From: Dehalococcoidia bacterium
GTDB taxonomy: Bacteria > Chloroflexota > Dehalococcoidia > Lucifugimonadales > UBA3495
Direction: 5' to 3'
DNA length: 64,000 bases
Assembly: GCA_963668585.1 (NCBI GenBank)
Contig: OY764869.1
Span: 201,880 to 265,879, forward strand
Shown here one piece after another: positions 1 to 64,000 of this stretch (position 1 is its first letter; each line of letters opens with the position of its first letter). A model generated the notes under the pieces. The model saw only the letters and a list, made by a program, of their open reading frames with translations. It was not told the origin of the DNA and did no database searches. Position numbers and translations under genes: made by a program.

Positions 1-267
1 GTCGCCTGGGGCGACGGCTGGATGCCGGTGCGGGTAACGGAAGAGCAAGTGAAAGCCGGCCGCGCCACCATGGACGAGTTGGCCGACGCTGCGGGCAGAG
101 ATCCCAACAGCATCCAACTGATCGTATCCAACGTCACCCCCGACCGGGATGTGATCGCCCGTTACGAGGAGGCCGGCGCCAATCGCGTCACGGTGGCGTT
201 GCCGGCCGACGCCGGCGCAGAGGGAATGAACGAATTGGAGCGCCTGGCCGAGCAGGTGCTGGGCTAG
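1..267 (+). CDS. LLM-class (luciferase-like) flavin/F420-dependent oxidoreductase, C-terminal fragment; 5' end lies outside the window
   Basis: The reading frame is open from base 1 (VAWGDGWMPV...). The tail resembles the C-termini of the complete LLM genes in this window. Confidence 0.45.
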   Translation, partial: VAWGDGWMPVRVTEEQVKAGRATMDELADAAGRDPNSIQLIVSNVTPDRDVIARYEEAGANRVTVALPADAGAEGMNELERLAEQVLG

Positions 268-269
268 CC

Positions 270-587
270 GTGCCGGACGGAGACCATCCGCCCGCCGTCG
301 GTCCGAGAGCCTGGTCTTTGATACGCGGCAGGGTTGACGGTGAAAATTGGGCCGCCAACTTCGCGGAACCGCACGAACTCATCGCGTGGGCGGATATCGC
401 CGACTTTGAGCACTACATGGGGCCAATGCCTTTTCCGTACGACAACGCGAATGCGGTTGAGTTATACGAGGCGGCCAGGTCGGACGCTGCGACGGGGGGA
501 ATGACGTTCAATCACCGGGAGTACGCCGGCGGCTTTCTGCAATCCGTGTATGAGACATTGCGATCCAGGCTCGGCCTGGATCGCTGA
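270..587 (+). CDS. hypothetical protein
   Basis: GTG-start ORF beginning 2 nt after the upstream stop. No motif recognised. Confidence 0.3.
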   Translation: MPDGDHPPAVGPRAWSLIRGRVDGENWAANFAEPHELIAWADIADFEHYMGPMPFPYDNANAVELYEAARSDAATGGMTFNHREYAGGFLQSVYETLRSRLGLDR

Positions 588-611
588 TCTTGGGTGGTCA
601 GGGTCGCTCGG

Positions 612-1088
612 CTACACTGATGTTGCGCCGGGAGGCGCGGGGCCGCGCTCCAGCAGTTCCAGCCAGTTGCCGTCGGGGTCCTGCATGTAGCAGCCCTTGC
701 TGGCGGCCGGATACACCGGGTTGGGACGCGTCGCCGGCGGGCTGACGAAGCGTACGCCCTGGGCCGAGAGCGCCTCGTAGAATGCGTCCAGATCGTCAAC
801 CATGACTCCGAGGTGGGATGCCCCGACCTGGTGTCGCTGGGGCATCGCCACCGCATCGCCCGGCGGGTTGAGGTACTGGATCAGTTCCACCGAGTGCCTC
901 ATGTCGCCCGTGCCGAGATACACGATGTGCAGCCGGGCGTCGGGGTAGCCCACAAGTTCCGAGATGAAATCGCCCTCCAGGATCTGGTCGCGTTCCACCG
1001 CAAGGCCGAGCAGGTCCCGGTAGAAGGCGACGGAACGCACCATGTCGCTCACCACGAAACCGGTGTGGTTCATCCATTGGACTTCCAT
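612..1088 (-). CDS. VOC/glyoxalase-bleomycin resistance-dioxygenase family protein
   Basis: N-terminus HTGFVVSDMVRSVAFYRDLLGL and a second half-domain with HLGVMVDDLDAFYEAL are typical of the paired VOC fold. Confidence 0.8.
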   Translation of the reverse strand: MEVQWMNHTGFVVSDMVRSVAFYRDLLGLAVERDQILEGDFISELVGYPDARLHIVYLGTGDMRHSVELIQYLNPPGDAVAMPQRHQVGASHLGVMVDDLDAFYEALSAQGVRFVSPPATRPNPVYPAASKGCYMQDPDGNWLELLERGPAPPGATSV

Positions 1089-1099
1089 AATGCGATCCT

Positions 1100-1288
1100 C
1101 TACCCCAAGAAACGGTCAAGTAGTACTACCGCGGCTCCTACGGCGACAATCAGGCTGCCCAATCGGATCAGCAATCGCGTTTCCATATGGGCCAGGTCCG
1201 CTTTGGTTGCGTAATATTGCAGTTCGTTCCGCAGATTACCCACGTCAGCTTTGGTGGCAGGGCTGTCATCCATCGAAGCCAAGTCCAT
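1100..1288 (-). CDS. small coiled-coil protein with a C-terminal transmembrane helix
   Basis: 62 aa. Polar heptad-like stretch TKADVGNLRNELQYYATKADLAHMETRL, followed by a hydrophobic helix LLIRLGSLIVAVGAAVVLL. Confidence 0.45.
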   Translation of the reverse strand: MDLASMDDSPATKADVGNLRNELQYYATKADLAHMETRLLIRLGSLIVAVGAAVVLLDRFLG

Positions 1289-1352
1289 TCCTCCATTAGC
1301 ACATCTATGTCAGACATTATAGCAGGCGATTAACGTGGCCTGCCCCATGTCT

Positions 1353-1438
1353 GTCATTGCGAGCGAAGCGTGGCGTTCCCGCCGCTGCGAGGACTGTGCC
1401 TCAGCCAACTGGACCGCCACGACGCTTCGCAAGATGAC
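1353..1438. repeat. imperfect long inverted repeat (REP-like hairpin) in an intergenic gap
   Basis: gtcattgcgagcgaagcgtggcg at 1353-1375 faces cgccacgacgcttcgcaagatgac at 1415-1438 as imperfect reverse complements. It lies downstream of the GMC gene stop. Confidence 0.4.
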
Positions 1439-1455
1439 CAAATGGGTTACGCAGG

Positions 1456-3003
1456 CTACCTTCCGTCCCTGACGTAATCGGCGCACTTCTCGCCGATCAT
1501 GATGGTGGTGGCGTTGGTGTTGGCGCGGATGCAGTCGGGCATGATTGACGCATCGGCGACCCTGAGACCCTGCACGCCCTTCACCTTCAGGTGCTGGTCC
1601 ACCACCGTCAGGGGATCAGAGTCGGGACCCATCTTGCAGGTGCCGGATATGTGGTGGGACGTGCCGGAGTTCTTGCGCAGCCAGTCGTCCAGCAGTTCGT
1701 CCGACGCCAGTTCCTCGTCGCTGGGCATCAACCGTTCCACGACCATATCGGAGAACGGCGGCCGCTCGGCCATGCGCACCCCAAGCCGGATGGCTTCGCG
1801 CATTCGCCGCAGGTCTTCCGGCTCCTGGTAGTAGTTGTAGTTCAGGTGCGGCTGCACGTGCGGGTCGGTGGATTGCAGGGTGAGTTCGCCCTGGCCCAGC
1901 GCCAGTTGCAGGCTCGCGCCCATGCCGATGTAGTTCAGGTCTTCGTCGATCTGGACGTGGGCCGGCCGGTGCTCGCTGGTCATCAGGTTGGGGCTGAGTT
2001 GCATATCGTTGCGCAGGTCGGAACCCTCGACGGTGTAGCGCAGACCCACCTGGATCACGGGCGCCTGCACGTCGGGCTTGTCGCCCTTGGCGAGGTACAG
2101 CACGGAGGCGGCGGGATGGTCGCGCAGGTTCTTGCCCACGCCGGGGGAGTCGTGGATCACGGGGATGCCCATGCTGCGCAGGTGCTCGGCCGGCCCAACG
2201 CCCGACAGCATGAGCAACTGCGGGGAAGCGACGGCGCCGCTGCTGACGATGATTTCGTCGGCCTCTACGGTGAATACTTCGCCGCCGCTTTCGGCCTCAA
2301 TGCCCACGGCCTGGTTGCCATCGAAAAGGATGCGGCGGGCGGTGACGCTGCCGCGCACGGTGAGGTTCAGGCGGTGTCGGGCGATGTCCAGGTAGTTGAT
2401 GGCCATGCTCATACGCACGCCGTCGATGGTGTTGCGGGCCCGGGGCGAAACGCCCGTTGACTCAGGGTGGTTCTGGTCTTCATCGCGGGGGAATCCCTCG
2501 TCGAGGCACGCCCGCTCAAATGCCACCGAGTGCGGCAGCCACTCGCTGCGGGGAGCGCGGCGCACGGGAACCGGCCCGTCGGAGCCGTGGAAGTCGTCGC
2601 CGCCGAAGTCCAGGTCGGTTTCCAGCTTGTTGAAGTAGGGCAGCACGCTGGTGAAACTCCACTCGTCGTTGCCCCATTCGGCCCAGCGGTCGTAGTCCTC
2701 CGGGATGCCCCGGAACAGCACCTGTCCGTTGACCGCGCTGGAACCGCCGGTGGCCTTGCCGCGAGGGATCACCAACTCAGTCTGTTCGTCGGTGATCTGC
2801 GCGGTGTAGTCCCAGTTGTGTGGGCCATAGGCGGAAAGCCACACGTTGTTGCCGAGTTTCAGGTCGTCGGGCAAATGGTCAAAGTCGGGATAGTCTGGTC
2901 CGGCTTCCAGCAGCAGCACAGAGCGGTTCGGGTCTTCCGACAGCCGGCTGGCGATGGTGCATCCGGCAGAACCGCCGCCCACCACGATGACGTCATACTT
3001 CAT
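1456..3003 (-). CDS. GMC family oxidoreductase (choline dehydrogenase-like)
   Basis: N-terminal FAD motif YDVIVVGGGSAGC, a length of 515 aa and a C-terminal GMC signature region HISGTCKMG. Confidence 0.9.
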   Translation of the reverse strand: MKYDVIVVGGGSAGCTIASRLSEDPNRSVLLLEAGPDYPDFDHLPDDLKLGNNVWLSAYGPHNWDYTAQITDEQTELVIPRGKATGGSSAVNGQVLFRGIPEDYDRWAEWGNDEWSFTSVLPYFNKLETDLDFGGDDFHGSDGPVPVRRAPRSEWLPHSVAFERACLDEGFPRDEDQNHPESTGVSPRARNTIDGVRMSMAINYLDIARHRLNLTVRGSVTARRILFDGNQAVGIEAESGGEVFTVEADEIIVSSGAVASPQLLMLSGVGPAEHLRSMGIPVIHDSPGVGKNLRDHPAASVLYLAKGDKPDVQAPVIQVGLRYTVEGSDLRNDMQLSPNLMTSEHRPAHVQIDEDLNYIGMGASLQLALGQGELTLQSTDPHVQPHLNYNYYQEPEDLRRMREAIRLGVRMAERPPFSDMVVERLMPSDEELASDELLDDWLRKNSGTSHHISGTCKMGPDSDPLTVVDQHLKVKGVQGLRVADASIMPDCIRANTNATTIMIGEKCADYVRDGR

Positions 3004-3083
3004 GCTTGACCTCCTTCACTAGAGAAATCTGACCACAGGTCATTGCGCGTCTATCAAACACGCCTAATAATACCCAACGACGG

Positions 3084-4328
3084 TTGGCGCGCATAGCGTC
3101 ACCGTCACCGTTTCGGATGCATACTGCCGCCACCACCCAATCACCGGTCCGCTATCGTTGGGTGATGGCCGGCATGTCGCTGTGCGGACACCTTGCGCTG
3201 GGGTTCAATCTCTTCGCAATCGCGCCGGTGCTGCCGCTGGCGATTGACGACTACGGCATCAGCAGTCTGGCCGCAGGACTGCTGGTGTCCCTGCCCATGC
3301 TGCTGGCGGCGGCGTTTGGCATTCCGGGCGGGATGCTGGTGGCGCGCGTTGGCGTGAAACGCGCTCAACTCCTCGGCTGGTCGTCGATGGCGGTGCTGGC
3401 GCTGGCGTTCCTGGCCCCCAACTTCGGCGTGATGCTGGCGCTGCGCCTCGCCTACGGGGTGGGCCTGGCGTTGATGATAACGTCAACCGGGCCGTTGTTG
3501 ATGGCGTGGTTCTCACAGCGAGAGGTGCTGGTGATGAACTCGCTCAATACGGCGGCGGTCAGCCTGGGAGTGGCGGTCGCAGTGGCCGGGGCGGCCCCCC
3601 TCGCTGCGGCGACGGACTGGAAAATCGCCATGTCGGTATTCGGCGCGGTCGGCGTGGTTGGAGCCGCCGCGTGGCTCGGACTCGGCCGCGACGCTCCGCT
3701 GGAGGGGATACGTCCCGCTCCCATAACCCTGCGCCAGACCGCCCGTGTGCTGCGGGGTCGCACGGTGATCCTGCTGGTGCTGACCGACGCGGGCGTGCTG
3801 CTGCAGTACACCGCGCTGACCGGATGGCTGCCCACGTTCTACAATGAACGTCTTGGATTGTCGCTTTCCGCAGCGGGATTCATCACCGGTATGCTGCCCT
3901 TCGTGGGCGTGTTCGCCGTACTCGCTGGCGGAATCGTGCCGCTGCGCTTTGACGCGCCGCGGGCGATATTCGTCGTCTCGGGAGTGGCGGCGCTCCTGGG
4001 CGGGTTGGGTTCCTACCTGATGCCGACGCTGCCCGGGATCTACGTGGCGGCGGCCACCCTGGGATTCGGCTCGTGGTTCTATGTGCCGATACTGCTCACC
4101 CTGCCCCTGCGGATGGCCGGAATCACCCCCCAGAGTCTGGCTGTAATCTATGGGTCGCTGATGACGTTCTCGGGCATCGCCATGTTCATCGCGCCGATCC
4201 TGGTGGGCGCGATTCGGGACGCGTCGGCGTCGTTCCTGCCGGGTTTCCTCATCTGCACGGCCATGTGCTCCACCGCTTTGCTGGCGGGAGCGCTGCTGCC
4301 CCGCGACGTTTCCGGTGGCGAATCCTGA
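3084..4328 (+). CDS. MFS transporter
   Basis: About 12 hydrophobic segments across 414 aa. The listed start is TTG at 3084. An ATG at 3118 is an alternative start. Confidence 0.8.
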   Translation: MARIASPSPFRMHTAATTQSPVRYRWVMAGMSLCGHLALGFNLFAIAPVLPLAIDDYGISSLAAGLLVSLPMLLAAAFGIPGGMLVARVGVKRAQLLGWSSMAVLALAFLAPNFGVMLALRLAYGVGLALMITSTGPLLMAWFSQREVLVMNSLNTAAVSLGVAVAVAGAAPLAAATDWKIAMSVFGAVGVVGAAAWLGLGRDAPLEGIRPAPITLRQTARVLRGRTVILLVLTDAGVLLQYTALTGWLPTFYNERLGLSLSAAGFITGMLPFVGVFAVLAGGIVPLRFDAPRAIFVVSGVAALLGGLGSYLMPTLPGIYVAAATLGFGSWFYVPILLTLPLRMAGITPQSLAVIYGSLMTFSGIAMFIAPILVGAIRDASASFLPGFLICTAMCSTALLAGALLPRDVSGGES

Positions 4329-4451
4329 CTCGCCGGATTTGAGGTTTGCAAGGATTGATCTTATGGTATCCAAACGCCAGGAATCTGGATAATCTGATCA
4401 TCCTGAGAATCCTGAGCCTGAAATCGGCCCAAAAGTGCAGGAGGTGCGCCA

Positions 4452-5273
4452 ATGCCAACGCTGGAATTGAATGGTGAGCAGTTTCACTACCATGTGGATG
4501 ACTATTCCGACCCGTGGCTTCCGGCAGCGCCGATTTTGCTCCACCATTCCGCCGGCGGCAATCTGCACCGGTGGCGTCCGTGGGTGCCGACGCTGGCCCG
4601 CCGCCATCCGACGCTGCGTTTCGATATGCGCGGACACGGCGGAACTTCATCCCGGTCGGCCTCGCCCTATGTCATCACCGAGTTGGCCGCCGACATCGCG
4701 CGCGTGATGGATGCGCTCAACATCGACAGAACGCACCTGGTCGGAGCCTCCGCCGGCGGAATCGTAAGCCTGCAGTTCGCCCATGATTTCCCCGACCGCC
4801 TGCACAGCCTGACGCTGGTGGCATCAACCCCTCGCCTCGCCCGGATGGGGGCGGATATGGACGCCAGCGCATGGAGGGGCACGCTGGAGCAGGAGGGTAC
4901 GCGCGCCTGGCTGCTGCTGGACACCGACAAGCGGTTTGGTCCCGATACGCCCCGCGAGGTGATCGACTGGTACGCCGACGAAGGCGCGAAGACGCCGGCG
5001 GAGGCGGTGCTGGCCCTGCAGGCCTGTCTGCTCGCGGCTGACCTGGCGCCGCTGCTGCCGGCAATCAGCGTCCCGACGTTGATCCTCGCGGCGTCCGGGG
5101 ATTCAATAACTCCGTTGGATGCTCAGAACCTGATGGCGGACCGGATGCAGCGGGCCACGCTGGAAGTGATCGACGGCGTGGGCCACAACATGAAAGTCGA
5201 GATCCCCGACCGGTTGGCGGCAATGACGCTGGATTTCGTGGCAACCGTCAACGCGGACGGAGCCGAAGCGTAA
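4452..5273 (+). CDS. alpha/beta hydrolase (3-oxoadipate enol-lactonase-like)
   Basis: Nucleophile elbow LVGASAGG and a C-terminal GHNMKVE histidine region. AGGAGG lies upstream of the ATG. Confidence 0.85.
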   Translation: MPTLELNGEQFHYHVDDYSDPWLPAAPILLHHSAGGNLHRWRPWVPTLARRHPTLRFDMRGHGGTSSRSASPYVITELAADIARVMDALNIDRTHLVGASAGGIVSLQFAHDFPDRLHSLTLVASTPRLARMGADMDASAWRGTLEQEGTRAWLLLDTDKRFGPDTPREVIDWYADEGAKTPAEAVLALQACLLAADLAPLLPAISVPTLILAASGDSITPLDAQNLMADRMQRATLEVIDGVGHNMKVEIPDRLAAMTLDFVATVNADGAEA

Positions 5274-5347
5274 GGAATTCGGCTCACGCCAAGCACCGCT
5301 ACAATCCGCAGACGCCGCGACCGCCGGCTCAGCAGTCGAACCCCGGG

Positions 5348-6139
5348 TTACCGGGCGCCGGCCGACCGCCCTCCGTCCACCATGTACACTCCGCCGGTGC
5401 AGAAACTGCTGTCATCGCTGGAGAGAAACAGCATCATCCGCGCCACCTCCTCGGGATTGCCGTAGCGACCCAACGGGATGCGCGACGCGGTGGCTCGCCT
5501 GGTCTGCTCCACCGTTATGTCCGAATCGTCCAACGCCGCGACGCGCTGCTCCTCGATGGAACGCATCATGCGAGTTTCGATGGGCGCCGGGTTGACGGTG
5601 TTGACCCGGATGCCCTGGGACGCCCCCTCCATGGCGGCAGTGCGCATCAGTCCGATGACGGCGTGCTTGCTGGTGGTGTACGCCGACATGTCGGGGCCGG
5701 CCCCGATGCCGGCGGTGGACGACGTGATGACGATGCTGCCACCGCCGCGCTCCCGCATCACCGGCACCACGTACTTGATGCCCAGCCAGACACCGCGCAC
5801 GTTCACGGCCATCACCCGGTCAAAGACGTCGATGGGATAGTCCGGTATGGACGACAACTGCCCCTCGATGCCAGCGTTGGCGAGGTACACGTCCACGCCG
5901 CCCCAGCGGGCCACGGCCGCGTTGACGTAGGCCTGGGACTGGTCGGGTTGGGTGACGTCGGCCACGGCATAGCTGGCCCTGTCCTCGCCGATGGACTGCA
6001 CGGTTTCCTGCAGGGCGGCTTCGTCGAGGTCAACCAGCGCGACGCGCGCGCCTTCGTCGGCGAACAGGTGGGCCGCGGCTCGACCGATTCCTCCGGTGGC
6101 GCCGGTAATGAGGGCTACTTTTCCTTCGAGGCGGGCCAT
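5348..6139 (-). CDS. SDR family oxidoreductase
   Basis: Cofactor motif TGATGGIG and catalytic YTTSK. Confidence 0.9.
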   Translation of the reverse strand: MARLEGKVALITGATGGIGRAAAHLFADEGARVALVDLDEAALQETVQSIGEDRASYAVADVTQPDQSQAYVNAAVARWGGVDVYLANAGIEGQLSSIPDYPIDVFDRVMAVNVRGVWLGIKYVVPVMRERGGGSIVITSSTAGIGAGPDMSAYTTSKHAVIGLMRTAAMEGASQGIRVNTVNPAPIETRMMRSIEEQRVAALDDSDITVEQTRRATASRIPLGRYGNPEEVARMMLFLSSDDSSFCTGGVYMVDGGRSAGAR

Positions 6140-6262
6140 GTTCGCGCTCCTTTTGTGGTGGTGGATGGTGCGGTTTCCGTGAACCGAGCCCGTGGGTTCG
6201 GCTCACGCGATTATATGGAGCGCAGGCGACCCTATCAACACCGGCAGGGCCGTGGACCAGGG

Positions 6263-6425
6263 CCATTCGATTATCCTGGGGAGGGGCACCTGCTGTTGCT
6301 GGAACGATGCCCTGCTCACCGTCCGCTCGTCCTTCGACAGGCTCAGGATGAGCGGACTGCCTTGTCTATCGTGAACGCAGGATGAGCGGACTACCGTGTC
6401 TATTGTGAACGCAGGGTCAGCGGAC
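6263..6425. repeat. palindromic repeat element, locus A: ccattcgatt box, 37-nt hairpin, then three 34-nt tandem units
   Basis: Hairpin gtccgctcgtccttcgacaggctcaggatgagcggac at 6321-6357. The arm aggatgagcggac recurs at 6379-6391, and a variant agggtcagcggac occurs at 6413-6425 (34-nt period). Confidence 0.8.
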
Positions 6426-6514
6426 AACGTCAGCGGTCGACAATAATCGAATGGGCCCCGGGCAGCGTGAGTCGCCCGTTGACGAAATTTCAGCTATGTG
6501 GTAAAAATACATAT

Positions 6515-6949
6515 ATGGCAACGCCGGAACACCCGACCAACCCGAAGATGCCCCGCGGCTTCATGACGCCATGGGTGCTGCTGCTGCTGAAGCAGTGGAG
6601 CCTGCACGGCTATCTGATCATGCAACACCTGAACCGGATGGGATTTTCCGAAGTTGACCACCCCACGCTGTACAAGGAACTGCGCCGACTGGAGAGCCAG
6701 GGCTATGTGGCGTCGGAATGGGAGACGGGAGACAGCGGCCCCGCCAAGCGGGTGTACAGCATCACCGAGGCAGGGGAACAACTGTTGATGGGATGGACGG
6801 AAGTGGTGTCCGGCTACCAGCGGATGATCAACGGCTTCTTCGATATGTACGCGCAGGCTTTCGGGTTCGCGCCGTCAGGCTCGCCGGAAGTCGATGAGGA
6901 CGTCGGCGCACCCGAACCGGAAGGCGATTCCATCTCGAGCCGGGGATAA
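6515..6949 (+). CDS. PadR family transcriptional regulator
   Basis: Winged-helix core LLLLKQWSLHGYLIMQHL...LYKELRRLESQGYVASEWE...AKRVYSITEAG. The ORF opens at GTG 6467. I prefer the ATG at 6515 as the start. Confidence 0.8.
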   Translation: MATPEHPTNPKMPRGFMTPWVLLLLKQWSLHGYLIMQHLNRMGFSEVDHPTLYKELRRLESQGYVASEWETGDSGPAKRVYSITEAGEQLLMGWTEVVSGYQRMINGFFDMYAQAFGFAPSGSPEVDEDVGAPEPEGDSISSRG

Positions 6950-7062
6950 CATCCCCCACAGGCATTGGAGACGGAACCCCCGACGGGCATCGGCGGTTTC
7001 CGAAACCCTACGCGCCGCAGCCGCAATTGCGACTTTCCCTGCATTGACGCAATCACAACAGA

Positions 7063-7335
7063 ATGGCAACAAAACCGAAACAACAGGAGTATAGAATCGT
7101 GGAGAAGACTCAGGAACTTTTCAAGGCTTACAACGACGTGATGACCAGCGGTTTCACCGCTTTCAACACCAGCCTGCAGCAGAGCAACGCCCTGATGACC
7201 GGCATGATGCAAGCCAACGTCAAGATGGTGGAGACCAGCCAGGAATTCGCCAGGAATTCCGTCAAGTACAACGAAGCGTACATGGACTGGTTCATGAACA
7301 CGGCCCAGGGGATGGCCCCGAAGGCCCAGGCCTAG
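7063..7335 (+). CDS. phasin-like PHA granule-associated protein (putative)
   Basis: 90-aa helical, Cys-free protein directly upstream of phaC/phaE. The call rests on context and composition only. Confidence 0.5.
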   Translation: MATKPKQQEYRIVEKTQELFKAYNDVMTSGFTAFNTSLQQSNALMTGMMQANVKMVETSQEFARNSVKYNEAYMDWFMNTAQGMAPKAQA

Positions 7336-7342
7336 CAAAAAA

Positions 7343-7392
7343 GGGCGAGGCATACCCCCTTGCCCAACCCCTCTCCCATTGCGGGAGAGGGG
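7343..7392 (+). other. pair of GC-rich hairpins after the phasin-like gene (attenuator/terminator or REP-like)
   Basis: gggcgagg-cata-cc(c)ttgccc at 7343-7366, and cccctctccc-attgc-gggagagggg at 7368-7392 (10-bp perfect stem). No T-run follows either hairpin. Confidence 0.4.
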
Positions 7393-7440
7393 CCATTAGC
7401 GCCAGAAATATCGAGCCAGAAATATCAAGGAGGAACAGCG

Positions 7441-8517
7441 GTGGTCGGCCAGGCAGAGTTTGCTTCCCAGTTCCAGGAAGATATGCAGCAGAACATGCAG
7501 CGCGCACAGGCGTTGGTTGATTCCTTTGTGATCAATCCGGCTGAGCCGCCGATTGACGTGACGCCCTACGAGGTGATCTGGAAGCGGGGAAAGGTCCGGC
7601 TGCTCCGCTACGGAGAGCGGGACAAGATCAAGTACCAGATGCCCTACCTGATGGTGCCGTGGCTGGGCATCAGCCGACCCTACGTGCTGGACCTGCTGCC
7701 GGGAAACAGCATGATTGAGTACCTGGTGAACCAGGGACACGACGTGTACCTGCTGGACTGGGGCGAGATCGCCGCCGAGGATAAGGATCTGGGGTTCGAG
7801 GAAGCGGCGATGAAGCTGATTCCCAGGGCAGTTGACCGGGCTCTGGAGGCCTCCAACGCCACCGAGATCACCCTCAACGGCATCTGCCTGGGCGGCACGC
7901 TGGGTGCGACGTACCTGGCGACCCATCCCGATGCGCCGGTCAAAAACTTCGTGGCCATCGTCGCGCCCATCGACTTCAGTGAGGGCGGCATGTTCCGTGT
8001 CTGGCTGGACGAGCGGTACTTCCCCGCCGATCTCATCGTGGAACACTACGGCGTTTTGCCGGCCAACCTGATGGGCGCCGGTTTCAAGATGCTGCGGCCG
8101 ACGCTGGAGGCGCAGGCTCTGTCCGGCCTTTGGTCCAACGTGCTGCGGCCGGGTTACGTGGAAAACTACAAGGCAATGAACCGGTGGGCCAACGATTTCA
8201 TCGGAATGCCGGGCCGGTTCTTCGGCCAGTTGTCCAAGCAGATGTACGGCAAGAACCAGTTGATCCAGGGCGAATTCGTGCTGAACGGGCGCAGGGTGGA
8301 CCTCAGCAACATCCGGCAGCCGTTGCTGTGCGTCGCGGCCAACCAGGACTTCATCGTGCCGGCGGCGGCGGCCCGCAACCTGATGGATGTGGTGTCCAGC
8401 GAAGACAAGGAATTCATGGAACTGCCCGGCGGTCACATCTCGGTGTTCTCCGGCCGGCAGGCGAACCAGACGCTGTGGCCGAAGATTGACGAGTGGGTGG
8501 CAGCGCACGTTGAATAG
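7441..8517 (+). CDS. phaC: class III poly(R)-hydroxyalkanoate synthase subunit PhaC
   Basis: Lipase-box variant GICLGG (G-x-C-x-G). From the GTG at 7441 the product is about 358 aa, and AAGGAGG sits at 7427-7433. The ORF-track start at 7360 reads through the upstream hairpin. Confidence 0.85.
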   Translation: MVGQAEFASQFQEDMQQNMQRAQALVDSFVINPAEPPIDVTPYEVIWKRGKVRLLRYGERDKIKYQMPYLMVPWLGISRPYVLDLLPGNSMIEYLVNQGHDVYLLDWGEIAAEDKDLGFEEAAMKLIPRAVDRALEASNATEITLNGICLGGTLGATYLATHPDAPVKNFVAIVAPIDFSEGGMFRVWLDERYFPADLIVEHYGVLPANLMGAGFKMLRPTLEAQALSGLWSNVLRPGYVENYKAMNRWANDFIGMPGRFFGQLSKQMYGKNQLIQGEFVLNGRRVDLSNIRQPLLCVAANQDFIVPAAAARNLMDVVSSEDKEFMELPGGHISVFSGRQANQTLWPKIDEWVAAHVE

Positions 8518-8628
8518 GGGCCAGCGAAGAATAGGAGCCAGGGAACGAGATCGCCGTCCGCCTCCGGTGGACCACGCTCCGGTCAATGACAGCAGGCCGG
8601 CCGCGGCAATACAAATGGGGAGACAGCA

Positions 8629-9309
8629 ATGACAAGTGCGCAGGACACGGCCAACCCGTTCGAGGCATGGCAGGATATGTTCCGCAAGTCCACCGAGATG
8701 TGGCAGCAGGCGGCATCCGGGGCGCCCAACAACCCGTTCTGGCCGCCCGGCAACGGGACGATGCCGGGCATGGGAATGCCTGGAATGCCCGGCGCCGGTA
8801 TGCCCGGATTCGGCGCGTTCACTCCGCCCTTCGGCGCCAACGACACGACGGCGATGTGGCAGCAGTTTTTCAACCTGTGGTCGCAGCAGTGGAGCCAACT
8901 GCTGGCGGCAGGCGCCAACCCGCAGACATTCAGCGACGCGCAGAAGCAATGGAACGAGCAACTGGAAGCGATGGCCAAAACGTTCGCGGAAACAATGAGC
9001 ACCGAGGACTTCGCCAAGACGCTGGGCAAGTACATGGAGCAGGGCTTGCACGCTCAGGAGCGCATGGCCGACGCGGTCAACCCGCAGATCGACGCCATGC
9101 TCCGGACCTACAATTTGCCGTCACGCAGCCAGATGAACCGGCTGTTCGTTCACGTTCTGAGCATCGAGGAACGGCTGGACGACCTGGAAGACGAGATTCG
9201 CAAGTTGCGAAAGGAACAGGAATCGACCCGACGCAGCCCCAGCGGCCGCCGGAGCGGCAGTCGGAACAATCCGCCGGCGGCGGCAGCGGAGGCGTCAGAA
9301 AGCGAATAG
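8629..9309 (+). CDS. phaE: PhaE-like PHA synthase subunit
   Basis: Lies immediately downstream of phaC. C-terminal motif LPSRSQMNRLFVHVLSIEERLDDLEDEIRKL, plus W/Q-rich and MPG low-complexity segments. At 226 aa it is shorter than classical PhaE. Confidence 0.55.
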   Translation: MTSAQDTANPFEAWQDMFRKSTEMWQQAASGAPNNPFWPPGNGTMPGMGMPGMPGAGMPGFGAFTPPFGANDTTAMWQQFFNLWSQQWSQLLAAGANPQTFSDAQKQWNEQLEAMAKTFAETMSTEDFAKTLGKYMEQGLHAQERMADAVNPQIDAMLRTYNLPSRSQMNRLFVHVLSIEERLDDLEDEIRKLRKEQESTRRSPSGRRSGSRNNPPAAAAEASESE

Positions 9310-9418
9310 AGCGCGATTGGATGCGGCGACGGCGGGCGCCGCAACGAGATCGTTGCCCGCCGGAGGCTCACTTGCAACGCCGCGGTGGCAATGACCCGTA
9401 CGACTGGGGGTGACTGGC

Positions 9419-10162
9419 ATGAAACTGGAAGGACGAACTGCGTTGGTGACCGGAGGGTCGCGGGGAATCGGCCGGGCCATCTCCCTGGCGCTGGCCGAGG
9501 AAGGGGCCGACGTCGCCATCAACTACCTGTCAAACCAACAGGCAGCGGAGGAACTGCAGGAGGAGATCCGCCAACTGGGTCGCCAGGCCATTCTGGCGCC
9601 GGCTGACGTGAGCGACTTTCCCGACACCTACCGGATGGCGCAGCAGATAACCGAGGAGTTCGGCCATATCGACATCCTGGTGAACAACGCCGGCATCACG
9701 TCGGACAAAACCTTTGTGAACATGGACCACGCATCCTGGCGCAGGGTTTTGGCCATCAACCTGGACGGCGTATTCAACTGCACCAAGGTGTGCATCGACG
9801 GGATGGTGGAGCAGAACTACGGGCGGGTGGTCAACATCACTTCGGTGATTGGGCAAATTGGAAACTTCGGTCAGGCCAACTACGCCGCGTCGAAGGCTGG
9901 CGTGGCGGCAATGACCAAGTCGCTGGCCAAGGAACTGGCGGGACGCGGAATCAACGTGAACGCGGTGGCGCCGGGCTTCATCGAAACGGAAATGGTGTCG
10001 TCGATACCGGAGCGCATCCAGGAGCGGTTGTTGAATCAGATACCGCTCAAACGGTTCGGCAAGGCTGAAGAGGTGGCGCAGATGGTGGTGTTCCTGTGTG
10101 CGCCCGAGGGCGACTACGTGACGGGAGCGGAGCTTGAGGTGAACGGCGGCCTGTTCATGTAG
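9419..10162 (+). CDS. acetoacetyl-CoA reductase / 3-oxoacyl-ACP reductase (PhaB/FabG-type SDR)
   Basis: TGGSRGIG, NNAG and YAASK motifs, and position last in the PHA cluster. I prefer the ATG at 9419 over the GTG at 9410. Confidence 0.85.
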   Translation: MKLEGRTALVTGGSRGIGRAISLALAEEGADVAINYLSNQQAAEELQEEIRQLGRQAILAPADVSDFPDTYRMAQQITEEFGHIDILVNNAGITSDKTFVNMDHASWRRVLAINLDGVFNCTKVCIDGMVEQNYGRVVNITSVIGQIGNFGQANYAASKAGVAAMTKSLAKELAGRGINVNAVAPGFIETEMVSSIPERIQERLLNQIPLKRFGKAEEVAQMVVFLCAPEGDYVTGAELEVNGGLFM

Positions 10163-10189
10163 CGGACACTGTGCATCAGCAGTTTGCGT

Positions 10190-10218
10190 AGGGACGAATG
10201 ATCATTCGTCCCTTTTTT
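10190..10218 (+). terminator. rho-independent terminator of the PHA cluster
   Basis: Perfect palindrome agggacgaatgatcattcgtccct followed by TTTTTT, 28 nt after the stop codon. Confidence 0.8.
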
Positions 10219-10346
10219 GATCGTTGAGGCATTGCCACCCTGTGCGTGCGATGCCACAATGGGCGCGTTTTAAGCGTGCCAGTATGATGGTCGCAGGCGC
10301 GATGCAGAGAACGGTCGGGCTGTACGCCGGCGCCAGGAGATGAACA

Positions 10347-11228
10347 ATGAACATCGGCTTTTCCCTTTCCAACAACCAGGGGCTTTCGGACGTGCAGGAC
10401 GTGGTCAGTGTCGCCGCCCGCGCCGAGGAATTGGGCTACGATTCCGTGTGGGCCAGCGACCACGTATTCAACGTGAGCTACGTGTACGAACGCCTCGGAA
10501 GTCGTCCCTACTACGACCCGATGACCATCCTGACGTTTGCCGCGGCCCAGACCAGCCGCGTCATCCTGGGCACCAGCGTGCTGGTGCTGCCCTACCACAA
10601 CCCCATGCGTCTGGCCAAGCAGGCCGCCACGCTGGACCAACTTTCCGGCGGGCGCGTGGCGCTGGGTGTCGGCGTCGGCGTGATCGACACGGAAATTGAG
10701 GCAATGGGTGTTCCGTTCGCCGAACGTGGCCCCTACACCGACGAGTCGATCACCATCATGAAAACCCTGTGGTGCGACGACGACCCAAAGCATGAGGGCC
10801 GTTTCTTCCAGTTCTCCGACATGGCGTTCTCGCCGCGTCCCGTCCGGCCTGAGGGCATCCCGTTGATCATCGGCGGAACCAGCCGGGCCGCCATCCGGCG
10901 GGCGGCAAGACACGGCAGCGGTTGGCATCCCACGGCCATGCCGCCGGAGGATCTCGCGCAGGGCATCCGATATCTGGGCGAACAGGCGGAGCGCGCCGAC
11001 CGGGATCCGGCGTCCATCCCGGTGTCCGTGAGCGTACCGCTTCAGGGCGGACGGCCCGGGCGTTTCACCCTGGGAACCGAGCCGGCCGAGATGCGCGCCA
11101 ACGCCCAGGCCTACGCCGACATCGGCGTCTCACGCATCGTGGTGTCGCCTTATTCGGGCGACCCTGCGGTGGTCTTCCCGGCGATGGAAACGATTGCCGC
11201 CGAGGTTATGCCCGCGGTGGCAGACTGA
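10347..11228 (+). CDS. LLM-class F420-dependent oxidoreductase
   Basis: AEELGYDSVWASDHV near the N-terminus, a TIM-barrel LLM pattern, and GGTSRAAIRRAARHGSGWHP near the C-terminus. Confidence 0.85.
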   Translation: MNIGFSLSNNQGLSDVQDVVSVAARAEELGYDSVWASDHVFNVSYVYERLGSRPYYDPMTILTFAAAQTSRVILGTSVLVLPYHNPMRLAKQAATLDQLSGGRVALGVGVGVIDTEIEAMGVPFAERGPYTDESITIMKTLWCDDDPKHEGRFFQFSDMAFSPRPVRPEGIPLIIGGTSRAAIRRAARHGSGWHPTAMPPEDLAQGIRYLGEQAERADRDPASIPVSVSVPLQGGRPGRFTLGTEPAEMRANAQAYADIGVSRIVVSPYSGDPAVVFPAMETIAAEVMPAVAD

Positions 11229-11240
11229 CGCCGCAGACGA

Positions 11241-13211
11241 TTGGATCCAACCACGCTCGGAGATTACGCCTTGACTACCAACAACCGAACCATCGCGCCC
11301 CATGGCTCGTGGCGTTCGCCCATCACGGCCGACGCCATCATCGCCGAATCCATCAGCATCGGCCAGGTGGCCATTGACGGCGACGCCATCGTGTGGACGG
11401 AGGGCCGGCCCTCCGAGGGTGGCCGCAACGTCATCGTGCGCAGGACGCCGGATGACGCAGTCGTTGAGATCAACCCACAGCCGTTCAACGCGCGGACGCG
11501 GGTGCACGAATACGGGGGAGGAGCATGGATTGCCGACGGCGGCGTGGTGTGGTTCTCGAACTTCGACGACCAGCGCATCTACCGCCAGGAAGCGGGTGGA
11601 GCGCCGCAGGCGATTACGCCGGAGGCCCCACAGCGGTATGCCGATGCCACGCTGGACCGACGGCGGAACCGCCTCATCTGCGTGCGCGAAGATCACCTGG
11701 ACCCCGAGAATATCGTCAACATCATCGCTGCGGTGCCGGCCGATGGGGTCGGCGAGCAGGTCGCGCTGGCCGGTGGTTGGGACTTCGTATCATCGCCCCG
11801 GTTGAGTCCGGACGGTGACACGCTGGCGTGGCTCTCGTGGAACCATCCCAACATGCCGTGGGACGGGACGCACCTGTGGACGGCTCCGGTGCTGGAGGAC
11901 GGGAGGCTGGGCGAGGCAACGCTGGTAGCCGGCGGCAAGAACCTGTCGGTTTGCCAGCCCGAATGGTCGCCCAACGGAGCGCTGCACTACGTTTCCGAGG
12001 AAACGGGTTGGTGGAACCTGTATCGCTGCGGGGCAGACGGGCCGGAGGCTCTGTATCCGGACGATGCCGAATATGCCCGCCCGCAGTGGGTGTTTGCCAG
12101 CAGCACCTACGGATTCGCGGGCAACGGCGACATCGTGTGCGCCGTGAACCGACGTGGCGCATGGTCGTTGAACCGTTTGAATCCGGAAAACGGCATCATG
12201 CAGGAGTTGAATGTGCCGGCGGGCGAGATGGGTCGGGGTGACCTGGCGGTAGCGGGCGTGACGGCAGTGGTGGTGGCCGGCGATTCGGAGCGTCCGATGA
12301 CGTTGATGCGGGTGAACCTGAACACCGGCCATTGGGACACGCTGCGGGCATCGTCTGCGACGCAGATTGACGCCGGTTACGTCTCGCCGGCGCAGACCAT
12401 CGAGTTTCCGTCCAACGAGGGCCGGCCGGCCTATGCGCTGTACTACGCGCCGCGGAATCCGCGGTATCAGGCGCCGGAGGGTGAGTTGCCCCCGCTTCTG
12501 GCGCTGAGCCACGGAGGGCCGACCGGCGCGGCATCGGGAGCGCTGGACATGGCAGTGCAGTTCTGGACCAGCCGTGGCGTGGCGGTGGTGGACGTGGACT
12601 ACGGCGGCAGCGTGGGATATGGCCGCTCATACCGGCAGTTGCTCAACGGAAACTGGGGCGTGGTGGACGTGGACGACTGCGCCAACGCCGCGCTGCATCT
12701 GGTACACCAGGGACTGGCGGATGGCAACCGACTGGCCATTCGCGGCGGCAGCGCCGGCGGCTACACGACGCTGGCGGCGCTGACCTTCCGCAACGTATTC
12801 GCGGCGGGCGCCAGTTACTATGGAGTGTCGGACCTCACCGCCTTGGCCGCCGACACGCACAAGTTCGAGTCGCGCTACCTGGACCGGCTGGTTGCGCCGT
12901 ATCCGGAGGGCGAAGACATTTACCGGCAGCGGTCGCCCATCAACCACACCGACGGGCTTTCCTGTCCGATCATCCTGCTGCAGGGTCTGGAGGACCGCAT
13001 CGTCCCGCCGAACCAGGCGGAGATGATGTTCGAAGCGGTGCGAAGCAAGGGGATTCCGTGCGCGTACCTGCCCTTCGAGGGAGAGCAGCACGGGTTCCGC
13101 CGCGCCGAGAACATCAAGCGCGCGCTGGAGGCGGAGTTGTACTTCTACTCACAGGTGTTCGGGTTCGAACTGGCCGACCCGGTGGATCCGGTGGCGATTG
13201 AGAACCTGTAG
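11241..13211 (+). CDS. S9 family serine peptidase (prolyl oligopeptidase/acylaminoacyl-peptidase type)
   Basis: N-terminal beta-propeller-like half. C-terminal catalytic elements are GGSAGGY, LLQGLEDRIVP and EGEQHGF. The start codon is TTG. Confidence 0.85.
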   Translation: MDPTTLGDYALTTNNRTIAPHGSWRSPITADAIIAESISIGQVAIDGDAIVWTEGRPSEGGRNVIVRRTPDDAVVEINPQPFNARTRVHEYGGGAWIADGGVVWFSNFDDQRIYRQEAGGAPQAITPEAPQRYADATLDRRRNRLICVREDHLDPENIVNIIAAVPADGVGEQVALAGGWDFVSSPRLSPDGDTLAWLSWNHPNMPWDGTHLWTAPVLEDGRLGEATLVAGGKNLSVCQPEWSPNGALHYVSEETGWWNLYRCGADGPEALYPDDAEYARPQWVFASSTYGFAGNGDIVCAVNRRGAWSLNRLNPENGIMQELNVPAGEMGRGDLAVAGVTAVVVAGDSERPMTLMRVNLNTGHWDTLRASSATQIDAGYVSPAQTIEFPSNEGRPAYALYYAPRNPRYQAPEGELPPLLALSHGGPTGAASGALDMAVQFWTSRGVAVVDVDYGGSVGYGRSYRQLLNGNWGVVDVDDCANAALHLVHQGLADGNRLAIRGGSAGGYTTLAALTFRNVFAAGASYYGVSDLTALAADTHKFESRYLDRLVAPYPEGEDIYRQRSPINHTDGLSCPIILLQGLEDRIVPPNQAEMMFEAVRSKGIPCAYLPFEGEQHGFRRAENIKRALEAELYFYSQVFGFELADPVDPVAIENL

Positions 13212-13248
13212 CCGGTGACGCAACGAGACCTGCACCCGGCAACCCCGA

Positions 13249-13257
13249 TGATATAAT
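13249..13257 (+). promoter_or_regulatory. extended -10 promoter element (TGaTATAAT) positioned for a leaderless transcript
   Basis: tgatataat at 13249-13257 ends 6 nt before the ATG at 13264. There is no Shine-Dalgarno sequence in between and no good -35 element. Confidence 0.4.
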
Positions 13258-13263
13258 CAACTC

Positions 13264-14070
13264 ATGCCAACCGAACCCATCCCACAGCTCGATCCGGAAC
13301 TGTTGGTTGCGCGCATCATCGCGGAGTTGCAGGCCAACCCGGAAGCGCAGCCGCTGCTGCTGCGCGCCATGCTCACCAACGAGTTCCTGGGGATGCCGGC
13401 CCGGCTCGACCGTATCGAAAAGGACGTGGCCGAGTTGAAAGTGGATGTGGCACAGTTGAAGGCCGACATGGTGGAAGTCAAGGCCGATATCGCTGTACTG
13501 AAGACTGACGTGGCTGTACTGAAGACTGACGTGGCTGTACTGAAGACTGACGTGGCCGTACTGAAGACTGACGTGGCCGTACTGAAGACTGACGTGGCCG
13601 TACTGAAGACTGACGTGGCTCAACTAAAGGGCGATGTGGGCTATCTCAGAGGCAGTGATCTGGAAATCCGCCTGCACCGGAATCTCAGGTCCATCGTCAG
13701 CCAGCGGCTGGACCTGATTCGACCGCGCATCATGCAGAGCCAATTGCAGGAGCCAATCAACGAATTTGCCGACGAGATCCACGACGCATACCGCGAGGGA
13801 CGCATCAGCAGCGATCAGTATCGACGGCTTGAACGAACCGACTTCATCATGCGCGCCCAGCAGTTGGACAACCATTCTTTGATCCTGGTGGCCGTTGAAG
13901 CATCTGCCACCGTGGACGCGCACGATATTGAACGCGCCCGCGAATCTGCTGACGCGCTGGCAACCGTATTCGGGACCGACACCATCGCGGTTGTGTCGGG
14001 CTATCGCATTGACCCCAGAGACCTGACCAAGGCTGAAGACGTGAGTGTGCGGTATGTGCAAGCCAACTGA
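13264..14070 (+). CDS. coiled-coil heptad-repeat protein with a restriction-endonuclease-fold-like C-terminal domain (uncharacterised)
   Basis: About 10 heptads (DVAELKV...AVLKTDV x6...AQLKGDV). The C-terminal half has the pattern TDFIM...LILVAVEASATVDAHDIERA...AVVSGYRI. Confidence 0.75.
   Translation: MPTEPIPQLDPELLVARIIAELQANPEAQPLLLRAMLTNEFLGMPARLDRIEKDVAELKVDVAQLKADMVEVKADIAVLKTDVAVLKTDVAVLKTDVAVLKTDVAVLKTDVAVLKTDVAQLKGDVGYLRGSDLEIRLHRNLRSIVSQRLDLIRPRIMQSQLQEPINEFADEIHDAYREGRISSDQYRRLERTDFIMRAQQLDNHSLILVAVEASATVDAHDIERARESADALATVFGTDTIAVVSGYRIDPRDLTKAEDVSVRYVQAN
13492..13617 (+). repeat. six tandem 21-bp in-frame repeats
   Basis: gctgtactgaagactgacgtg occurs three times, then gccgtactgaagactgacgtg three times. 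The only difference is one synonymous site. Degenerate copies flank the array across 13429-13638. Confidence 0.95.
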
Positions 14071-14091
14071 ATGGCCTCATCCACAGGCGTT

Positions 14092-15276
14092 TCAGTAAGC
14101 CGCCTGCAGCACCTCAATAATTGGGCCAGCGTCAACCACAGGCTTGGGGTTGGTGCTGAGGCTGCGGTCCTGCAGCGTGGCGGTGGCGATGTATTCCAGA
14201 CCGTCCTCGGGGACGCCCACCTCCCGCAGCGTGCGCGGCAGTTCCAGGTCTCGGCACAGTTCGTCCACCGCGTCGGCGGCGGCCAGGCCAGCCTCCTCGT
14301 CGGTCATGGTGGATCTGGCTACGCCGATAGCCTCGGCGATCAGACGCTGGCGGTCGGCGCAGGCGTCCAGGTTGTAGCGCATGGTGTGCGGCAGCAGGAT
14401 GGCGTTGGCCTCGCCGTGAGGGACGTCGTACAACCCGCCCACATGGTGGCACGTCGCGGTGTTGAGTCCCAGGCCGCCAAAGGACGCCAGCGACGCCATG
14501 GCGCACGCGGTCTTGGTGGTGAGCAGCGTGTCGATATCCCCATCCTTGCAGCGGGGCAGGTTATCGAAGAGCAGGCGGATGGCATGGAGCGCCATTCCGT
14601 CGCCGATGGGGTTGCGACCGGTGGAATAGACGGTCTCGATGGCGATGCGCAACTGCCCGATGGCTGTGGACACCAGTATGCGCAGGGGCGTGGTGGCCAG
14701 CGCCTGACCGTCAATGACGACGGTGCGGTGGGTCACACCATCGCCGGCAATGCTCAGCTTGCGGCCCTGCTCATGGTCGGTGATTCCGCCGCCGCCGCGA
14801 CTGAACTCGGCGCAGCCCATGGTCGTGGGAACGCTGACGATGGGTACCTTGGGCGACGGTGTCGGCGGCACGATGATCTTGTCGGGAGGCTCGAAGAAGA
14901 TCGCGTAATCGCGGATATCCCCACCCTCCCCCAGCAGGACCGCGATGGCCTTGGTGGTGTCGTGGGTGCTGCCGCCGCCGACGCTGATAAAGACGTCGGG
15001 CTGCGTCTCCCTGGCCATGGCGGCGCCGGCCTCGACGGTTTCGACGGGCGAGTGGGGCGCGACGCCGGAGTAGGTGCCGACGTATCGCGAACCCAGCGCT
15101 TCCTGCACCCTGGGCACCACGTCGCACGCTCTGAGGATGGTCGGCCCACAGGTGATCATGGCGCGGCCACCGCCCAGGCTGTCCACCACAGCCGGCAGGT
15201 CGTTGATGGCGGCCTCCGAACAGACAATGTCCTGGTGCAGGGGGTCGTAGCGATAGTGCAGGGCGTTGGCAGGCAT
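14092..15276 (-). CDS. iron-containing alcohol dehydrogenase family (maleylacetate reductase-like)
   Basis: GGGSTHDTTKA motif and metal-binding histidine region HHVGGLYDVPHGEANAILLPH. Confidence 0.85.
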   Translation of the reverse strand: MPANALHYRYDPLHQDIVCSEAAINDLPAVVDSLGGGRAMITCGPTILRACDVVPRVQEALGSRYVGTYSGVAPHSPVETVEAGAAMARETQPDVFISVGGGSTHDTTKAIAVLLGEGGDIRDYAIFFEPPDKIIVPPTPSPKVPIVSVPTTMGCAEFSRGGGGITDHEQGRKLSIAGDGVTHRTVVIDGQALATTPLRILVSTAIGQLRIAIETVYSTGRNPIGDGMALHAIRLLFDNLPRCKDGDIDTLLTTKTACAMASLASFGGLGLNTATCHHVGGLYDVPHGEANAILLPHTMRYNLDACADRQRLIAEAIGVARSTMTDEEAGLAAADAVDELCRDLELPRTLREVGVPEDGLEYIATATLQDRSLSTNPKPVVDAGPIIEVLQAAY

Positions 15277-15335
15277 GGTTCTATCTCCAGGTTGTGAGGC
15301 AGGCAGGGATAACGACCTGATCGTGCTCGGCGAAA

Positions 15336-15764
15336 CTATATCACCATCAGGTGGCTTTCATTAGCTCCGTGAACGGCGTCCAGAGGGATGCGGGTATCCA
15401 GCGTTACCAGCCGGACGTTGTGTTTAACGGCCAAGGCCAAAAGGTACACGTCGGTCAGTTGACGGTAACCCGACAACCGCCGGTCGTCAACCAGCGATTC
15501 GTCAAGCAGGCTGGCGTCGTCGGGGATGAATTGGTGGTGATCCGTGGACGTGGCGGTCCGCAACAGATCCGTAGCCACGATCACGCTCAACGGACGCGGA
15601 TATTGGGGTTGGGACAAGATGCGTACGCAGCCGTTTTGCGTTAGCGGGCAGGATGCCCATCCGAGTGCTAAATTTGCCGCGAACCAAACAGACACTGCCG
15701 CGTGAGCGGCGTGGTGTCGGTCCAGGAGAGCTAGCAGGCAGTTTACGTCATACAGAGCCCTCAA
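15336..15764 (-). CDS. vapC: type II toxin VapC (PIN-domain ribonuclease)
   Basis: Acidic PIN residues in YDVN, LTDVYLLALA and LVTLD. The TTG start lies 3 nt after the antitoxin stop. Confidence 0.8.
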   Translation of the reverse strand: MRALYDVNCLLALLDRHHAAHAAVSVWFAANLALGWASCPLTQNGCVRILSQPQYPRPLSVIVATDLLRTATSTDHHQFIPDDASLLDESLVDDRRLSGYRQLTDVYLLALAVKHNVRLVTLDTRIPLDAVHGANESHLMVI

Positions 15765-15767
15765 GGT

Positions 15768-15971
15768 TCAGATACCCAACTCTTCCCGCCACTTGTTTAC
15801 CATCTCATTGGTAACCACGTAATCGCCGGCCGGCAGCGGTTTGAAACCGTACTGCTCCAGATCAACCGCCTGGACAGCGCTGACTTCCACGTCAACCACC
15901 TGGCCTTCCGGCAGTCCGAGCGGTGCGTCCAATTCGATGGTCCGACCCTTTACAATGCCTCTGCGTTTCAT
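15768..15971 (-). CDS. putative antitoxin partner of VapC
   Basis: 67-aa ORF translationally coupled upstream of vapC. It contains a swapped-hairpin-like segment IVKGRTIELDAPLGLPEGQVVDVEV. Confidence 0.55.
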   Translation of the reverse strand: MKRRGIVKGRTIELDAPLGLPEGQVVDVEVSAVQAVDLEQYGFKPLPAGDYVVTNEMVNKWREELGI

Positions 15972-16040
15972 GTCATTTCCCTTGGATGGCGGGACGATAC
16001 CGTGTTGCTGGCGCGGCGTGTCGCCTTGGCTTTGCCGGCG

Positions 16041-16559
16041 CTACTGATTCAGGCCGCGCTGCATGCCGCGCAGGTATCCGGCCTGCCCGCCGTGCTGGTT
16101 GACCTCCCAGATGAGCAGGCGGAACATATCGGCCACGGCCATGGCCTCGCCGCGCCGGTTGGTCATCTGGGTGCTGACGAGGGAATCGTCGTCGTGCTGG
16201 CTCAGGAACTCCAGCAGGTTGTCGCGTGCCGCGTCGGCGTACTCCATGACCACGGCCTTGTCCGGGCATTTCCAGTTGGTCAGATCCTCTACGGTGTAGC
16301 CGAAACCGACGTTCATGGGTTCCGGCGCGAACCCGAGGCGCTCGGCCCATCCCTGTTCGTAAAGCTGCGGTTCCTGTTTGGCAAGGGATTGGACCCACAT
16401 ATCCAGGGCGCGCCCGTAGTGCCAGACGATGAACCCGATGGAATGGCACTGATCATTGGGCGTGAACTCGATCTCCTCCTGGGTCAGCCCGTCCACGTAC
16501 CGGAGCAGCCAGTCCCAGTTGTTGTTGAAGGATTCCCTGATGAATTCTTGCAGCGCCAT
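16041..16559 (-). CDS. DinB family protein
   Basis: Four-helix DinB pattern with conserved histidines (HSIGFIVWHYGRALD ... NQHGGQAGYLRG). Confidence 0.75.
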   Translation of the reverse strand: MALQEFIRESFNNNWDWLLRYVDGLTQEEIEFTPNDQCHSIGFIVWHYGRALDMWVQSLAKQEPQLYEQGWAERLGFAPEPMNVGFGYTVEDLTNWKCPDKAVVMEYADAARDNLLEFLSQHDDDSLVSTQMTNRRGEAMAVADMFRLLIWEVNQHGGQAGYLRGMQRGLNQ

Positions 16560-16576
16560 GGTTGCCTCCCGGTGTA

Positions 16577-17551
16577 TCAGGTGGTCCAGATGGGGGGTCG
16601 CTTGTCCAGGAAGGCGGTGATTCCCTCATGGGCGTCGTCTTCCAGGAGGTTATCCACCATGACCCTGCCCGCGAACTGGTAGGCGGAAGGGCGATCCATT
16701 TCAATTTGTTTGTAGAACGCCGCTTTGCCCAGCGCCAGGGTCTGGGCGCTGGCGGAGGCAATCTGGCGGGCCAGATCCATGACCTGCCGATCAAGATCGT
16801 CCGCCGGAGCGATACGGCTGATGAGACCGAATTCCAGGGCTTCCTGCGCCGAAATGGGCCGACCGGTGAGCAGCATCTCCATCGCCTTCTTGGGCATCAC
16901 GGAGCGCGCGACCGCGACGCCCGGCGTGGTGCAGAACAGCCCGATCTGCACGCCCGGCGTGGCGAAAGCGGCGGTGTCGGCAGCCACGGCGATGTCGCAG
17001 GTGGCGACGAGTTGGCAGCCGGCGGCGGTGGCCAGACCCTGAACCTGCGCGATGACCGGCTTGGGCAACAGCCGGATGCCCTCCATGACGCGGGTGCAGG
17101 CGTCAAAGACGGCGGTGTAGTCCTCGGCATCCCCGTTGACCAGTTCGTTGAGGTCGTGTCCTGAACTGAACACCGGCCCCTCGGAGCGAATGACTACCAC
17201 GCGGGCTTCCGGGTCGTTCGCAATCCAGTCCAGCCACTCTTCCAACGCCGCCAGGGTGCGCGATGACAACACGTTGCGCTTTTTCGGATTGGTCAGCGTG
17301 AGGATAGCGATGCCGTCTTGCGCCCAGTTGTAGTCAACCGTCAGCGGCTCAATTTCCTCCGGCGTGGCCGGACGAACCTGCGCCCCGTCCACGTAGGCAA
17401 CGGCAATAGTGTTGCCAGCCGGGGAGAAAAACTCCACCATGTAAGCATCCGCGCCGGGGAAAATGTGCACGACAGTGCCTATTTTGCCTGCCTTCAGTTC
17501 GTACTCCGGCAGGTCTGATGTAAGTACGATTGGATCATGCTCTTCAATCAT
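16577..17551 (-). CDS. enoyl-CoA hydratase/isomerase (crotonase) with an N-terminal DUF4926-like extension
   Basis: Residues 1-69 (DPIVLTSDLPEYELKAGKIGTVVHIF...AYMVEF) resemble DUF4926 as I recall it. Residues 70-324 are a crotonase fold (ILTLTNPKKRNVL, SEGPVFSSGHDL, GLATAAGCQLV). Confidence 0.8.
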   Translation of the reverse strand: MIEEHDPIVLTSDLPEYELKAGKIGTVVHIFPGADAYMVEFFSPAGNTIAVAYVDGAQVRPATPEEIEPLTVDYNWAQDGIAILTLTNPKKRNVLSSRTLAALEEWLDWIANDPEARVVVIRSEGPVFSSGHDLNELVNGDAEDYTAVFDACTRVMEGIRLLPKPVIAQVQGLATAAGCQLVATCDIAVAADTAAFATPGVQIGLFCTTPGVAVARSVMPKKAMEMLLTGRPISAQEALEFGLISRIAPADDLDRQVMDLARQIASASAQTLALGKAAFYKQIEMDRPSAYQFAGRVMVDNLLEDDAHEGITAFLDKRPPIWTT

Positions 17552-17892
17552 ATTCGCCTCCCACGAGGATAAGCGCTGACGAGTCGAGGGAACTCGCTGC
17601 CCAGGTCAATTATCCAGACTGTTCTCAGCAACGGGTTGCGCCCATCCGGGGTGTTCAGAGTACCATCAACGGTGAAAACCGGTCCGTGTGGAGTTTCGGT
17701 AACGGAAGTGACTTCATGACTTGCCCCATGAGTCCGTAGGGCTTCTGCCAAGATCCACCACCGCTCACGATTAAAACCGAATTGGAGCAGGAAATCGGCC
17801 TTGCCGCCACCATCAGCATGATCGGGCACAAGCAGATAGTCCCTGGCTTTTTCCACTTGGACCCAGGCGTTTTCGGCGTTGGGGAGCTTCAC
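17548..17892 (-). CDS. DUF6883-like protein
   Basis: VKLPNAENAWVQVEKARDYLL...GGGKADFLLQFGF...RTVWIID...PRLVSAYP. The GTG start lies 2 nt after the ACAD stop, and the stop overlaps the downstream start (ATGA). The ORF-track extension to 18279 overlaps the ACAD gene. Confidence 0.6.
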   Translation of the reverse strand: MKLPNAENAWVQVEKARDYLLVPDHADGGGKADFLLQFGFNRERWWILAEALRTHGASHEVTSVTETPHGPVFTVDGTLNTPDGRNPLLRTVWIIDLGSEFPRLVSAYPRGRRI

Positions 17893-17894
17893 TC

Positions 17895-19067
17895 CTACCC
17901 GCGCGGCAGGCCCAACCCCCGGCTGGCGATGATGTTGCGCTGCACTTCGCTGGTGCCGGCGGCAATGGTATGAGAAAACGCCCGCATCCAATGCTCCTGC
18001 ATATCGGCTTCCAGGGGCGTCCACTTGTCGTCGCGCAGGCCGCCGTACATGCCCATCACTTCCAGGCAGGACGCGGTGGTGCGCTGCACGGTTTCGCTGC
18101 CGAACACCTTGGACATTGACGCTTCCTTGTTGGGCACCAGGCCTTCGCCCTGCATCCAGGCCACGTTGTAGGCGATGAGGCGCGCCACTTCGCACTCGAT
18201 GTAGCGGTCGGCCAGCACGTTGCGCACCCAGGGTTCCTGGCTGAGCGGCTTGCCGTTGCGCGAGATTCCGTCGGCCCACTGGCGGGTATCGTCCAGATGC
18301 CGGCGCGACGCGGCCGAGTAGTCGATGCCGGAACGCTCGAAGTCCAGCAGCGTCACGGCCACGTACCAGCCACGGTTTTCCTCGCCGACGATGTTGCGGG
18401 CCGGCACTCGCACGTTGTCGAACATGATCTGGTTGAATTCGTGGCGTCCGCCCATGTTGATGATGGGGCGAACCTCAATGCCCGGCGTCTTCATGTCCAC
18501 CAGGAAGAAACTGATGCCCCGGTGCTTGGGGGCGTCGGTGTCGGTGCGGGTGAGCAGCATGATCCAGTCGCCGCGGTGTCCCATGGAAGTCCAGATCTTG
18601 CTGCCGTTGATGACGAATTCGTCGCCGTCGCGGATGGCGCGGGTGCTGAGGGACGCAAGGTCGGAACCGGACTCGGGCTCACTGTAGCCCTGGCACCACT
18701 GCACCTCGCCCTTGGCGACGGGGGGCAGATGCTCGGCCTTCTGCTCGTCGGTGCCGTGAATCATGAGGGTTGCGCCCATCATGCGGACGCCGAAGTTGTC
18801 GCGACCGGGAGCGCGGTGGTAGGTCATCGCTTCATTGAAGATGGCGGTGCGCACCGGAGATGCTTTTTGTCCGCCGTACTCTTCCGGCCAGTGCATCGTC
18901 AGCCAGCCTCGGTCGGCCAGTTTGCGGCGCACATCCAGCGTGCGTTCCCAGTTATCTTCACCGACGCCACGTTCGCCCAACTCCCATTCGGGAACATACT
19001 CGTCGGAGATGAACTGCTGGAGGTCGCTTTGGAAGGTAGCGTCCTCGGTACTGAACTGGAACTCCAT
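17895..19067 (-). CDS. acyl-CoA dehydrogenase
   Basis: 390 aa with typical ACAD segments: WCQGYSEPESGSD, and a C-terminal IAAGTSEVQRNIIA. Confidence 0.9.
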   Translation of the reverse strand: MEFQFSTEDATFQSDLQQFISDEYVPEWELGERGVGEDNWERTLDVRRKLADRGWLTMHWPEEYGGQKASPVRTAIFNEAMTYHRAPGRDNFGVRMMGATLMIHGTDEQKAEHLPPVAKGEVQWCQGYSEPESGSDLASLSTRAIRDGDEFVINGSKIWTSMGHRGDWIMLLTRTDTDAPKHRGISFFLVDMKTPGIEVRPIINMGGRHEFNQIMFDNVRVPARNIVGEENRGWYVAVTLLDFERSGIDYSAASRRHLDDTRQWADGISRNGKPLSQEPWVRNVLADRYIECEVARLIAYNVAWMQGEGLVPNKEASMSKVFGSETVQRTTASCLEVMGMYGGLRDDKWTPLEADMQEHWMRAFSHTIAAGTSEVQRNIIASRGLGLPRG

Positions 19068-19168
19068 GATGCTATTCTCCTGGTGGCGTGGGTCGCATGG
19101 TCGGCGGCATCGGCCGACGGTGAACCGGATTGACGTGCAAAATTTGCGCTATCTTACCACGGGCTGCG

Positions 19169-20020
19169 TCACATTTGGCTGTAGCCGCTGCCGGGCCCCC
19201 GGGTGTCGTCGACGCCCCAGCCGCGGCCTTCCGTGATCCAGCCAAACTCCAGCAGAATCTGCTGGCTGTAGCACACCCGCCCCGTTACCTTGTCCGCAGG
19301 TTCGGAAGCCAGGAGCAGGGTGGCTTTGGCGAGCAGTTCGGGTGGCTCGCCACGCGGGTCGTCCATGCCCTCCACCAGGTGATGGAAAACGGTGCCGGGA
19401 GTGGGCACCACCAGGGAGGGAGCCACCGCCGAAACGGAGATCCCATACTCGTGCACCTCCTGGGCCAGACCCTGGGAGAAGCGCTCCAACGCCGCTTTCT
19501 CGGCTCCGTAGCATGTGCCGTTGTTGGTCGGCGTGGTGTACGGTCCGCGACCGGGACCGACGGCCGAACCGGAGGATATGTTCACGATGCTGCCCGACCT
19601 GCGCTCGATCATGTCCGACAGAACCAACTGGCTGAGGATGAAAGGAGCGTGGAAATTGACCGCCCATGATCGCATCCAGCGGTTGATGGGAAAGTCCTTG
19701 ATGGGCAGGTAGTAGGTGAGGGCGGCGTTATTGACCAGCACGTCCACCGGCCCGTAGATGCGTCGCGCTTCCGACACCAGCATCTCGCACTCGTCGGGCA
19801 GGGAGATGTTGGCGGCCACGGCAGTTGCCTCGCCGCCGGCTTCCTTGATGTCCGCGATGGTCTTGGCGAGCGAACCTTCAAGCGGGTGATCGCCTTCGTT
19901 GACGGTGCGGGCGGCGCAGACTACGCGGGCCCCTTCGGCGGCGAACAGGCGACTGATTTCGGCGCCGATGCCACGACTGGCGCCGGTGACGATGGCGGTT
20001 TTTCCTTCTAGTTTGGGCAT
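19169..20020 (-). CDS. SDR family oxidoreductase
   Basis: TGASRGIG, NNAA and YGAEK motifs. I prefer the ATG at 20020 (MPKLEGK) over the ORF-track start at 20101. Confidence 0.85.
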   Translation of the reverse strand: MPKLEGKTAIVTGASRGIGAEISRLFAAEGARVVCAARTVNEGDHPLEGSLAKTIADIKEAGGEATAVAANISLPDECEMLVSEARRIYGPVDVLVNNAALTYYLPIKDFPINRWMRSWAVNFHAPFILSQLVLSDMIERRSGSIVNISSGSAVGPGRGPYTTPTNNGTCYGAEKAALERFSQGLAQEVHEYGISVSAVAPSLVVPTPGTVFHHLVEGMDDPRGEPPELLAKATLLLASEPADKVTGRVCYSQQILLEFGWITEGRGWGVDDTRGPGSGYSQM

Positions 20021-20202
20021 TTCCGGTTGTCCTTTTGCTGATTTGCGGCCGTCATCGCCTGTGGTTCCGTTACGCAATGGCGCCGACCAGGTGAACGGCA
20101 ACCCCTTGCGTCAGGCGTCAAGATGAGGAGAATGAAAGACAATTGTAACCCGTGCGAGGGCGTGTCCATGGCGCGAGCCTAATAATGGCGCCTGCCGATC
20201 GG

Positions 20203-20700
20203 TCAGGTCTGACCGTTGCTCGAGACCCCATTACCGTTGGGCGGCGGTTCGGTGAAGGGTTGACCCGCGCGCTCTGCGGCGTCGCGGCGCTCAAGCCAGG
20301 ATTCCCAGGCCTGTTGAGTTTCCTCAATGCCCTCCATCCGGCCCGTCGCGCGACCTTCCTCACGGCCTTCTGCTCGGCCTTCCCGACGACCTTCTTCGCG
20401 GTAAAAACGTTTGCGAAATTCTGCCAGTACCAAGGATGTCCCCTCCACCAATCCGATTGTTATCGGGAGCGCGACGCCGGCGGTCAGAGCCGCGGAAACA
20501 ATGCTGATTATAACAATTTCCGGCCAGGCGAGCGGCGGATTTTCCGCTGTCACGAACCGGGAGTAGGCCATCAACCCGGCAAGCACAGCCCAGATGATGT
20601 AAAACGCAAGGAGTATCCGCCCGCTGTGGCGCGCCAGTACGTCAAAAAGACTGCGCCTGACGTCCCGGTTGGAGCCGTTGCTCGCCGCCGCGTCAGCCAT
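20203..20700 (-). CDS. membrane protein with a charged EGR-repeat C-terminal tail (uncharacterised)
   Basis: Two or three hydrophobic helices, then EGRREGRAEGREEGRATGRMEG. The start overlaps the panB stop by 8 nt. Confidence 0.5.
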   Translation of the reverse strand: MADAAASNGSNRDVRRSLFDVLARHSGRILLAFYIIWAVLAGLMAYSRFVTAENPPLAWPEIVIISIVSAALTAGVALPITIGLVEGTSLVLAEFRKRFYREEGRREGRAEGREEGRATGRMEGIEETQQAWESWLERRDAAERAGQPFTEPPPNGNGVSSNGQT

Positions 20701-21526
20701 CCACCAGGTCGGACAGCACCGCTGCGTTCATGGTGAAACTTTCCGACTCAGCGGGGAAGGAGCCATCGCGGACATCGTCGGCGTACTGGCGGAAGGCGGA
20801 GGTTATGTCATCCGCCAATGTCGCGTAGCGACGGGCGTGCCTGGGCAGAAAATCCGAAAACAGGCCGAGCATATCGTGGAACACCTGCACCTGCCCATCG
20901 CAATCGGGGCCGGCGCCGATACCGATGGTCGGGATGGTCATTCGCTCGGTGATCACCCTCGCCAACGGGCTTGGGACGCATTCCAGCACCACCGAGTAGG
21001 CGCCGGCATCCTGCAACGCCAGGGCGTCATCCACAAGGCGTCGAGCGGTGGCGCGGGTGCGTCCCTGCACGCGGTAGCCGCCCAGGGCGTTGACCGATTG
21101 CGGCGTGAGGCCGATGTGTCCCATGACCGGCACGCCGGCGTCCACCATGCGTCGCACCGTTTCGGCGATGGCCACGCCGCCTTCCAGTTTCACCGTGTGC
21201 GCGCCGCCCTCCTGCATCAGCCGGCCGGCGTTGCGCATGGCTTCGTTGGAATCGACCTGGTAGGCCATGAAGGGCAGGTCGGCGACGACCAGCGCGTTGG
21301 ATGCGCCGCGCGTGACCATGCGGGTATGGCGCACCATGTCGTCCATGGTCACCGGAATGGTGGAATCGTATCCCAGCACCACCATCCCCATGCTGTCGCC
21401 CACCAGTATGATGGGTATGCCGGCGGCGTCGGCGATGCGGGCGGCGGTGTAATCGTAGGCGGTGACCATGGGGATTTTCTCCCCGTTCCGCTTCATGTCC
21501 GCCAGTTTTCTGATCGTAGTCGCCAT
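20693..21526 (-). CDS. panB: 3-methyl-2-oxobutanoate hydroxymethyltransferase
   Basis: MVTAYDYTAARIADAAGIPIILVGDSMGMVVLGY and KLEGG motifs; 277 aa. Confidence 0.9.
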   Translation of the reverse strand: MATTIRKLADMKRNGEKIPMVTAYDYTAARIADAAGIPIILVGDSMGMVVLGYDSTIPVTMDDMVRHTRMVTRGASNALVVADLPFMAYQVDSNEAMRNAGRLMQEGGAHTVKLEGGVAIAETVRRMVDAGVPVMGHIGLTPQSVNALGGYRVQGRTRATARRLVDDALALQDAGAYSVVLECVPSPLARVITERMTIPTIGIGAGPDCDGQVQVFHDMLGLFSDFLPRHARRYATLADDITSAFRQYADDVRDGSFPAESESFTMNAAVLSDLVDG

Positions 21527-21541
21527 AGTAGCGCGATTGTA

Positions 21542-22426
21542 TCAGCCTTGCCCCTGTGCTGTCCGCCTCAATCGGGCCAGGTCGTCCTCGGCGACGCCCT
21601 TCGCCCGCGCCAGCGGAAGGGATGCCATTGTCAACTGGCGGTACATAGTCTCAAGCTCGGGAGCGCGCTCCGACAACGCTGCCAGGTGTGCCGAGATGGT
21701 GGCGGCGTCACCGCGCACGGCCGGCCCGGTTACCGCCGCCAGCGGTCCCACTGCGGCGATGGCCTCGATGGTGGCGCGGGCCAGCGGCACGGCGGCCCTC
21801 ACCCCGTCCTCCTCCGTGTATCCCATGCGCGTCCACAGGCTCACCGCTGCTTCCAGCAGAGTTCCCACGTAGCCGCACGACAATACCGCGCTGGCGTGGT
21901 ACAGCGGACGCAACTCATCGGTGATGGCAATAGCCCGTCCATCCAAACGCTCCGCGAGGGACGGCAGATAGTCTGCCAGCCACCCGGTGGCGGACAACGC
22001 GAACGTTACGCCGGACAGACGACGGGCGGCTTCGGCCGGTTCGCTGAGTGCGGCGAAGGTCTGGAACGGATGCATCGCGCCCACGGCTGCCCCGGCGTCC
22101 GCCGCTGCGGACAGGAGTTCGGTGGACGCCGCGCCGCAACAGTGCGCCACCCCCTGCCCGGAGCGCCAACTGACCTCGCCGGCAACTTGCGATATTGCGC
22201 TGTCGGGCGTGGTGATGAACACCAGGTCGCAGGTATCCGCGACTTCCTGCGCCGTGTCAACCGCGACGCACCCGTCGATTCGCCCGGCGATCCACTCCGC
22301 GCTGGCACGGGTGCGGCTGGCGGCCGCGACCACGTCGCAGCCCACCGAGTCCAGCGCCAGCGCCAGGCCGCGCCCCAGCGTGCCGGCCCCGACGAACCCG
22401 ATTCGGACGTTATCCGGTGTTGCCAT
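21542..22426 (-). CDS. Rossmann-fold protein, DUF2520-like (possible ketopantoate reductase substitute)
   Basis: N-terminal IGFVGAGTLG and position directly upstream of panB. Confidence 0.65.
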   Translation of the reverse strand: MATPDNVRIGFVGAGTLGRGLALALDSVGCDVVAAASRTRASAEWIAGRIDGCVAVDTAQEVADTCDLVFITTPDSAISQVAGEVSWRSGQGVAHCCGAASTELLSAAADAGAAVGAMHPFQTFAALSEPAEAARRLSGVTFALSATGWLADYLPSLAERLDGRAIAITDELRPLYHASAVLSCGYVGTLLEAAVSLWTRMGYTEEDGVRAAVPLARATIEAIAAVGPLAAVTGPAVRGDAATISAHLAALSERAPELETMYRQLTMASLPLARAKGVAEDDLARLRRTAQGQG

Positions 22427-23420
22427 GTTTCAATTCTCCAACTGACGGCGCTCCTGCCAGCCCCGTGGCCGATCGCACCGCGTCCAGTACCGCCAGCGCA
22501 GTGGCATGGGTCGCTGCCGCCACAATGGCGGTGAGGCTAACCGTCGCGGGATTGAGCCCCGTGGCCACGCAGAACATGGTGTCGCCGTCCCCCGCAGTAT
22601 GACACGGTCGTATGGTCAGGGCGAGGCCGTCGTGCGCGGACGACGCGACGAAGTTGGCCTGCGCCTTGTCCAGCGCGGCATCGGTGGCCACCACGCCGAT
22701 GGTCGTGTTGGTCATGGCCGTTTCAGCCTGCGGGTACTCGCCGTTGAGTATGATATTCACCGGATCGGCCATCGTTCCGTCATCCCGCAACGGTCCCGCG
22801 ATGAGCGCGCCGTCCTGATGGTCATGGATTCCGCCCCAAGCGTTGACCGCCACCGCCGCGCCCACCGACACCCCGTTGGGCAGCACGCAGCGGGCCGAAC
22901 CGATTCCGCCCTTGATCGCGCCGGCCGACCCGAACGCCTTGGCGACAGTGGCCCCCGTTCCGGCGCCCACCGAACCGGACACCAGCGGCGAACCGTGTGC
23001 GGCTTCACACGCCGCGTACCCGGCCGCGGCGTCGGGGCGAACGTCGGCGCGTCCGATCCCGAGGTCGTACAGGATGGCGGCCGGGGCTATGGGCACGCTG
23101 CCGTGGGGCGTCTGGAATCCGATGCCGCGTTCTTCGAGCCACCGCTGCACGCCCGTTGCCGCCGAGAGTCCGAAGGCGCTGCCGCCGCTGAGCAGGATGG
23201 CATGAACCCGGTCAACCCTCCGCGTCGGGTCCAGCAGGTCGGTCTCGTGGGTGCCGGGCGAACCTCCGCGCACGGCCACCCCGCCCACGGCGGTTTCGCC
23301 GCAGAGGATGACGGTGCAGCCGGTTGCCGAAACCGCGTCGGTCCAGTGGCCGGCGGTGATGCCGGGAACGGCGGTGATGGTCTGGTTGGTCGCCACAGCA
23401 GACTCCGCCGGTCCTGTCAT
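22410..23420 (-). CDS. P1/S58 family peptidase (DmpA-like aminopeptidase)
   Basis: GCTVIL...AVRGGSPGTHETDLL...LSGGSAFGL motifs. Confidence 0.8.
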   Translation of the reverse strand: MTGPAESAVATNQTITAVPGITAGHWTDAVSATGCTVILCGETAVGGVAVRGGSPGTHETDLLDPTRRVDRVHAILLSGGSAFGLSAATGVQRWLEERGIGFQTPHGSVPIAPAAILYDLGIGRADVRPDAAAGYAACEAAHGSPLVSGSVGAGTGATVAKAFGSAGAIKGGIGSARCVLPNGVSVGAAVAVNAWGGIHDHQDGALIAGPLRDDGTMADPVNIILNGEYPQAETAMTNTTIGVVATDAALDKAQANFVASSAHDGLALTIRPCHTAGDGDTMFCVATGLNPATVSLTAIVAAATHATALAVLDAVRSATGLAGAPSVGELKHGNTG

Positions 23421-24682
23421 TCGTCCCCCGCCTCGACGGCGGCGAGCAGTTCTTCGGCCCTTTCCAGCAGCATCCGTTGCCGCTCGGGATTGATCCCCTG
23501 GTTTTCAAGGTAGAGGCGGAGCGCGGCCAACGGCTGCAGGTCGCTGGGTTCCACGGCGAGGCGGCGGCGCGATTCGTCGGTAACCTCGCGGGATATGCTG
23601 GCAACGTAGTGGGCGGATGACAACGCGGCCCTCAGGTCAGCGTCCCGCATCCGCGACGACTGCTCGCCGGACAGCCGCACCCGCACGCGGGTAATGGACC
23701 CGTCAACCGGGCGTCGCTCGATGGCGCGCACCACGAACTCCGTCGGGTTGGTCTCGTTCTCCGGCACCGTGGCGTCCACCGTGACGAAGGGGCGGGCGGC
23801 GATGCGCTCGAAACGGTAATCGGTGAGCCGCCGACCCTGGGGAGCGTTGGGGTCGATGTCTATGATGCAAAAGCCCTTTTCGTCGGCTTCCTCGGAGAAA
23901 TCCACCCGTTGCAGGCTGCCGGAATAGACCACCGCCGGGCCGACTCCGACCGCGCCCTCGGACGCCGGCGGACGCAAGACCTGGTGCTTGTGAATGTGCC
24001 CCAGCGCCACGTATTCCAACTGCGGCAGTTGAACCGCGCTGACGTTGAGGACGTGGTCGTTGCCCAGCATCATGGAACGCTCCGTGCCGACGGTGGCGCC
24101 GTTGACGGTGACGTGGCCGGCCAGAATCGCCGGCACCTCCGGGTCCAGCGTCTGCGCCCGGTGGGCGATGGCTCCGGTCATCCGCCGTTCGATCTCCTGC
24201 CGGATCTGTTCGATGGTGAGGCCCCGGGATTCCTCGCGGGCCAGCATGGCGCCCCGGGATGGCCAGGGCACGGCCAACACCTGCAGCGGGCCGGCAGGCG
24301 TTGACACCGTCTGATTCCCCAATCGCGCGCCAACGTACACGTTGGGCACCTGCAGGGTGGAGAATATCTCCACCGAGTGTGCCCGACCGGTGGCGGCCGG
24401 CAGGTCGTGGTTGCCGGCCAGCAGAAAGGTCGGGATGCCGGCAGCCGACAACCGACGCAGGCGGAGCGCCAATTCCCGTTGCTGAGTTTGCGAAGGGTCT
24501 CGCCCCTTGTAGGCGTCGCCCGCCAGCAGAACCAGATCGACGGCGTTGGACAGGGCAAATTCCACCAGTTCGTCCAGTGCGCCCAGGAAGTCGCCCAGCC
24601 GGGTGGAAAGACCGGTGTTGGGATCGGTGCGCCCGTAGTTTTCGACGCCGATATGAAGGTCGGAAAAATGCAGGATTCGCAT
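23417..24682 (-). CDS. SbcD/Mre11-type metallophosphoesterase nuclease
   Basis: ILHFSDLHIG, LAGDAYK, LAGNHD and GHIH motifs, plus an SbcD-like C-terminal extension. There is no SbcC-like gene next to it. Confidence 0.8.
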   Translation of the reverse strand: MRILHFSDLHIGVENYGRTDPNTGLSTRLGDFLGALDELVEFALSNAVDLVLLAGDAYKGRDPSQTQQRELALRLRRLSAAGIPTFLLAGNHDLPAATGRAHSVEIFSTLQVPNVYVGARLGNQTVSTPAGPLQVLAVPWPSRGAMLAREESRGLTIEQIRQEIERRMTGAIAHRAQTLDPEVPAILAGHVTVNGATVGTERSMMLGNDHVLNVSAVQLPQLEYVALGHIHKHQVLRPPASEGAVGVGPAVVYSGSLQRVDFSEEADEKGFCIIDIDPNAPQGRRLTDYRFERIAARPFVTVDATVPENETNPTEFVVRAIERRPVDGSITRVRVRLSGEQSSRMRDADLRAALSSAHYVASISREVTDESRRRLAVEPSDLQPLAALRLYLENQGINPERQRMLLERAEELLAAVEAGDE

Positions 24683-24752
24683 GGCAATCCCAACTATACA
24701 TTGCGATTTGCTGTCACGCGAACCCGGTGCGCGCCTCAGGGTCGGGACGGGG

Positions 24753-24817
24753 CAATTCGATTTTGACGATAGACGAGGCAGTCCGCTCGTCCTTCGACAG
24801 GCTCAGGATGAGCGGAC
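24753..24817. repeat. palindromic repeat element, locus B
   Basis: caattcgatt box, then a 37-nt hairpin at 24781-24817 identical to 6321-6357. Confidence 0.85.
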
Positions 24818-24931
24818 GGTGAGTACGGACCGGCTACCGGTGCGAGTTCGATGAAAGACTGGACTTGCGGGGAGGAGGGTTCCGACAAGCCCAGTCGCCC
24901 GGAATGGGCAGGGATGGTGCGCTACCGGCCG

Positions 24932-26032
24932 CTACGGCAGCGCGCCTACTTCCTGCAACAGGGCCTGAGTGCCGGCCAGGTCCCCCAGATCCGCCAGCGT
25001 GATGTCGGGCTGACTGATGCTGTCCAGCGGCGTGAGCAGCAGGGAAGGCCGCACTCCATCTACCATGGGATATTCAAAGGTCTGCCCGGCGAAATACTGC
25101 TGACCCACCGAACTGAGCAGGAACCGTATGAATGCCTCGGCGTTCTCGGGATTTTCGGCCGTTTCCAGGATGCCGACCCCGGACACAAGCACCAGCGAAC
25201 CCGGTCCGCCGGCCCGCAGATGAGCGTTGCGCGCCGGAAATTCCTCGCCTTCCTCAGCAAGGAAGCGATACAGGTAGTAATGGTTCACCAGTCCGACGTC
25301 GATTTCGCCGGCCGCAGCGGCGGCAACCTGCGGGGTATTCTTGGGGTAGATCTTGACGTCGTTGTCGATCATCGCCCGCAGCCACTCCTCGGTCCGCTCT
25401 TCTCCCCATCCAACGCGCAGCGCGGTGATCATCGCCTGTAACGATCCGTTGGTCGGGGCCCAGCCCACGCGGCCCTTCCACTGGGGTTCCGTGAACCCCC
25501 ACAGATCATCGGGCAAGTCCGCCTCGGTGAGATTCTCGGTGCCGTACACGACGACGCGCGCCCGGCCGGTGACGCCGACCCAACGGCCTTCCGCTGAACG
25601 CGCCCACTGCGGCGTCAACTCGATCAAATCTCCGGGAAGCGTGGTCATCATGTCGGACACCGCGGCGAGGCCGCCCGGATCCTGGGCATAGAACACGTCG
25701 GCCGGTGAGTTTCCTCCCTCTTCCAGCAGCGTGGCGGCCAGGGCGCTGGTGCCGGCGTACTTGACCTGGACATCGATCCCCGTTGCTTCCTTGAACTGCT
25801 GGATAATCGGGTCAACCAGGGACTCGCTGCGCCCGGAGTAGATGATGAGCTTCCCGGGATCGCCGGTCGGCTCAGATTCCCGCACGATGCGCGTCACTTC
25901 CACGGTTACGGTTTCGGGCTGGGCGGCAGGCACACCGCCGCCGCAGGCGAGGCCCGCGCCAACCAGCAGCGCGGCCACGGCGATCAGCATCCCCAACCGA
26001 ATGCCACGAAAATGTTTCATCAGGTCAGTCAT
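24932..26032 (-). CDS. ABC transporter substrate-binding lipoprotein, Fe(III)-type (FbpA/AfuA-like)
   Basis: Lipobox LVGAGLAC, then IIYSGRSESLVDPIIQQFKEATGIDV and ADVFYAQDPG. Confidence 0.75.
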   Translation of the reverse strand: MTDLMKHFRGIRLGMLIAVAALLVGAGLACGGGVPAAQPETVTVEVTRIVRESEPTGDPGKLIIYSGRSESLVDPIIQQFKEATGIDVQVKYAGTSALAATLLEEGGNSPADVFYAQDPGGLAAVSDMMTTLPGDLIELTPQWARSAEGRWVGVTGRARVVVYGTENLTEADLPDDLWGFTEPQWKGRVGWAPTNGSLQAMITALRVGWGEERTEEWLRAMIDNDVKIYPKNTPQVAAAAAGEIDVGLVNHYYLYRFLAEEGEEFPARNAHLRAGGPGSLVLVSGVGILETAENPENAEAFIRFLLSSVGQQYFAGQTFEYPMVDGVRPSLLLTPLDSISQPDITLADLGDLAGTQALLQEVGALP

Positions 26033-26499
26033 TGGGTTCTTTCCTCCGCATATCAGATTGGCCCTGGCCTCGACCCCCGCAGTGGATGCAGGCCACCAAT
26101 GGCATCTGCACCGGGATTATCAGCAAAGCAATATCTCAAGATTCGTTGCCATGCCGACGGCATATTAGTACACACATAAAATTGAGTCAATACCAACACG
26201 CACGGTTTTGTCTCCCAACGCAAATCGTCTGTGTCGTGCGATTGAATCATGTGGCGGTGTGCATCGTGTCCACGTAAGCAGCGACGTTACGGCGCCTCAT
26301 CGCGTGAACCCTTCCGTTCTTTTTGTGCGCGACGATAGCCTTCGGGCCTCCCATGCAACGTGCCGGCCACTGCCATTTTTCCCGCGATAGCGGACCGCTG
26401 CCGTCCCGGCCGTCGCTATAAAAACGGGAATAACCCTGCTAGACTATATCGTCGGCACCAATTTGCCTGAAGCACCCCGTCGGAGCAGACGAACCCAAT

Positions 26500-27201
26500 A
26501 TGACTACCCCGCGAGAGCTATACAGCTTGCAGGAAATCGACCACCGTATAGACGGCATCGACGCCGAACGCAAGCGGCTTGAGGAGCGTCTGGCCGCCGG
26601 CGTCAATCGCCCTGACCTCACGGGCGAGGCCGACCGCCACTCGTCACGGGCGGTGGCCATCGGCGACAATGTCCAGAACCGGCGGGACGAAGCGGAACGA
26701 CTGCGGGAACGATTGACGGGTCTGGAATCACGGCTCTACAACTCCAACACATCCCGACGGGATCTTTCCACCATCCAGCGCGAAGTCGATTCGGCCAAGT
26801 ATCAGATCACCCAACTGGACGATTCCATCCTGGAGCAGGAGGAGGAGCAACGCACCCACGAAGAGGCCGCGCAGACCGCCCGCTCCGAGATGCAGGACGC
26901 CGAAAGCCAGTGGAAGGAGACCATCACGGCGGTCAACAGCCGTCTGTCGGACCTCTCCGAGCAGCGCGACGAAGCCGCCAGCCACCGCCAGAGCCTGGCC
27001 GGAACCCTGCCGGCCGACGACCTGCAACGATACGAACGGCTGCGCAGGAACAAGGCGGGGACCGCCATTTCGCTGGTCGATAACGGGCGCGTGTGCGTCT
27101 CGTGCCGCATGACTCTCACCACCAACGTGATGCGGCAATTGAGGGACAAGTCCAGGCAGGTGCCCTGCAGCGCGTGCGGGCGGATCCTGTACCAGCCGTA
27201 A
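26500..27201 (+). CDS. coiled-coil plus C4 zinc-ribbon protein (COG1579-like)
   Basis: Long helical region, then CVSCRM...CSACGRILY. Confidence 0.7.
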   Translation: MTTPRELYSLQEIDHRIDGIDAERKRLEERLAAGVNRPDLTGEADRHSSRAVAIGDNVQNRRDEAERLRERLTGLESRLYNSNTSRRDLSTIQREVDSAKYQITQLDDSILEQEEEQRTHEEAAQTARSEMQDAESQWKETITAVNSRLSDLSEQRDEAASHRQSLAGTLPADDLQRYERLRRNKAGTAISLVDNGRVCVSCRMTLTTNVMRQLRDKSRQVPCSACGRILYQP

Positions 27202-27281
27202 TCCTCTGCGTTGGAGGCGGAGGCTGATTTGCGACTCCGCCGGCGTCACTCCACCCATCCATTTTGGAGAATGCAATAACC

Positions 27282-28217
27282 ATGTACTCGAAAGTAATCG
27301 TACCGTCGGACGGATCGGACCTTTCCGAACAGGCGCTGCCTTACGCGGAGTTGATTGCCCGATCGCTGGATGTCCCAATCGAGTTAGTCCAGGCGTACGA
27401 CACCCTGCCGGCATCGCTGCTGGGAGCGGCCAATCGACAGAGCGTGGCCGGCCAACTTGATCAGCAGGCGAACCGGCGAACGCTGGCCGCGTTGGAGCCC
27501 ACGCGCGCGCGGCTGGAGTCAGCGGGCCACTCCGTCAGCGTGACCGCGCAGCGGGGCGCCGCCGCCGATGTCATCATGGCGATCGCCGGCGCAGAGCCCA
27601 CCGCGCTGGTGGTGATGTCCACCCACGGGCGCAGCGGGATTTCCCGGTGGGTGATGGGCAGCGTCACCGACAAGGTGTTGCATACAATACCCAACCCCAT
27701 GCTGATCGTGCGGGCCAACGTGTTGGGGCCAGCGTCCCCTGAGTCGTCGTTGAAGTCGGTCGTTGTGCCGCTGGATGGGTCCGCCACATCCGAACTGGCG
27801 ATACCCCATGCCATGAGTGTCGCCGGCGCGCTCTCCGCCAGCATCACCGTGCTGCGGGTCACTCCCACCGAGGCCCATTATCGGCACCAACTGAGCCTGA
27901 TCACGCCGGAGATGGGCGCGATCCCGAATTTCGAATCCGCGGAGCCAGACCAACTGGTCGGAGAGGATGCCGACGAAGCCGACGGATACCTCGCCGACGT
28001 CAGCAACCGCATGGCAATTGATCACGCCCACGGCGTGGTCACCGAACACCAACTCAACGACAACGTCGCTCAGACGATCATCGACCAGGCCAGCGCCCAA
28101 CCGTCGCTGGTCGCCATGACGACCCACGGCCGCAGCGGGGTGGGCAGGATGGTGCTGGGCAGCGTCACCGACCGGGTGGTGCGGCACTCCAACCTGCCGG
28201 TGCTGGTGATACGCTAG
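27282..28217 (+). CDS. tandem-domain universal stress protein
   Basis: Two UspA cores (MSTHGRSGISRWVMGSVTDKVL and MTTHGRSGVGRMVLGSVTDRVV). GGAGA lies 11 nt upstream of the ATG at 27282. Confidence 0.85.
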   Translation: MYSKVIVPSDGSDLSEQALPYAELIARSLDVPIELVQAYDTLPASLLGAANRQSVAGQLDQQANRRTLAALEPTRARLESAGHSVSVTAQRGAAADVIMAIAGAEPTALVVMSTHGRSGISRWVMGSVTDKVLHTIPNPMLIVRANVLGPASPESSLKSVVVPLDGSATSELAIPHAMSVAGALSASITVLRVTPTEAHYRHQLSLITPEMGAIPNFESAEPDQLVGEDADEADGYLADVSNRMAIDHAHGVVTEHQLNDNVAQTIIDQASAQPSLVAMTTHGRSGVGRMVLGSVTDRVVRHSNLPVLVIR

Positions 28218-28223
28218 CAGACG

Positions 28224-29894
28224 TCAGACGCGGTAAAACGCCCCACCGCCGGCCCACTGCGCCCGCAGGGCCCGGTCGCCGACGACGGGGTCGAACCGTA
28301 CCCACTCCGCCGTGGGTTCGCCCGGCCGCCCAACGTAGAAACGCGGCGACGGGCCGGAATCCGTCGGAGACCGAGTCAACGGTTCCTCGCCCCCGTTGGG
28401 CCAGGCCAGCCACAGCCGGCCCCGACGCAGTATCACCCTGAAGTTGGACACGTAGGGCGCGTGGCTGCGGTAGTGTCCCTGGAACGCAGCCCAGCCGGGC
28501 GGATGCTCGGCTGCGACTTCCAGCGGCGCGCTGCCCCGACGGACGTACACGTCGGGACCGTGGCGCATCTCAAGCATCTGGGCGCTTGAATCGTCGCGGT
28601 CGGCGGCGCGAAAGCGGACAGGGAACGGGTCGAAACGGTCGTCCGGCACGCAGAAGACGCCGCCGGAGATGTTCTCAAGGACAATGGGGCCGCTCCCGTT
28701 CAGCGTCAGGCGCAGCCGATCCCCGTCGGCGTGAACCGCGCAGATGGTTCCGGACACCTCGTGGACGTATTCGCCGGCGTAGCGGGATGCGTCGGGAACT
28801 CGCGAGGAGTCGGGCGTGGATGGCGGATCGGGTGGGGGTTGGTCATTGCGCGCGGCGGCGGCGACCTTCAGCGCGTAGCGGGCCGGCTCATAGGTGTCCA
28901 CGTCAAAACCGTTGCACATGATGACGACTCCGAGGCCGTCGGTCTGGTCCGTAATCATGATGGCCCTGAACCCCACCGTGCTGCCGCCGTGTCCTATGAA
29001 ATGGTGCCCCTCCGACTGGTGGGAAATGATACCGAAACCGTACCCGTAATCATGCTGGTAGTCGTCTCCCCGCGACATCGCTATGGCCGGCGTTGTCATC
29101 ATCCGGTACCAGGCGGGCGCAATGATGGCGCGGGCGCCGCACCGACCATCGTTCAGATACAGTCGCGCATAACGGGCCATATCCTCCGCCGTGCTGACGG
29201 GGCTTCCGTCGCCAACTGCGTATTCCATCCAGGTGGCTGGGATCACGGTATCGTTGCGGCGATACGGCCGGTCGTCGTGCAGCGGAACATAGCCCGTGGC
29301 CATGCGGTGGCGCGAACGGTGGGTGGTCACGGGATCGGTGGCGGTCATGCCCAGGGGTTCCAGGACTCGCTGGCGGATCGCGTCGCCGTATGCCTGGCCC
29401 GTGATGTCCTCCAACAGCCAGCCCAGCGCCTTGTAGCCGGTGTTGGAGTAGTGAAAACGCGCCCCTGGCTCCCAGGCGGCCTCGGTGTCGCGGAGCGCGA
29501 ACGCTTCGTATCGGGCGGCGGGAGTGAAGTCGGCGCCCGCCGGAAGTCCGGCAGTATGGCTCAACAGGTGGCGCAGGGCGATGGGGCCGTACCGCGACGG
29601 CATGGCGAACCAGGGCAGGTGCGTGGCGATGGGAGCGTTGAGGTCCAGGCGTCCGGTCTGGGCCAACTGGAGTAGCGCCAGCGAGGTCATGGACTTCCCG
29701 ATGCTGCCAATCTGGAACGTCGTATCGGACGTTACCGGACTTCGGGCCGACCTGTCGGCCCAGCCCAGGCCGGCGGTGTAGATGGTTCGTTGGCGGTCGG
29801 TCACCGAGACGGCAAGGCCGGCGGCCGGAACCGCCGCGAGCCATCTGCGCAGGTAGTCGGTGAGTGTGGCGAAATTAGGGTGATGAGAAAGCAT
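28224..29894 (-). CDS. serine hydrolase (beta-lactamase/transpeptidase-like family) with a C-terminal extra domain
   Basis: SIGKS (S-x-x-K) and YSNTGY motifs. I prefer the ATG at 29894. The ORF-track N-terminal 98 aa are Arg/Pro-rich and look spurious. Confidence 0.8.
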   Translation of the reverse strand: MLSHHPNFATLTDYLRRWLAAVPAAGLAVSVTDRQRTIYTAGLGWADRSARSPVTSDTTFQIGSIGKSMTSLALLQLAQTGRLDLNAPIATHLPWFAMPSRYGPIALRHLLSHTAGLPAGADFTPAARYEAFALRDTEAAWEPGARFHYSNTGYKALGWLLEDITGQAYGDAIRQRVLEPLGMTATDPVTTHRSRHRMATGYVPLHDDRPYRRNDTVIPATWMEYAVGDGSPVSTAEDMARYARLYLNDGRCGARAIIAPAWYRMMTTPAIAMSRGDDYQHDYGYGFGIISHQSEGHHFIGHGGSTVGFRAIMITDQTDGLGVVIMCNGFDVDTYEPARYALKVAAAARNDQPPPDPPSTPDSSRVPDASRYAGEYVHEVSGTICAVHADGDRLRLTLNGSGPIVLENISGGVFCVPDDRFDPFPVRFRAADRDDSSAQMLEMRHGPDVYVRRGSAPLEVAAEHPPGWAAFQGHYRSHAPYVSNFRVILRRGRLWLAWPNGGEEPLTRSPTDSGPSPRFYVGRPGEPTAEWVRFDPVVGDRALRAQWAGGGAFYRV

Positions 29895-29971
29895 GACTTG
29901 CAGGGTCCCGGTGGGTCTCCCAAACGACTGCCGCTTTTCACGACCGTGTTCAGACCCGGTTGGACGGGCAG

Positions 29972-30640
29972 TTAGCGGTGGAAGATGTGGCGGAGCAGAA
30001 AACGCAGAGCGTGGCGCAATCCCCGGTTTGGCGAGAATCGGGCGGTGATGTACACATGGCCGTTGGGCCCGCCATCGATGCCGGCGTTGCCCTGGCCCCG
30101 CAAACGGAGGCGACTGCCGTCGGCAACGCCTGCGGGTATGGTGGCGTTCAGACGCAGGGTGCGGTGAAGCCGCTGTTCTCCGCCGCATCGCCAGCAGCGT
30201 CCGGCGATGGCGATTTCCTCCGGTTCGAGGCCGGTGCCACGACAGCGGGGACAGGTTTCCATGCGCTCCACCAGGAACGACTTTCGCGCTCCCCGCCTGG
30301 AGTCTCGCGAGTTCACGATTACCGTGGCCTCGATGTCCTCGCCCTGCATCGGAACGCGCTCTCGGGGCGGCGCGGCCCCTCGCCGTGGCCCGGCCCTGGA
30401 GGAACGCTGCTGCGTGGTCGGTGAACCCGCCATGGTCCCGTTGATGTCATAGAGGCGGCGGCGCTCAGGGTCGGAGAGCGTGGCGTAGGCATCGTTGATC
30501 CGCTGCATCCGCGCTTCGGCTTCCGGCCCCGAATTGAGGTCAGGGTGGTAGAGACGCGCCAGACGCCGGTAGGCCGCGCGAATCTCTCCGGGGGTCGCAG
30601 TTCGCGGGACCCCGAGGGTACTGTAGCAATCCTGTTTCAT
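29972..30640 (-). CDS. J-domain protein with a DnaJ-type zinc finger
   Basis: YSTLGV...YHPD motif. CPRCRGTG and CWRCGG motifs. I prefer the ATG at 30640. Confidence 0.75.
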
Positions 30641-30686
30641 TCGCGAGTTATGGACCAACCGGGCGCAAACCCGGCGCTATTGCGCT

Positions 30687-30715
30687 TTGCGTATCGTCTG
30701 TTGGCGTGATATGCT
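30687..30715 (+). promoter_or_regulatory. putative sigma-70-type promoter for tRNA-Pro
   Basis: TTGCGT, a 17-nt spacer, then TATGCT, ending 13 nt before the mature tRNA 5' end. Confidence 0.4.
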
Positions 30716-30728
30716 GAAACTGTCGGGG

Positions 30729-30805
30729 CGGGGCGTAGCGCAGCCCGGTAGCGCACCTGCATGGGGTGCAGGGGGTCGCCAGTTCGAATCTGGCCGCCCC
30801 GACCA
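30729..30805 (+). tRNA. tRNA-Pro (anticodon GGG), CCA encoded
   Basis: Hand-folded cloverleaf. Acceptor stem cggggcg/cgccccg. D arm gcgc-agcccggta-gcgc. Anticodon arm cctgc-atGGGgt-gcagg. T arm gccag-ttcgaat-ctggc. 3' end ACCA. Confidence 0.9.
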
Positions 30806-30860
30806 TTATCAACACAGCGACAATTTCAGGCAAGAGCGCCCGTGAGGGCGCTCATTTTCG

Positions 30861-31625
30861 TCACATGGCGGTGCGGCCTCCATCAATAACCACCTCGCTG
30901 CCGGTCACGAAGGATGCCTCGTCCGAAGCCAGGTACACCACGGCGTAGGCGATGTCCTCCGGACGGCCGATGCGTCCCAGCGGCACGCGCTGTCGCTGCT
31001 CGTCGTCGCTGAGGCCGCTTCCCCGATTGCGTCGCGACTCCTGGAGCATGGGCGTGTCGATGGGCCCGGGATGCACCGAGTTGCACCGTATGCCTTCCCC
31101 GGCGTGCTGAATGGCCGTGGACTTGGTGAACAGCCGCACCGCGCCCTTGGTGCTGCTGTAGCCGGCCAGGTTGTAATCGTTGCCGACCAGTCCGGCGGTG
31201 GACGAGATGTTGACGATGCTGCCCCCGCCGGCTGCCCGCAGGGCGGGCAGGGCGGTTTTGGTGCCGAGGAAAACGCCCTTGGCGTTGACGTCGAACAGGC
31301 GGTCCCACTCCTCCACGGTCATTTCTTCAATGCTGCGGCCGAGCACGATTCCCGCATTGTTCACCAGCACGTTGAGCTTGCCATATTCGGAGACGGCGGC
31401 GTTCACTGCGTCCTGCCAGTCCGACTCTCTGGTAACGTCCAGATGCACGTAGGTGGCCTGACCACCCAGTTCCCGAATCTCGGCCTCCACCCGGCGCCCT
31501 TCGTCGTCAAGCAAATCCCCGAAGACGACGCACGCCCCTTCCGACGCGAACATTCGCGCCTCCACCGCGCCCTGGCCCCGAGCGCCGCCGCTGATCAGCG
31601 CAACCTTGCCATCCAGCCTGCCCAT
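30861..31625 (-). CDS. SDR family oxidoreductase (hydroxysteroid dehydrogenase-like)
   Basis: SGGARGQG, NNAG and YSSTK motifs. The ATG at 31625 is preceded by AGGAGG. Confidence 0.85.
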   Translation of the reverse strand: MGRLDGKVALISGGARGQGAVEARMFASEGACVVFGDLLDDEGRRVEAEIRELGGQATYVHLDVTRESDWQDAVNAAVSEYGKLNVLVNNAGIVLGRSIEEMTVEEWDRLFDVNAKGVFLGTKTALPALRAAGGGSIVNISSTAGLVGNDYNLAGYSSTKGAVRLFTKSTAIQHAGEGIRCNSVHPGPIDTPMLQESRRNRGSGLSDDEQRQRVPLGRIGRPEDIAYAVVYLASDEASFVTGSEVVIDGGRTAM

Positions 31626-31675
31626 GGTTGTTACCTCCTGGTTGGTTTCACTTTCGCGCCGGAACCGCAAAGCAG

Positions 31676-32584
31676 TTAGCCGGCGACGACTTCCCTGAAT
31701 TCGCGAATCGCGTTGATGTGAGCATCCGGCGTGGCGAGCCCGGCAGACATGGTGTTGATGGAGAAGTGCGACGCGCCCATGCCGCGCCAGATTTCTCCCT
31801 GAGCCTGCCAGAACTCGGGATCGCCGTCCGTGTAGTTGACCCGTGGTTCCATTCCTATGGAATTGGGGTCGCGCCCGACGGATTCGGCAGCCTCGCGCAC
31901 CTTGGCGATGGCGGCCTCGGCCTCGGGGTTATTGGCCTGAAACTGGGGGAACCAGCCATCGGCGACGCGCCCCACGCGACTCAGCACGCGGTCGGTCGGA
32001 ATGGGGCCGCGCGCACGGCTGCCGGCGCCCATCCACAGCGGGATCGGCCGCTGCACCGGCAGGGGGTTGATGCCGGCGTTGGTGACGTTATGGTAGCGGC
32101 CATGGAAGTCCACGACTTCTTCGGTCCAAAGCCGGCGCAGCAGTTCCATTTGTTCTTCGGCGCGGCGGCCGCGGGTGGTGAAATCCTCGCCCAGCGCCTC
32201 ATATTCCACGGGGTTCCAGCCAATGCCGACGCCCAGGCGCAGGCGTCCGCCGCTCAGCACGTCAACCTCGGCGGCCTGCTTGGCGACCAGCGCGGTCTGC
32301 CGCTGGCCCAGGATGACGATGGCCGACACCAGTTCCACCGTGGTGGTCAGCGCGGCCATGTATCCGAACACCACGAAAATCTCGTGGAACAGGCTCTCCT
32401 TGGTGTAACTGCCGGTCCACGGTTGGTGGTAGTCGGTGTCAGCGCCAAGCACGTGATCGTAGGCGATGATGTGGGCGAAGCCCAACTCCTCGGCGGCCTG
32501 GACGTAATCTCGGACGGCGATGGGGTCGGACCCGATTTCGGTCTGGGGGAAAACCACGCCGATCTGCATCTGCTGGTTGGGCAT
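31676..32584 (-). CDS. LLM-class F420-dependent oxidoreductase
   Basis: AEELGFAHIIAYDHV and an LLM TIM-barrel pattern; 302 aa. Confidence 0.85.
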   Translation of the reverse strand: MPNQQMQIGVVFPQTEIGSDPIAVRDYVQAAEELGFAHIIAYDHVLGADTDYHQPWTGSYTKESLFHEIFVVFGYMAALTTTVELVSAIVILGQRQTALVAKQAAEVDVLSGGRLRLGVGIGWNPVEYEALGEDFTTRGRRAEEQMELLRRLWTEEVVDFHGRYHNVTNAGINPLPVQRPIPLWMGAGSRARGPIPTDRVLSRVGRVADGWFPQFQANNPEAEAAIAKVREAAESVGRDPNSIGMEPRVNYTDGDPEFWQAQGEIWRGMGASHFSINTMSAGLATPDAHINAIREFREVVAG

Positions 32585-32918
32585 AGCTGCGCTCCTGGAA
32601 GTGTGTGGTTCGACAGGCTCCCATCAGAGGTGGATATCCCACACCGCGAGCGGAGCATGACGAATGATAGACAGGGTGGACGGTCGGATTTTACCCCTAG
32701 CCGCAAGGCAAGGGCAAATCGGATCGTCAGGCGACAACGCCCAACCCCGCGCCGCTCGCCGCACACACCTGGCAGTCGGAGATCAAAACCACCCGCATGA
32801 TAAAATTGTCAGTAGCGGAACTTATGAGCGGCCCAGTGCAAGTCGCGCTGACGGGCGGTAGATGGAGGGCGGGTAGAGTAGAGTAGCAACTTGGCGACTG
32901 GCCGATAAGGAAACCACC

Positions 32919-33929
32919 ATGCCTGAACAATGCCCCATCTGGGGAACCGAATGCGAATGCGTAACGCAAGACGAGAACTCAATCATCGTAGCCGACTCCC
33001 CCAGAGCCGCCGGCAGTTACGAACTTGACAACGACGCCGGGGATGAACTCGTTAATTTGACCGAAGACGCAAAGGCCCGGCTTACCACCATGCTGGTCCG
33101 GCAGCGGCAACTCGGCGACGATTACCCGAGGGTCAACAAAGCAATCATCAACAGGGCTCGATCAGCCAGGATCTCTCCATTGCAAGAAAGGCTTGACGGC
33201 CTGATGCTTTTTTTGATAGGCAGATCTCCCAAAGTTGGCTGTCCCGTCAGCATTGGGCGGCCAGACCAACCCCGAGAAAATCTGGAGAATTACCAGTTTG
33301 CGCTTGCACACTCAGAATCTACGGATTTCCAAGAGATTTCATACCTCGCGGACAGTCTGCACAGTCAAGGTCTCATCACAAAAAAAGGCATTGACCTTAG
33401 AAACCAATCTGGACAACTAAGGATTGACTTCGGATTTCTATGCACGGTCACGATACGTGGCTACTCTGTAATGGAGCAACGCCGAACCGAGGTCAAGGCA
33501 GACCAGTGCTTCGTCGCCTTGTGGTTCGATCAAGAAACGGACGTCTTGTATGATAATGCCATCGCGCCGGCAGTCAGGGCGGCAGGCTACCAGCCAATAC
33601 GGATAGACCGCCAGACGAACTATCTAGGCAAGATTGATGACCAAATCGTAGCTGAAATACGACGATCAAGGTTCGTAGTTGCCGACTTCACTCATGACGA
33701 ACGCGGCGCCCGTGGTTCCGTGTACTACGAAGCCGGTTTCGCGCAAGGGCTGGATATACCTGTGATATTCACCTGCCGGGACGACCAACTCAATGAGCAG
33801 CACTTTGATACCAACCACTTCCTGCATCTTTCGTGGCCCAGAGGTCATGCGGAAGCATTGATAGAGCCGCTCAAAAACCGGATTTTGGCCAACCTCGGCG
33901 CAGGTCCGCACGCCGGCGGCGGTGAGTAA
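32919..33929 (+). CDS. composite protein: Cys-rich N-terminus, winged-helix-like middle region, and a C-terminal nucleoside 2-deoxyribosyltransferase/TIR-like domain (uncharacterised)
   Basis: AAGGAAA RBS. N-terminus CPIWGTECEC...SPRAAGSYEL. Middle region ISYLADSLHSQGLITKKG...VTIRGYSVME. C-terminus CFVALWF...IVAEIRRSRFVVADFT...GSVYYEAGFAQGLDIPVIF. Markedly lower GC than the flanks. Confidence 0.65.
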   Translation: MPEQCPIWGTECECVTQDENSIIVADSPRAAGSYELDNDAGDELVNLTEDAKARLTTMLVRQRQLGDDYPRVNKAIINRARSARISPLQERLDGLMLFLIGRSPKVGCPVSIGRPDQPRENLENYQFALAHSESTDFQEISYLADSLHSQGLITKKGIDLRNQSGQLRIDFGFLCTVTIRGYSVMEQRRTEVKADQCFVALWFDQETDVLYDNAIAPAVRAAGYQPIRIDRQTNYLGKIDDQIVAEIRRSRFVVADFTHDERGARGSVYYEAGFAQGLDIPVIFTCRDDQLNEQHFDTNHFLHLSWPRGHAEALIEPLKNRILANLGAGPHAGGGE

Positions 33930-34032
33930 GCCGGCGCGCAAACCTCACACGCCCACGATAAACAGTCGCCCTGGCGCAGCCGCAGATGAGTAGCGCATCG
34001 CCCGCCAATCCAACAGACCGAGGAGAAACGCA

Positions 34033-34389
34033 ATGGGAACCGTAGTGGTCACCATAGGTATCGGAGACCCGCAAGGGCGGAGGTTCGAAGACATCGAAGT
34101 AGTCGTGGACACTGGCTCGACCTTCACTGCGGTACCCAGAACCACGTTGCAGCGGCTGGGAGTGCCGGTAGAACGCTCCGTACAGTCCGAACTGGCGGAC
34201 GGAAGCAACACGCCGGTGGACATCGGACGAACCATGGTCAGGCTTGAAGGGCAGGAATTCCCCACGCCGGTGATCTTCGCTGAAGCGGGCGAGCCCACTT
34301 TGCTTGGAGTAGTCACGCTCGAAGAGGCGCTTCTGGCTGTGGACCCCGTGGCCGGACGCCTCATACCTACGAACGTGCTGCGCCTCTAG
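34033..34389 (+). CDS. retropepsin-like (clan AA) aspartic protease
   Basis: 118 aa with the VVDTGST active-site motif and a C-terminal LLGVVTLE flap/dimer region. Confidence 0.7.
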   Translation: MGTVVVTIGIGDPQGRRFEDIEVVVDTGSTFTAVPRTTLQRLGVPVERSVQSELADGSNTPVDIGRTMVRLEGQEFPTPVIFAEAGEPTLLGVVTLEEALLAVDPVAGRLIPTNVLRL

Positions 34390-34419
34390 GGCCCGTTCAC
34401 ACTTTGAAAACCATACGTC

Positions 34420-34509
34420 GTTCCTGCGAAAGCAGGAACCCAGAAAAGTCTCGGCCACTGTACCCTCGTCATCATTTTGTACTTTCTGGATTCCCACGGT
34501 CGCGGGAAT
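34420..34509. repeat. two REP-like hairpins in an intergenic gap
   Basis: gttcctgc-gaaa-gcaggaac at 34420-34439 and attccc-acggtcgc-gggaat at 34490-34509. A spurious antisense ORF reads them as SCFRRND and VIPATVGIQ. Confidence 0.6.
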
Positions 34510-34571
34510 AACGGAAAATGTCAGGCAAATGACGGAAGGTGTGAACCGGCCCCTGGCCCAGATGGCTGGCC

Positions 34572-34766
34572 CTACCCTGTGGCCCAGACCAGGTTCCAAA
34601 GCAGGAAGAACAGTATGATCGCCGTCCAGCCGGCGACCATGGCGATGCGGTAGAGACGCGTGAACCATGGGTGTTCCCAGAAGGGCAACCGCCGTTCTCG
34701 CGCCCATCGGGTTTCCTCGGCGCCGCCGGCCCATATCCAACTGCGGATTTTTGCAATCAGCGCCAT
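34572..34766 (-). CDS. small Trp-rich membrane protein (hypothetical)
   Basis: 64 aa with G/C-biased third codon positions and a C-terminal helix VAGWTAIILFFLLWNLVW. No Shine-Dalgarno sequence. Confidence 0.35.
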   Translation of the reverse strand: MALIAKIRSWIWAGGAEETRWARERRLPFWEHPWFTRLYRIAMVAGWTAIILFFLLWNLVWATG

Positions 34767-34777
34767 GATTCACATCA

Positions 34778-34852
34778 ATCCAACGAGCAACGCCCCAACG
34801 AGCAACGATCCAACAAGCATCGATCCAACAGGCATCGATCCAACAGGCAACG
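34778..34852. repeat. five tandem 15-bp repeats
   Basis: The five units are atccaacgagcaacg, ccccaacgagcaacg, atccaacaagcatcg, atccaacaggcatcg and atccaacaggcaacg. Confidence 0.9.
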
Positions 34853-34886
34853 CCGCGTCATGCCTGCGGTTGCACTCTGGGCCCCA

Positions 34887-35645
34887 CTACAGAATCTGGG
34901 ACAGGAAGTGCTTGACCCGCTCGTGGCGGGGGTTGTTGAAGAACTCGTCGGGCGCCTGGTCCTCCACGATTATCCCTTCGTCAAACATCACGATGCGGTC
35001 GGCGACCTCGCGAGCGAAGCCAAGCTCGTGAGTCACGGCCAGGATGGTCATATTCGATGCGGCCAGTTCTCGCATCACCTCAAGCACCTCTTTAATCATC
35101 TCAGGGTCGAGGGCCGACGTGGGCTCGTCGAACAGCATGATGTTCGGCTGCATCGCCAGGGCGCGGGCGATGGCGACGCGCTGCTGCTGACCGCCGGAAA
35201 GCTGCGCGGGAAACTTGTCGGCCTGTTCGGGGATGCCAACCCGCTCCAGCAACTCCATCGCGATGGTGTGCGCCTCTCCCGCCGGCAGCTTGCGCACCTT
35301 GATGGGCGCCAATGTGATGTTGCTCAGCACCGAGAGGTGCGGGAAAAGGTTGAAGGACTGGAAGACCATCCCGACGTCGCGCCGGATGGCGTCAATGTTG
35401 CGCACATCGTTGGACAACTCGATCCCATCCACGGTGATGTCGCCCCGCTGGTGCTGTTCCAGGCGGTTGAGAGTGCGGATGAAGGTGGACTTGCCGGAAC
35501 CCGAAGGACCGATGATGACGACAACCTCACCCTTCTTGATGGTCGTGGTGATGCCGCGCAGGGCATGGAAGTTGCCAAACCACTTGTGAACGTCGCGGCA
35601 GACAATGATGTCCTCGTCGGTGACAGTGTGTCCGTTGGTGGTCAT
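34887..35645 (-). CDS. amino acid ABC transporter ATP-binding protein (GlnQ/AapP-like)
   Basis: Walker A GPSGSGKST, signature LSGGQQQRVAIARAL, Walker B MLFDEPTSALD. Confidence 0.9.
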   Translation of the reverse strand: MTTNGHTVTDEDIIVCRDVHKWFGNFHALRGITTTIKKGEVVVIIGPSGSGKSTFIRTLNRLEQHQRGDITVDGIELSNDVRNIDAIRRDVGMVFQSFNLFPHLSVLSNITLAPIKVRKLPAGEAHTIAMELLERVGIPEQADKFPAQLSGGQQQRVAIARALAMQPNIMLFDEPTSALDPEMIKEVLEVMRELAASNMTILAVTHELGFAREVADRIVMFDEGIIVEDQAPDEFFNNPRHERVKHFLSQIL

Positions 35646-35821
35646 GTTGGGCTCTCCGATCAGGTGGCGAGAGGGCTATTGTCGGGTTTGATGATATCGG
35701 CAACGAGTCCGGCAGCGCATCCAGGCAGGTGTGATACGGCGGGGCAAACGCCCAGGCTGCAACGGCTTTGTTGATCCTCACCACCGCACCCGTGGCGGTA
35801 TTTTAGCAGACGCGCCCGTGA

Positions 35822-37072
35822 CTAACGCTGTCCCACCCCCAGGTGCCTTTCGATCCTTCCGCTGACGTAGGACATCGCGTAGGTGAACACCCAGAACACG
35901 ATGGCGAGGAAAACGAACATTTCCCTGGCGCTGGCCAGGTATTCCGGCCGGCTGATGAACACCCGCCCCATCTCGACGATGTCCACCATGCCGATGATGT
36001 ACACCAGGCTGGTGTCCTTGAAGAGGCCGATGAACTGGCCGACGATGGCGGGTATCACGTTGCGGATGGCCTGCGGCAGGGAGATGAGCAGCGTCGTCTG
36101 CCACCCGGGCAGACCCAACGCTCGCGCCGCTTCGGCCTGCCCCGGGTGGAGGGCCTGCAGGCCGCCGCGTATGTTTTCCGCCATGTACGCCGAGCTGAAC
36201 AGGGTGATCACCACGGCGGCGCGGAACAGCGAGTTTTGCGGAAAGTCCTCAGGGAACGCCAGGGGCACCAGCGTCTGTGACATGAACAGCAGGGTTATCA
36301 ACGGCACCCCGCGGAACACCTCGATGAAACCGACGCAGAGTATCTTCACCACCGGCAGCCGGCTGCGGCGGCCCAACGCCAGGGAAATGCCGATGGGCAG
36401 ACTGAGGGTAATTCCGCCCACGGCGAGTATCAGGTTCAGCGTCAGCCCACCCCAGTACACCACCGACACGGGCTGCAGGCCCGGCACGTTGGGGATGCCC
36501 CGCAACAGGATCAGCGTCAGCAGGAACGCGGCCACGCCCCAGATCACGGCCCACTTGGCCTGGCCCAACGGCGTGTACCTCGCCAGCGCCCAACCGATCG
36601 CGGTGGCCGGCAGGTTGGCCAGCAGCAGCACGCGAACGTCCCAACCCATGCGCTCCAGACTGTAGGGAAGGAATGCGAACAGCGCGGCCACAACGGCGGT
36701 GAGTATGGCGATGCGCTGGGCGACTCCGCCTCCCAGGATGCCCCAGATCATCCCCAACAGGACGGTTACCATGAGCAGCGAGGCCTGGGGTCGCCAGAAA
36801 CAGTTTTGTCCCGGGCACGCCAGTTCGGTGTTGTAGCTGCCGATGAGGAACAGCCCGCCCACGGTCTTGACCACGGTCCAGTCGGCGGTTCCGAATACCC
36901 AGCGCAGTCCGTACCATAAGACAACCAGCAGAACCACCGCCGATATAATCGTCAGCGCGGAGTTGACCCGGCTGCTGAACAGGTTGGCGTGCATCCAGCC
37001 GATAACCCCAACCTCGGAGCGGGGCGGCGGCAGCACGGCTGGGGGCGTGTTCTGGGTAACTTCGGTGGCCAT
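35822..37072 (-). CDS. amino acid ABC transporter permease (AapM-like)
   Basis: Polytopic membrane protein with an EAA-loop region (EAARALGLPGWQT). Confidence 0.85.
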   Translation of the reverse strand: MATEVTQNTPPAVLPPPRSEVGVIGWMHANLFSSRVNSALTIISAVVLLVVLWYGLRWVFGTADWTVVKTVGGLFLIGSYNTELACPGQNCFWRPQASLLMVTVLLGMIWGILGGGVAQRIAILTAVVAALFAFLPYSLERMGWDVRVLLLANLPATAIGWALARYTPLGQAKWAVIWGVAAFLLTLILLRGIPNVPGLQPVSVVYWGGLTLNLILAVGGITLSLPIGISLALGRRSRLPVVKILCVGFIEVFRGVPLITLLFMSQTLVPLAFPEDFPQNSLFRAAVVITLFSSAYMAENIRGGLQALHPGQAEAARALGLPGWQTTLLISLPQAIRNVIPAIVGQFIGLFKDTSLVYIIGMVDIVEMGRVFISRPEYLASAREMFVFLAIVFWVFTYAMSYVSGRIERHLGVGQR

Positions 37073-37075
37073 CTG

Positions 37076-38278
37076 CTATCCGGTGAATCGTATGTGGCGG
37101 TTGTACAGGTTCCCGATGACTGACCAGGTGAGGCTCATAATCAGGTAGGCGCCCATGATCATTACGAAAATGGATATCGCCGGCGCCGTCTGCGTCATGG
37201 TGACCGCCACGTTGGTGAGGTCGGTATAGCCCACGACACCGCCCAGGCTGCTGTTTTTGGTCAGGTTCAGGCACTGGCTGATCCACGGGGGGATGATGAC
37301 GCGCAGGGCCTGCGGGAACGTCACCTGCCGGAGCGTGTTCATGGGAGACAGGCCCAGGGCGCGGGCCGCCTCGGTCTGGCCCCGACCCACCGACTGGATG
37401 CCGGCGCGCACAATCTCGGCGATGAAGGACGAGGTGTATATCACGAGTCCAACCAGCAACACCAGCATACCGGCGCGGATGGTCAGCCCGTCGGCGATGC
37501 GACCGAAACGTCCCTGCGGCGCCGGCGTCGAGATCCCGAACGGAGCTTCTCCGAAAACGCCGCTGACGACCAGCCAGCCGATCGCTGCAATGACCACCGT
37601 CGCCACGCAGCCGAACACGAACGGATAGGACGGCCTTCCGGTTTCTTCTTCGCGCCGGGACAGCCAGCGATGCGCCAGCGCCCCGGCAACCACCGCGACC
37701 ACCGCCAACCCCAGCCAGACCAGCGCCGGCGCCACCCCGCTTGCCGTCGGCCCGGGGAAGGATATGCCGGCGTTGTTGACGTAGAGTCGGTCGGCGATAA
37801 CGTAACCTTCACGCACTCTTGGCAGCGCCAGGATGATGTAGAACCAGAAGAAAAGCTGCACCAACAGAGGCACGTTGCGGAAAAATTCGATATACACCGT
37901 GGCAAGCTTGGACACGATCCAGTTGGGGGAGAGGCGACATACGCCGATGAATATGCCCAGCAACGTGGCGAGAATGACGCCGGCGACCGCCACGACGACG
38001 GTGTTGGTGGCGGCCACAACCAGGGCGTAGAGGAAGGTGTCCGAGGACTCATAGGGAAGGATATGCTCCCCGATGGGAGTCTGGTATTCACGCTGCAGGA
38101 ATTGGAAGCCGTATGGGATTTCCCGGTCCTCAATGGCGTACGCCAGATTGCCGAAGAACCAGACGACCAGGGCCACCACCAGTATCGCGGAGGCGATTTG
38201 CGCCGCCCCCTGGATTATCTGGACATGACGCCAAACGGGTATGCCCTGGTAGGTGAGAAAGCTGGGTACGGTTCTCAT
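37076..38278 (-). CDS. amino acid ABC transporter permease (AapQ-like)
   Basis: Polytopic membrane protein with an EAA loop (TEAARALGLSPMNTLRQV). Confidence 0.85.
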   Translation of the reverse strand: MRTVPSFLTYQGIPVWRHVQIIQGAAQIASAILVVALVVWFFGNLAYAIEDREIPYGFQFLQREYQTPIGEHILPYESSDTFLYALVVAATNTVVVAVAGVILATLLGIFIGVCRLSPNWIVSKLATVYIEFFRNVPLLVQLFFWFYIILALPRVREGYVIADRLYVNNAGISFPGPTASGVAPALVWLGLAVVAVVAGALAHRWLSRREEETGRPSYPFVFGCVATVVIAAIGWLVVSGVFGEAPFGISTPAPQGRFGRIADGLTIRAGMLVLLVGLVIYTSSFIAEIVRAGIQSVGRGQTEAARALGLSPMNTLRQVTFPQALRVIIPPWISQCLNLTKNSSLGGVVGYTDLTNVAVTMTQTAPAISIFVMIMGAYLIMSLTWSVIGNLYNRHIRFTG

Positions 38279-38404
38279 CGGTGTCGGAAATGCTCCACAA
38301 CGGTCGCCGACATTCTAACCCATCCCATGCGGGTAAAGCACTCAACGATAAGGGCGGGTTTCAGCCCGCCCTTACCAATCAGGAACTGCCGATCATGCGC
38401 CGGT

Positions 38405-39580
38405 TTAGCGCAGTGGCGCCGAGTAAATCTGACCGCCCTTGGGGCAGTCCTTGCAGGGAGCATTGGCCCACAACGCGTTGCGGCCATTTTCCCGTGGCAG
38501 GTTGATGCCCTCGGGGCCGAGGTTGCGAGCGTAAATCTCGCCGTAGTTTCCGACGGCTCTGATCACGTCCTGCGCTGCGGTCTCGCTGAGTCCCAAAGTC
38601 TCCTGGCCGAATGCGCCTTCCAGGCCCATGAGCCGGTCAACCTTGGTATCGCCGGTGGCGGCGGACGGCACGCTGTCGGAGCTTACACCGTAGGCTTCGG
38701 CGTAGATGAGGATTCCCATGACGGTCTTGACGATGTCAAACCACTGGTCGTCGCCGTGGGGGACCACCGGGCCGAGAGGCTCTTCGGAGATGGTCTCGGG
38801 CAGGATGACGTGGTCGTCACGGTTTGCCAGGGCGGTGCCCAATGCCGCCAACTGCGAGCGGTCGTTGGTGAAGGCGTCGCACTGCCCGCTTTCGTAGGCG
38901 GCGACCACTGCGGGTGTGTCCTCAAAGGTCAGCACTTGCAGGTCCAGACCGTTCTGGTTGGAGAAGTCCTGCAGGTTCAACTCGGTGGTGGTGCCCAGGG
39001 TCACACAGACGCTGGAGCCTGTCAGTTCCAGTGCGCTGGTTACGCCGAGGTCCTTGCGCACCATGAAACCCTGGCCGTCATAGAACATGGTCTGGGCGTA
39101 GTTGCCCCACTGGGCGTCGCGGGAGGTGGTCCACGTAACGGTGCGGACCAGCATATCGACCTCGCCGGACTGGACCGTCGGGCCGCGCTCGGCGGCGCTG
39201 ATCAGGCGGATCTCAATCTTGTTTTGGTCGCCCAGCACGGCGGCGGCAAGGGCGCGGCACAGGTCGATGTCAAAGCCGACGTTGTTGCCGCTGTCATCAA
39301 CATAGCCATAGCCGGGAACGTCGTTGCGGCTGGCGCAGATGACCTTGTCGCGGGCGATCACCGTGTCCAGGCGGCTGTCGCCCTGATTATCCATCGAAGT
39401 GGACTCATCGACCGTCGGCGCGGCGGTGGCTTCCATGGCATCGGTGGGAGCGGCCACGGCCGTGGGTTCACTGGCCGGCGGCGCCGGGGGAGCGGGCGGT
39501 TCCTGCTGACCGCAGGCCAACGCCGCAACCAGCGCGAGCATGAGCGTTGCGCCAGCTATATACTTTATAGTTCGTGTCAT
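38405..39580 (-). CDS. amino acid ABC transporter substrate-binding lipoprotein (AapJ-like), copy 1
   Basis: Lipobox LVAALAC, a Pro/Ala/Thr linker, then a type-3 binding-protein core. Confidence 0.85.
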   Translation of the reverse strand: MTRTIKYIAGATLMLALVAALACGQQEPPAPPAPPASEPTAVAAPTDAMEATAAPTVDESTSMDNQGDSRLDTVIARDKVICASRNDVPGYGYVDDSGNNVGFDIDLCRALAAAVLGDQNKIEIRLISAAERGPTVQSGEVDMLVRTVTWTTSRDAQWGNYAQTMFYDGQGFMVRKDLGVTSALELTGSSVCVTLGTTTELNLQDFSNQNGLDLQVLTFEDTPAVVAAYESGQCDAFTNDRSQLAALGTALANRDDHVILPETISEEPLGPVVPHGDDQWFDIVKTVMGILIYAEAYGVSSDSVPSAATGDTKVDRLMGLEGAFGQETLGLSETAAQDVIRAVGNYGEIYARNLGPEGINLPRENGRNALWANAPCKDCPKGGQIYSAPLR

Positions 39581-39776
39581 AGGGTTTCCTCCTCATCGTA
39601 TCGGTCAAGCAGATCCCGAAATTTCAAACACTGGGATTTTACCATGATTATGGCAACACTCTGCCCCATTATCGTCGGCGTGTTTTCTGCATCTGTTTCA
39701 CGAACCGGGCTGCTTGCCAATCAGGCGGGCGGCTGACCGGCCCGCAGACCAAAGAGACCGGCCAGACCAGGCATTG

Positions 39777-40943
39777 CTACCGCAGGGGCGCGGCGTAAAT
39801 CTGGCCGCCGCGCGGACAATCGGCGCAGGGTGCGTTGGCCCACAGGGCGTTCCGGCTGCCCTCACGCTCCAGTCCCAGCGGAATCAGGTGGCGGTCGTAG
39901 ATTTCGCCATAGTTGCCGACCCCGCGTATCACGTCCTGCGCGACCGTATCGGACAGGCCCAGGGCTTCCTGCCCGAACGAACCCTCCAGGCCCATGAGAC
40001 GGTCAACTTTGGTGTTGCCGGTCGCAGCGGATGGCACGCTGTCGGAGGTTACGCCATACGCTTCGGCATAGATCAGTATTGCCATCACGGTCTTCACGAC
40101 GTCGTACCATTGGTCGTCGCCGTGGGGCACAACCGGACCGAGCGGTTCTTCGGAAATGGTGCCGGGCAGGATGGTGTGGTCGCCCGGGTTGTCGAATCCG
40201 GCGCGGGTGCTGACGAGGCCGGAACGGTCGGTGGTGAGCGCATCGCACTGACCGCTGATGTACGCCTCGTTGCTTGAGACGTTGTCGGGGAAAGTCAGGA
40301 TGTCGAAATTCATGCTGTTCTGGTTGTCGAAGTCCTGGATGTTCAACTCCGTGGTGGTGCCCTGCTGCACGCATATCTTGGCGTCTCTAAGCTCCATCAT
40401 GTTGGTGACGCCAAGGTCTTTGGGTGTCATGAATCCCTGGCCGTCATAGAACATTGTCTGTGCGAAGTTGCCCCAGTTGGCATCGCGGGAACTGGTCCAC
40501 GTGGTGTTGCGGGACATGATGTCCACTTCGCCGGACTGGATGGCCGGCCCGCGCTCGGCGGCGGTGGTCGGTCGGAACTCCACCGCGTCGGGGTTCCCCA
40601 GCACGGCGGCGGCGACGGCGCGGCACAGGTCGATGTCGAAGCCCACGGTGTTGCCGCCGGAATCCAGGAACCCGAAACCGGCGAGGCTGTTGTTGCTGGA
40701 ACAGATCAGCGTGCCCCGGTCTCGCACCGTGGACAGGCGACTGGCATCCTGGTGGTCCATTGAGGTCGCTTCGGTTGCGACGGGCGCGGCGGTGGACTCC
40801 ATCGCATCAGGCGACGGTAGTACAGCGGCGGTGGGCGCCGACGTCTCGGTGGCCGGCGGTTCCTGCTGACCGCAGGCCAATGAGACCAGGGCCGCCAGCA
40901 GCAAAGCAACTACGCAAGAGTATCTGAAGATGCGATCCATCAT
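39777..40943 (-). CDS. amino acid ABC transporter substrate-binding lipoprotein (AapJ-like), copy 2
   Basis: Lipobox LVSLAC. Collinear with and clearly paralogous to copy 1; long identical runs include GPVVPHGDDQW and NALWANAPC.DCP.GGQIY.APLR. Confidence 0.85.
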   Translation of the reverse strand: MMDRIFRYSCVVALLLAALVSLACGQQEPPATETSAPTAAVLPSPDAMESTAAPVATEATSMDHQDASRLSTVRDRGTLICSSNNSLAGFGFLDSGGNTVGFDIDLCRAVAAAVLGNPDAVEFRPTTAAERGPAIQSGEVDIMSRNTTWTSSRDANWGNFAQTMFYDGQGFMTPKDLGVTNMMELRDAKICVQQGTTTELNIQDFDNQNSMNFDILTFPDNVSSNEAYISGQCDALTTDRSGLVSTRAGFDNPGDHTILPGTISEEPLGPVVPHGDDQWYDVVKTVMAILIYAEAYGVTSDSVPSAATGNTKVDRLMGLEGSFGQEALGLSDTVAQDVIRGVGNYGEIYDRHLIPLGLEREGSRNALWANAPCADCPRGGQIYAAPLR

Positions 40944-41357
40944 GTTGGCAGACTCCTATGTATATTGGTTCGGCGTCGTTTCCGGTATCCCGGCAACATT
41001 GCCGAGGCTCAAGATGTTGCGACATATTACTATGAACGAAACGCCGCTGAACCTTCCCGCACCGACAAGAGTGGACCTATGTTGCGCTATTCCTTCCCTC
41101 AATGCGTCACTTCGCTGTGAATGCCTCCGTGGTGGCGAGAAGGGTATTTCAAACAGTCATCGATCAATGCTCCGGCCGGAGTCGCAGATGCGATGCGACG
41201 CCGCCTCAGCCGACGCCCGGCGCAATCAGGCATCGTGAGTCGATCATTCTGACTGTCGAGTACCGCCGTTCGCGCTCGATGGGTTAGAATATGCCGCACG
41301 TCAGACACGTAGGGAACGCAACCCGTCACATCGAAAACCAACCAAAGGAGCCGTGCA

Positions 41358-42353
41358 ATGGCAGATCTAGTATTGGGCCTGGCCTCTTCCCACAGTCCCC
41401 AACTCAGCACTCCAGCGGAAGGCTGGGCCGGCCGTGGCGAACGCGACAAGGGCCACCTTGAACTCATCGGCACCGACGGCATCACCTCCAACTATGAGGA
41501 CCTGCTGGCCCGCACCGACGTCGAACGCATCGCCAAAGAGATAACGCCGGCCAAGTTCGAGCAGCGGCATCAGCAGAATCAGAAGGCCATCGCCCACCTG
41601 GCCAAAAAGCTGAACGACGCCAAACTGGACGTGCTGGTGATGGTCGGCGACGACCAGCATGAATACCTGCTGGACGACAATATGCCGGCGTTCTGCGTCT
41701 ATTGGGGCGACGAGACCAAGGTTTCGGGGCACGAGGCAGGGCCGTCCACCGGAGGCCAGCACCTGATCGGCTACAACACCGAGGACGTTTACGCGCCCAC
41801 CGAATCCGGGCTGGCCCTGCACATCATAGACAGCCTGATGGACGACGAGTTCGACGTGGGAACCTCCAAGTGGCTGGACCCCGAAAAGGGAGGACGCACC
41901 AGGGGCGGCATCGGCCACGCCTTCGGCTACGTGTACAACCGCCTGATGACCGACGGCATCATTCCCGCCGTGCCCGTGATGCTCAACACCTACTATCCGC
42001 CCAACCAGCCGACACCCAAGCGCTGCTACAACCTGGGCCAGGCCCTGCGTTCCGCCATCGAATCGTGGCCCCAGGACATTCGGGTGGGCATCCTGGCCTC
42101 CGGCGGACTCAGCCACTTTGTGGTTGACGAGGAACTGGACCAACAGGCGCTGGCGGGAATGCAGGCCAAGAGCGTTGACCAACTGATGGCGCTGCCCCGG
42201 GAGAAGATCAACTCCGGCAGTTCCGAGATCCGCAACTGGATCGTGGTGACGGGAGCCACCGAACACATGGACATGGACGTTGTTGACTACGTGCCGTGCT
42301 ACCGGTCACCGGCCGGCACCGGCTGCGCCATGGGCTTTGCCACCTGGGGATAG
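41358..42353 (+). CDS. class III (LigB-type) extradiol ring-cleavage dioxygenase family protein
   Basis: Starts MADLVLGLASSHSPQL, has internal LVMVGDDQHE and ILASGGLSHF motifs, and is preceded by AAAGGAG. Confidence 0.7.
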   Translation: MADLVLGLASSHSPQLSTPAEGWAGRGERDKGHLELIGTDGITSNYEDLLARTDVERIAKEITPAKFEQRHQQNQKAIAHLAKKLNDAKLDVLVMVGDDQHEYLLDDNMPAFCVYWGDETKVSGHEAGPSTGGQHLIGYNTEDVYAPTESGLALHIIDSLMDDEFDVGTSKWLDPEKGGRTRGGIGHAFGYVYNRLMTDGIIPAVPVMLNTYYPPNQPTPKRCYNLGQALRSAIESWPQDIRVGILASGGLSHFVVDEELDQQALAGMQAKSVDQLMALPREKINSGSSEIRNWIVVTGATEHMDMDVVDYVPCYRSPAGTGCAMGFATWG

Positions 42354-42380
42354 GCGCAAGCGATCTGTCAAGGCGAGGGT

Positions 42381-42414
42381 CCTGTGGGGGCGAGGTCTGC
42401 CTCGCCCCCACAGG
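42381..42414. terminator. 15-bp perfect-stem hairpin between convergent genes
   Basis: cctgtgggggcgagg-tctg-cctcgcccccacagg. No T-run follows it, so it may be a REP-type element acting as a bidirectional barrier. Confidence 0.5.
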
Positions 42415-42481
42415 GATAGGTCAAACGTCCGTTGGGTCGTATGGCAGTCGCAGCCGCCTAACCACCCAATGAGCCGCGAGG

Positions 42482-43969
42482 CTACGAACGCAGCGGTTGC
42501 GCTATCAGATCCTTGATGCGTTCGGTGATGCCGGTCTGGTCGTAGGTGCGCAGCAGGTTGATGCGGTTGCGGTTGGGATCCCCGCCGTGCCAGTATTCGT
42601 AGATTTCCTGCCGCATCCCGAAGGACGACGCAGCCAGGTCGTGGGCCAACCGGAATAGCCGCGATTTGTACTCGACGCCCACGCCCTTGCCCGGCATGTA
42701 TCGGTCCAGGTAGGGGCGAAATTCGGGGTTGGCCAGGTCGGCTTCGCTGGGCTGCATGATCATCCCGGACCCGGAGATCTCCCGCAGCAGTTCCACCATG
42801 CGCTGTGATGTCTGCGCAAAGTAGATGTTCATGCCGGCGATCGACCCCAGGGACATCAGGCCGTTTTCGGCGACGTAGGAATTGTGCTCCACGCCGTCCA
42901 TGGCGTGCCGCCACATCTCGGTGTGCATCGCCATTTCGCCCAGCTTGGCGGCGACCTCGCGGTACTCGATGACGCCGATGGCTTCGGCAATCAGCGTGGC
43001 AACGGCGGTCATCAGCTTCATGCGCTGGTGGATGCGGCAAAGGTTGCCCCAGCCACGGAAGTTGGCCTCGGAGCCCAACCGCTGCAGCAGCGGCGCAGAG
43101 TCGTACAGCGTGAAAATGCGATCCCAGGGCACCAGAACGTGGTCGAAGAACAGCATGGCGTCCTGTTCGTCGTACACCGCTCCCAGGGGATGGCCGTAGC
43201 TGCCCACCCACTGCGACACCGGTTCCCGGCACAGGATTTTCATGCCAGGGCTGGCCGTGGGAATGGAAAAGGCCAGTATGAACCTGGGGTCTGAGCGGCG
43301 CATGAACGTGGCCGACAGCGACACGTAGGTCTCGTTGCTGATGGGGGCGGCGGTGGCCAACTGCTTGGCGCCGTGAACGATGATTCCTTCGGCGGTTTCC
43401 TCGACGACGTGGAGCGCAACTTCAGACTCATCCTCGGCGCGATTCTCGTTTTGGGGCTGCTGGCTGCGGTCAACCTGCGGGTCGCCCAGCGCATGGGTCA
43501 GGAACAGGTCGTTCTCCATGCAGTACCGGTGATAGTTGACGATGTTCTCGGCGAAGTCGCATTTCGGATGCTTCACCTCTCCCAGGGCATCGCTGATGGC
43601 CACCAGCCCGTTGATGTACGGCGCAAGGATATCCGGACTGCGGCCCAACTGCCCCCAGGACTCCTCGTTCCAGATTTCGCTGTTGCGGCGCTGCCGTTTC
43701 AGGTCCTCCGGGCTGCGGGCAAGCAGCCAGGACAGGCTGCAGCGGGCGCCGGTTTCGGGGGACGCAAAGGTCATCTCGTCCCGGTATTGCTCGGAGTGCT
43801 GCAGGTCATAGATTCGAGCCAGTTCGTGAACCATGCCCGAAAATGCCGGGTGTCCCGGCACGTCATCAACCCTGGCGCCGTCCAGCCATACCTCCCGCCG
43901 GTCGCGCAGGCTGGCGATGTAGCGTTCGCCGGTCATCGCGCCCTGGGCTGCTTCCAATTCCAGTACCAT
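42482..43969 (-). CDS. 4-hydroxyphenylacetate 3-hydroxylase (HpaB) family flavin monooxygenase
   Basis: GERYIASLRDRREVWLDGARVDDV at the N-terminus and about 495 aa in length. The ATG at 43969 is preceded by GGAGGA. Confidence 0.8.
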   Translation of the reverse strand: MVLELEAAQGAMTGERYIASLRDRREVWLDGARVDDVPGHPAFSGMVHELARIYDLQHSEQYRDEMTFASPETGARCSLSWLLARSPEDLKRQRRNSEIWNEESWGQLGRSPDILAPYINGLVAISDALGEVKHPKCDFAENIVNYHRYCMENDLFLTHALGDPQVDRSQQPQNENRAEDESEVALHVVEETAEGIIVHGAKQLATAAPISNETYVSLSATFMRRSDPRFILAFSIPTASPGMKILCREPVSQWVGSYGHPLGAVYDEQDAMLFFDHVLVPWDRIFTLYDSAPLLQRLGSEANFRGWGNLCRIHQRMKLMTAVATLIAEAIGVIEYREVAAKLGEMAMHTEMWRHAMDGVEHNSYVAENGLMSLGSIAGMNIYFAQTSQRMVELLREISGSGMIMQPSEADLANPEFRPYLDRYMPGKGVGVEYKSRLFRLAHDLAASSFGMRQEIYEYWHGGDPNRNRINLLRTYDQTGITERIKDLIAQPLRS

Positions 43970-44017
43970 CGTTTCGCTCCTCCGGCAATGACACTCGCCC
44001 AATCGTGCGACGGGGCG

Positions 44018-44998
44018 CTAGTTCAGGAACCCCGACTCTCTGCGCCAGCGCACGTAGTCGGCCAGTCCGGCGGCCAGGTCGTACTGAGGCGTCCATCCCA
44101 GGTCATGCCACAGCCGGTAACCCGACAACGGCCCCCGCGTCGGCCCCAGGGCGCTGTCGGCCGCGGCCGATGGTTCCGCCGCGACCAGGCGGGTTTCGGG
44201 GAACAGGTCGGCCAGCGTGCGCTGAATCTCGCCGCCGGTTACGGGCACGCCGTTGGTGATGTTGTAGAGGTCGTGGGGCAGTTCCGCCGCATCAACGACG
44301 GTGGCCACCGCCGACGCCGTGTCCAACACGTAGGTGTAGTCGCGGCCGTGGTCGGATTCGTCGGACGCGATGGGTTCGCCCCTGAGCATCTGGCCCGTCC
44401 ACTGGTAGGGCGTGGACATATTGTCCCGGTGGCCGGTTACTCGCTCCATCGGGCCGTAGGGCGTACTGAGCCGCAGACTGACCGTGCCGAATCCGTGCAG
44501 TTGTCCGTAGCGGCGTGTGATGGACTCGCTGGCGAACTTGGTGATGCCGTACAGGTTGCCCGGTTGCGGCGCGTCATCTTCGTTGTAGGTCTGGTCGGGG
44601 TCGCGGGTCAGTCCATACGCCGCGCCGGAACTGACGTACACGAAGCGTTGGACGCCGCCCAAACGGGCCAGTTCAAGGAGGTTGCCGGTGCCGGTGAGGT
44701 TGATGTCCAGGATGTCCCTGCTGCGGGCGGTTTCAAGGTCGGTGCGGTTCACCGTGAACACGGCGGCATGAACCACCTTTTCAAAGCTGTGGGTCGCGCG
44801 CAGCGAATCCAGCGTCGCATTGTCGAGGATGCTTCCGGTGACGAAGTTGACGCGAGCCGACAGTTCGCCGAGGAAATCGGCGACCAGCGCGTCGGGCGGC
44901 AGCACGTCCAGGCACACCACGTCGTGCCCTCGCGCCGCCAGTTCCTTCACTATGTTGGCCCCGACAAAGCCGACGCCGCCGGTTACCAGGGTTGCCAT
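44018..44998 (-). CDS. NAD-dependent epimerase/dehydratase
   Basis: TGGVGFVG and YGITK motifs. Confidence 0.85.
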   Translation of the reverse strand: MATLVTGGVGFVGANIVKELAARGHDVVCLDVLPPDALVADFLGELSARVNFVTGSILDNATLDSLRATHSFEKVVHAAVFTVNRTDLETARSRDILDINLTGTGNLLELARLGGVQRFVYVSSGAAYGLTRDPDQTYNEDDAPQPGNLYGITKFASESITRRYGQLHGFGTVSLRLSTPYGPMERVTGHRDNMSTPYQWTGQMLRGEPIASDESDHGRDYTYVLDTASAVATVVDAAELPHDLYNITNGVPVTGGEIQRTLADLFPETRLVAAEPSAAADSALGPTRGPLSGYRLWHDLGWTPQYDLAAGLADYVRWRRESGFLN

Positions 44999-45264
44999 CT
45001 GCAGTTCTCCAATCGCGGCCCGCCGTTTCGCGGTGCCGCGCCGCCTTGTTGCCCAATGATATGGCCTACGATTTGCTCTGGGCTTCGATTTGCTCCGGGC
45101 TTCGGTGCGCCAGTATGCCGCCGTTGAATCCCAAATTCAACCCGACCGCCGGGCGTACAGGATCGTCCGCCCAGGATGAGCCTGTGGAACAGTGAGCCGA
45201 TGGGCGCGTCGGTTGGAGTACAATTGCCGTCACGTCCCAAATCGTGCGCACAGAGAGGCCAATC

Positions 45265-46410
45265 ATGAAGCGGAGCACCTCCAGGATTCTCACCACTCAC
45301 ACCGGCAGCCTGCCCCGTTCGGTCGAATTGCAGGAACTGCTGCGCCAGCGCGAGGACCAGCAGGATTTCGACGAGGGCCGGTTCCGCGCCAGCGTCCGCG
45401 ATGCCGTGGCCGATATCGTGGCCCGACAGGAGAACGCCGGCATCGACGTGGTGAATGACGGCGAGCAGGGAAGGTCGCAGTACGCCACCTACGTCAAGGA
45501 ACGCCTGGCCGGCTTCGAAGGCGAGCGCATGGTGCGTTCGCATACCCGCCTGGATGACGCCGATTTCCCTGAGTATGCCTCGACCCAGACCACGATGTCA
45601 TCCCGCAATATGCCGCAACCTGCCTGCACCGGGCCCATCGCGTGGAAGGACTGGCCGGCCGTGGAGCGCGACATCGAGACCCTGCGGCAAGCCACGGCCA
45701 ACACCGGCGCCGAGGAGGTTTTCATGACGGCGGCCTCCCCGGGCGTGATTGCCAACTTCCTGCCCGACGAGTATTACCGCACCGAGGAAGCCTACCTCTA
45801 TGCCCTCGCCGACGTGATGAAGGACGAATACAACGCCATCGCCAACTCCGGCCTGCTATTGCAGTTGGATTGTCCCGACCTTGCCATGACCCGTGTGTCT
45901 CAGTATTCCCACCTTTCAGTGGAAGAGTTCAAGAAAATCGTGGAACTGCACGTCGAGGTGATCAACTACGCGCTCGCGGACATTGACCCGGAGCGGATGC
46001 GGCTGCACGTATGCTGGGGCAACACCGAAGGCCCGCATCACCACGACGTTCCGCTGCGGGAAATCGTGGACATCGTGCTGCGGGCGCGTCCCCTGGGCCT
46101 GGCCGTCGAAGGCGCCAACCCCAGGCACGGCCACGAGTGGAAGGTGTGGGAGGACGTCAAACTGCCCGACGGAAAACTGTTGATACCCGGCGTCCTGGAC
46201 ACCACCACCAATTTCATCGAACACCCCGAACTGATCGCCCAGCGCATCATGAACTATGCCAACCTGGTGGGTCGGGAAAACGTGATGGCGAACAGCGATT
46301 GCGGGTTTGGCACCTCGGCCTGGGGCCGCAAGGTGGAGACCAACATCGCGTGGGCCAAACTGGCGTCGATGGCGGAGGGAGCGCGGCTGGCATCCCGGGA
46401 ACTCTGGTAG
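45265..46410 (+). CDS. cobalamin-independent methionine synthase II (MetE C-terminal-like) family protein
   Basis: ILTTHTGSLPRS near the N-terminus and a C-terminal DCGFG motif. The ATG at 45265 is preceded by GAGAGG. Confidence 0.75.
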   Translation: MKRSTSRILTTHTGSLPRSVELQELLRQREDQQDFDEGRFRASVRDAVADIVARQENAGIDVVNDGEQGRSQYATYVKERLAGFEGERMVRSHTRLDDADFPEYASTQTTMSSRNMPQPACTGPIAWKDWPAVERDIETLRQATANTGAEEVFMTAASPGVIANFLPDEYYRTEEAYLYALADVMKDEYNAIANSGLLLQLDCPDLAMTRVSQYSHLSVEEFKKIVELHVEVINYALADIDPERMRLHVCWGNTEGPHHHDVPLREIVDIVLRARPLGLAVEGANPRHGHEWKVWEDVKLPDGKLLIPGVLDTTTNFIEHPELIAQRIMNYANLVGRENVMANSDCGFGTSAWGRKVETNIAWAKLASMAEGARLASRELW

Positions 46411-46422
46411 CCGCGCCGCCGG

Positions 46423-47259
46423 TCACCGGACGCGCGCCAGTTTCTGCACCCGCTGATTCGAGGTGTCGGCTCCATAGATGCTGCCATCCGAATCGGTGTA
46501 CACCTGGTGAGCGTATTCAAAGGTCCGCCCCCGCGCCAGGAGTTCACCGTCCAGGTTCAGAATGCTGAGCCTCGGCACCTGGTCGGTCACATAGACCGTT
46601 TGCGCGGCGTCGATGTGTATCCCCATCGGGCACTTGAAGTCCGTCCACTGATCCAAAAACTCTCCGTCGCCGGTGAACACCTGCACCCGATTGTTCTCGC
46701 GGTCGGCCACGTACACCCTGCCATCGGCGGAAACGCGGATGCCGTGCGGCACGATGAATTCCCCCGGTCCCCTACCGGGACGGCCAAAGGAAGCGATCAG
46801 CGAACCGTCGGCGGCCAGGCGATGCACGCTGGAGTTTCCGTAGCCGTCGGCCACGAACAACTCGCCGGAGGGCGCGACGCAGATGTCCGCCGGGTGGTTG
46901 AACGGGGCTTGCAGCGACGCCCGGTTGCGCGCGCCGATTGACGCCAGCAGATCGCCTTCCGGGGAGTATCTCAGAATCTGGTGCGCGTCCCGATCCACCA
47001 GGTACACGGAATCGTCGGGTCCCACATGAATGTGGTGAGCATCCGCCGGAACTCCGTCCCTGCGTTCCCACGAAGCCACCAGGTTCCCCTGCTGGTCGAA
47101 TACCAGCACCGGCGGCCCCTGGCGCTGGAACACGTACACCCGGTCCCGGCTGTCCACCGCGACGCCGCTGATCCCCTGGAATCCCTGGCCGACCGGAAGG
47201 CTGGGCCATTCCGGCTGATATTCGTACACGTAATCGCCCATTCCGACGGTAATCGCCAT
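46423..47259 (-). CDS. NHL-repeat beta-propeller protein (peptidyl-alpha-hydroxyglycine alpha-amidating lyase-like)
   Basis: Repeated xxVADxxNxRVQxF-type blades. The ATG at 47259 is preceded by GGAGG. The ORF-track N-terminal 57 aa were rejected. Confidence 0.65.
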   Translation of the reverse strand: MAITVGMGDYVYEYQPEWPSLPVGQGFQGISGVAVDSRDRVYVFQRQGPPVLVFDQQGNLVASWERRDGVPADAHHIHVGPDDSVYLVDRDAHQILRYSPEGDLLASIGARNRASLQAPFNHPADICVAPSGELFVADGYGNSSVHRLAADGSLIASFGRPGRGPGEFIVPHGIRVSADGRVYVADRENNRVQVFTGDGEFLDQWTDFKCPMGIHIDAAQTVYVTDQVPRLSILNLDGELLARGRTFEYAHQVYTDSDGSIYGADTSNQRVQKLARVR

Positions 47260-47347
47260 CTCATCCACCTCCACTGTTGATGCTCCACGATGATGATCGC
47301 ATGGAGCGGGAATCGTATCGTACCCGACTGTCGGCTCAGCGTCCGTT

Positions 47348-48547
47348 TCATGCCGAGCGAGTGACGCACCTCGCGGGATCGGACTCCTCCAGCACGTGAG
47401 GCCGGTGTCCGGTATGAATATAGTCTGCAATCAACTTGCCCGCCATTGGCCCGCGCCCGAAACCCGAAGAAGCCAGCCCACTGACGATGTACAGGTTATC
47501 CAACTGGGGTATCTGCCCAATGATCGGTCTTCCGTCCAGGGAAAATGGCATCAGCCCCGACCAGGTGCGGTTTATCGAAATGTCTCGCAGGAAGGGCAGA
47601 GTTTCGGCGGTGTGGGCGAAGTTGGTTTCAACCCCGTCCGAGTCCGTATCCCGGTCATACCCCAACAACTCCCGGTCGCCGCCGAAGACGATCTCACCGT
47701 CCCTGGTCTGCCGGCCGTAGAGATGCCTGGTCACCCGCCGCGATCCGACGTGGGTGAGTTCAGGGGGCGTGTGCGCGTCGTTGCCCGGGTTGCCGCTCCA
47801 ATGGTGGTAGGACTCCACCGATGAGATCGAATGAAACACCCGGGGAGGCAACGCCTGCGACGCCCACATCTGACCCCGCACCGGGACTATGGGTATGCTG
47901 ACCCCCAGCATCTCGCCCAGCGGCCGGCACCATGCCCCCGCCGCCAGCACCAGTTGTCGGGCGCGGTATTCTGCCTGGCCGCAGACCACGCGGTACTCCC
48001 CGTCATCGGTGCGGGTTATGTCCACCACCTCCTGTCCGGTCCGAACGTCGGCGCCGCATTGCTGGGCGGCGGCGGCCATGGCGCGGGTGGCTTTTCGGGG
48101 GTCGGCCTGTCCCCGCAGCGGGGAATGAATCGCTCCCGCCAGTTCCGGATTCAGTCCCGGCTCGATGCTGCGAGCCTCGTTGATGGTAAGCAACTCCGCC
48201 GTATAGCCGCCCGACTTCAGGGCCAGCACCCGATCCCTGGCGTATTCGTACTGCTCGGCGGTTTGAATCACCTGCAGTGCGCCGGACGCCCGGAACTCTA
48301 TGTCGTGGCCAAGGTCCAGTTGCAGACTCCGGAAAATCTGCAGGCTGCCCATGGTCAGGTATGACTCCAGGTTGGGGATGTGCCCCCAGCCCAACGCGCC
48401 GATGCCGCCGGCATTGACTCCGGACGCTTCGGAAGCAATCTCCCCGCGTTCCAGCAACGTGACGTCGCGGCCGTGCCGGGCCAGGTGATATGCGGCAGAT
48501 GTGCCGGCTATCCCGCCGCCTATGATGACGATCCCAGGGTCGGACAT
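47348..48547 (-). CDS. FAD-dependent oxidoreductase (DAO/sarcosine oxidase beta-like)
   Basis: IVIIGGGIAGTSAAYHLA motif. I prefer the ATG at 48547, which has a GAGG upstream. The GTG at 48553 is an alternative start. Confidence 0.85.
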   Translation of the reverse strand: MSDPGIVIIGGGIAGTSAAYHLARHGRDVTLLERGEIASEASGVNAGGIGALGWGHIPNLESYLTMGSLQIFRSLQLDLGHDIEFRASGALQVIQTAEQYEYARDRVLALKSGGYTAELLTINEARSIEPGLNPELAGAIHSPLRGQADPRKATRAMAAAAQQCGADVRTGQEVVDITRTDDGEYRVVCGQAEYRARQLVLAAGAWCRPLGEMLGVSIPIVPVRGQMWASQALPPRVFHSISSVESYHHWSGNPGNDAHTPPELTHVGSRRVTRHLYGRQTRDGEIVFGGDRELLGYDRDTDSDGVETNFAHTAETLPFLRDISINRTWSGLMPFSLDGRPIIGQIPQLDNLYIVSGLASSGFGRGPMAGKLIADYIHTGHRPHVLEESDPARCVTRSA

Positions 48548-48839
48548 GCTCACCTCGCTCCAGGGTTCCAGGCTGACTTGCGTCCAGGGTCAAATGGTAT
48601 TCCACAACGGCGCGGGTTGCACTTTACCACCGGAACCAAATCTTCCCCTTTCGATTCATACCCGGACCGGGCGTGTCGGCCGGTCGGCGGTTGGGCCGGC
48701 AGCATCACGGCGCACAGTCATTGCCGCACACGCCGGCGGCGCGCCGTCCCTTGACCCTGCTAAAACGCGCTGTTACCGTCCGATAATCCGGTCGGCTTTC
48801 CCGGCGGACCGGCCCGCACAGTCGGCAGGAGGCCACACA

Positions 48840-50786
48840 ATGGTTATTTCGACACAGCCGCAGGCGGAAGCATCCGCGTTGTCATCGGCGGCACACCCGC
48901 TGGACCCACTGACCGCACAGGAGATCGCCGATGCGTCGGCGATACTGAAATCCCAACAGCAACTCGGGCCGCGGGTGCGGTTCGAGACCGTGGTTCTCCA
49001 GGAACCGGACAAGTCCGTGGTTCGCGACTTTCAACCCGGTCAACCCATTCCACGCAACGCCTTCCTGGTGGCGCTGGACAATGACGCGGCGGCAACCTAC
49101 GAGGCGGTGGTGTCCCTCAACGAACGGCGCGTCGTTTCATGGCGGCACGTGCCCGGGGTGCAGCCACGGGTGATGTTCGACGAGTTCATGGAGTGTGAAG
49201 CCGCGGTGCAGGCCGATGCCCGTTTCCAGGAAGCGATCCGGAAGCGCGGCATCACCGACCCCAGCCTGGTGATGGTGGACCCCTGGTCGGCCGGCAACTA
49301 CGGGTATGAGGACGAGGAGGGTCGGCGACTGGTGCTGTGCCGCAACTTCGTCCGCTCCAGCCCCACCGACAACGGCTACGCGCGCCCCATCGAGGGTGTC
49401 ACCGCCGTGGTGGATCTGAACAGCATGGAGGTGGTCCGCGTTGACGACTACGGTCTCGTGCCGCTGCCACCACAGGACGGCAACTACGGCGCGGAGTTCA
49501 TCGGCAAGTTCCGGGACGACCTGAAGCCGTTGGACATCACGCAGCCCGAGGGGCCAAGCTTCACGGTGAACGGATGGAGCGTTGCCTGGCAGAAGTGGCA
49601 TCTCCGCATCGGGTTCACGCCGAGGGAGGGCCTGGTAATCCATACCGTGGGGTATGAAGACCAGGGGCGCATCAGGCCCGTCCTGTACCGGGCGGCGCTG
49701 TCCGACATGGTGGTTCCTTACGGCGAACCCGGCAAGGATCATTACCGCAAGAACGCCTTCGATGCTGGAGAGTATGGCATCGGCTCCCTCACCAACTCGC
49801 TGACGCTGGGATGCGATTGCCTGGGTGAGATTTACTATTTCGACGCGACCCTGAACGACGGGCGCGGCGAACCGTTCACCATCGCCAACGCCGTGTGCAT
49901 GCACGAGGAGGACTACGGGATCCTGTGGAAGCACACCGACTGGCGCATCGGACAGACCGAAGTGCGCCGCTCCCGGCGCCTGGTGGTGTCCAGCGTTGCC
50001 ACCGTCGGCAACTACGAATACGGCTTCTTCTGGTATTTCTACCAGGACGGCACGATACAGATGGAGATAAAGCTCACCGGCATCATCAATACGGCCGCCG
50101 TCGCGGAAGGCGAGATTCCCCGGCACGGCACGCTGGTCGCGCCCCAACTGAATGCGCACATCCACCAGCACTTCTTCAATTTCCGCATGGACATGAGCGT
50201 GGACGGCGAGGACAACTCGGTGTACGAAGTGAACACCGTGGCCGAGCCACCAGGCCCGGACAACCCCCACGGCAATGCCTTCTACGCGGAGAAAACCCTG
50301 CTGTCAACGGAGCACGAGGCCCAACGGGTCGTTGACCCGATGCGCGGCCGCTACTGGGTGGTCGCCAATCCTTCGGTGCAGAACTCACTGGGGCAACCGG
50401 TCAGCTACAAGTTGATGCCCGGCGAGAATATTCTGCCCTTCGCCCACCCGGACGCCAGCATCATAAAGCGCGCCGGGTTCATGACCAAACACCTGTGGGT
50501 GACTCCCTACGATCCGGAGGAAATCTCAGCCACCGGCCCCTACCCGAACCAGCATCCGGGCGGCGCTGGCCTCCCCGAATACACCAGGAACAACCGGGAT
50601 GTGGAGAACACGGACCTGGTGCTCTGGTACACCCTGGGATATCACCATGTGCCCCGCCCTGAAGACTGGCCCATCTCGCCGGTGGCATATTGCGGGTTCA
50701 GCCTGAAGCCCGTGGGCTTTTTCGATACGAATCCGGTGCTGGACGTCCCGCCGAGCGCCCACCACGGGGACCACTGCCACACCTGA
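48840..50786 (+). CDS. copper-containing primary amine oxidase (topaquinone enzyme)
   Basis: TPQ precursor motif GNYEY and copper-binding histidine regions HQHFF and GYHHVPRPEDWP. AGGAGG lies 7 nt before the ATG at 48840. Confidence 0.9.
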   Translation: MVISTQPQAEASALSSAAHPLDPLTAQEIADASAILKSQQQLGPRVRFETVVLQEPDKSVVRDFQPGQPIPRNAFLVALDNDAAATYEAVVSLNERRVVSWRHVPGVQPRVMFDEFMECEAAVQADARFQEAIRKRGITDPSLVMVDPWSAGNYGYEDEEGRRLVLCRNFVRSSPTDNGYARPIEGVTAVVDLNSMEVVRVDDYGLVPLPPQDGNYGAEFIGKFRDDLKPLDITQPEGPSFTVNGWSVAWQKWHLRIGFTPREGLVIHTVGYEDQGRIRPVLYRAALSDMVVPYGEPGKDHYRKNAFDAGEYGIGSLTNSLTLGCDCLGEIYYFDATLNDGRGEPFTIANAVCMHEEDYGILWKHTDWRIGQTEVRRSRRLVVSSVATVGNYEYGFFWYFYQDGTIQMEIKLTGIINTAAVAEGEIPRHGTLVAPQLNAHIHQHFFNFRMDMSVDGEDNSVYEVNTVAEPPGPDNPHGNAFYAEKTLLSTEHEAQRVVDPMRGRYWVVANPSVQNSLGQPVSYKLMPGENILPFAHPDASIIKRAGFMTKHLWVTPYDPEEISATGPYPNQHPGGAGLPEYTRNNRDVENTDLVLWYTLGYHHVPRPEDWPISPVAYCGFSLKPVGFFDTNPVLDVPPSAHHGDHCHT

Positions 50787-50845
50787 CCGCCGCGCGTGGC
50801 TCATTCTGTCGCCAGCCTGCTGGCGACGGGAGGGCTACCAGCGCG

Positions 50846-50912
50846 CCATTCGATTCTTCACACCAATCCATCCGCCCGCTCATCCTTCGACAGAATCAGG
50901 ATGAGCGGGCGG
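50846..50912. repeat. palindromic repeat element, locus C
   Basis: ccattcgatt box, then ccgcccgctcatcct-tcgacagaatc-aggatgagcgggcgg (15-bp perfect stem) between convergent genes. Confidence 0.8.
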
Positions 50913-51051
50913 TAGTCACCGCGATGTTGCGCCGCAGGTAGTTGCCATTAATCCGAAAATCGGATGACCCAGGGCGCCTTCAACCGTGGAGGCACAGGGA
51001 CTGGGTGAGGGTGAGCAAACTGAAATCGCCCACCCCCGGAACGCCGGCCGG

Positions 51052-51792
51052 TTATCCGGCGGGCCCGCCGCCGCCAGCCATGGGACGCGTCGCAGAACGC
51101 CGGAGGGCCATCAGGCCCACCACCAGCGCGGCGACGCCCAACAGTATCGCCACGATTCCTGCAATCAGCCCGTACATGCCGAGGCTGCTGGACTCGACGG
51201 CCTCCGCCGCCCGTCCCCGCTCGCCTTCGGGACCACTTTCACCGGCCGGCCCCGGCGCGCCCTGAGCGCCGGCAGGGCCAGGCGGCCCCTGAACACCCGG
51301 CTCGCCCGGCGCGCCGTCTTTCCCAGCCGGCCCCTGCGGTCCCGCAGGTCCGTGATCTCCCTTGGCGCCCGCCGGCCCTGGCACTCCCGACACAGCGGGC
51401 GCGCCGGTCTGAGGAGTCGGGACCGGAACGGGCGCGCCCGCTCCGGTGCGTAGGACCAGGTCAGCCCGCAACAGACCGTTTCTCCAGGCCACTTCCTCCG
51501 AAGCCCTGACGCCGGCCACGGTGAAGTAGATCAGGTTGCCTGCCGGCGGCTTGTTGATTTGGATTGGCTTGAACTTCCCGTCGTTTTCGACAACACCTCT
51601 ACCCAGTTCAGTTGAACCCTGCATGGCGACTACCACGGCGCCGGGCGGAGCCAACTGGCCGTCCAACCATGCCACTCCGCCCAGGAAAGCCGGTGGGCCG
51701 CTCGGCGCCTGCGCCGACACTGCCGCCCACGGCAGGATCGCCGTTGCCAACAACACTATTCCAACAATCGTAAGCCTGCGCAAATTCCTCAT
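51052..51792 (-). CDS. collagen-like triple-helix-repeat protein with a signal peptide and a C-terminal membrane anchor
   Basis: N-terminal signal [16 protein letters not shown]. Beta-rich domain. 20 uninterrupted G-X-Y triplets (aa 136-195, nt 51208-51387). C-terminal helix [23 protein letters not shown]. Confidence 0.75.
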
Positions 51793-52351
51793 ATATCCAA
51801 CTCCATTGCTACCCCACAGAGGATTAACATTATTCCATCAGATTCCTGATACGCCGCATCGCTCGGTTCGGTTCCAAAAAGGCAGATATTCGTTGATAGC
51901 AGCTTTCAGTCCGGTATGACGGCCTCTGGCTTCACCAGCGCCCCGTCGGCGTCTTCTGAATTGAAACACAACGTGAGCGCGAATGTCCCGACATCGCTCA
52001 ACGAGGTTCGCCCAACGAGGTTCGCCCCACCTGTGCGGTTGTCCATTGAGAGAACGGTTTCCCCGGGCCCGGATGCTGAGAGCAATCCGGGTCGGCCATC
52101 CTCATGCGATTCACGGCGACCCGCTGATCAGATCGACGTTTGCGGAAGGTTCCCACGACCCGGTGGCGCAAGCCCGGTGTCGCCGGCGACCACCGCAAAT
52201 GGAGCAACGCGTGAGCCCCGCAGCGCCAGGGCGCACGCCACGCCGTTCCTCCGGCGGGCCACCCCTGGCGTTGGACTACAGCCTAGACTCGCGGGCAGTA
52301 CGTCGGCCGCGAGCCGAGGCTGTGTCTCGGCGCAGGGATTCCAGCGTGTCC

Positions 52352-54187
52352 CTATTCGGGGAACAGCGTCAGCGCCATCGAAGCCCTGGTGTAATCGGAT
52401 TCCAACGACCCGCTCACCGCAATCGCGCCCAGCGCATCTTCCAACAGTTCGGACGCGTCGCCACTGGGAAGCCACCCGGCGTCAGAGGAGCCTCGCATGA
52501 TGGTCTGCAGGTCGAAATACGCCAGCAGGTCCCGGTTGCCGGGCAGATTGGACAGCGCGCGTTGATACTCCGGCATCGATGACAAGCCGTTCCCGCCGTT
52601 GTTCTGCTGCTCGACGACATTCTCCAACGCATCCTCGGTGGTGCCGAACGTCAGATAGCCATCGTGCATCACATAGCCGGGTTCGTAGCCGGTGCCGGGC
52701 ACCTCGAACACCACAGCGTCCTCATCTGCGCCCACGTCCACTTCATCGCTCTGGATGAAGGCATTGTCTTCAACAACATCGACGAGGTCTTCCATGGTGT
52801 CGCGGAGGTCTTCCTCCCCGTCATTTTGGTAAGAGAACAGGGCCACCACGTTGACCGCCTCTTCCTCAGGGTTGTCCTCGAAGGCTGCGAAATCAAAATC
52901 GCCAACCGCCAGCACCACCTCTCCCGCGAGGTAATCGATAAACTCGCCCTCGAAGTCAGTGCCGGTCAATTCTTCCGCGTACCACAGCATCAGATCCAGC
53001 ATATCCGACATATCGTCTCCCGGAGACAACTCCGGTGGCGAGTTCAATCCCAACTGGTAAGACGCGATTGAACTCAATTCATAGTTGAAGTCGTAGATCA
53101 GGTTCGTATCAGGGAATACGCTGGTCAGATCGTACTGTTCCAACTCGTCGCGCCACCGGTCCAGGTCAGGGTCAAAGCTGGCGGCCACGAAGCCAAGGGT
53201 GTCATCGGGCAACAGATTGCCGGGATCGCTCAAGTCCCCCGTCACCAGTTCCACGTCAGAAACCGTGGGCATCGTCACTTCCATGACCAAGCCCCGCTCG
53301 AACCAGCCTGCGGAGATTGCAACCCAGTCGGGCGTAAGGTCGAAGACTGATTCCTGGAACGGCAGCATTCCCGGCGTCGATTCGGCCAGGTCCGACGCTC
53401 TGTCGGCATGTATGTAGAACGAAGCGAACCGCTGGCTCGGCAAAGTCGCTCGGGCCGCCTGGAAGTCATCATCGTCGGCCAGTGTCCCTCCCGAACCCCC
53501 GGAGATATTGTCGATCGCTTCCTCCAGCGTATCTTCGGTGGTGGCGAACACCAGCAGATCTGACGATAGGGCAAAGGCCATTTCATCGTCTTCATCTACC
53601 CAGATATCAAAATCCTCGTATGAGTCGTCATCAAAGTCGGCGCCCTCAGAGCGTTCGAGATAATCCAGCCAGTCATCCATGAAGTCCTCGGCTGCCCCAT
53701 GATCCCTGACCCCGATGGTGAGCACCGCTTCGAAAATGCCGCTGGAGTCGTCATAGTCAATGAGCCCAACGGAAGCGTCCGGCCCAATCCAGGGCTGAAC
53801 GTCGTCTTCAAAATCGATTCCTGTTTCGTCTTCGAAATCAGCCTGCAATTCCTCCCACCAGTCTTCGAAAACCCGGTACTCATTCAATAGTTCGAACATA
53901 TCCTGCATATGGTCGAACTGGCCGCCGCCGGGAGCCAACGTCAACCAGCCATAAACGGCCGTATCGTCAGGGTAATATTGGGCTGAATGCTCCGGTGGCT
54001 TTGCGCCGGAGACCAGGGCCAGAATCGGCCCCGGAATGGGTACAACACGCAAATACATCAGGACCACTGCAATCACAACCACTACGACTACGACCGCCGC
54101 CGCCACACCACCAATTATTCCTATCTTTTTCCCGGTCAATCCCCCTCCACCATTGTCTCCACCATCGCCACCGTTCTCAACTGCCAT
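52352..54187 (-). CDS. hyper-acidic membrane-anchored protein (DUF3352-like as I recall the family)
   Basis: N-terminal Gly-rich segment plus helix GGVAAAVVVVVVVIAVVL. The ectodomain is full of D/E runs (DFEDETGIDFEDD, DFDDDSYEDFDIWVDEDDE). Confidence 0.7.
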   Translation of the reverse strand: MAVENGGDGGDNGGGGLTGKKIGIIGGVAAAVVVVVVVIAVVLMYLRVVPIPGPILALVSGAKPPEHSAQYYPDDTAVYGWLTLAPGGGQFDHMQDMFELLNEYRVFEDWWEELQADFEDETGIDFEDDVQPWIGPDASVGLIDYDDSSGIFEAVLTIGVRDHGAAEDFMDDWLDYLERSEGADFDDDSYEDFDIWVDEDDEMAFALSSDLLVFATTEDTLEEAIDNISGGSGGTLADDDDFQAARATLPSQRFASFYIHADRASDLAESTPGMLPFQESVFDLTPDWVAISAGWFERGLVMEVTMPTVSDVELVTGDLSDPGNLLPDDTLGFVAASFDPDLDRWRDELEQYDLTSVFPDTNLIYDFNYELSSIASYQLGLNSPPELSPGDDMSDMLDLMLWYAEELTGTDFEGEFIDYLAGEVVLAVGDFDFAAFEDNPEEEAVNVVALFSYQNDGEEDLRDTMEDLVDVVEDNAFIQSDEVDVGADEDAVVFEVPGTGYEPGYVMHDGYLTFGTTEDALENVVEQQNNGGNGLSSMPEYQRALSNLPGNRDLLAYFDLQTIMRGSSDAGWLPSGDASELLEDALGAIAVSGSLESDYTRASMALTLFPE

Positions 54188-54223
54188 AAACTACCTCCCT
54201 GCATGGGCCGCGTTCACACCCAA

Positions 54224-55243
54224 TCAATTATCGAAATAGGCAGTGACTTCCGCCACCACAAACTCGCCGTCAGACTCCACTTCTTCAATGTCCCAGTCCG
54301 TCGGGAGATGCCAATAGGGGAGGCCGTGATCATCAATAAGGTCTTCGATGTCATCGGCGCCTCTTTCCGCCGAGGATTCATTCCTGAACAGCATCGCCAC
54401 TTTGGCGTCGGCTGAATCCCGGTCTCCGCCGGAAAAAGACACACTTCCCGATTCGCAACCACGAATATCATCGTTATCGCAGTGGTTGTTGGCGATGACC
54501 AACCATCCTTCCCCGGCTTTAGCCATGGCTTTGTTGATACCGCTGTCAGGCTGTTGAGCCAGAAGGTCCTGGTCTCGATCCAAAGCCTTCAAAACCTCCT
54601 GCACCACCTCCGGATCATCGGCGAACCCGAGAACTACGTACTGTTGGTCACCCAACAGCGCCACATCCGAGAAAATACTGTTGCGTCCGCCTTCCCAAAG
54701 TTCGTAACCGCGATATTCGTCGTCGTCGTAATCAAGGTCATCAAGCTCATCACGGATGTCCTCAAAATCGAAACTTCCCTGCACCGCCAGCATGCTGGAG
54801 TATCGGTCAGAGTTCCGCACGTAAATCGCCGTTTCGACATCATCCAACGAGATGTCTACCGCTTCGACCCTGGGTTCAAACCAACCTTCGATAAAATCCT
54901 CCACGTCTCCCTGCACATCTCCATCGTTGATGCTTTGAACGTCGATTCGCCATACTTCTGAAGCGTCGTCGAGGACCAGGCCCATGGGATCCGAAGGGAC
55001 TGCGGGGCCCCCGCCGGAAAGCGCCACAACCAAAACAATGACTACAACTACCACTGCCGCCAAACCGCCGCCACCGGCGTAAAGCCAGGTGCGATTTATG
55101 CCACCCAATACACCCGGACCACCTCCCGACGAATCAGACCCGCCTGAAGCGCCTTCGCCCGTCGTAATCGTCCCGTTTTCACCGGGGTCATCATTGGTCG
55201 GCGGTTGGTTAGGCCCGTTCGGATTGTTGCTCTCAGTACTCAT
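54224..55243 (-). CDS. hyper-acidic membrane-anchored protein, shorter paralogue-like partner
   Basis: The ATG at 55243 is preceded by AGGAGG. Low-complexity N-terminus, helix LAAVVVVVIVLVVAL, then an acidic ectodomain (DELDDLDYDDDEYRGYELW). Confidence 0.7.
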   Translation of the reverse strand: MSTESNNPNGPNQPPTNDDPGENGTITTGEGASGGSDSSGGGPGVLGGINRTWLYAGGGGLAAVVVVVIVLVVALSGGGPAVPSDPMGLVLDDASEVWRIDVQSINDGDVQGDVEDFIEGWFEPRVEAVDISLDDVETAIYVRNSDRYSSMLAVQGSFDFEDIRDELDDLDYDDDEYRGYELWEGGRNSIFSDVALLGDQQYVVLGFADDPEVVQEVLKALDRDQDLLAQQPDSGINKAMAKAGEGWLVIANNHCDNDDIRGCESGSVSFSGGDRDSADAKVAMLFRNESSAERGADDIEDLIDDHGLPYWHLPTDWDIEEVESDGEFVVAEVTAYFDN

Positions 55244-55705
55244 TCCTGCCTCCTGAGGGGGTCCAAAGTAATGAAAACGCCCAAAAATGGGTGTGTGCAA
55301 ACCGTTACACGATGATGTCACTTATCAAGGTTTCAACGGTGTGTCAACGCATTCACGGTGCGCTGCATGGACGGTTTACAGGTAAAATTTCACAATTCGT
55401 GGCCCCGATGTTCCCGCTTTATCGTTGACCTCAACTGTCTGAATGATTGCTGCTCTCAGCACAGCAAGCATTGAATCATGCCGAGCCGGAATTGCTCACG
55501 GCGCACCGGGGGGATCACTGGAAATCGACTCGACTCATGGTCGGATCCCCAGACCGAATCCAATGACGACGAAACCGGACCCAGTGACGACAAAGTCGTT
55601 GGACTGTTCGGAAAATGGCGACGGCCGTCGCCGGCATGTTTCCGCGCTCACCTTCCGCCATGCGACGGGCGCGGGATCAGCAGGTTGGCTGGCCCTCTGG
55701 AACGG

Positions 55706-56911
55706 TCAGGGCAGCGCGCCCTCCCGGCGGAACACGTCGGCCAACTTTTCGACCCCTTCCCATATCTCCGCTTCGGATGGCAGGGCGAAGCACAGTCGGA
55801 TGTACTCGGCGGCGGCGTCAGGGTCCGCAGACCAATCCGGCCCGGGGTTGAAGGCGATGCCTTCGCGCAGCGCCGGGCCGGCCAGCGCGCGAGAATCCAC
55901 GCCGGCGGGCAGTTTGACCCAGAGGTACATCCCGCCCCTGGGCGCCTCAAAATCGACGCTCGGCCCGAACGACTCACGCAGCGCACTGCTCAGAGTGTCG
56001 CACTTGCGCTTCAGAGCCGACCGCATCTCCAGTATGTGGTCCTCGTAGTGGTTGGTGAAATAGTCGCCCACGATCATCTGGTCCATGATGCCGGTGCCCC
56101 CGTCGTTCTTGCGGGTCAGCAGTCGGCTCATCACATCCCAGGGAGCGACCACATAGCCGAGACGTGTGCCGGGCCCCAGGGTTTTTGAGAAGGAACCTAT
56201 GTGCAGCACCCGGTTGCTGTCGTCCAGGGACCGGATGGCGTTTTCGTACTCACCCTCGAATATGAGGTCGGCGTAGCATTCGTCCTCGAATATCGGGACG
56301 CCGTACTCTTCGCTCAGTTCCAGCATCCGGAACCGACGCTCCATGGTCATCACGGTGCCGGTGGGATTCTGGAGCGTCGGGATGGTGTAGATGTACTTGG
56401 GACGCACGCCACGGTTCCGCAGGTCTTCGAGCGCCTGGGCGAGATGGTCCATGCGCATCCCGTCCTGGTCCACCTCGATGCCCACGATGTTCACTTTCCT
56501 GCGCCTCAGGTTGCCCAGGGCGCCGGAGAAACTGAATGCCTCGACGATGGCGGTGTCGCCCTCCTCCAGCAGGATCTCGTTGATCAACTCGATGGCCAAG
56601 CCCGACCCCGATGTGATCAGCACCTCGTCCACCGACGTGTTGATCCCGCGATGTTCAGCGAGTTTGTCAACCAGGAACTGGCGCAACGGCATGATGCCCT
56701 GCGGCCCGCCGTCGAAGTTGTACATGGAGATGTTGCGCGGATCGCCCTGAAATACCCGGGTAGCGGACTCTATGAAGCCTTCCACGGGAACCATGTCGGG
56801 GTCGCTGTGACCGCCGATGAAGTTGTACCTGGGGTGGCCTTCCCACTGGCCCGCCGGGGGAGGAAGGTTCCTGTTGAAGAGCGCGGAATAGTCCAAGCCT
56901 TGCCCTGGCAT
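55706..56911 (-). CDS. PLP-dependent aminotransferase, class I/II fold
   Basis: SFSKTLGPGTRLGY motif with the PLP lysine; 401 aa. Confidence 0.85.
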   Translation of the reverse strand: MPGQGLDYSALFNRNLPPPAGQWEGHPRYNFIGGHSDPDMVPVEGFIESATRVFQGDPRNISMYNFDGGPQGIMPLRQFLVDKLAEHRGINTSVDEVLITSGSGLAIELINEILLEEGDTAIVEAFSFSGALGNLRRRKVNIVGIEVDQDGMRMDHLAQALEDLRNRGVRPKYIYTIPTLQNPTGTVMTMERRFRMLELSEEYGVPIFEDECYADLIFEGEYENAIRSLDDSNRVLHIGSFSKTLGPGTRLGYVVAPWDVMSRLLTRKNDGGTGIMDQMIVGDYFTNHYEDHILEMRSALKRKCDTLSSALRESFGPSVDFEAPRGGMYLWVKLPAGVDSRALAGPALREGIAFNPGPDWSADPDAAAEYIRLCFALPSEAEIWEGVEKLADVFRREGALP

Positions 56912-57075
56912 TTGCTGATCCTCCGTTTATGTCGGCGTGTGTCCGCTGCGTGGGTGAAGCCAAATCCGTTGGCATCCTAACACCGCCGGCGTCCGGCGTC
57001 GACGGTGAATCCGGTGTCTGCTGCGCCACTGAGCGGACGTTGGGACGGAGGGTCGCAGTCTCGACGCGCACTCTC

Positions 57076-57609
57076 TCAGAAGAAGAGGCTCAGGTTCTTG
57101 GCCAGGATGACGTTGGAGTCCAGCACGATGGTGCGACGGGCTATCTTCCAGCCTCCGTCGGCCGGTCGCAGCAGGTCTTCCCGGTATCCGGCGAAGATGT
57201 TCTCCTCGGTCTCGTGGTGTGAACGGTAGATGATGAATGCCGTCCGCGCGTTGACCTCGCCGTCGGGCTGCGGTTCCACCACCAAATTTCCCACCAGGTG
57301 GCGAGTGCGCGAGGGCGGGTCCTCGCCCCAGGCCATGCCCGTTTCCAGCCGTTCCACGCGCATGGTCAGGTAGGTCTTGTCATCCTCAAAAATCGCCAGG
57401 TCGCCCACCGGAGTCAACTCACGGTCGGTCTCGTGGCGGTGGACGTTCAGCCGGCGGGGCATGAAATAGAAAACGTCCTCGGTGAACAGGTCCAGCCATT
57501 CACGGAACCGCCTTTCGTCCAGCATCCATGCTTCGCGGATGTAGAACTCCATCAGTTCGTGCCAGAGTTCCATCCGCGCCGCGATTGTGGTCCGCGTCTC
57601 GGTAGCCAT
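57076..57609 (-). CDS. aromatic ring-hydroxylating dioxygenase beta subunit
   Basis: 177-aa SnoaL/NTF2-like fold directly downstream of the alpha subunit. Confidence 0.8.
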   Translation of the reverse strand: MATETRTTIAARMELWHELMEFYIREAWMLDERRFREWLDLFTEDVFYFMPRRLNVHRHETDRELTPVGDLAIFEDDKTYLTMRVERLETGMAWGEDPPSRTRHLVGNLVVEPQPDGEVNARTAFIIYRSHHETEENIFAGYREDLLRPADGGWKIARRTIVLDSNVILAKNLSLFF

Positions 57610-57616
57610 GACCCTC

Positions 57617-58960
57617 CTAGCCGCGCAGCGTGGCGACGCCGTCGTACTGCATGACCCTGGGTTCCAGGGGGATGTCCTCCCAGTTGTCGGCGTTCATGAA
57701 CTGCTCCCAGCGACGGTAGAAAAGGCGCTGGTTGCTTTCCGACGTGTACCGTTCCGCCACCAGGCCCGGGTACTCAGGATGCCTCCGGTCGTGGCCGACG
57801 CCCATGGACAGGTCCTGCGTGTAGCGGCGACCCATCGGCGTGAGGGCGGAGCGTGTGACGCCGCGCCAGTTGTCCATGTCGTCCTGCTCAAAGATGCCGT
57901 TGACGCCGTTGTAGTTGGCGCTGCCCCGACGCAGAGCGGTTTTCAGATCCTCGGGCATATCCTTCTCCAGCACGGCGAAGTGCCAGAACTCGGTCTGCAG
58001 CGGGCCGCGCGGATGGGCCAGCCGCAACCCCAGCACGCCGTTGGGGAACAGGCTGTGATTCCCCAGGTGCAGCCGGCGCGCCCGCAGGCTGCCCAGCCGT
58101 CGTTCCGCCTCGGGCAGCGTGCGCCGGTAGTATTCCTCAAAGGCCTCGCGGTTCTCGGCGGTAACGCCGTGGGCCTGGCGCACCTGGTGGGCATATTCCA
58201 AGAATCGCATGGTGAGGGAGTGCCCGTTGACGAACAGGTGCTTGTTCTCCGACTGGAACTGCTGCTCGTGGGTAAGCCGGGGAAGGCCGCGATGCCGCCC
58301 CTGCACGATGATGGTGGACAGGTGGGTCGTGGGCACATGGTAGTTGTCGGAGCAGTTGTCCACCGCCGTTTTCCAGTTGACCGGCTCAATCCACTTGATG
58401 GGACCAACGGCCTCGGTTCCGTTGTCCAGCCGGTTGAAGCTCACGTCCAGCAGCCACCGGGCATCGCCCAGGTAATCGTCCAGGCTGGGCGCACTGCGGT
58501 CCCAGGTGGCGAACACGATGCCGGCGTAGGTGTCCACCCGCGCTTCCACCAGGCGCAGGCCGTCCCGATGCAGCGCGCCGTAGTAGGCCTCCTCCTCGCC
58601 CGGCAGGTACTCCAACTCTCCGCCGTTGGAGAAGGTCCAGCCGTGGTAGGCGCAGGCGAAGTTGCGGGCATTGCCGACGTCGGTGCGGACGATGCGGTTG
58701 CCCCGGTGGCGGCACATATTCAGGTATGCCCGCAGGTTGCCGCTGCCGTCGCGACACAGGATCACCGGTTCCTCCCCCATGTAGGTGTGGAAGAAATCGT
58801 TGGTTTTGGGCACCAGCGACTCGTGACCGATCATCAGCCAGGCCCGCCCGAATACCTTTTCCTGCTCCTCGGCGTAGATGTCAGGGTCAACGAATATGCG
58901 CCGGTCAAGCTGTCCCGTTTCGAGGTCGATTATCTGGTGTTCGCGGCCATTGGCAACCAT
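57617..58960 (-). CDS. Rieske aromatic ring-hydroxylating dioxygenase alpha subunit
   Basis: Rieske motif CRHRG...CAYHGW and mononuclear-iron motif DNCSDNYHVPTTH. Confidence 0.9.
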   Translation of the reverse strand: MVANGREHQIIDLETGQLDRRIFVDPDIYAEEQEKVFGRAWLMIGHESLVPKTNDFFHTYMGEEPVILCRDGSGNLRAYLNMCRHRGNRIVRTDVGNARNFACAYHGWTFSNGGELEYLPGEEEAYYGALHRDGLRLVEARVDTYAGIVFATWDRSAPSLDDYLGDARWLLDVSFNRLDNGTEAVGPIKWIEPVNWKTAVDNCSDNYHVPTTHLSTIIVQGRHRGLPRLTHEQQFQSENKHLFVNGHSLTMRFLEYAHQVRQAHGVTAENREAFEEYYRRTLPEAERRLGSLRARRLHLGNHSLFPNGVLGLRLAHPRGPLQTEFWHFAVLEKDMPEDLKTALRRGSANYNGVNGIFEQDDMDNWRGVTRSALTPMGRRYTQDLSMGVGHDRRHPEYPGLVAERYTSESNQRLFYRRWEQFMNADNWEDIPLEPRVMQYDGVATLRG

Positions 58961-59088
58961 CGGGCGCCCTCCGTAGTGGTCAGTTCGGAGCTTTGTTCCA
59001 CAGTATCAATCATCCCGTGCATCCTGTCCATGCGTGCGGTAGAGTGACGACAGAGAGCACAGACCCTGCCCGCAGGAGTTGAGCAGAC

Positions 59089-59934
59089 ATGACCGCCAAC
59101 GCGTTCACCGAAGAATCCAGCAGCCGCACCATCACGGTCAACGACATGCCCGTGCATTACCACGACGTGGGCGAGGGCGAACCGGTGGTGATGCTCCATT
59201 CCTACGGCATCGGAACCACCGGGTGGATAACCTTCCACAGGGTTCTGGACGCCTTCGCCGAGCGCTACCGCTGCATCGTGATGGATCTGCCCAACTTCGG
59301 GCGCACCGGGCCGGTGGTGTACCACGAACCGTTGCATAACCTGCAGGCCCGCACCGCGCTTGGCCTCATGGACGCCCTGGGCATCGAAAGGGCGCACCTG
59401 GTGGGCAACTCGCAGGGCGGCCAGTCAGCCATGGTGCTGGCCATGAAGGAACCGCACCGGGTCAACAAACTGGTATTCGGCGCGTGCCACATCCGCACCG
59501 GCGGCGACCTGTACCTCATGGGCAACCGGCCGTCGGAGGGCAGCCTGGTAACCAGCGAGGTGCGCGCCAACCCAACCCGCGACAACGTCCGCCGCTATCT
59601 GCAAACGCACATCGACGACAACGCGCTGGTGACCGACGAACTGGTGGACTATATCCACGGCAACTACACCGGCAACCCCGACCACATCGAAGCCGACGCC
59701 AACTCCGTCAGCGTACCCTACGACCACGGCGTTGACCTGCCCAACATCACCGCGCCCAGCCTGATAATCTGGGGACGCTATGACCGGATGTGCGTCTTTG
59801 AGATCGGCATCGCCGCCCTGAACAACCTCGCCGATTCCAGGCTGGTGGTCCTGAACAACTGCGGCCACTGGGTTCCCTTCGAAAAACCGGAGGAATACAC
59901 ATCGCACGTGCTCAACTTCCTCAAAGGCTGGTAG
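59089..59934 (+). CDS. alpha/beta hydrolase, meta-cleavage product (C-C bond) hydrolase-like
   Basis: GNSQGG nucleophile elbow and a C-terminal CGHWVPFEKP motif. Divergent from the Rieske genes. Confidence 0.8.
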   Translation: MTANAFTEESSSRTITVNDMPVHYHDVGEGEPVVMLHSYGIGTTGWITFHRVLDAFAERYRCIVMDLPNFGRTGPVVYHEPLHNLQARTALGLMDALGIERAHLVGNSQGGQSAMVLAMKEPHRVNKLVFGACHIRTGGDLYLMGNRPSEGSLVTSEVRANPTRDNVRRYLQTHIDDNALVTDELVDYIHGNYTGNPDHIEADANSVSVPYDHGVDLPNITAPSLIIWGRYDRMCVFEIGIAALNNLADSRLVVLNNCGHWVPFEKPEEYTSHVLNFLKGW

Positions 59935-59958
59935 GTCGGCGCGCGTGGGCGCACCCTG

Positions 59959-59992
59959 AAAAAGCATCGGCCCCGCAGGCGCGGGGCTGATG
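59959..59992 (-). terminator. rho-independent terminator for the minus-strand gene ending at 60042
   Basis: Stem catc(a/g)gccccgc with loop gcct (minus-strand reading), followed on the minus strand by cTTTTT (plus-strand aaaaa at 59959-59963). Confidence 0.6.
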
Positions 59993-60041
59993 CGCAATCA
60001 CCGGACTCGAACGGTGGCAGCCGTATGCGCCGGCTGGCCGG

Positions 60042-60866
60042 CTACTCCAGGTTTCGCAGCAGGCTGCCGTAGCCGTCGATGGGCTTCGTCCAGCCCAGCC
60101 TGCGCAGGGCCATCCAGATGGTGGCCTGGTTGACCGTGATCACCGTCTTGCCCAGCCTCTGCTCCAGTTCTTCCGCCGCGTCCAGCGCGCGCCAGGCCGT
60201 GCCGGGCAGGAAGATGGTATCTGCTTCGTCCTGGGCCACCGTAGGCACGAAGTCGATGATGGTCTGCGGCGGTTCGGCGTCGATTTCGCGCGGGTTCATG
60301 GAGTCCTGCATCCACGGCTCGCCGTCGGCGTTCAGCACCTCAAAGCCGGCCTCTTCCATCAATGGCTTGAGGCGGTTGCGCAGGTGGTAGTTGCGGTAGG
60401 GGCCGGCGATGCTCAACTTGCGGCTGCCCATGTGCTGCATGGCCGCGATGCACGAACTCACGGCGGTTATGGACTGGATGCCGCTGGCTTCCTCCATGAT
60501 CTTTGCCACCATCCGGTCATATTCCATGTAGCCCTTGTGCCAGGTGCCGGAGGTGCAGGCGTACATCAGGACGTCGGGGCCGATGTTGGACAGAGCGCTG
60601 GCCCCGCGGGCAACGTCGTCGTTCATCTTGCCCACGTCGAACCCGAACAGCGCGTAATCGACCTCGTTGGCTTCGTTGCTGGTCATGTCGAGACGGTGTC
60701 CGCTCTCGGTGGAAATCTCCGGCTGGGTTCCCCAGGTTCCGTTCCACATCCGTTCGAAATGCACCGTGATTTCCGGAGGCACCACCCGGTAGAAATCCGG
60801 TTCGACCACCGGGTTGGTCGCGGGAACCAGGGCGCCGATGCGGCGCGTGTTGGTAAGATTCGCCAT
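60042..60866 (-). CDS. Asp/Glu racemase superfamily enzyme (maleate isomerase/arylmalonate decarboxylase-like)
   Basis: IGALVPATNPVVEPD and LMYACTSGTW motifs. I prefer the ATG at 60866 (GGAGCAGAGGAAA upstream). The ATG at 60881 is an alternative start. The rest of the 602-aa ORF was rejected. Confidence 0.7.
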   Translation of the reverse strand: MANLTNTRRIGALVPATNPVVEPDFYRVVPPEITVHFERMWNGTWGTQPEISTESGHRLDMTSNEANEVDYALFGFDVGKMNDDVARGASALSNIGPDVLMYACTSGTWHKGYMEYDRMVAKIMEEASGIQSITAVSSCIAAMQHMGSRKLSIAGPYRNYHLRNRLKPLMEEAGFEVLNADGEPWMQDSMNPREIDAEPPQTIIDFVPTVAQDEADTIFLPGTAWRALDAAEELEQRLGKTVITVNQATIWMALRRLGWTKPIDGYGSLLRNLE

Positions 60867-60896
60867 TTTCCTCTGCTCCATGCCAATTTCGGGAGT

Positions 60897-60902
60897 ATTA
60901 TA
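60897..60902 (-). promoter_or_regulatory. candidate -10 box (TATAAT on the minus strand) in a divergent intergenic region
   Basis: The plus strand reads attata at 60897-60902, 16 nt upstream of the ATG at 60881. There is no convincing -35 element. Confidence 0.3.
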
Positions 60903-60962
60903 CAACCCCGTTGAGACGCATCTGCACGGTGCGTCGCACGCTGTCAACACGGAGGGAAAACT

Positions 60963-62120
60963 ATGGGTTGGTCCACCAACCATCCGAACGGCCTGATTCA
61001 CTATGCGCCCCAACAGGCCTACCGGGGTTACACCCTGGTCACCAACCTCAACGGGTACGAATCGCGCCTCATCGACATGGATGGCCGCGTCTGCCACGCG
61101 TGGCGCTCCAACGAGGGCATCAGCTACGCGTACCTGCTGGCCAACGGCAACCTGCTGCTGCGGACCGGCCCGGGGGCGCAGGAAGTCTCGTTCCTGACCC
61201 GTCCGGAGCGGGATTTGGTGCCGCGCGGCGGCCGGACGGTGGCCGGAGCCATCCTGGAACTCGACTGGGATGGCAACGTGGTCTGGGAATACCGGTATCC
61301 ACTGCTGCACCACGATTTCGAGCGACTGCCCAACGGCAACACCCTGGCGCTGGCCTGGGAACTCATCCCCGACGAGATGGTTCAGCAGGTCAAGGGCGGT
61401 TTCGAGTCGGGCGACGGACACCAGGGTATGCTGGGCGACGTGGTGCGGGAGGTTACGCCGGCCGGCGAAGTGGTCCATGAGTGGACCTCCTGGGACTATC
61501 TGGACTTCGATGAAGACTGCATCTGCTTCCTGGAAGGTCGCGGCGAGTGGACGCACCAGAACACCCTCAACGTCACCCCCGAAGGCGACCTGGTGGTCAG
61601 TTTCCGTCAGACCGACACCGTGGGCATCGTTGACCGCGCCAGCGGAAAGTTTCGCTGGAAGTGGGGCCCGGGCAACATCTCGCACCAGCACAACCCCACC
61701 ATGCTGGGGAATGGCCGAGTCCTCATCTTCGACAACGGCCCGCACAAGAGCGGCGTCACCCACTCGCGGGTCATCGAAGTGGATCCGGGCAACAACCAGA
61801 TCGCCTGGGAGTATCGGGGCGACCCTCCCATATCCTTTTACAGCTACCACATCAGCGGGGCCGAGCGTCAGCCCAACGGCAACACCCTGATCTGCGAAGG
61901 CGCCCCCGGACGCATCTTCGAGGTCACGCCCGGCCGGGACATAGTGTGGGAGTACATCAATCCCTTCATGGCGGCAAGCGGCTACGGCGTCGGCGATTCA
62001 ATCTCCGGATACGCCAACTCCGTGTTCCGCGCCCACCGCTACGGCCACGACCATCCCGCGCTGCAGGGCAGGGACCTCGACCCGGACCGGTACGCCAACC
62101 GGAACCGTCTGTACGCCTGA
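60963..62120 (+). CDS. arylsulfotransferase (ASST) family beta-propeller protein
   Basis: GYTLVTNL...LIDMDGRV, HHDFERLPNGNTL, THQNTL and RQPNGNTLI blade motifs. GGAGGGA RBS. Confidence 0.65.
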   Translation: MGWSTNHPNGLIHYAPQQAYRGYTLVTNLNGYESRLIDMDGRVCHAWRSNEGISYAYLLANGNLLLRTGPGAQEVSFLTRPERDLVPRGGRTVAGAILELDWDGNVVWEYRYPLLHHDFERLPNGNTLALAWELIPDEMVQQVKGGFESGDGHQGMLGDVVREVTPAGEVVHEWTSWDYLDFDEDCICFLEGRGEWTHQNTLNVTPEGDLVVSFRQTDTVGIVDRASGKFRWKWGPGNISHQHNPTMLGNGRVLIFDNGPHKSGVTHSRVIEVDPGNNQIAWEYRGDPPISFYSYHISGAERQPNGNTLICEGAPGRIFEVTPGRDIVWEYINPFMAASGYGVGDSISGYANSVFRAHRYGHDHPALQGRDLDPDRYANRNRLYA

Positions 62121-62164
62121 GTCAGAGCCAAATCCCGCACCCACATTGTCGTCGGAGGTGTCTA

Positions 62165-63064
62165 TTGCGCATCCTGGTCATAGGAGCCAGCGGTTTCATC
62201 GGGCGGTACCTGATGCGTCGGCTGAGCGAATCGGCCGACCATGAAGTGGCCGGCACCTTCCGGTCTCAGCCGCCGGACGACGACGGCAACTCATGGCTCC
62301 ATCTTGAACTCACCGAACCGGACGCTCTTGAGCAGGTATTCCAGCAGACCCGTCCGCACGTGGTGGTGCATCTCGCCGCCATCGCCGACATCGGAACCGC
62401 CGAACGGGACCCGGAGCGCGCCACCGCAGTCAACGTGGCCGCAACGTCAACCATCGCGGGGCTGTGCGCAAGGTACGGGTCCAAGCTGATTTTCGTGTCC
62501 ACCGAGTGCGTGTTCGGTGGTCAACGCGGATTCTACCGCGAGGGTGAGACCCCGGCGCCCACGACCCACTACGGCCGAACCAAGTGGGAGGCTGAGCAGG
62601 AAGTGGCGTGGCAGGTGGAATTCTGGAGCATCGTGCGCACCAGCATCGTGTACGGCTGGCCGCATCCCGGCAAGGGCAACTTCGCGCCGTGGCTCATCGA
62701 AAACCTGCGGAGCGGACGGCCCTACCGCGCACCCGCCGACGTGTTGCGGACGCCGGTGTATGTCGAGCATCTCGTCGATGGCATCGCCAGAACAGCGGAA
62801 GGCGATTACCCGGGCATCCTGCACGTGGCCGGCCGCGATTGGGTCAGCATGTATGAATTCGCGCTCGCCATCGCCGACGCCTTCGAACTGGACGCAAATC
62901 TGGTGGAGTCAGCGGACCCTGATAGCATTTCGCGCGCCGGCCAATCCACCCACCCCGACCGGCTGGGCCTCAATTGCGCGCAGACGATGGCCCAGTTGAA
63001 CCTGGCCCATCCGGGCCTGGCGGAAGGCATCGCCGCGTTGCAGGCCGACGCCCGGGGACGCTGA
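62165..63064 (+). CDS. SDR-type NAD(P)-dependent sugar nucleotide reductase (RmlD-like)
   Basis: The TTG start at 62165 is preceded by GGAGGTG. ILVIGASGFIG and YGRTK motifs. The ORF-track upstream 168 aa were rejected. Confidence 0.7.
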   Translation: MRILVIGASGFIGRYLMRRLSESADHEVAGTFRSQPPDDDGNSWLHLELTEPDALEQVFQQTRPHVVVHLAAIADIGTAERDPERATAVNVAATSTIAGLCARYGSKLIFVSTECVFGGQRGFYREGETPAPTTHYGRTKWEAEQEVAWQVEFWSIVRTSIVYGWPHPGKGNFAPWLIENLRSGRPYRAPADVLRTPVYVEHLVDGIARTAEGDYPGILHVAGRDWVSMYEFALAIADAFELDANLVESADPDSISRAGQSTHPDRLGLNCAQTMAQLNLAHPGLAEGIAALQADARGR

Positions 63065-63078
63065 AACCTGCCCCACGC

Positions 63079-64000
63079 TCACGCAAACGCCGGCATCACC
63101 TCGTCCGCAAACAGGCGGATGGACTGTCTCGCGGCTTCGGGCGAGATGTAGCCGAACAGGTGCCGCGCGCAGAAGATGTCGTGGCCGATGAGGTCGTGCT
63201 GTTCTGCCAACTTCCTGGCCACGGTTTCCGGACTGCCCACCAGCGCGATGCCGTTGTCGATCCAGAAGTCATAGGACTGGGCGCGTTCGCGGAAGATGCG
63301 GCGCAGTTCCGCCCGCTCCGGCGTGCCGGGATCATCACCACGCATGCCGTGGGGTCCGTAGCCGATGCGGGTGTCCCCGATGATGTCCCGGCCCTTGCCG
63401 GCGGGAACCGCCGATGGGAAGGCAGCGGTGGCCAGGTGCGGTTCCGCCTGTTCACGGGCCTTGGCGTCCGTTTCCGCCACGTGGACATGGCGGGTGAGGA
63501 AGGTCCTGGGCATCGGAGTGTCGTGGCCGGCTTCCCGCCACAGTCCGCGCCAGGTGTCGAACTTGTCGGCGATCACCTGGTCCGTGTCGATATTTTGCGA
63601 GACGTGGAAATTGTGGCGGGCGGCATACTCGAAACTGGCCGCGCTGTGGCAGCCGAACCAGACCGGCGGGTGCGGTTTCTGGTAGGGGTCGGGCGTGGTC
63701 AACACCTCGTCGAACTGAAAAAACTCCCCTTCGTAGGTGACGCTTCCTTCTTTCCACGCCATCAGGATGATGTCGAGGGCTTCCTCGCTGATATCCCGCC
63801 GGCGGTCGAAGTCCACGTTCCACCTCAGGAACTCGTGGCTGGTGACGCCGGTGCCGGCCCCGAACTCGACGCGTCCGTGGGAAAGGTGGTCCAGCATCGC
63901 CACCTCTTCCGCCAGCCGTATGGGGTGATGGAAGGGCAGTTGGTAGATCATCACGCCGAACCGCATGGCGCTGGTGGCCCGCGCCAACGCCGTCAGGTAC
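63079..64000 (-). CDS. LLM-class flavin-dependent oxidoreductase; N-terminus runs off the window edge
   Basis: The LLM core FHHPIRLAEEVAMLDHLSHGRVEFGAGTG sits only about 20 aa from the first in-window Met, so the true start is probably beyond 64000. Confidence 0.75.
   Translation of the reverse strand, partial: YLTALARATSAMRFGVMIYQLPFHHPIRLAEEVAMLDHLSHGRVEFGAGTGVTSHEFLRWNVDFDRRRDISEEALDIILMAWKEGSVTYEGEFFQFDEVLTTPDPYQKPHPPVWFGCHSAASFEYAARHNFHVSQNIDTDQVIADKFDTWRGLWREAGHDTPMPRTFLTRHVHVAETDAKAREQAEPHLATAAFPSAVPAGKGRDIIGDTRIGYGPHGMRGDDPGTPERAELRRIFRERAQSYDFWIDNGIALVGSPETVARKLAEQHDLIGHDIFCARHLFGYISPEAARQSIRLFADEVMPAFA

Follow-up and report, generated by a model that had tools for sequence, protein, structure and literature searches.

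The DUF6883 and DUF4926 families have so far been called a toxin-immunity pair solely on the basis of sequence and context. DUF6883 has been named 'BECR-Tox3', with DUF4926 as its downstream immunity protein, and it is often found as the C-terminal domain of Phage_Mu_F proteins (bioRxiv 10.64898/2026.08.28.747851). In three unrelated genomes (Pirellulales, Chloroflexi and a third; loci L081-L086), a free DUF4926 protein of 75-81 aa is encoded at -4 to +2 nt after DUF6883, which agrees with that publication and with an earlier sequence-only reading of the DNA studied here, where the two families were described as a usually adjacent two-gene module resembling toxin-antitoxin (TA) systems. DUF4926 homologs were collected by an exhaustive representative search, used instead of a word-indexed search with the 69-aa domain that gave 2 proteins; in length, the best 150 of 3483 family representatives span 62-209 aa. 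PADLOC and NCBIfam contain models for neither half of the pair. Searching the literature by phrase for an antitoxin or immunity domain fused to another protein found nothing, and searches combining SAR202, sponge and TA returned general papers only.

In this study, we analyzed a DUF6883/DUF4926 pair in a 64-kb stretch of DNA (the window) from SAR202-type marine Chloroflexota (Dehalococcoidia). The pair lies inside an operon of metabolic genes, and its DUF4926 half is joined in frame to a crotonase.

Composition of the cassette and its operon

All genes of the operon are encoded on the minus strand, and the coordinates, the gene order, the ATGA overlap, the CTG at codon 70 and the position of the GGAGGA hexamer given by the sequence-only reading were all verified in the sequence. 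The conserved upstream gene encodes an SDR-family oxidoreductase (19169..20101; Pfam adh_short, E 1.3e-44) and is syntenic in loci L001-L046. It is followed by an acyl-CoA dehydrogenase (ACAD, 17895..19067; Pfam Acyl-CoA_dh_N/M/1; stop TAG at 17897-17895), which forms the left flank of the cassette. The DUF6883 gene (17548..17892, 114 aa) starts with GTG at 17892, 2 nt after the ACAD stop, and the same spacing is found in 17 of 24 loci. Its TGA stop overlaps the ATG of the next gene in an ATGA (17548..17551), read from the sequence as translational coupling, and across the 24 syntenic loci the downstream ATG or GTG either overlaps the toxin stop or sits 0-4 nt away. This next ORF (16577..17551, 324 aa) consists of DUF4926, a short linker and an ECHDC3-like crotonase. 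The two genes of the pair are therefore adjacent, co-oriented and coupled at their junction, as in type II TA systems.

Downstream are a conserved and syntenic DinB_2/MST-like gene (16041..16559; Pfam DinB_2, E 1.8e-16), a second variable gap of the operon occupied by a 67-aa ORF and a PIN-domain ORF that form a VapBC-like pair (15336..15971; Pfam PIN, E 7e-7), and a syntenic Fe-dependent alcohol dehydrogenase (14092..15276; Pfam Fe-ADH and ADH_Fe_C), the distal gene of the syntenic block. The VapBC-like pair is present in some relatives and absent in others. The earlier label of a beta-oxidation operon is a loose one, given an ECHDC3-like enzyme with SDR, ACAD, DinB/MST-like and Fe-ADH neighbours. 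A promoter and terminator scan of 13900-21600 returned counts at or below those of shuffled sequence, and hence was uninformative; no minus-strand site fell within the cassette. No second copy of DUF6883 or DUF4926 was found in the 64-kb window.

The 114-aa protein matches Pfam PF21814 DUF6883 with E 9.7e-32 (109.9 bits against a cutoff of 27, profile positions 1-109 of 110), and residues 4-60 of the fusion match PF16277 DUF4926 with E 2.5e-16 (59.2 bits against a cutoff of 29.1, profile positions 1-56 of 57); residues 1-70 alone give E 1.2e-17 and 63.5 bits. These values are far beyond chance for both halves of the cassette, and both family assignments made earlier, for the 114-aa ORF and for the N-terminal 69 aa of its neighbour, are borne out. 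Neither DUF6883 nor the DUF4926 domain found a PDB match by sequence, even at E 10, so fold searches were needed.

The AF2 model of DUF6883 (pLDDT 95.4) contains helices H13-18, H29-36 and H45-58 and strands E61-67, E70-78, E88-94 and E103-109, with the N-terminal helices lying against an antiparallel sheet of four strands as in the BECR fold. Foldseek places CdiA-CT of Kp342 (6CP9) at the top with a TM of about 0.70 (0.67-0.72 for the four toxin chains, probability 1.0); these chains are the sole strong PDB matches, and RelE, HigB and YoeB are weaker. Residues K15, Y19, K31 and R103 are invariant in 67 DUF6883 homologs and position 106 is Ser or Thr; the window protein carries all family-invariant residues (K15, Y19, K31, W93 and R103). 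The series K15..Y19..K31..R103-x-x-S106 parallels the Kp342 active site K157, Y160, H170, R252 and T255 in order and spacing only. DUF6883 is thus predicted from its modelled fold to be a small BECR-fold RNase-type toxin. It is a stand-alone ORF starting with the family-conserved MKLPN, with no large delivery protein of the CDI/Rhs kind.

The DUF4926 domain of the fusion (residues 1-67, 17351..17551), presumably the immunity or antitoxin module, was modelled by AF2 with pLDDT 94.5 as an SH3/KOW-like beta-barrel, and Foldseek matches the model to NusG KOW and SH3 domains with TM 0.6-0.69. Neither Pfam nor Foldseek found an HTH, RHH or AbrB match in this domain, and a barrel without a recognisable DNA-binding domain makes autoregulation unlikely; with its start 2 nt after the ACAD stop, the cassette also lacks an intergenic region upstream. 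Alignment to free homologs of 76-77 aa reveals that the fused domain lacks the last ~10 residues, including the C-terminal tail '..D[IV]THAR..' of the free proteins, and this missing tail might matter for neutralisation.

The domain is connected through a junction and linker (residues 68-79, 17315..17350), which include the CTG of codon 70 (17342-17344), to the crotonase core (residues 80-324, 16577..17314). Residues 78-323 match Pfam ECH_1 (E 8.8e-56), and residues 77-323 match the NCBIfam enoyl-CoA hydratase NF006008 with 349.8 bits against a cutoff of 313 (profile positions 17-264 of 266). Human ECHDC3 (PDB 2VX2) aligns with residues 10-254 of the crotonase (ECH) part at E 1.4e-82.

Conservation and exchange among relatives

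The fusion was found in 29 of 47 syntenic loci, some on long-read complete chromosomes, and is shared with 28 other species-level genomes. Full-length homologs form 103 metagenomic protein clusters at 90% identity from several sources, and 100-103 of these retain the family-invariant residues of DUF4926. An exact-sequence look-up returned no identical database record of the 324-aa protein. In SAR202 and sponge-symbiont genomes the fusion protein is currently annotated simply as 'enoyl-CoA hydratase'.

Every stage is represented at this one syntenic site: empty loci, loci with an unfused insertion, fused loci, fused loci to which a newer pair has been added upstream, and several cases in which the fusion was independently undone. 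Unfused bacterial crotonase orthologs are 255-268 aa long. Two loci, L034 and L037, are intermediates in which the pair is unfused and the crotonase follows only 15-70 nt downstream. Reversals are represented by L029, where the fused domain has decayed and a CTG to ATG change restores the crotonase start, and by L032, where only 'MIRKLDPTAITED' of the domain is left together with a DUF6883 fragment. Newer toxin types with their own free DUF4926 sit upstream of the resident fused copy in L003, L019 and L028, and five loci (L002, L004, L012, L016 and L046) keep the fused domain without an adjacent DUF6883. A pre-fusion state was also considered for locus L031 but dismissed, as this locus has no DUF6883 and its DUF4926 copy, of the free type, is frameshifted. 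The series shows how a selfish or defence cassette can join a housekeeping gene and then vanish again. Relatives with a clean separate crotonase start, which the sequence-only reading would have taken as a sign of a local artefact, do exist, but they are never-fused alleles or secondary un-fusions (L029, L032, L026 and L027) and do not make the fusion an artefact.

The ACAD-ECH junction acts as a general insertion site for defence genes. In relatives it holds GmrSD/HEC-05 (E 8e-211), and in others Schlafen AlbA_2 with HATPase_c_4, a PaREP1-like pair, DUF429 or an IS. Neither an integrase nor a tRNA was observed there in the loci examined.

Both parts of the cassette are under purifying selection, with dN/dS of about 0.2. 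Median values, from pairwise NG86 comparisons of 69-114 codons in which the pairs are non-independent, are 0.21 for the fused domain, 0.26 for the toxin and 0.04-0.08 for the flanking enzymes, and most pairs within cassette families fall at 0.04-0.24. The fused domain also shows 0.1-0.3 in the five loci without an adjacent DUF6883; since constraint is kept there, its selected role may not be the neutralisation of a cis-encoded toxin. The conserved fusion and this selection uphold the first alternative of the sequence-only reading, in which a two-gene module is captured and the second of its genes ends up covalently linked to the enzyme.

Foreign composition and a history separate from that of the remaining operon mark the cassette as a block, which takes in the fused domain and the first ~50 crotonase codons (17195..17344) and diversifies into toxin/immunity types. 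GC3 is 0.56 in the toxin, compared with 0.84 for the flanks, and 0.62 in DUF4926; the range outside the cassette is 0.80-0.86, and the seam falls inside the fusion ORF. Nucleotide distances of the fused DUF4926 correlate with those of ECH codons 1-50 (rho 0.57-0.61), but not with those of codons 51-255 (rho -0.16 to 0.11) or of ACAD (about 0), and sliding divergence profiles agree with a recombination breakpoint near the end of the first ~50 crotonase codons. Toxin types co-vary with the types of the fused domain (Mantel rho 0.44, p 2e-4), and neither tracks ACAD (rho about 0), which is 93-97% identical across 46 loci; this co-variation could stem from linkage alone. In the pairs L005/L010, L020/L021 and L007/L013, tracts of low divergence lie over the cassette, with a cassette dS of 0.02-0.11 against a flank dS of 0.3-1.0. 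In neighbor-joining trees, whose sites are partly saturated, ECH codons 6-50 place the never-fused alleles in a separate clade, and the flank tree intermixes fused with unfused loci.

The foreign composition and the separate phylogeny point to exchange by homologous recombination, and we infer that the cassette moves between lineages in this way, with the 3' end of ACAD and the conserved crotonase core as its arms. Allele exchange is favoured by the never-fused clade, the interspersed flank tree and the low cassette dS; a single ancient vertical fusion followed by repeated clean losses is less likely as the sole history. The site would then be a defence and TA hotspot whose right homology arm lies in the coding sequence of a metabolic enzyme, and such an arm accounts for the different histories of the first ~50 crotonase codons and the rest. 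This split matters for phylogenies and for the annotation of SAR202 and sponge-symbiont genomes.

Readings of the fused domain

We consider it reasonably probable that a toxin-immunity cassette of the type II TA kind has settled exactly between ACAD and the crotonase and that its immunity domain has been welded to the enzyme. The DUF6883 toxin would be translated through coupling to the ACAD stop. In the fusion, the last ~10 codons and the stop of DUF4926, normally a free protein of ~77 aa, are missing together with the spacer and the crotonase start codon, and these losses have made the immunity domain the N-terminal domain of the enzyme. The crotonase would be produced only as a fusion, so that every subunit would carry one toxin-binding domain able to sequester the co-translated toxin, and immunity could not be lost without losing the start codon of the enzyme. 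Among 19 simple fused loci, however, 10 carry W, A or V in place of the family-invariant toxin residue R103, a hint that the toxins of those lineages are attenuated.

A more far-reaching version of this reading, which we put forward as possible though doubtful, regards the fusion as an adaptive anchoring. The immunity domain would be undeletable, and the enzyme core would serve as a permanent homology arm for cross-species swaps of toxin/immunity and defence genes. The multimeric crotonase would titrate the RNase toxin, with release tied to the expression or turnover of the enzyme, which would make the locus a TA switch coupled to metabolic state. Under this version, domestication into an accessory subunit of the enzyme may have been reached in the lineages that carry R103W or R103A/V.

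It is rather unlikely that the fused domain mainly acts like a vaccine, guarding the cell against outside DUF6883-type toxins, such as those of phage MuF fusions or incoming cassettes, with its expression guaranteed by a constitutively needed enzyme. Several observations speak for such a role, namely the frequent C-terminal position of DUF6883 in Phage_Mu_F proteins (bioRxiv 10.64898/2026.08.28.747851), the location in a defence-gene hotspot, the persistence of the fused domain downstream of newly inserted complete pairs, and a constraint on it that outlasts replacement of the toxin by GmrSD, AlbA_2 or PaREP1-like genes. However, immunity proteins are usually type-specific (review PMC9086364), no phage with a matching toxin was identified, and toxin loss at these loci may just be recent. 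Protection of this sort is compatible with the welded toxin-immunity cassette rather than exclusive of it.

The fusion could also be a frozen accident in which DUF4926 is now a functionless tag, kept for its start codon and ribosome-binding context, and we think this unlikely. The enzyme does without the domain in many relatives, including the four un-fused loci named above, and the domain persists in the five loci without an adjacent DUF6883, as would be expected of such a tag. Nevertheless, dN/dS is near 0.2 rather than 1, toxin-less pairs included, the invariant DUF4926 residues are kept in nearly all clusters, and at least 17 loci encode an intact, constrained toxin with the K/Y/S-T motif and no other immunity gene beside it.

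Another reading, raised as the second alternative by the sequence-only reading, holds that a former start codon decayed and that the crotonase is mainly translated separately by internal initiation at CTG70, the long ORF being a by-product. The window does contain a GGAGGA resembling a Shine-Dalgarno (SD) motif (17355..17360), 10 nt upstream of CTG70. Unfused orthologs start at the position equivalent to L70 or 2-4 codons before it, and the unfused homolog P0109 (L029) begins with MTVDYN exactly there, its ATG making CTG70 the equivalent of Met1. In six of the 29 fused loci, and only there, codon 70 is TTG with an SD-like motif 8 nt upstream. However, codon 70 is CCG/CCC, GAC/GAA or CGG in 12 of the 29 fused loci, and it encodes P, D or R in 39 of the 103 protein clusters. 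As a nucleotide motif the hexamer is not conserved (GGACGA, GAACGA and others); it encodes part of P64-E65-E66, and E66 lines up with a D/E that is conserved among free DUF4926 proteins. No in-frame ATG, GTG or TTG lies in codons 58-91 of the window fusion, nor is there a canonical in-frame start in that range in L011, L014 and L025. Moreover, purifying selection on the upstream 67 codons and the kept DUF4926 invariants would be needless for a mere leader. Separate translation from the CTG is thus not supported as a conserved mechanism and improbable as the main route; minor internal initiation at CTG70 is possible in this particular genome.

Domestication, in which the toxin-immunity interface has become a docking module and an attenuated or altered DUF6883 is a regulatory or accessory crotonase subunit, is quite improbable. 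One cassette family has W at the family-invariant R103 and another has A or V, and their toxins are still at dN/dS 0.09-0.19. Translational coupling would give stoichiometric co-production, and a precedent is CdiA-CT of EC536 with CysK, a BECR-type toxin paired with a metabolic enzyme (PMC9086364). Against this, the window toxin retains R103 and all other invariant residues, the Lys, Tyr and Ser/Thr positions are intact in all 24 syntenic toxin loci, and the cassette is dispensable and often replaced or lost, which is unexpected for an enzyme subunit. An artefact of sequencing, assembly or gene calling is refuted, since this open frame is shared by 28 independent assemblies, a large number of which are single-contig chromosomes, and by the 103 metagenomic clusters.

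Relation to known systems

For a pair inferred from sequence and context, the locus offers a construct that occurs naturally, is conserved and carries the immunity half on a soluble, easily purified enzyme, and thus a handle for pull-downs and complex structures. The crotonase itself aligns end to end with human ECHDC3 (2VX2) over residues 79-323 and scores above the NF006008 cutoff, and those relatives have no DUF4926. Compared with the described DUF6883/DUF4926 pairs (bioRxiv 10.64898/2026.08.28.747851), the window pair has the same Pfam families, the same toxin-first order and an overlapping or abutting junction. Whereas DUF4926 is a free protein of 75-81 aa in those pairs, here it is the N-terminal domain of an enzyme (residues 1-67 of 324) and is shorter by ~10 residues, and the position inside a metabolic operon leaves no space for a promoter of its own.

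The toxin shares with the tRNase CdiA-CT(Kp342) of the CdiA-CT/CdiI complex (6CP9) an alpha-helical N-terminal half and a four-stranded sheet (TM ~0.70), as well as a similar order of Lys, Tyr, a basic residue and Arg-x-x-Thr/Ser. However, sequence identity is only ~15%, DUF6883 stands alone instead of forming the tip of a secreted CdiA, and no similarity to DUF4926 was detected for CdiI(Kp342), an all-beta protein of larger size. As in type II TA systems of the RelE/ParE type, a small BECR-fold toxin is accompanied by an adjacent small partner in chromosomal, patchy and horizontally exchanged loci. Here, in contrast, the toxin gene comes first, and the partner, which has no recognisable DNA-binding domain, is attached to a stable enzyme instead of existing as a labile protein.

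The arrangement in L003, L019 and L028 resembles the orphan immunity genes of CDI/Rhs loci, where new pairs insert upstream and leave an older immunity copy downstream, and in both cases types are exchanged by recombination between conserved flanks. The present locus differs in having no delivery protein and in using the enzyme's own coding sequence as a homology arm, and, as part of the enzyme ORF, its 'orphan' immunity copy is fixed in place. Like the defence-gene hotspots between core genes, the junction receives varied defence inserts at a single site, but here that site lies within an operon, between translationally coupled genes.

Gene layout and domain identity

All features named by the sequence-only reading were found on the minus strand where it had placed them. 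The acyl-CoA dehydrogenase (ACAD) ORF (17895..19067, -) ends with TAG, and the 114-aa ORF starts with a GTG at 17892 (-), 2 nt past this stop. Its TGA is overlapped as ATGA by the ATG of the 324-aa ORF (16577..17551, -), and a DinB_2 gene (16041..16559, -) lies downstream; the gene geometry is coupled. The suggested domain identities were confirmed by Pfam. The 114-aa protein is DUF6883, matched over the full-length profile (E 9.7e-32), and residues 4-60 of the 324-aa protein are DUF4926 (E 2.5e-16, or 1.2e-17 when residues 1-70 are searched by themselves), with ECH_1 behind it at residues 78-323. Both assignments are far beyond chance. The fusion scores 349.8 bits against NCBIfam NF006008 (enoyl-CoA hydratase, cutoff 313), and the match begins only at profile position 17, which denotes a crotonase (ECH) without an N-terminus of its own; the fusion frame is obligate.

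The crotonase (16577-17314, -) is ECHDC3-like (PDB 2VX2, E 1.4e-82). Textbook crotonases possess two catalytic Glu residues, Glu144/Glu164 in rat ECH. Gln and Gly are found at these positions in the motifs AAGCQLVATCD and FATPGVQIGL. The enzyme belongs to the crotonase family (NF006008, ECHDC3-like), but its naming as an enoyl-CoA hydratase is tentative as to the reaction, and the beta-oxidation role in the earlier reading is an assumption.

A 165-aa ORF without Pfam match (20203-20700, -) is located upstream of the SDR gene, and beyond it panB (ketopantoate hydroxymethyltransferase, E 3e-119; 20693-21526, -). The sole promoter-like match in 13900-21600 lies 5' of panB (21565-21536, -), in a scan with counts no higher than in shuffled sequence. 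A 268-aa ORF (13264-14070, +) contains a 21-nt tandem repeat of 6.1 copies (98% match) at 13492-13620 encoding (TDVAVLK)n heptads; Pfam gives it weak coiled-coil-type matches alone, all below cutoff.

Conservation, insertion and probable exchange at the ACAD-ECH junction

A total of 46 syntenic loci besides the window (47 in total) were found by scanning one genome per species, all from Dehalococcoidia/SAR202-type MAGs, several of them sponge-derived and many single-contig chromosomes. They share the order SDR, ACAD, a first gap, ECH, DinB, a second gap, and Fe-ADH. The in-frame DUF4926::ECH fusion is present in 29 of the 47 loci, window counted. Full-length fusions, alike in three Pfam domains, were retrieved with the 324-aa query down to about 70% identity, and those of at least 320 aa form 103 clusters at 90% identity; unfused crotonases of 255-268 aa, 83-86% identical over the enzyme part, rank below them. 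The fusion is thus conserved and not local, which bears out the proposal of a captured two-gene module.

Five states of the junction were distinguished. In state A (L033, L036, L038-L045) it is empty, with a few nt from the ACAD stop to the ECH ATG. State B (L034, L037) has the unfused pair, with a free 77-aa DUF4926 and ECH starting on its own 15-70 nt downstream. State C is the arrangement of the window, found in 17 loci and in four more where additional DNA separates ACAD from the DUF6883 gene. In state D (L003, L019, L028) a full pair of DUF6883 and free DUF4926 is stacked 5' of the fusion, and in state E (L002, L004, L012, L016, L046) the fusion is kept with other genes in place of DUF6883. 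Free DUF4926 C-termini read "...RP....D[IV]THAR.....", the fused domain ends at about residue 67 with some ten tail residues dropped, and the fusion enters the enzyme 2-4 residues past its normal Met; a B-type locus that lost about 50-100 nt would thus yield the fusion.

Four unfused relatives, L029, L032, L026 and L027, are nested among fused alleles in the tree of ECH codons 6-50 and look like secondary reversals. Two different natural routes are seen. In L029 (6278-6500) the fused domain is a pseudogene with a frameshift and an early stop codon, and codon 70, changed from CTG to ATG, gives back an ECH start; in L032 (5850-6040) an in-frame deletion has left MIRKLDPTAITED, 13 DUF4926 residues, as the enzyme N-terminus, with a DUF6883 fragment upstream. 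The domain is replaced by an AlbA_2 insert in L026 and by a PaREP1-like insert in L027.

The junction is a general defence-gene hotspot within the operon. It accommodates a GmrSD/HEC-05 protein (PADLOC E 8e-211; L012:4240-5988, L011:3854-5635, L024:3891-5636), a Schlafen AlbA_2 + HATPase_c_4 protein (L004:4143-5978, L046:4238-5998, L026:4187-5956), a two-gene pair of PaREP1-like small proteins (L002:5250-5998, L016, L027), a DUF429 protein (L017:4759-5637) and a DDE_5 transposase (L018:4802-5557). In the window, the gap between DinB and Fe-ADH contains a VapBC-like pair (15336-15971, -), a 67-aa ORF and then a PIN-domain ORF. The 46 relatives vary in this pair: some have it, some lack it, and in others it is diverged or duplicated. 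The gap is thus a second variable insertion spot.

The cassette, namely the DUF6883 gene and the fused domain, has a GC3 of 0.56 and 0.62, respectively, against 0.82-0.86 in ACAD, ECH and DinB of the window, and this seam holds on average across all loci. The types of its two parts co-vary (Mantel rho 0.44, p 2e-4, D-state loci left out), and three clear families were recognized: the window with L001 and L006; L005, L007, L008, L010 and L013; and L020-L023 with L030. Both parts diverge independently of ACAD (rho about 0). Fused-domain divergence correlates with that of ECH codons 1-50 (rho 0.57-0.61), which diverge nearly twice as much as codons 51-255, and is uncorrelated with the latter (rho -0.16 to 0.11). 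The cassettes of L005 and L010 differ by a dS of 0.07-0.11 versus 0.47-0.96 for their flanks; those of L020/L021 and L007/L013 are likewise far closer than the flanks, and in sliding-window profiles the cassette is covered by low-divergence tracts. Fused and empty loci are intermixed in the ACAD+DinB flank tree, and the never-fused alleles of states A and B group apart in the tree of ECH codons 6-50. The cassette is a mobile block of foreign composition; it takes in the first codons of the enzyme and has a history apart from the operon. Its alleles were probably exchanged by homologous recombination, with arms that would lie in the 3' end of ACAD and in the conserved core of the crotonase.

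Predicted toxin and putative fused immunity domain

The AlphaFold2 model of DUF6883 (67 homologs, pLDDT 95.4) displays three helices and then a four-stranded sheet. Strong similarity in the PDB is confined to 6CP9, the Klebsiella pneumoniae 342 CdiA-CT/CdiI complex, whose four toxin chains all match the model (TM 0.67-0.72, probability 1.0); RelE, HigB and YoeB are weak matches below them. This CdiA-CT is a BECR-fold tRNase with active site K157, Y160, H170, R252 and T255, to which a Lys-Tyr-Thr triad is ascribed (PMC9086364). Among the 67 aligned homologs, K15, Y19, L21, K31, W93 and R103 are invariant and position 106 is Ser or Thr; judged from motif order, they appear to match that active site in order and with similar spacing. 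Independently of the present analysis, a 2026 preprint reclassified DUF6883 as "BECR-Tox3", often fused to Phage_Mu_F proteins, with DUF4926 as the conserved downstream gene and putative immunity (bioRxiv 10.64898/2026.08.28.747851).

DUF4926 is modelled (pLDDT 94.5) as an SH3/KOW-like barrel of five strands, whose top fold matches are NusG KOW and SH3 domains (TM 0.6-0.69); no specific immunity protein was among the best matches. An exhaustive profile search gave 3483 representative clusters, and the best 150 of them, all 62-209 aa, are thus small stand-alone or tandem proteins. The two-gene module described in the sequence-only reading was indeed seen in three unrelated genomes (Pirellulales, Chloroflexi and one other), with a free DUF4926 of 75-81 aa lying -4 to +2 nt after DUF6883. 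In the Chloroflexi MAG (L085:1-5342) an MmeI-type methyltransferase/restriction gene directly precedes the free pair, and a GmrSD gene follows two genes later; a defence-island context is thus seen for the canonical pair too.

Median dN/dS values (pairwise Nei-Gojobori) are 0.036 for ACAD, 0.075 for ECH, 0.072 for DinB, 0.21 for the fused DUF4926 (138 usable pairs) and 0.26 for DUF6883 (79 usable pairs), all to be read with short regions, non-independent pairs and synonymous sites saturated in many comparisons. Inside cassette families most pairs fall at 0.04-0.24 for both parts alike. Residues E4, L10, L19, G22, G25, V28, E40, F41, G46 and R60, near-invariant in free DUF4926, are retained in 100-103 of the 103 fused clusters. 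The low dN/dS and these residues denote that the fused domain is not a neutral leader.

We propose that DUF6883 would be an active RNase toxin, which the fused barrel would bind and neutralise and the crotonase oligomer would thereby sequester. The fusion would make the cassette more stable, since the enzyme would lose its start together with the immunity domain. Two findings count in support: in C-state loci the toxin is constrained, keeps its K/Y/S-T motif intact and has no other DUF4926 adjoining it, and new toxin types always come with their own free DUF4926 (state D). On the other hand, the fused domain may be an orphan immunity acting against exogenous toxins, or DUF6883 may be a domesticated accessory subunit. 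Both readings are sustained by the constraint on the fused domain in five loci without adjoining toxin, together with the substitution of the otherwise invariant R103 in two of the three families, by W in L005, L007, L008, L010 and L013 and by A or V in L020-L023 and L030 (toxin ORFs of both families at about 5659-5997), where the toxins are still constrained (dN/dS 0.09-0.19). The toxin of these lineages may be attenuated or repurposed. In L022 and L030 (~5661-6017) the usual toxin stop is gone, and the toxin ORF extends 17 nt into the fusion ORF versus the usual 0-4 nt.

Crotonase initiation and relation to known systems

The CTG at codon 70 with GGAGGA 10 nt upstream is as described from the sequence, and no in-frame ATG, GTG or TTG occurs in fusion codons 58-91 of the window, one of four fused loci without a canonical start there. 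Codon 70 is CTG in nine of the 29 fused loci, TTG in eight, CCG/CCC in eight, GAC/GAA in three and CGG in one; its residue in the 103 clusters is L (63), P (20), D (11) or R (8). TTG and an SD-like motif occur together in only six fused loci. The GGAGGA of the window encodes P-E-E, and at the position of its E66 free DUF4926 proteins have a conserved acidic residue. As a nucleotide motif the hexamer is not conserved. With codon 70 and the hexamer variable, the suggested separate translation from this CTG is not a conserved feature, though low-level CTG initiation may occur in the window's own genome.

A phrase-limited literature search gave no report of a metabolic enzyme fused to DUF4926 or to any other domain of antitoxin or immunity type. 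The locus offers a natural experiment on how cassettes are captured, and gives practical access to a toxin-immunity family that is still uncharacterised. In its working, it may be likened to a type II TA system, toxin-first, or to a polymorphic-toxin immunity pair with a BECR RNase, although the DNA-binding, autoregulating antitoxin of classical TA is missing. The free small immunity protein that defines the DUF6883/DUF4926 pair family is missing as well, whereas both sequence and gene order place the locus within that family.
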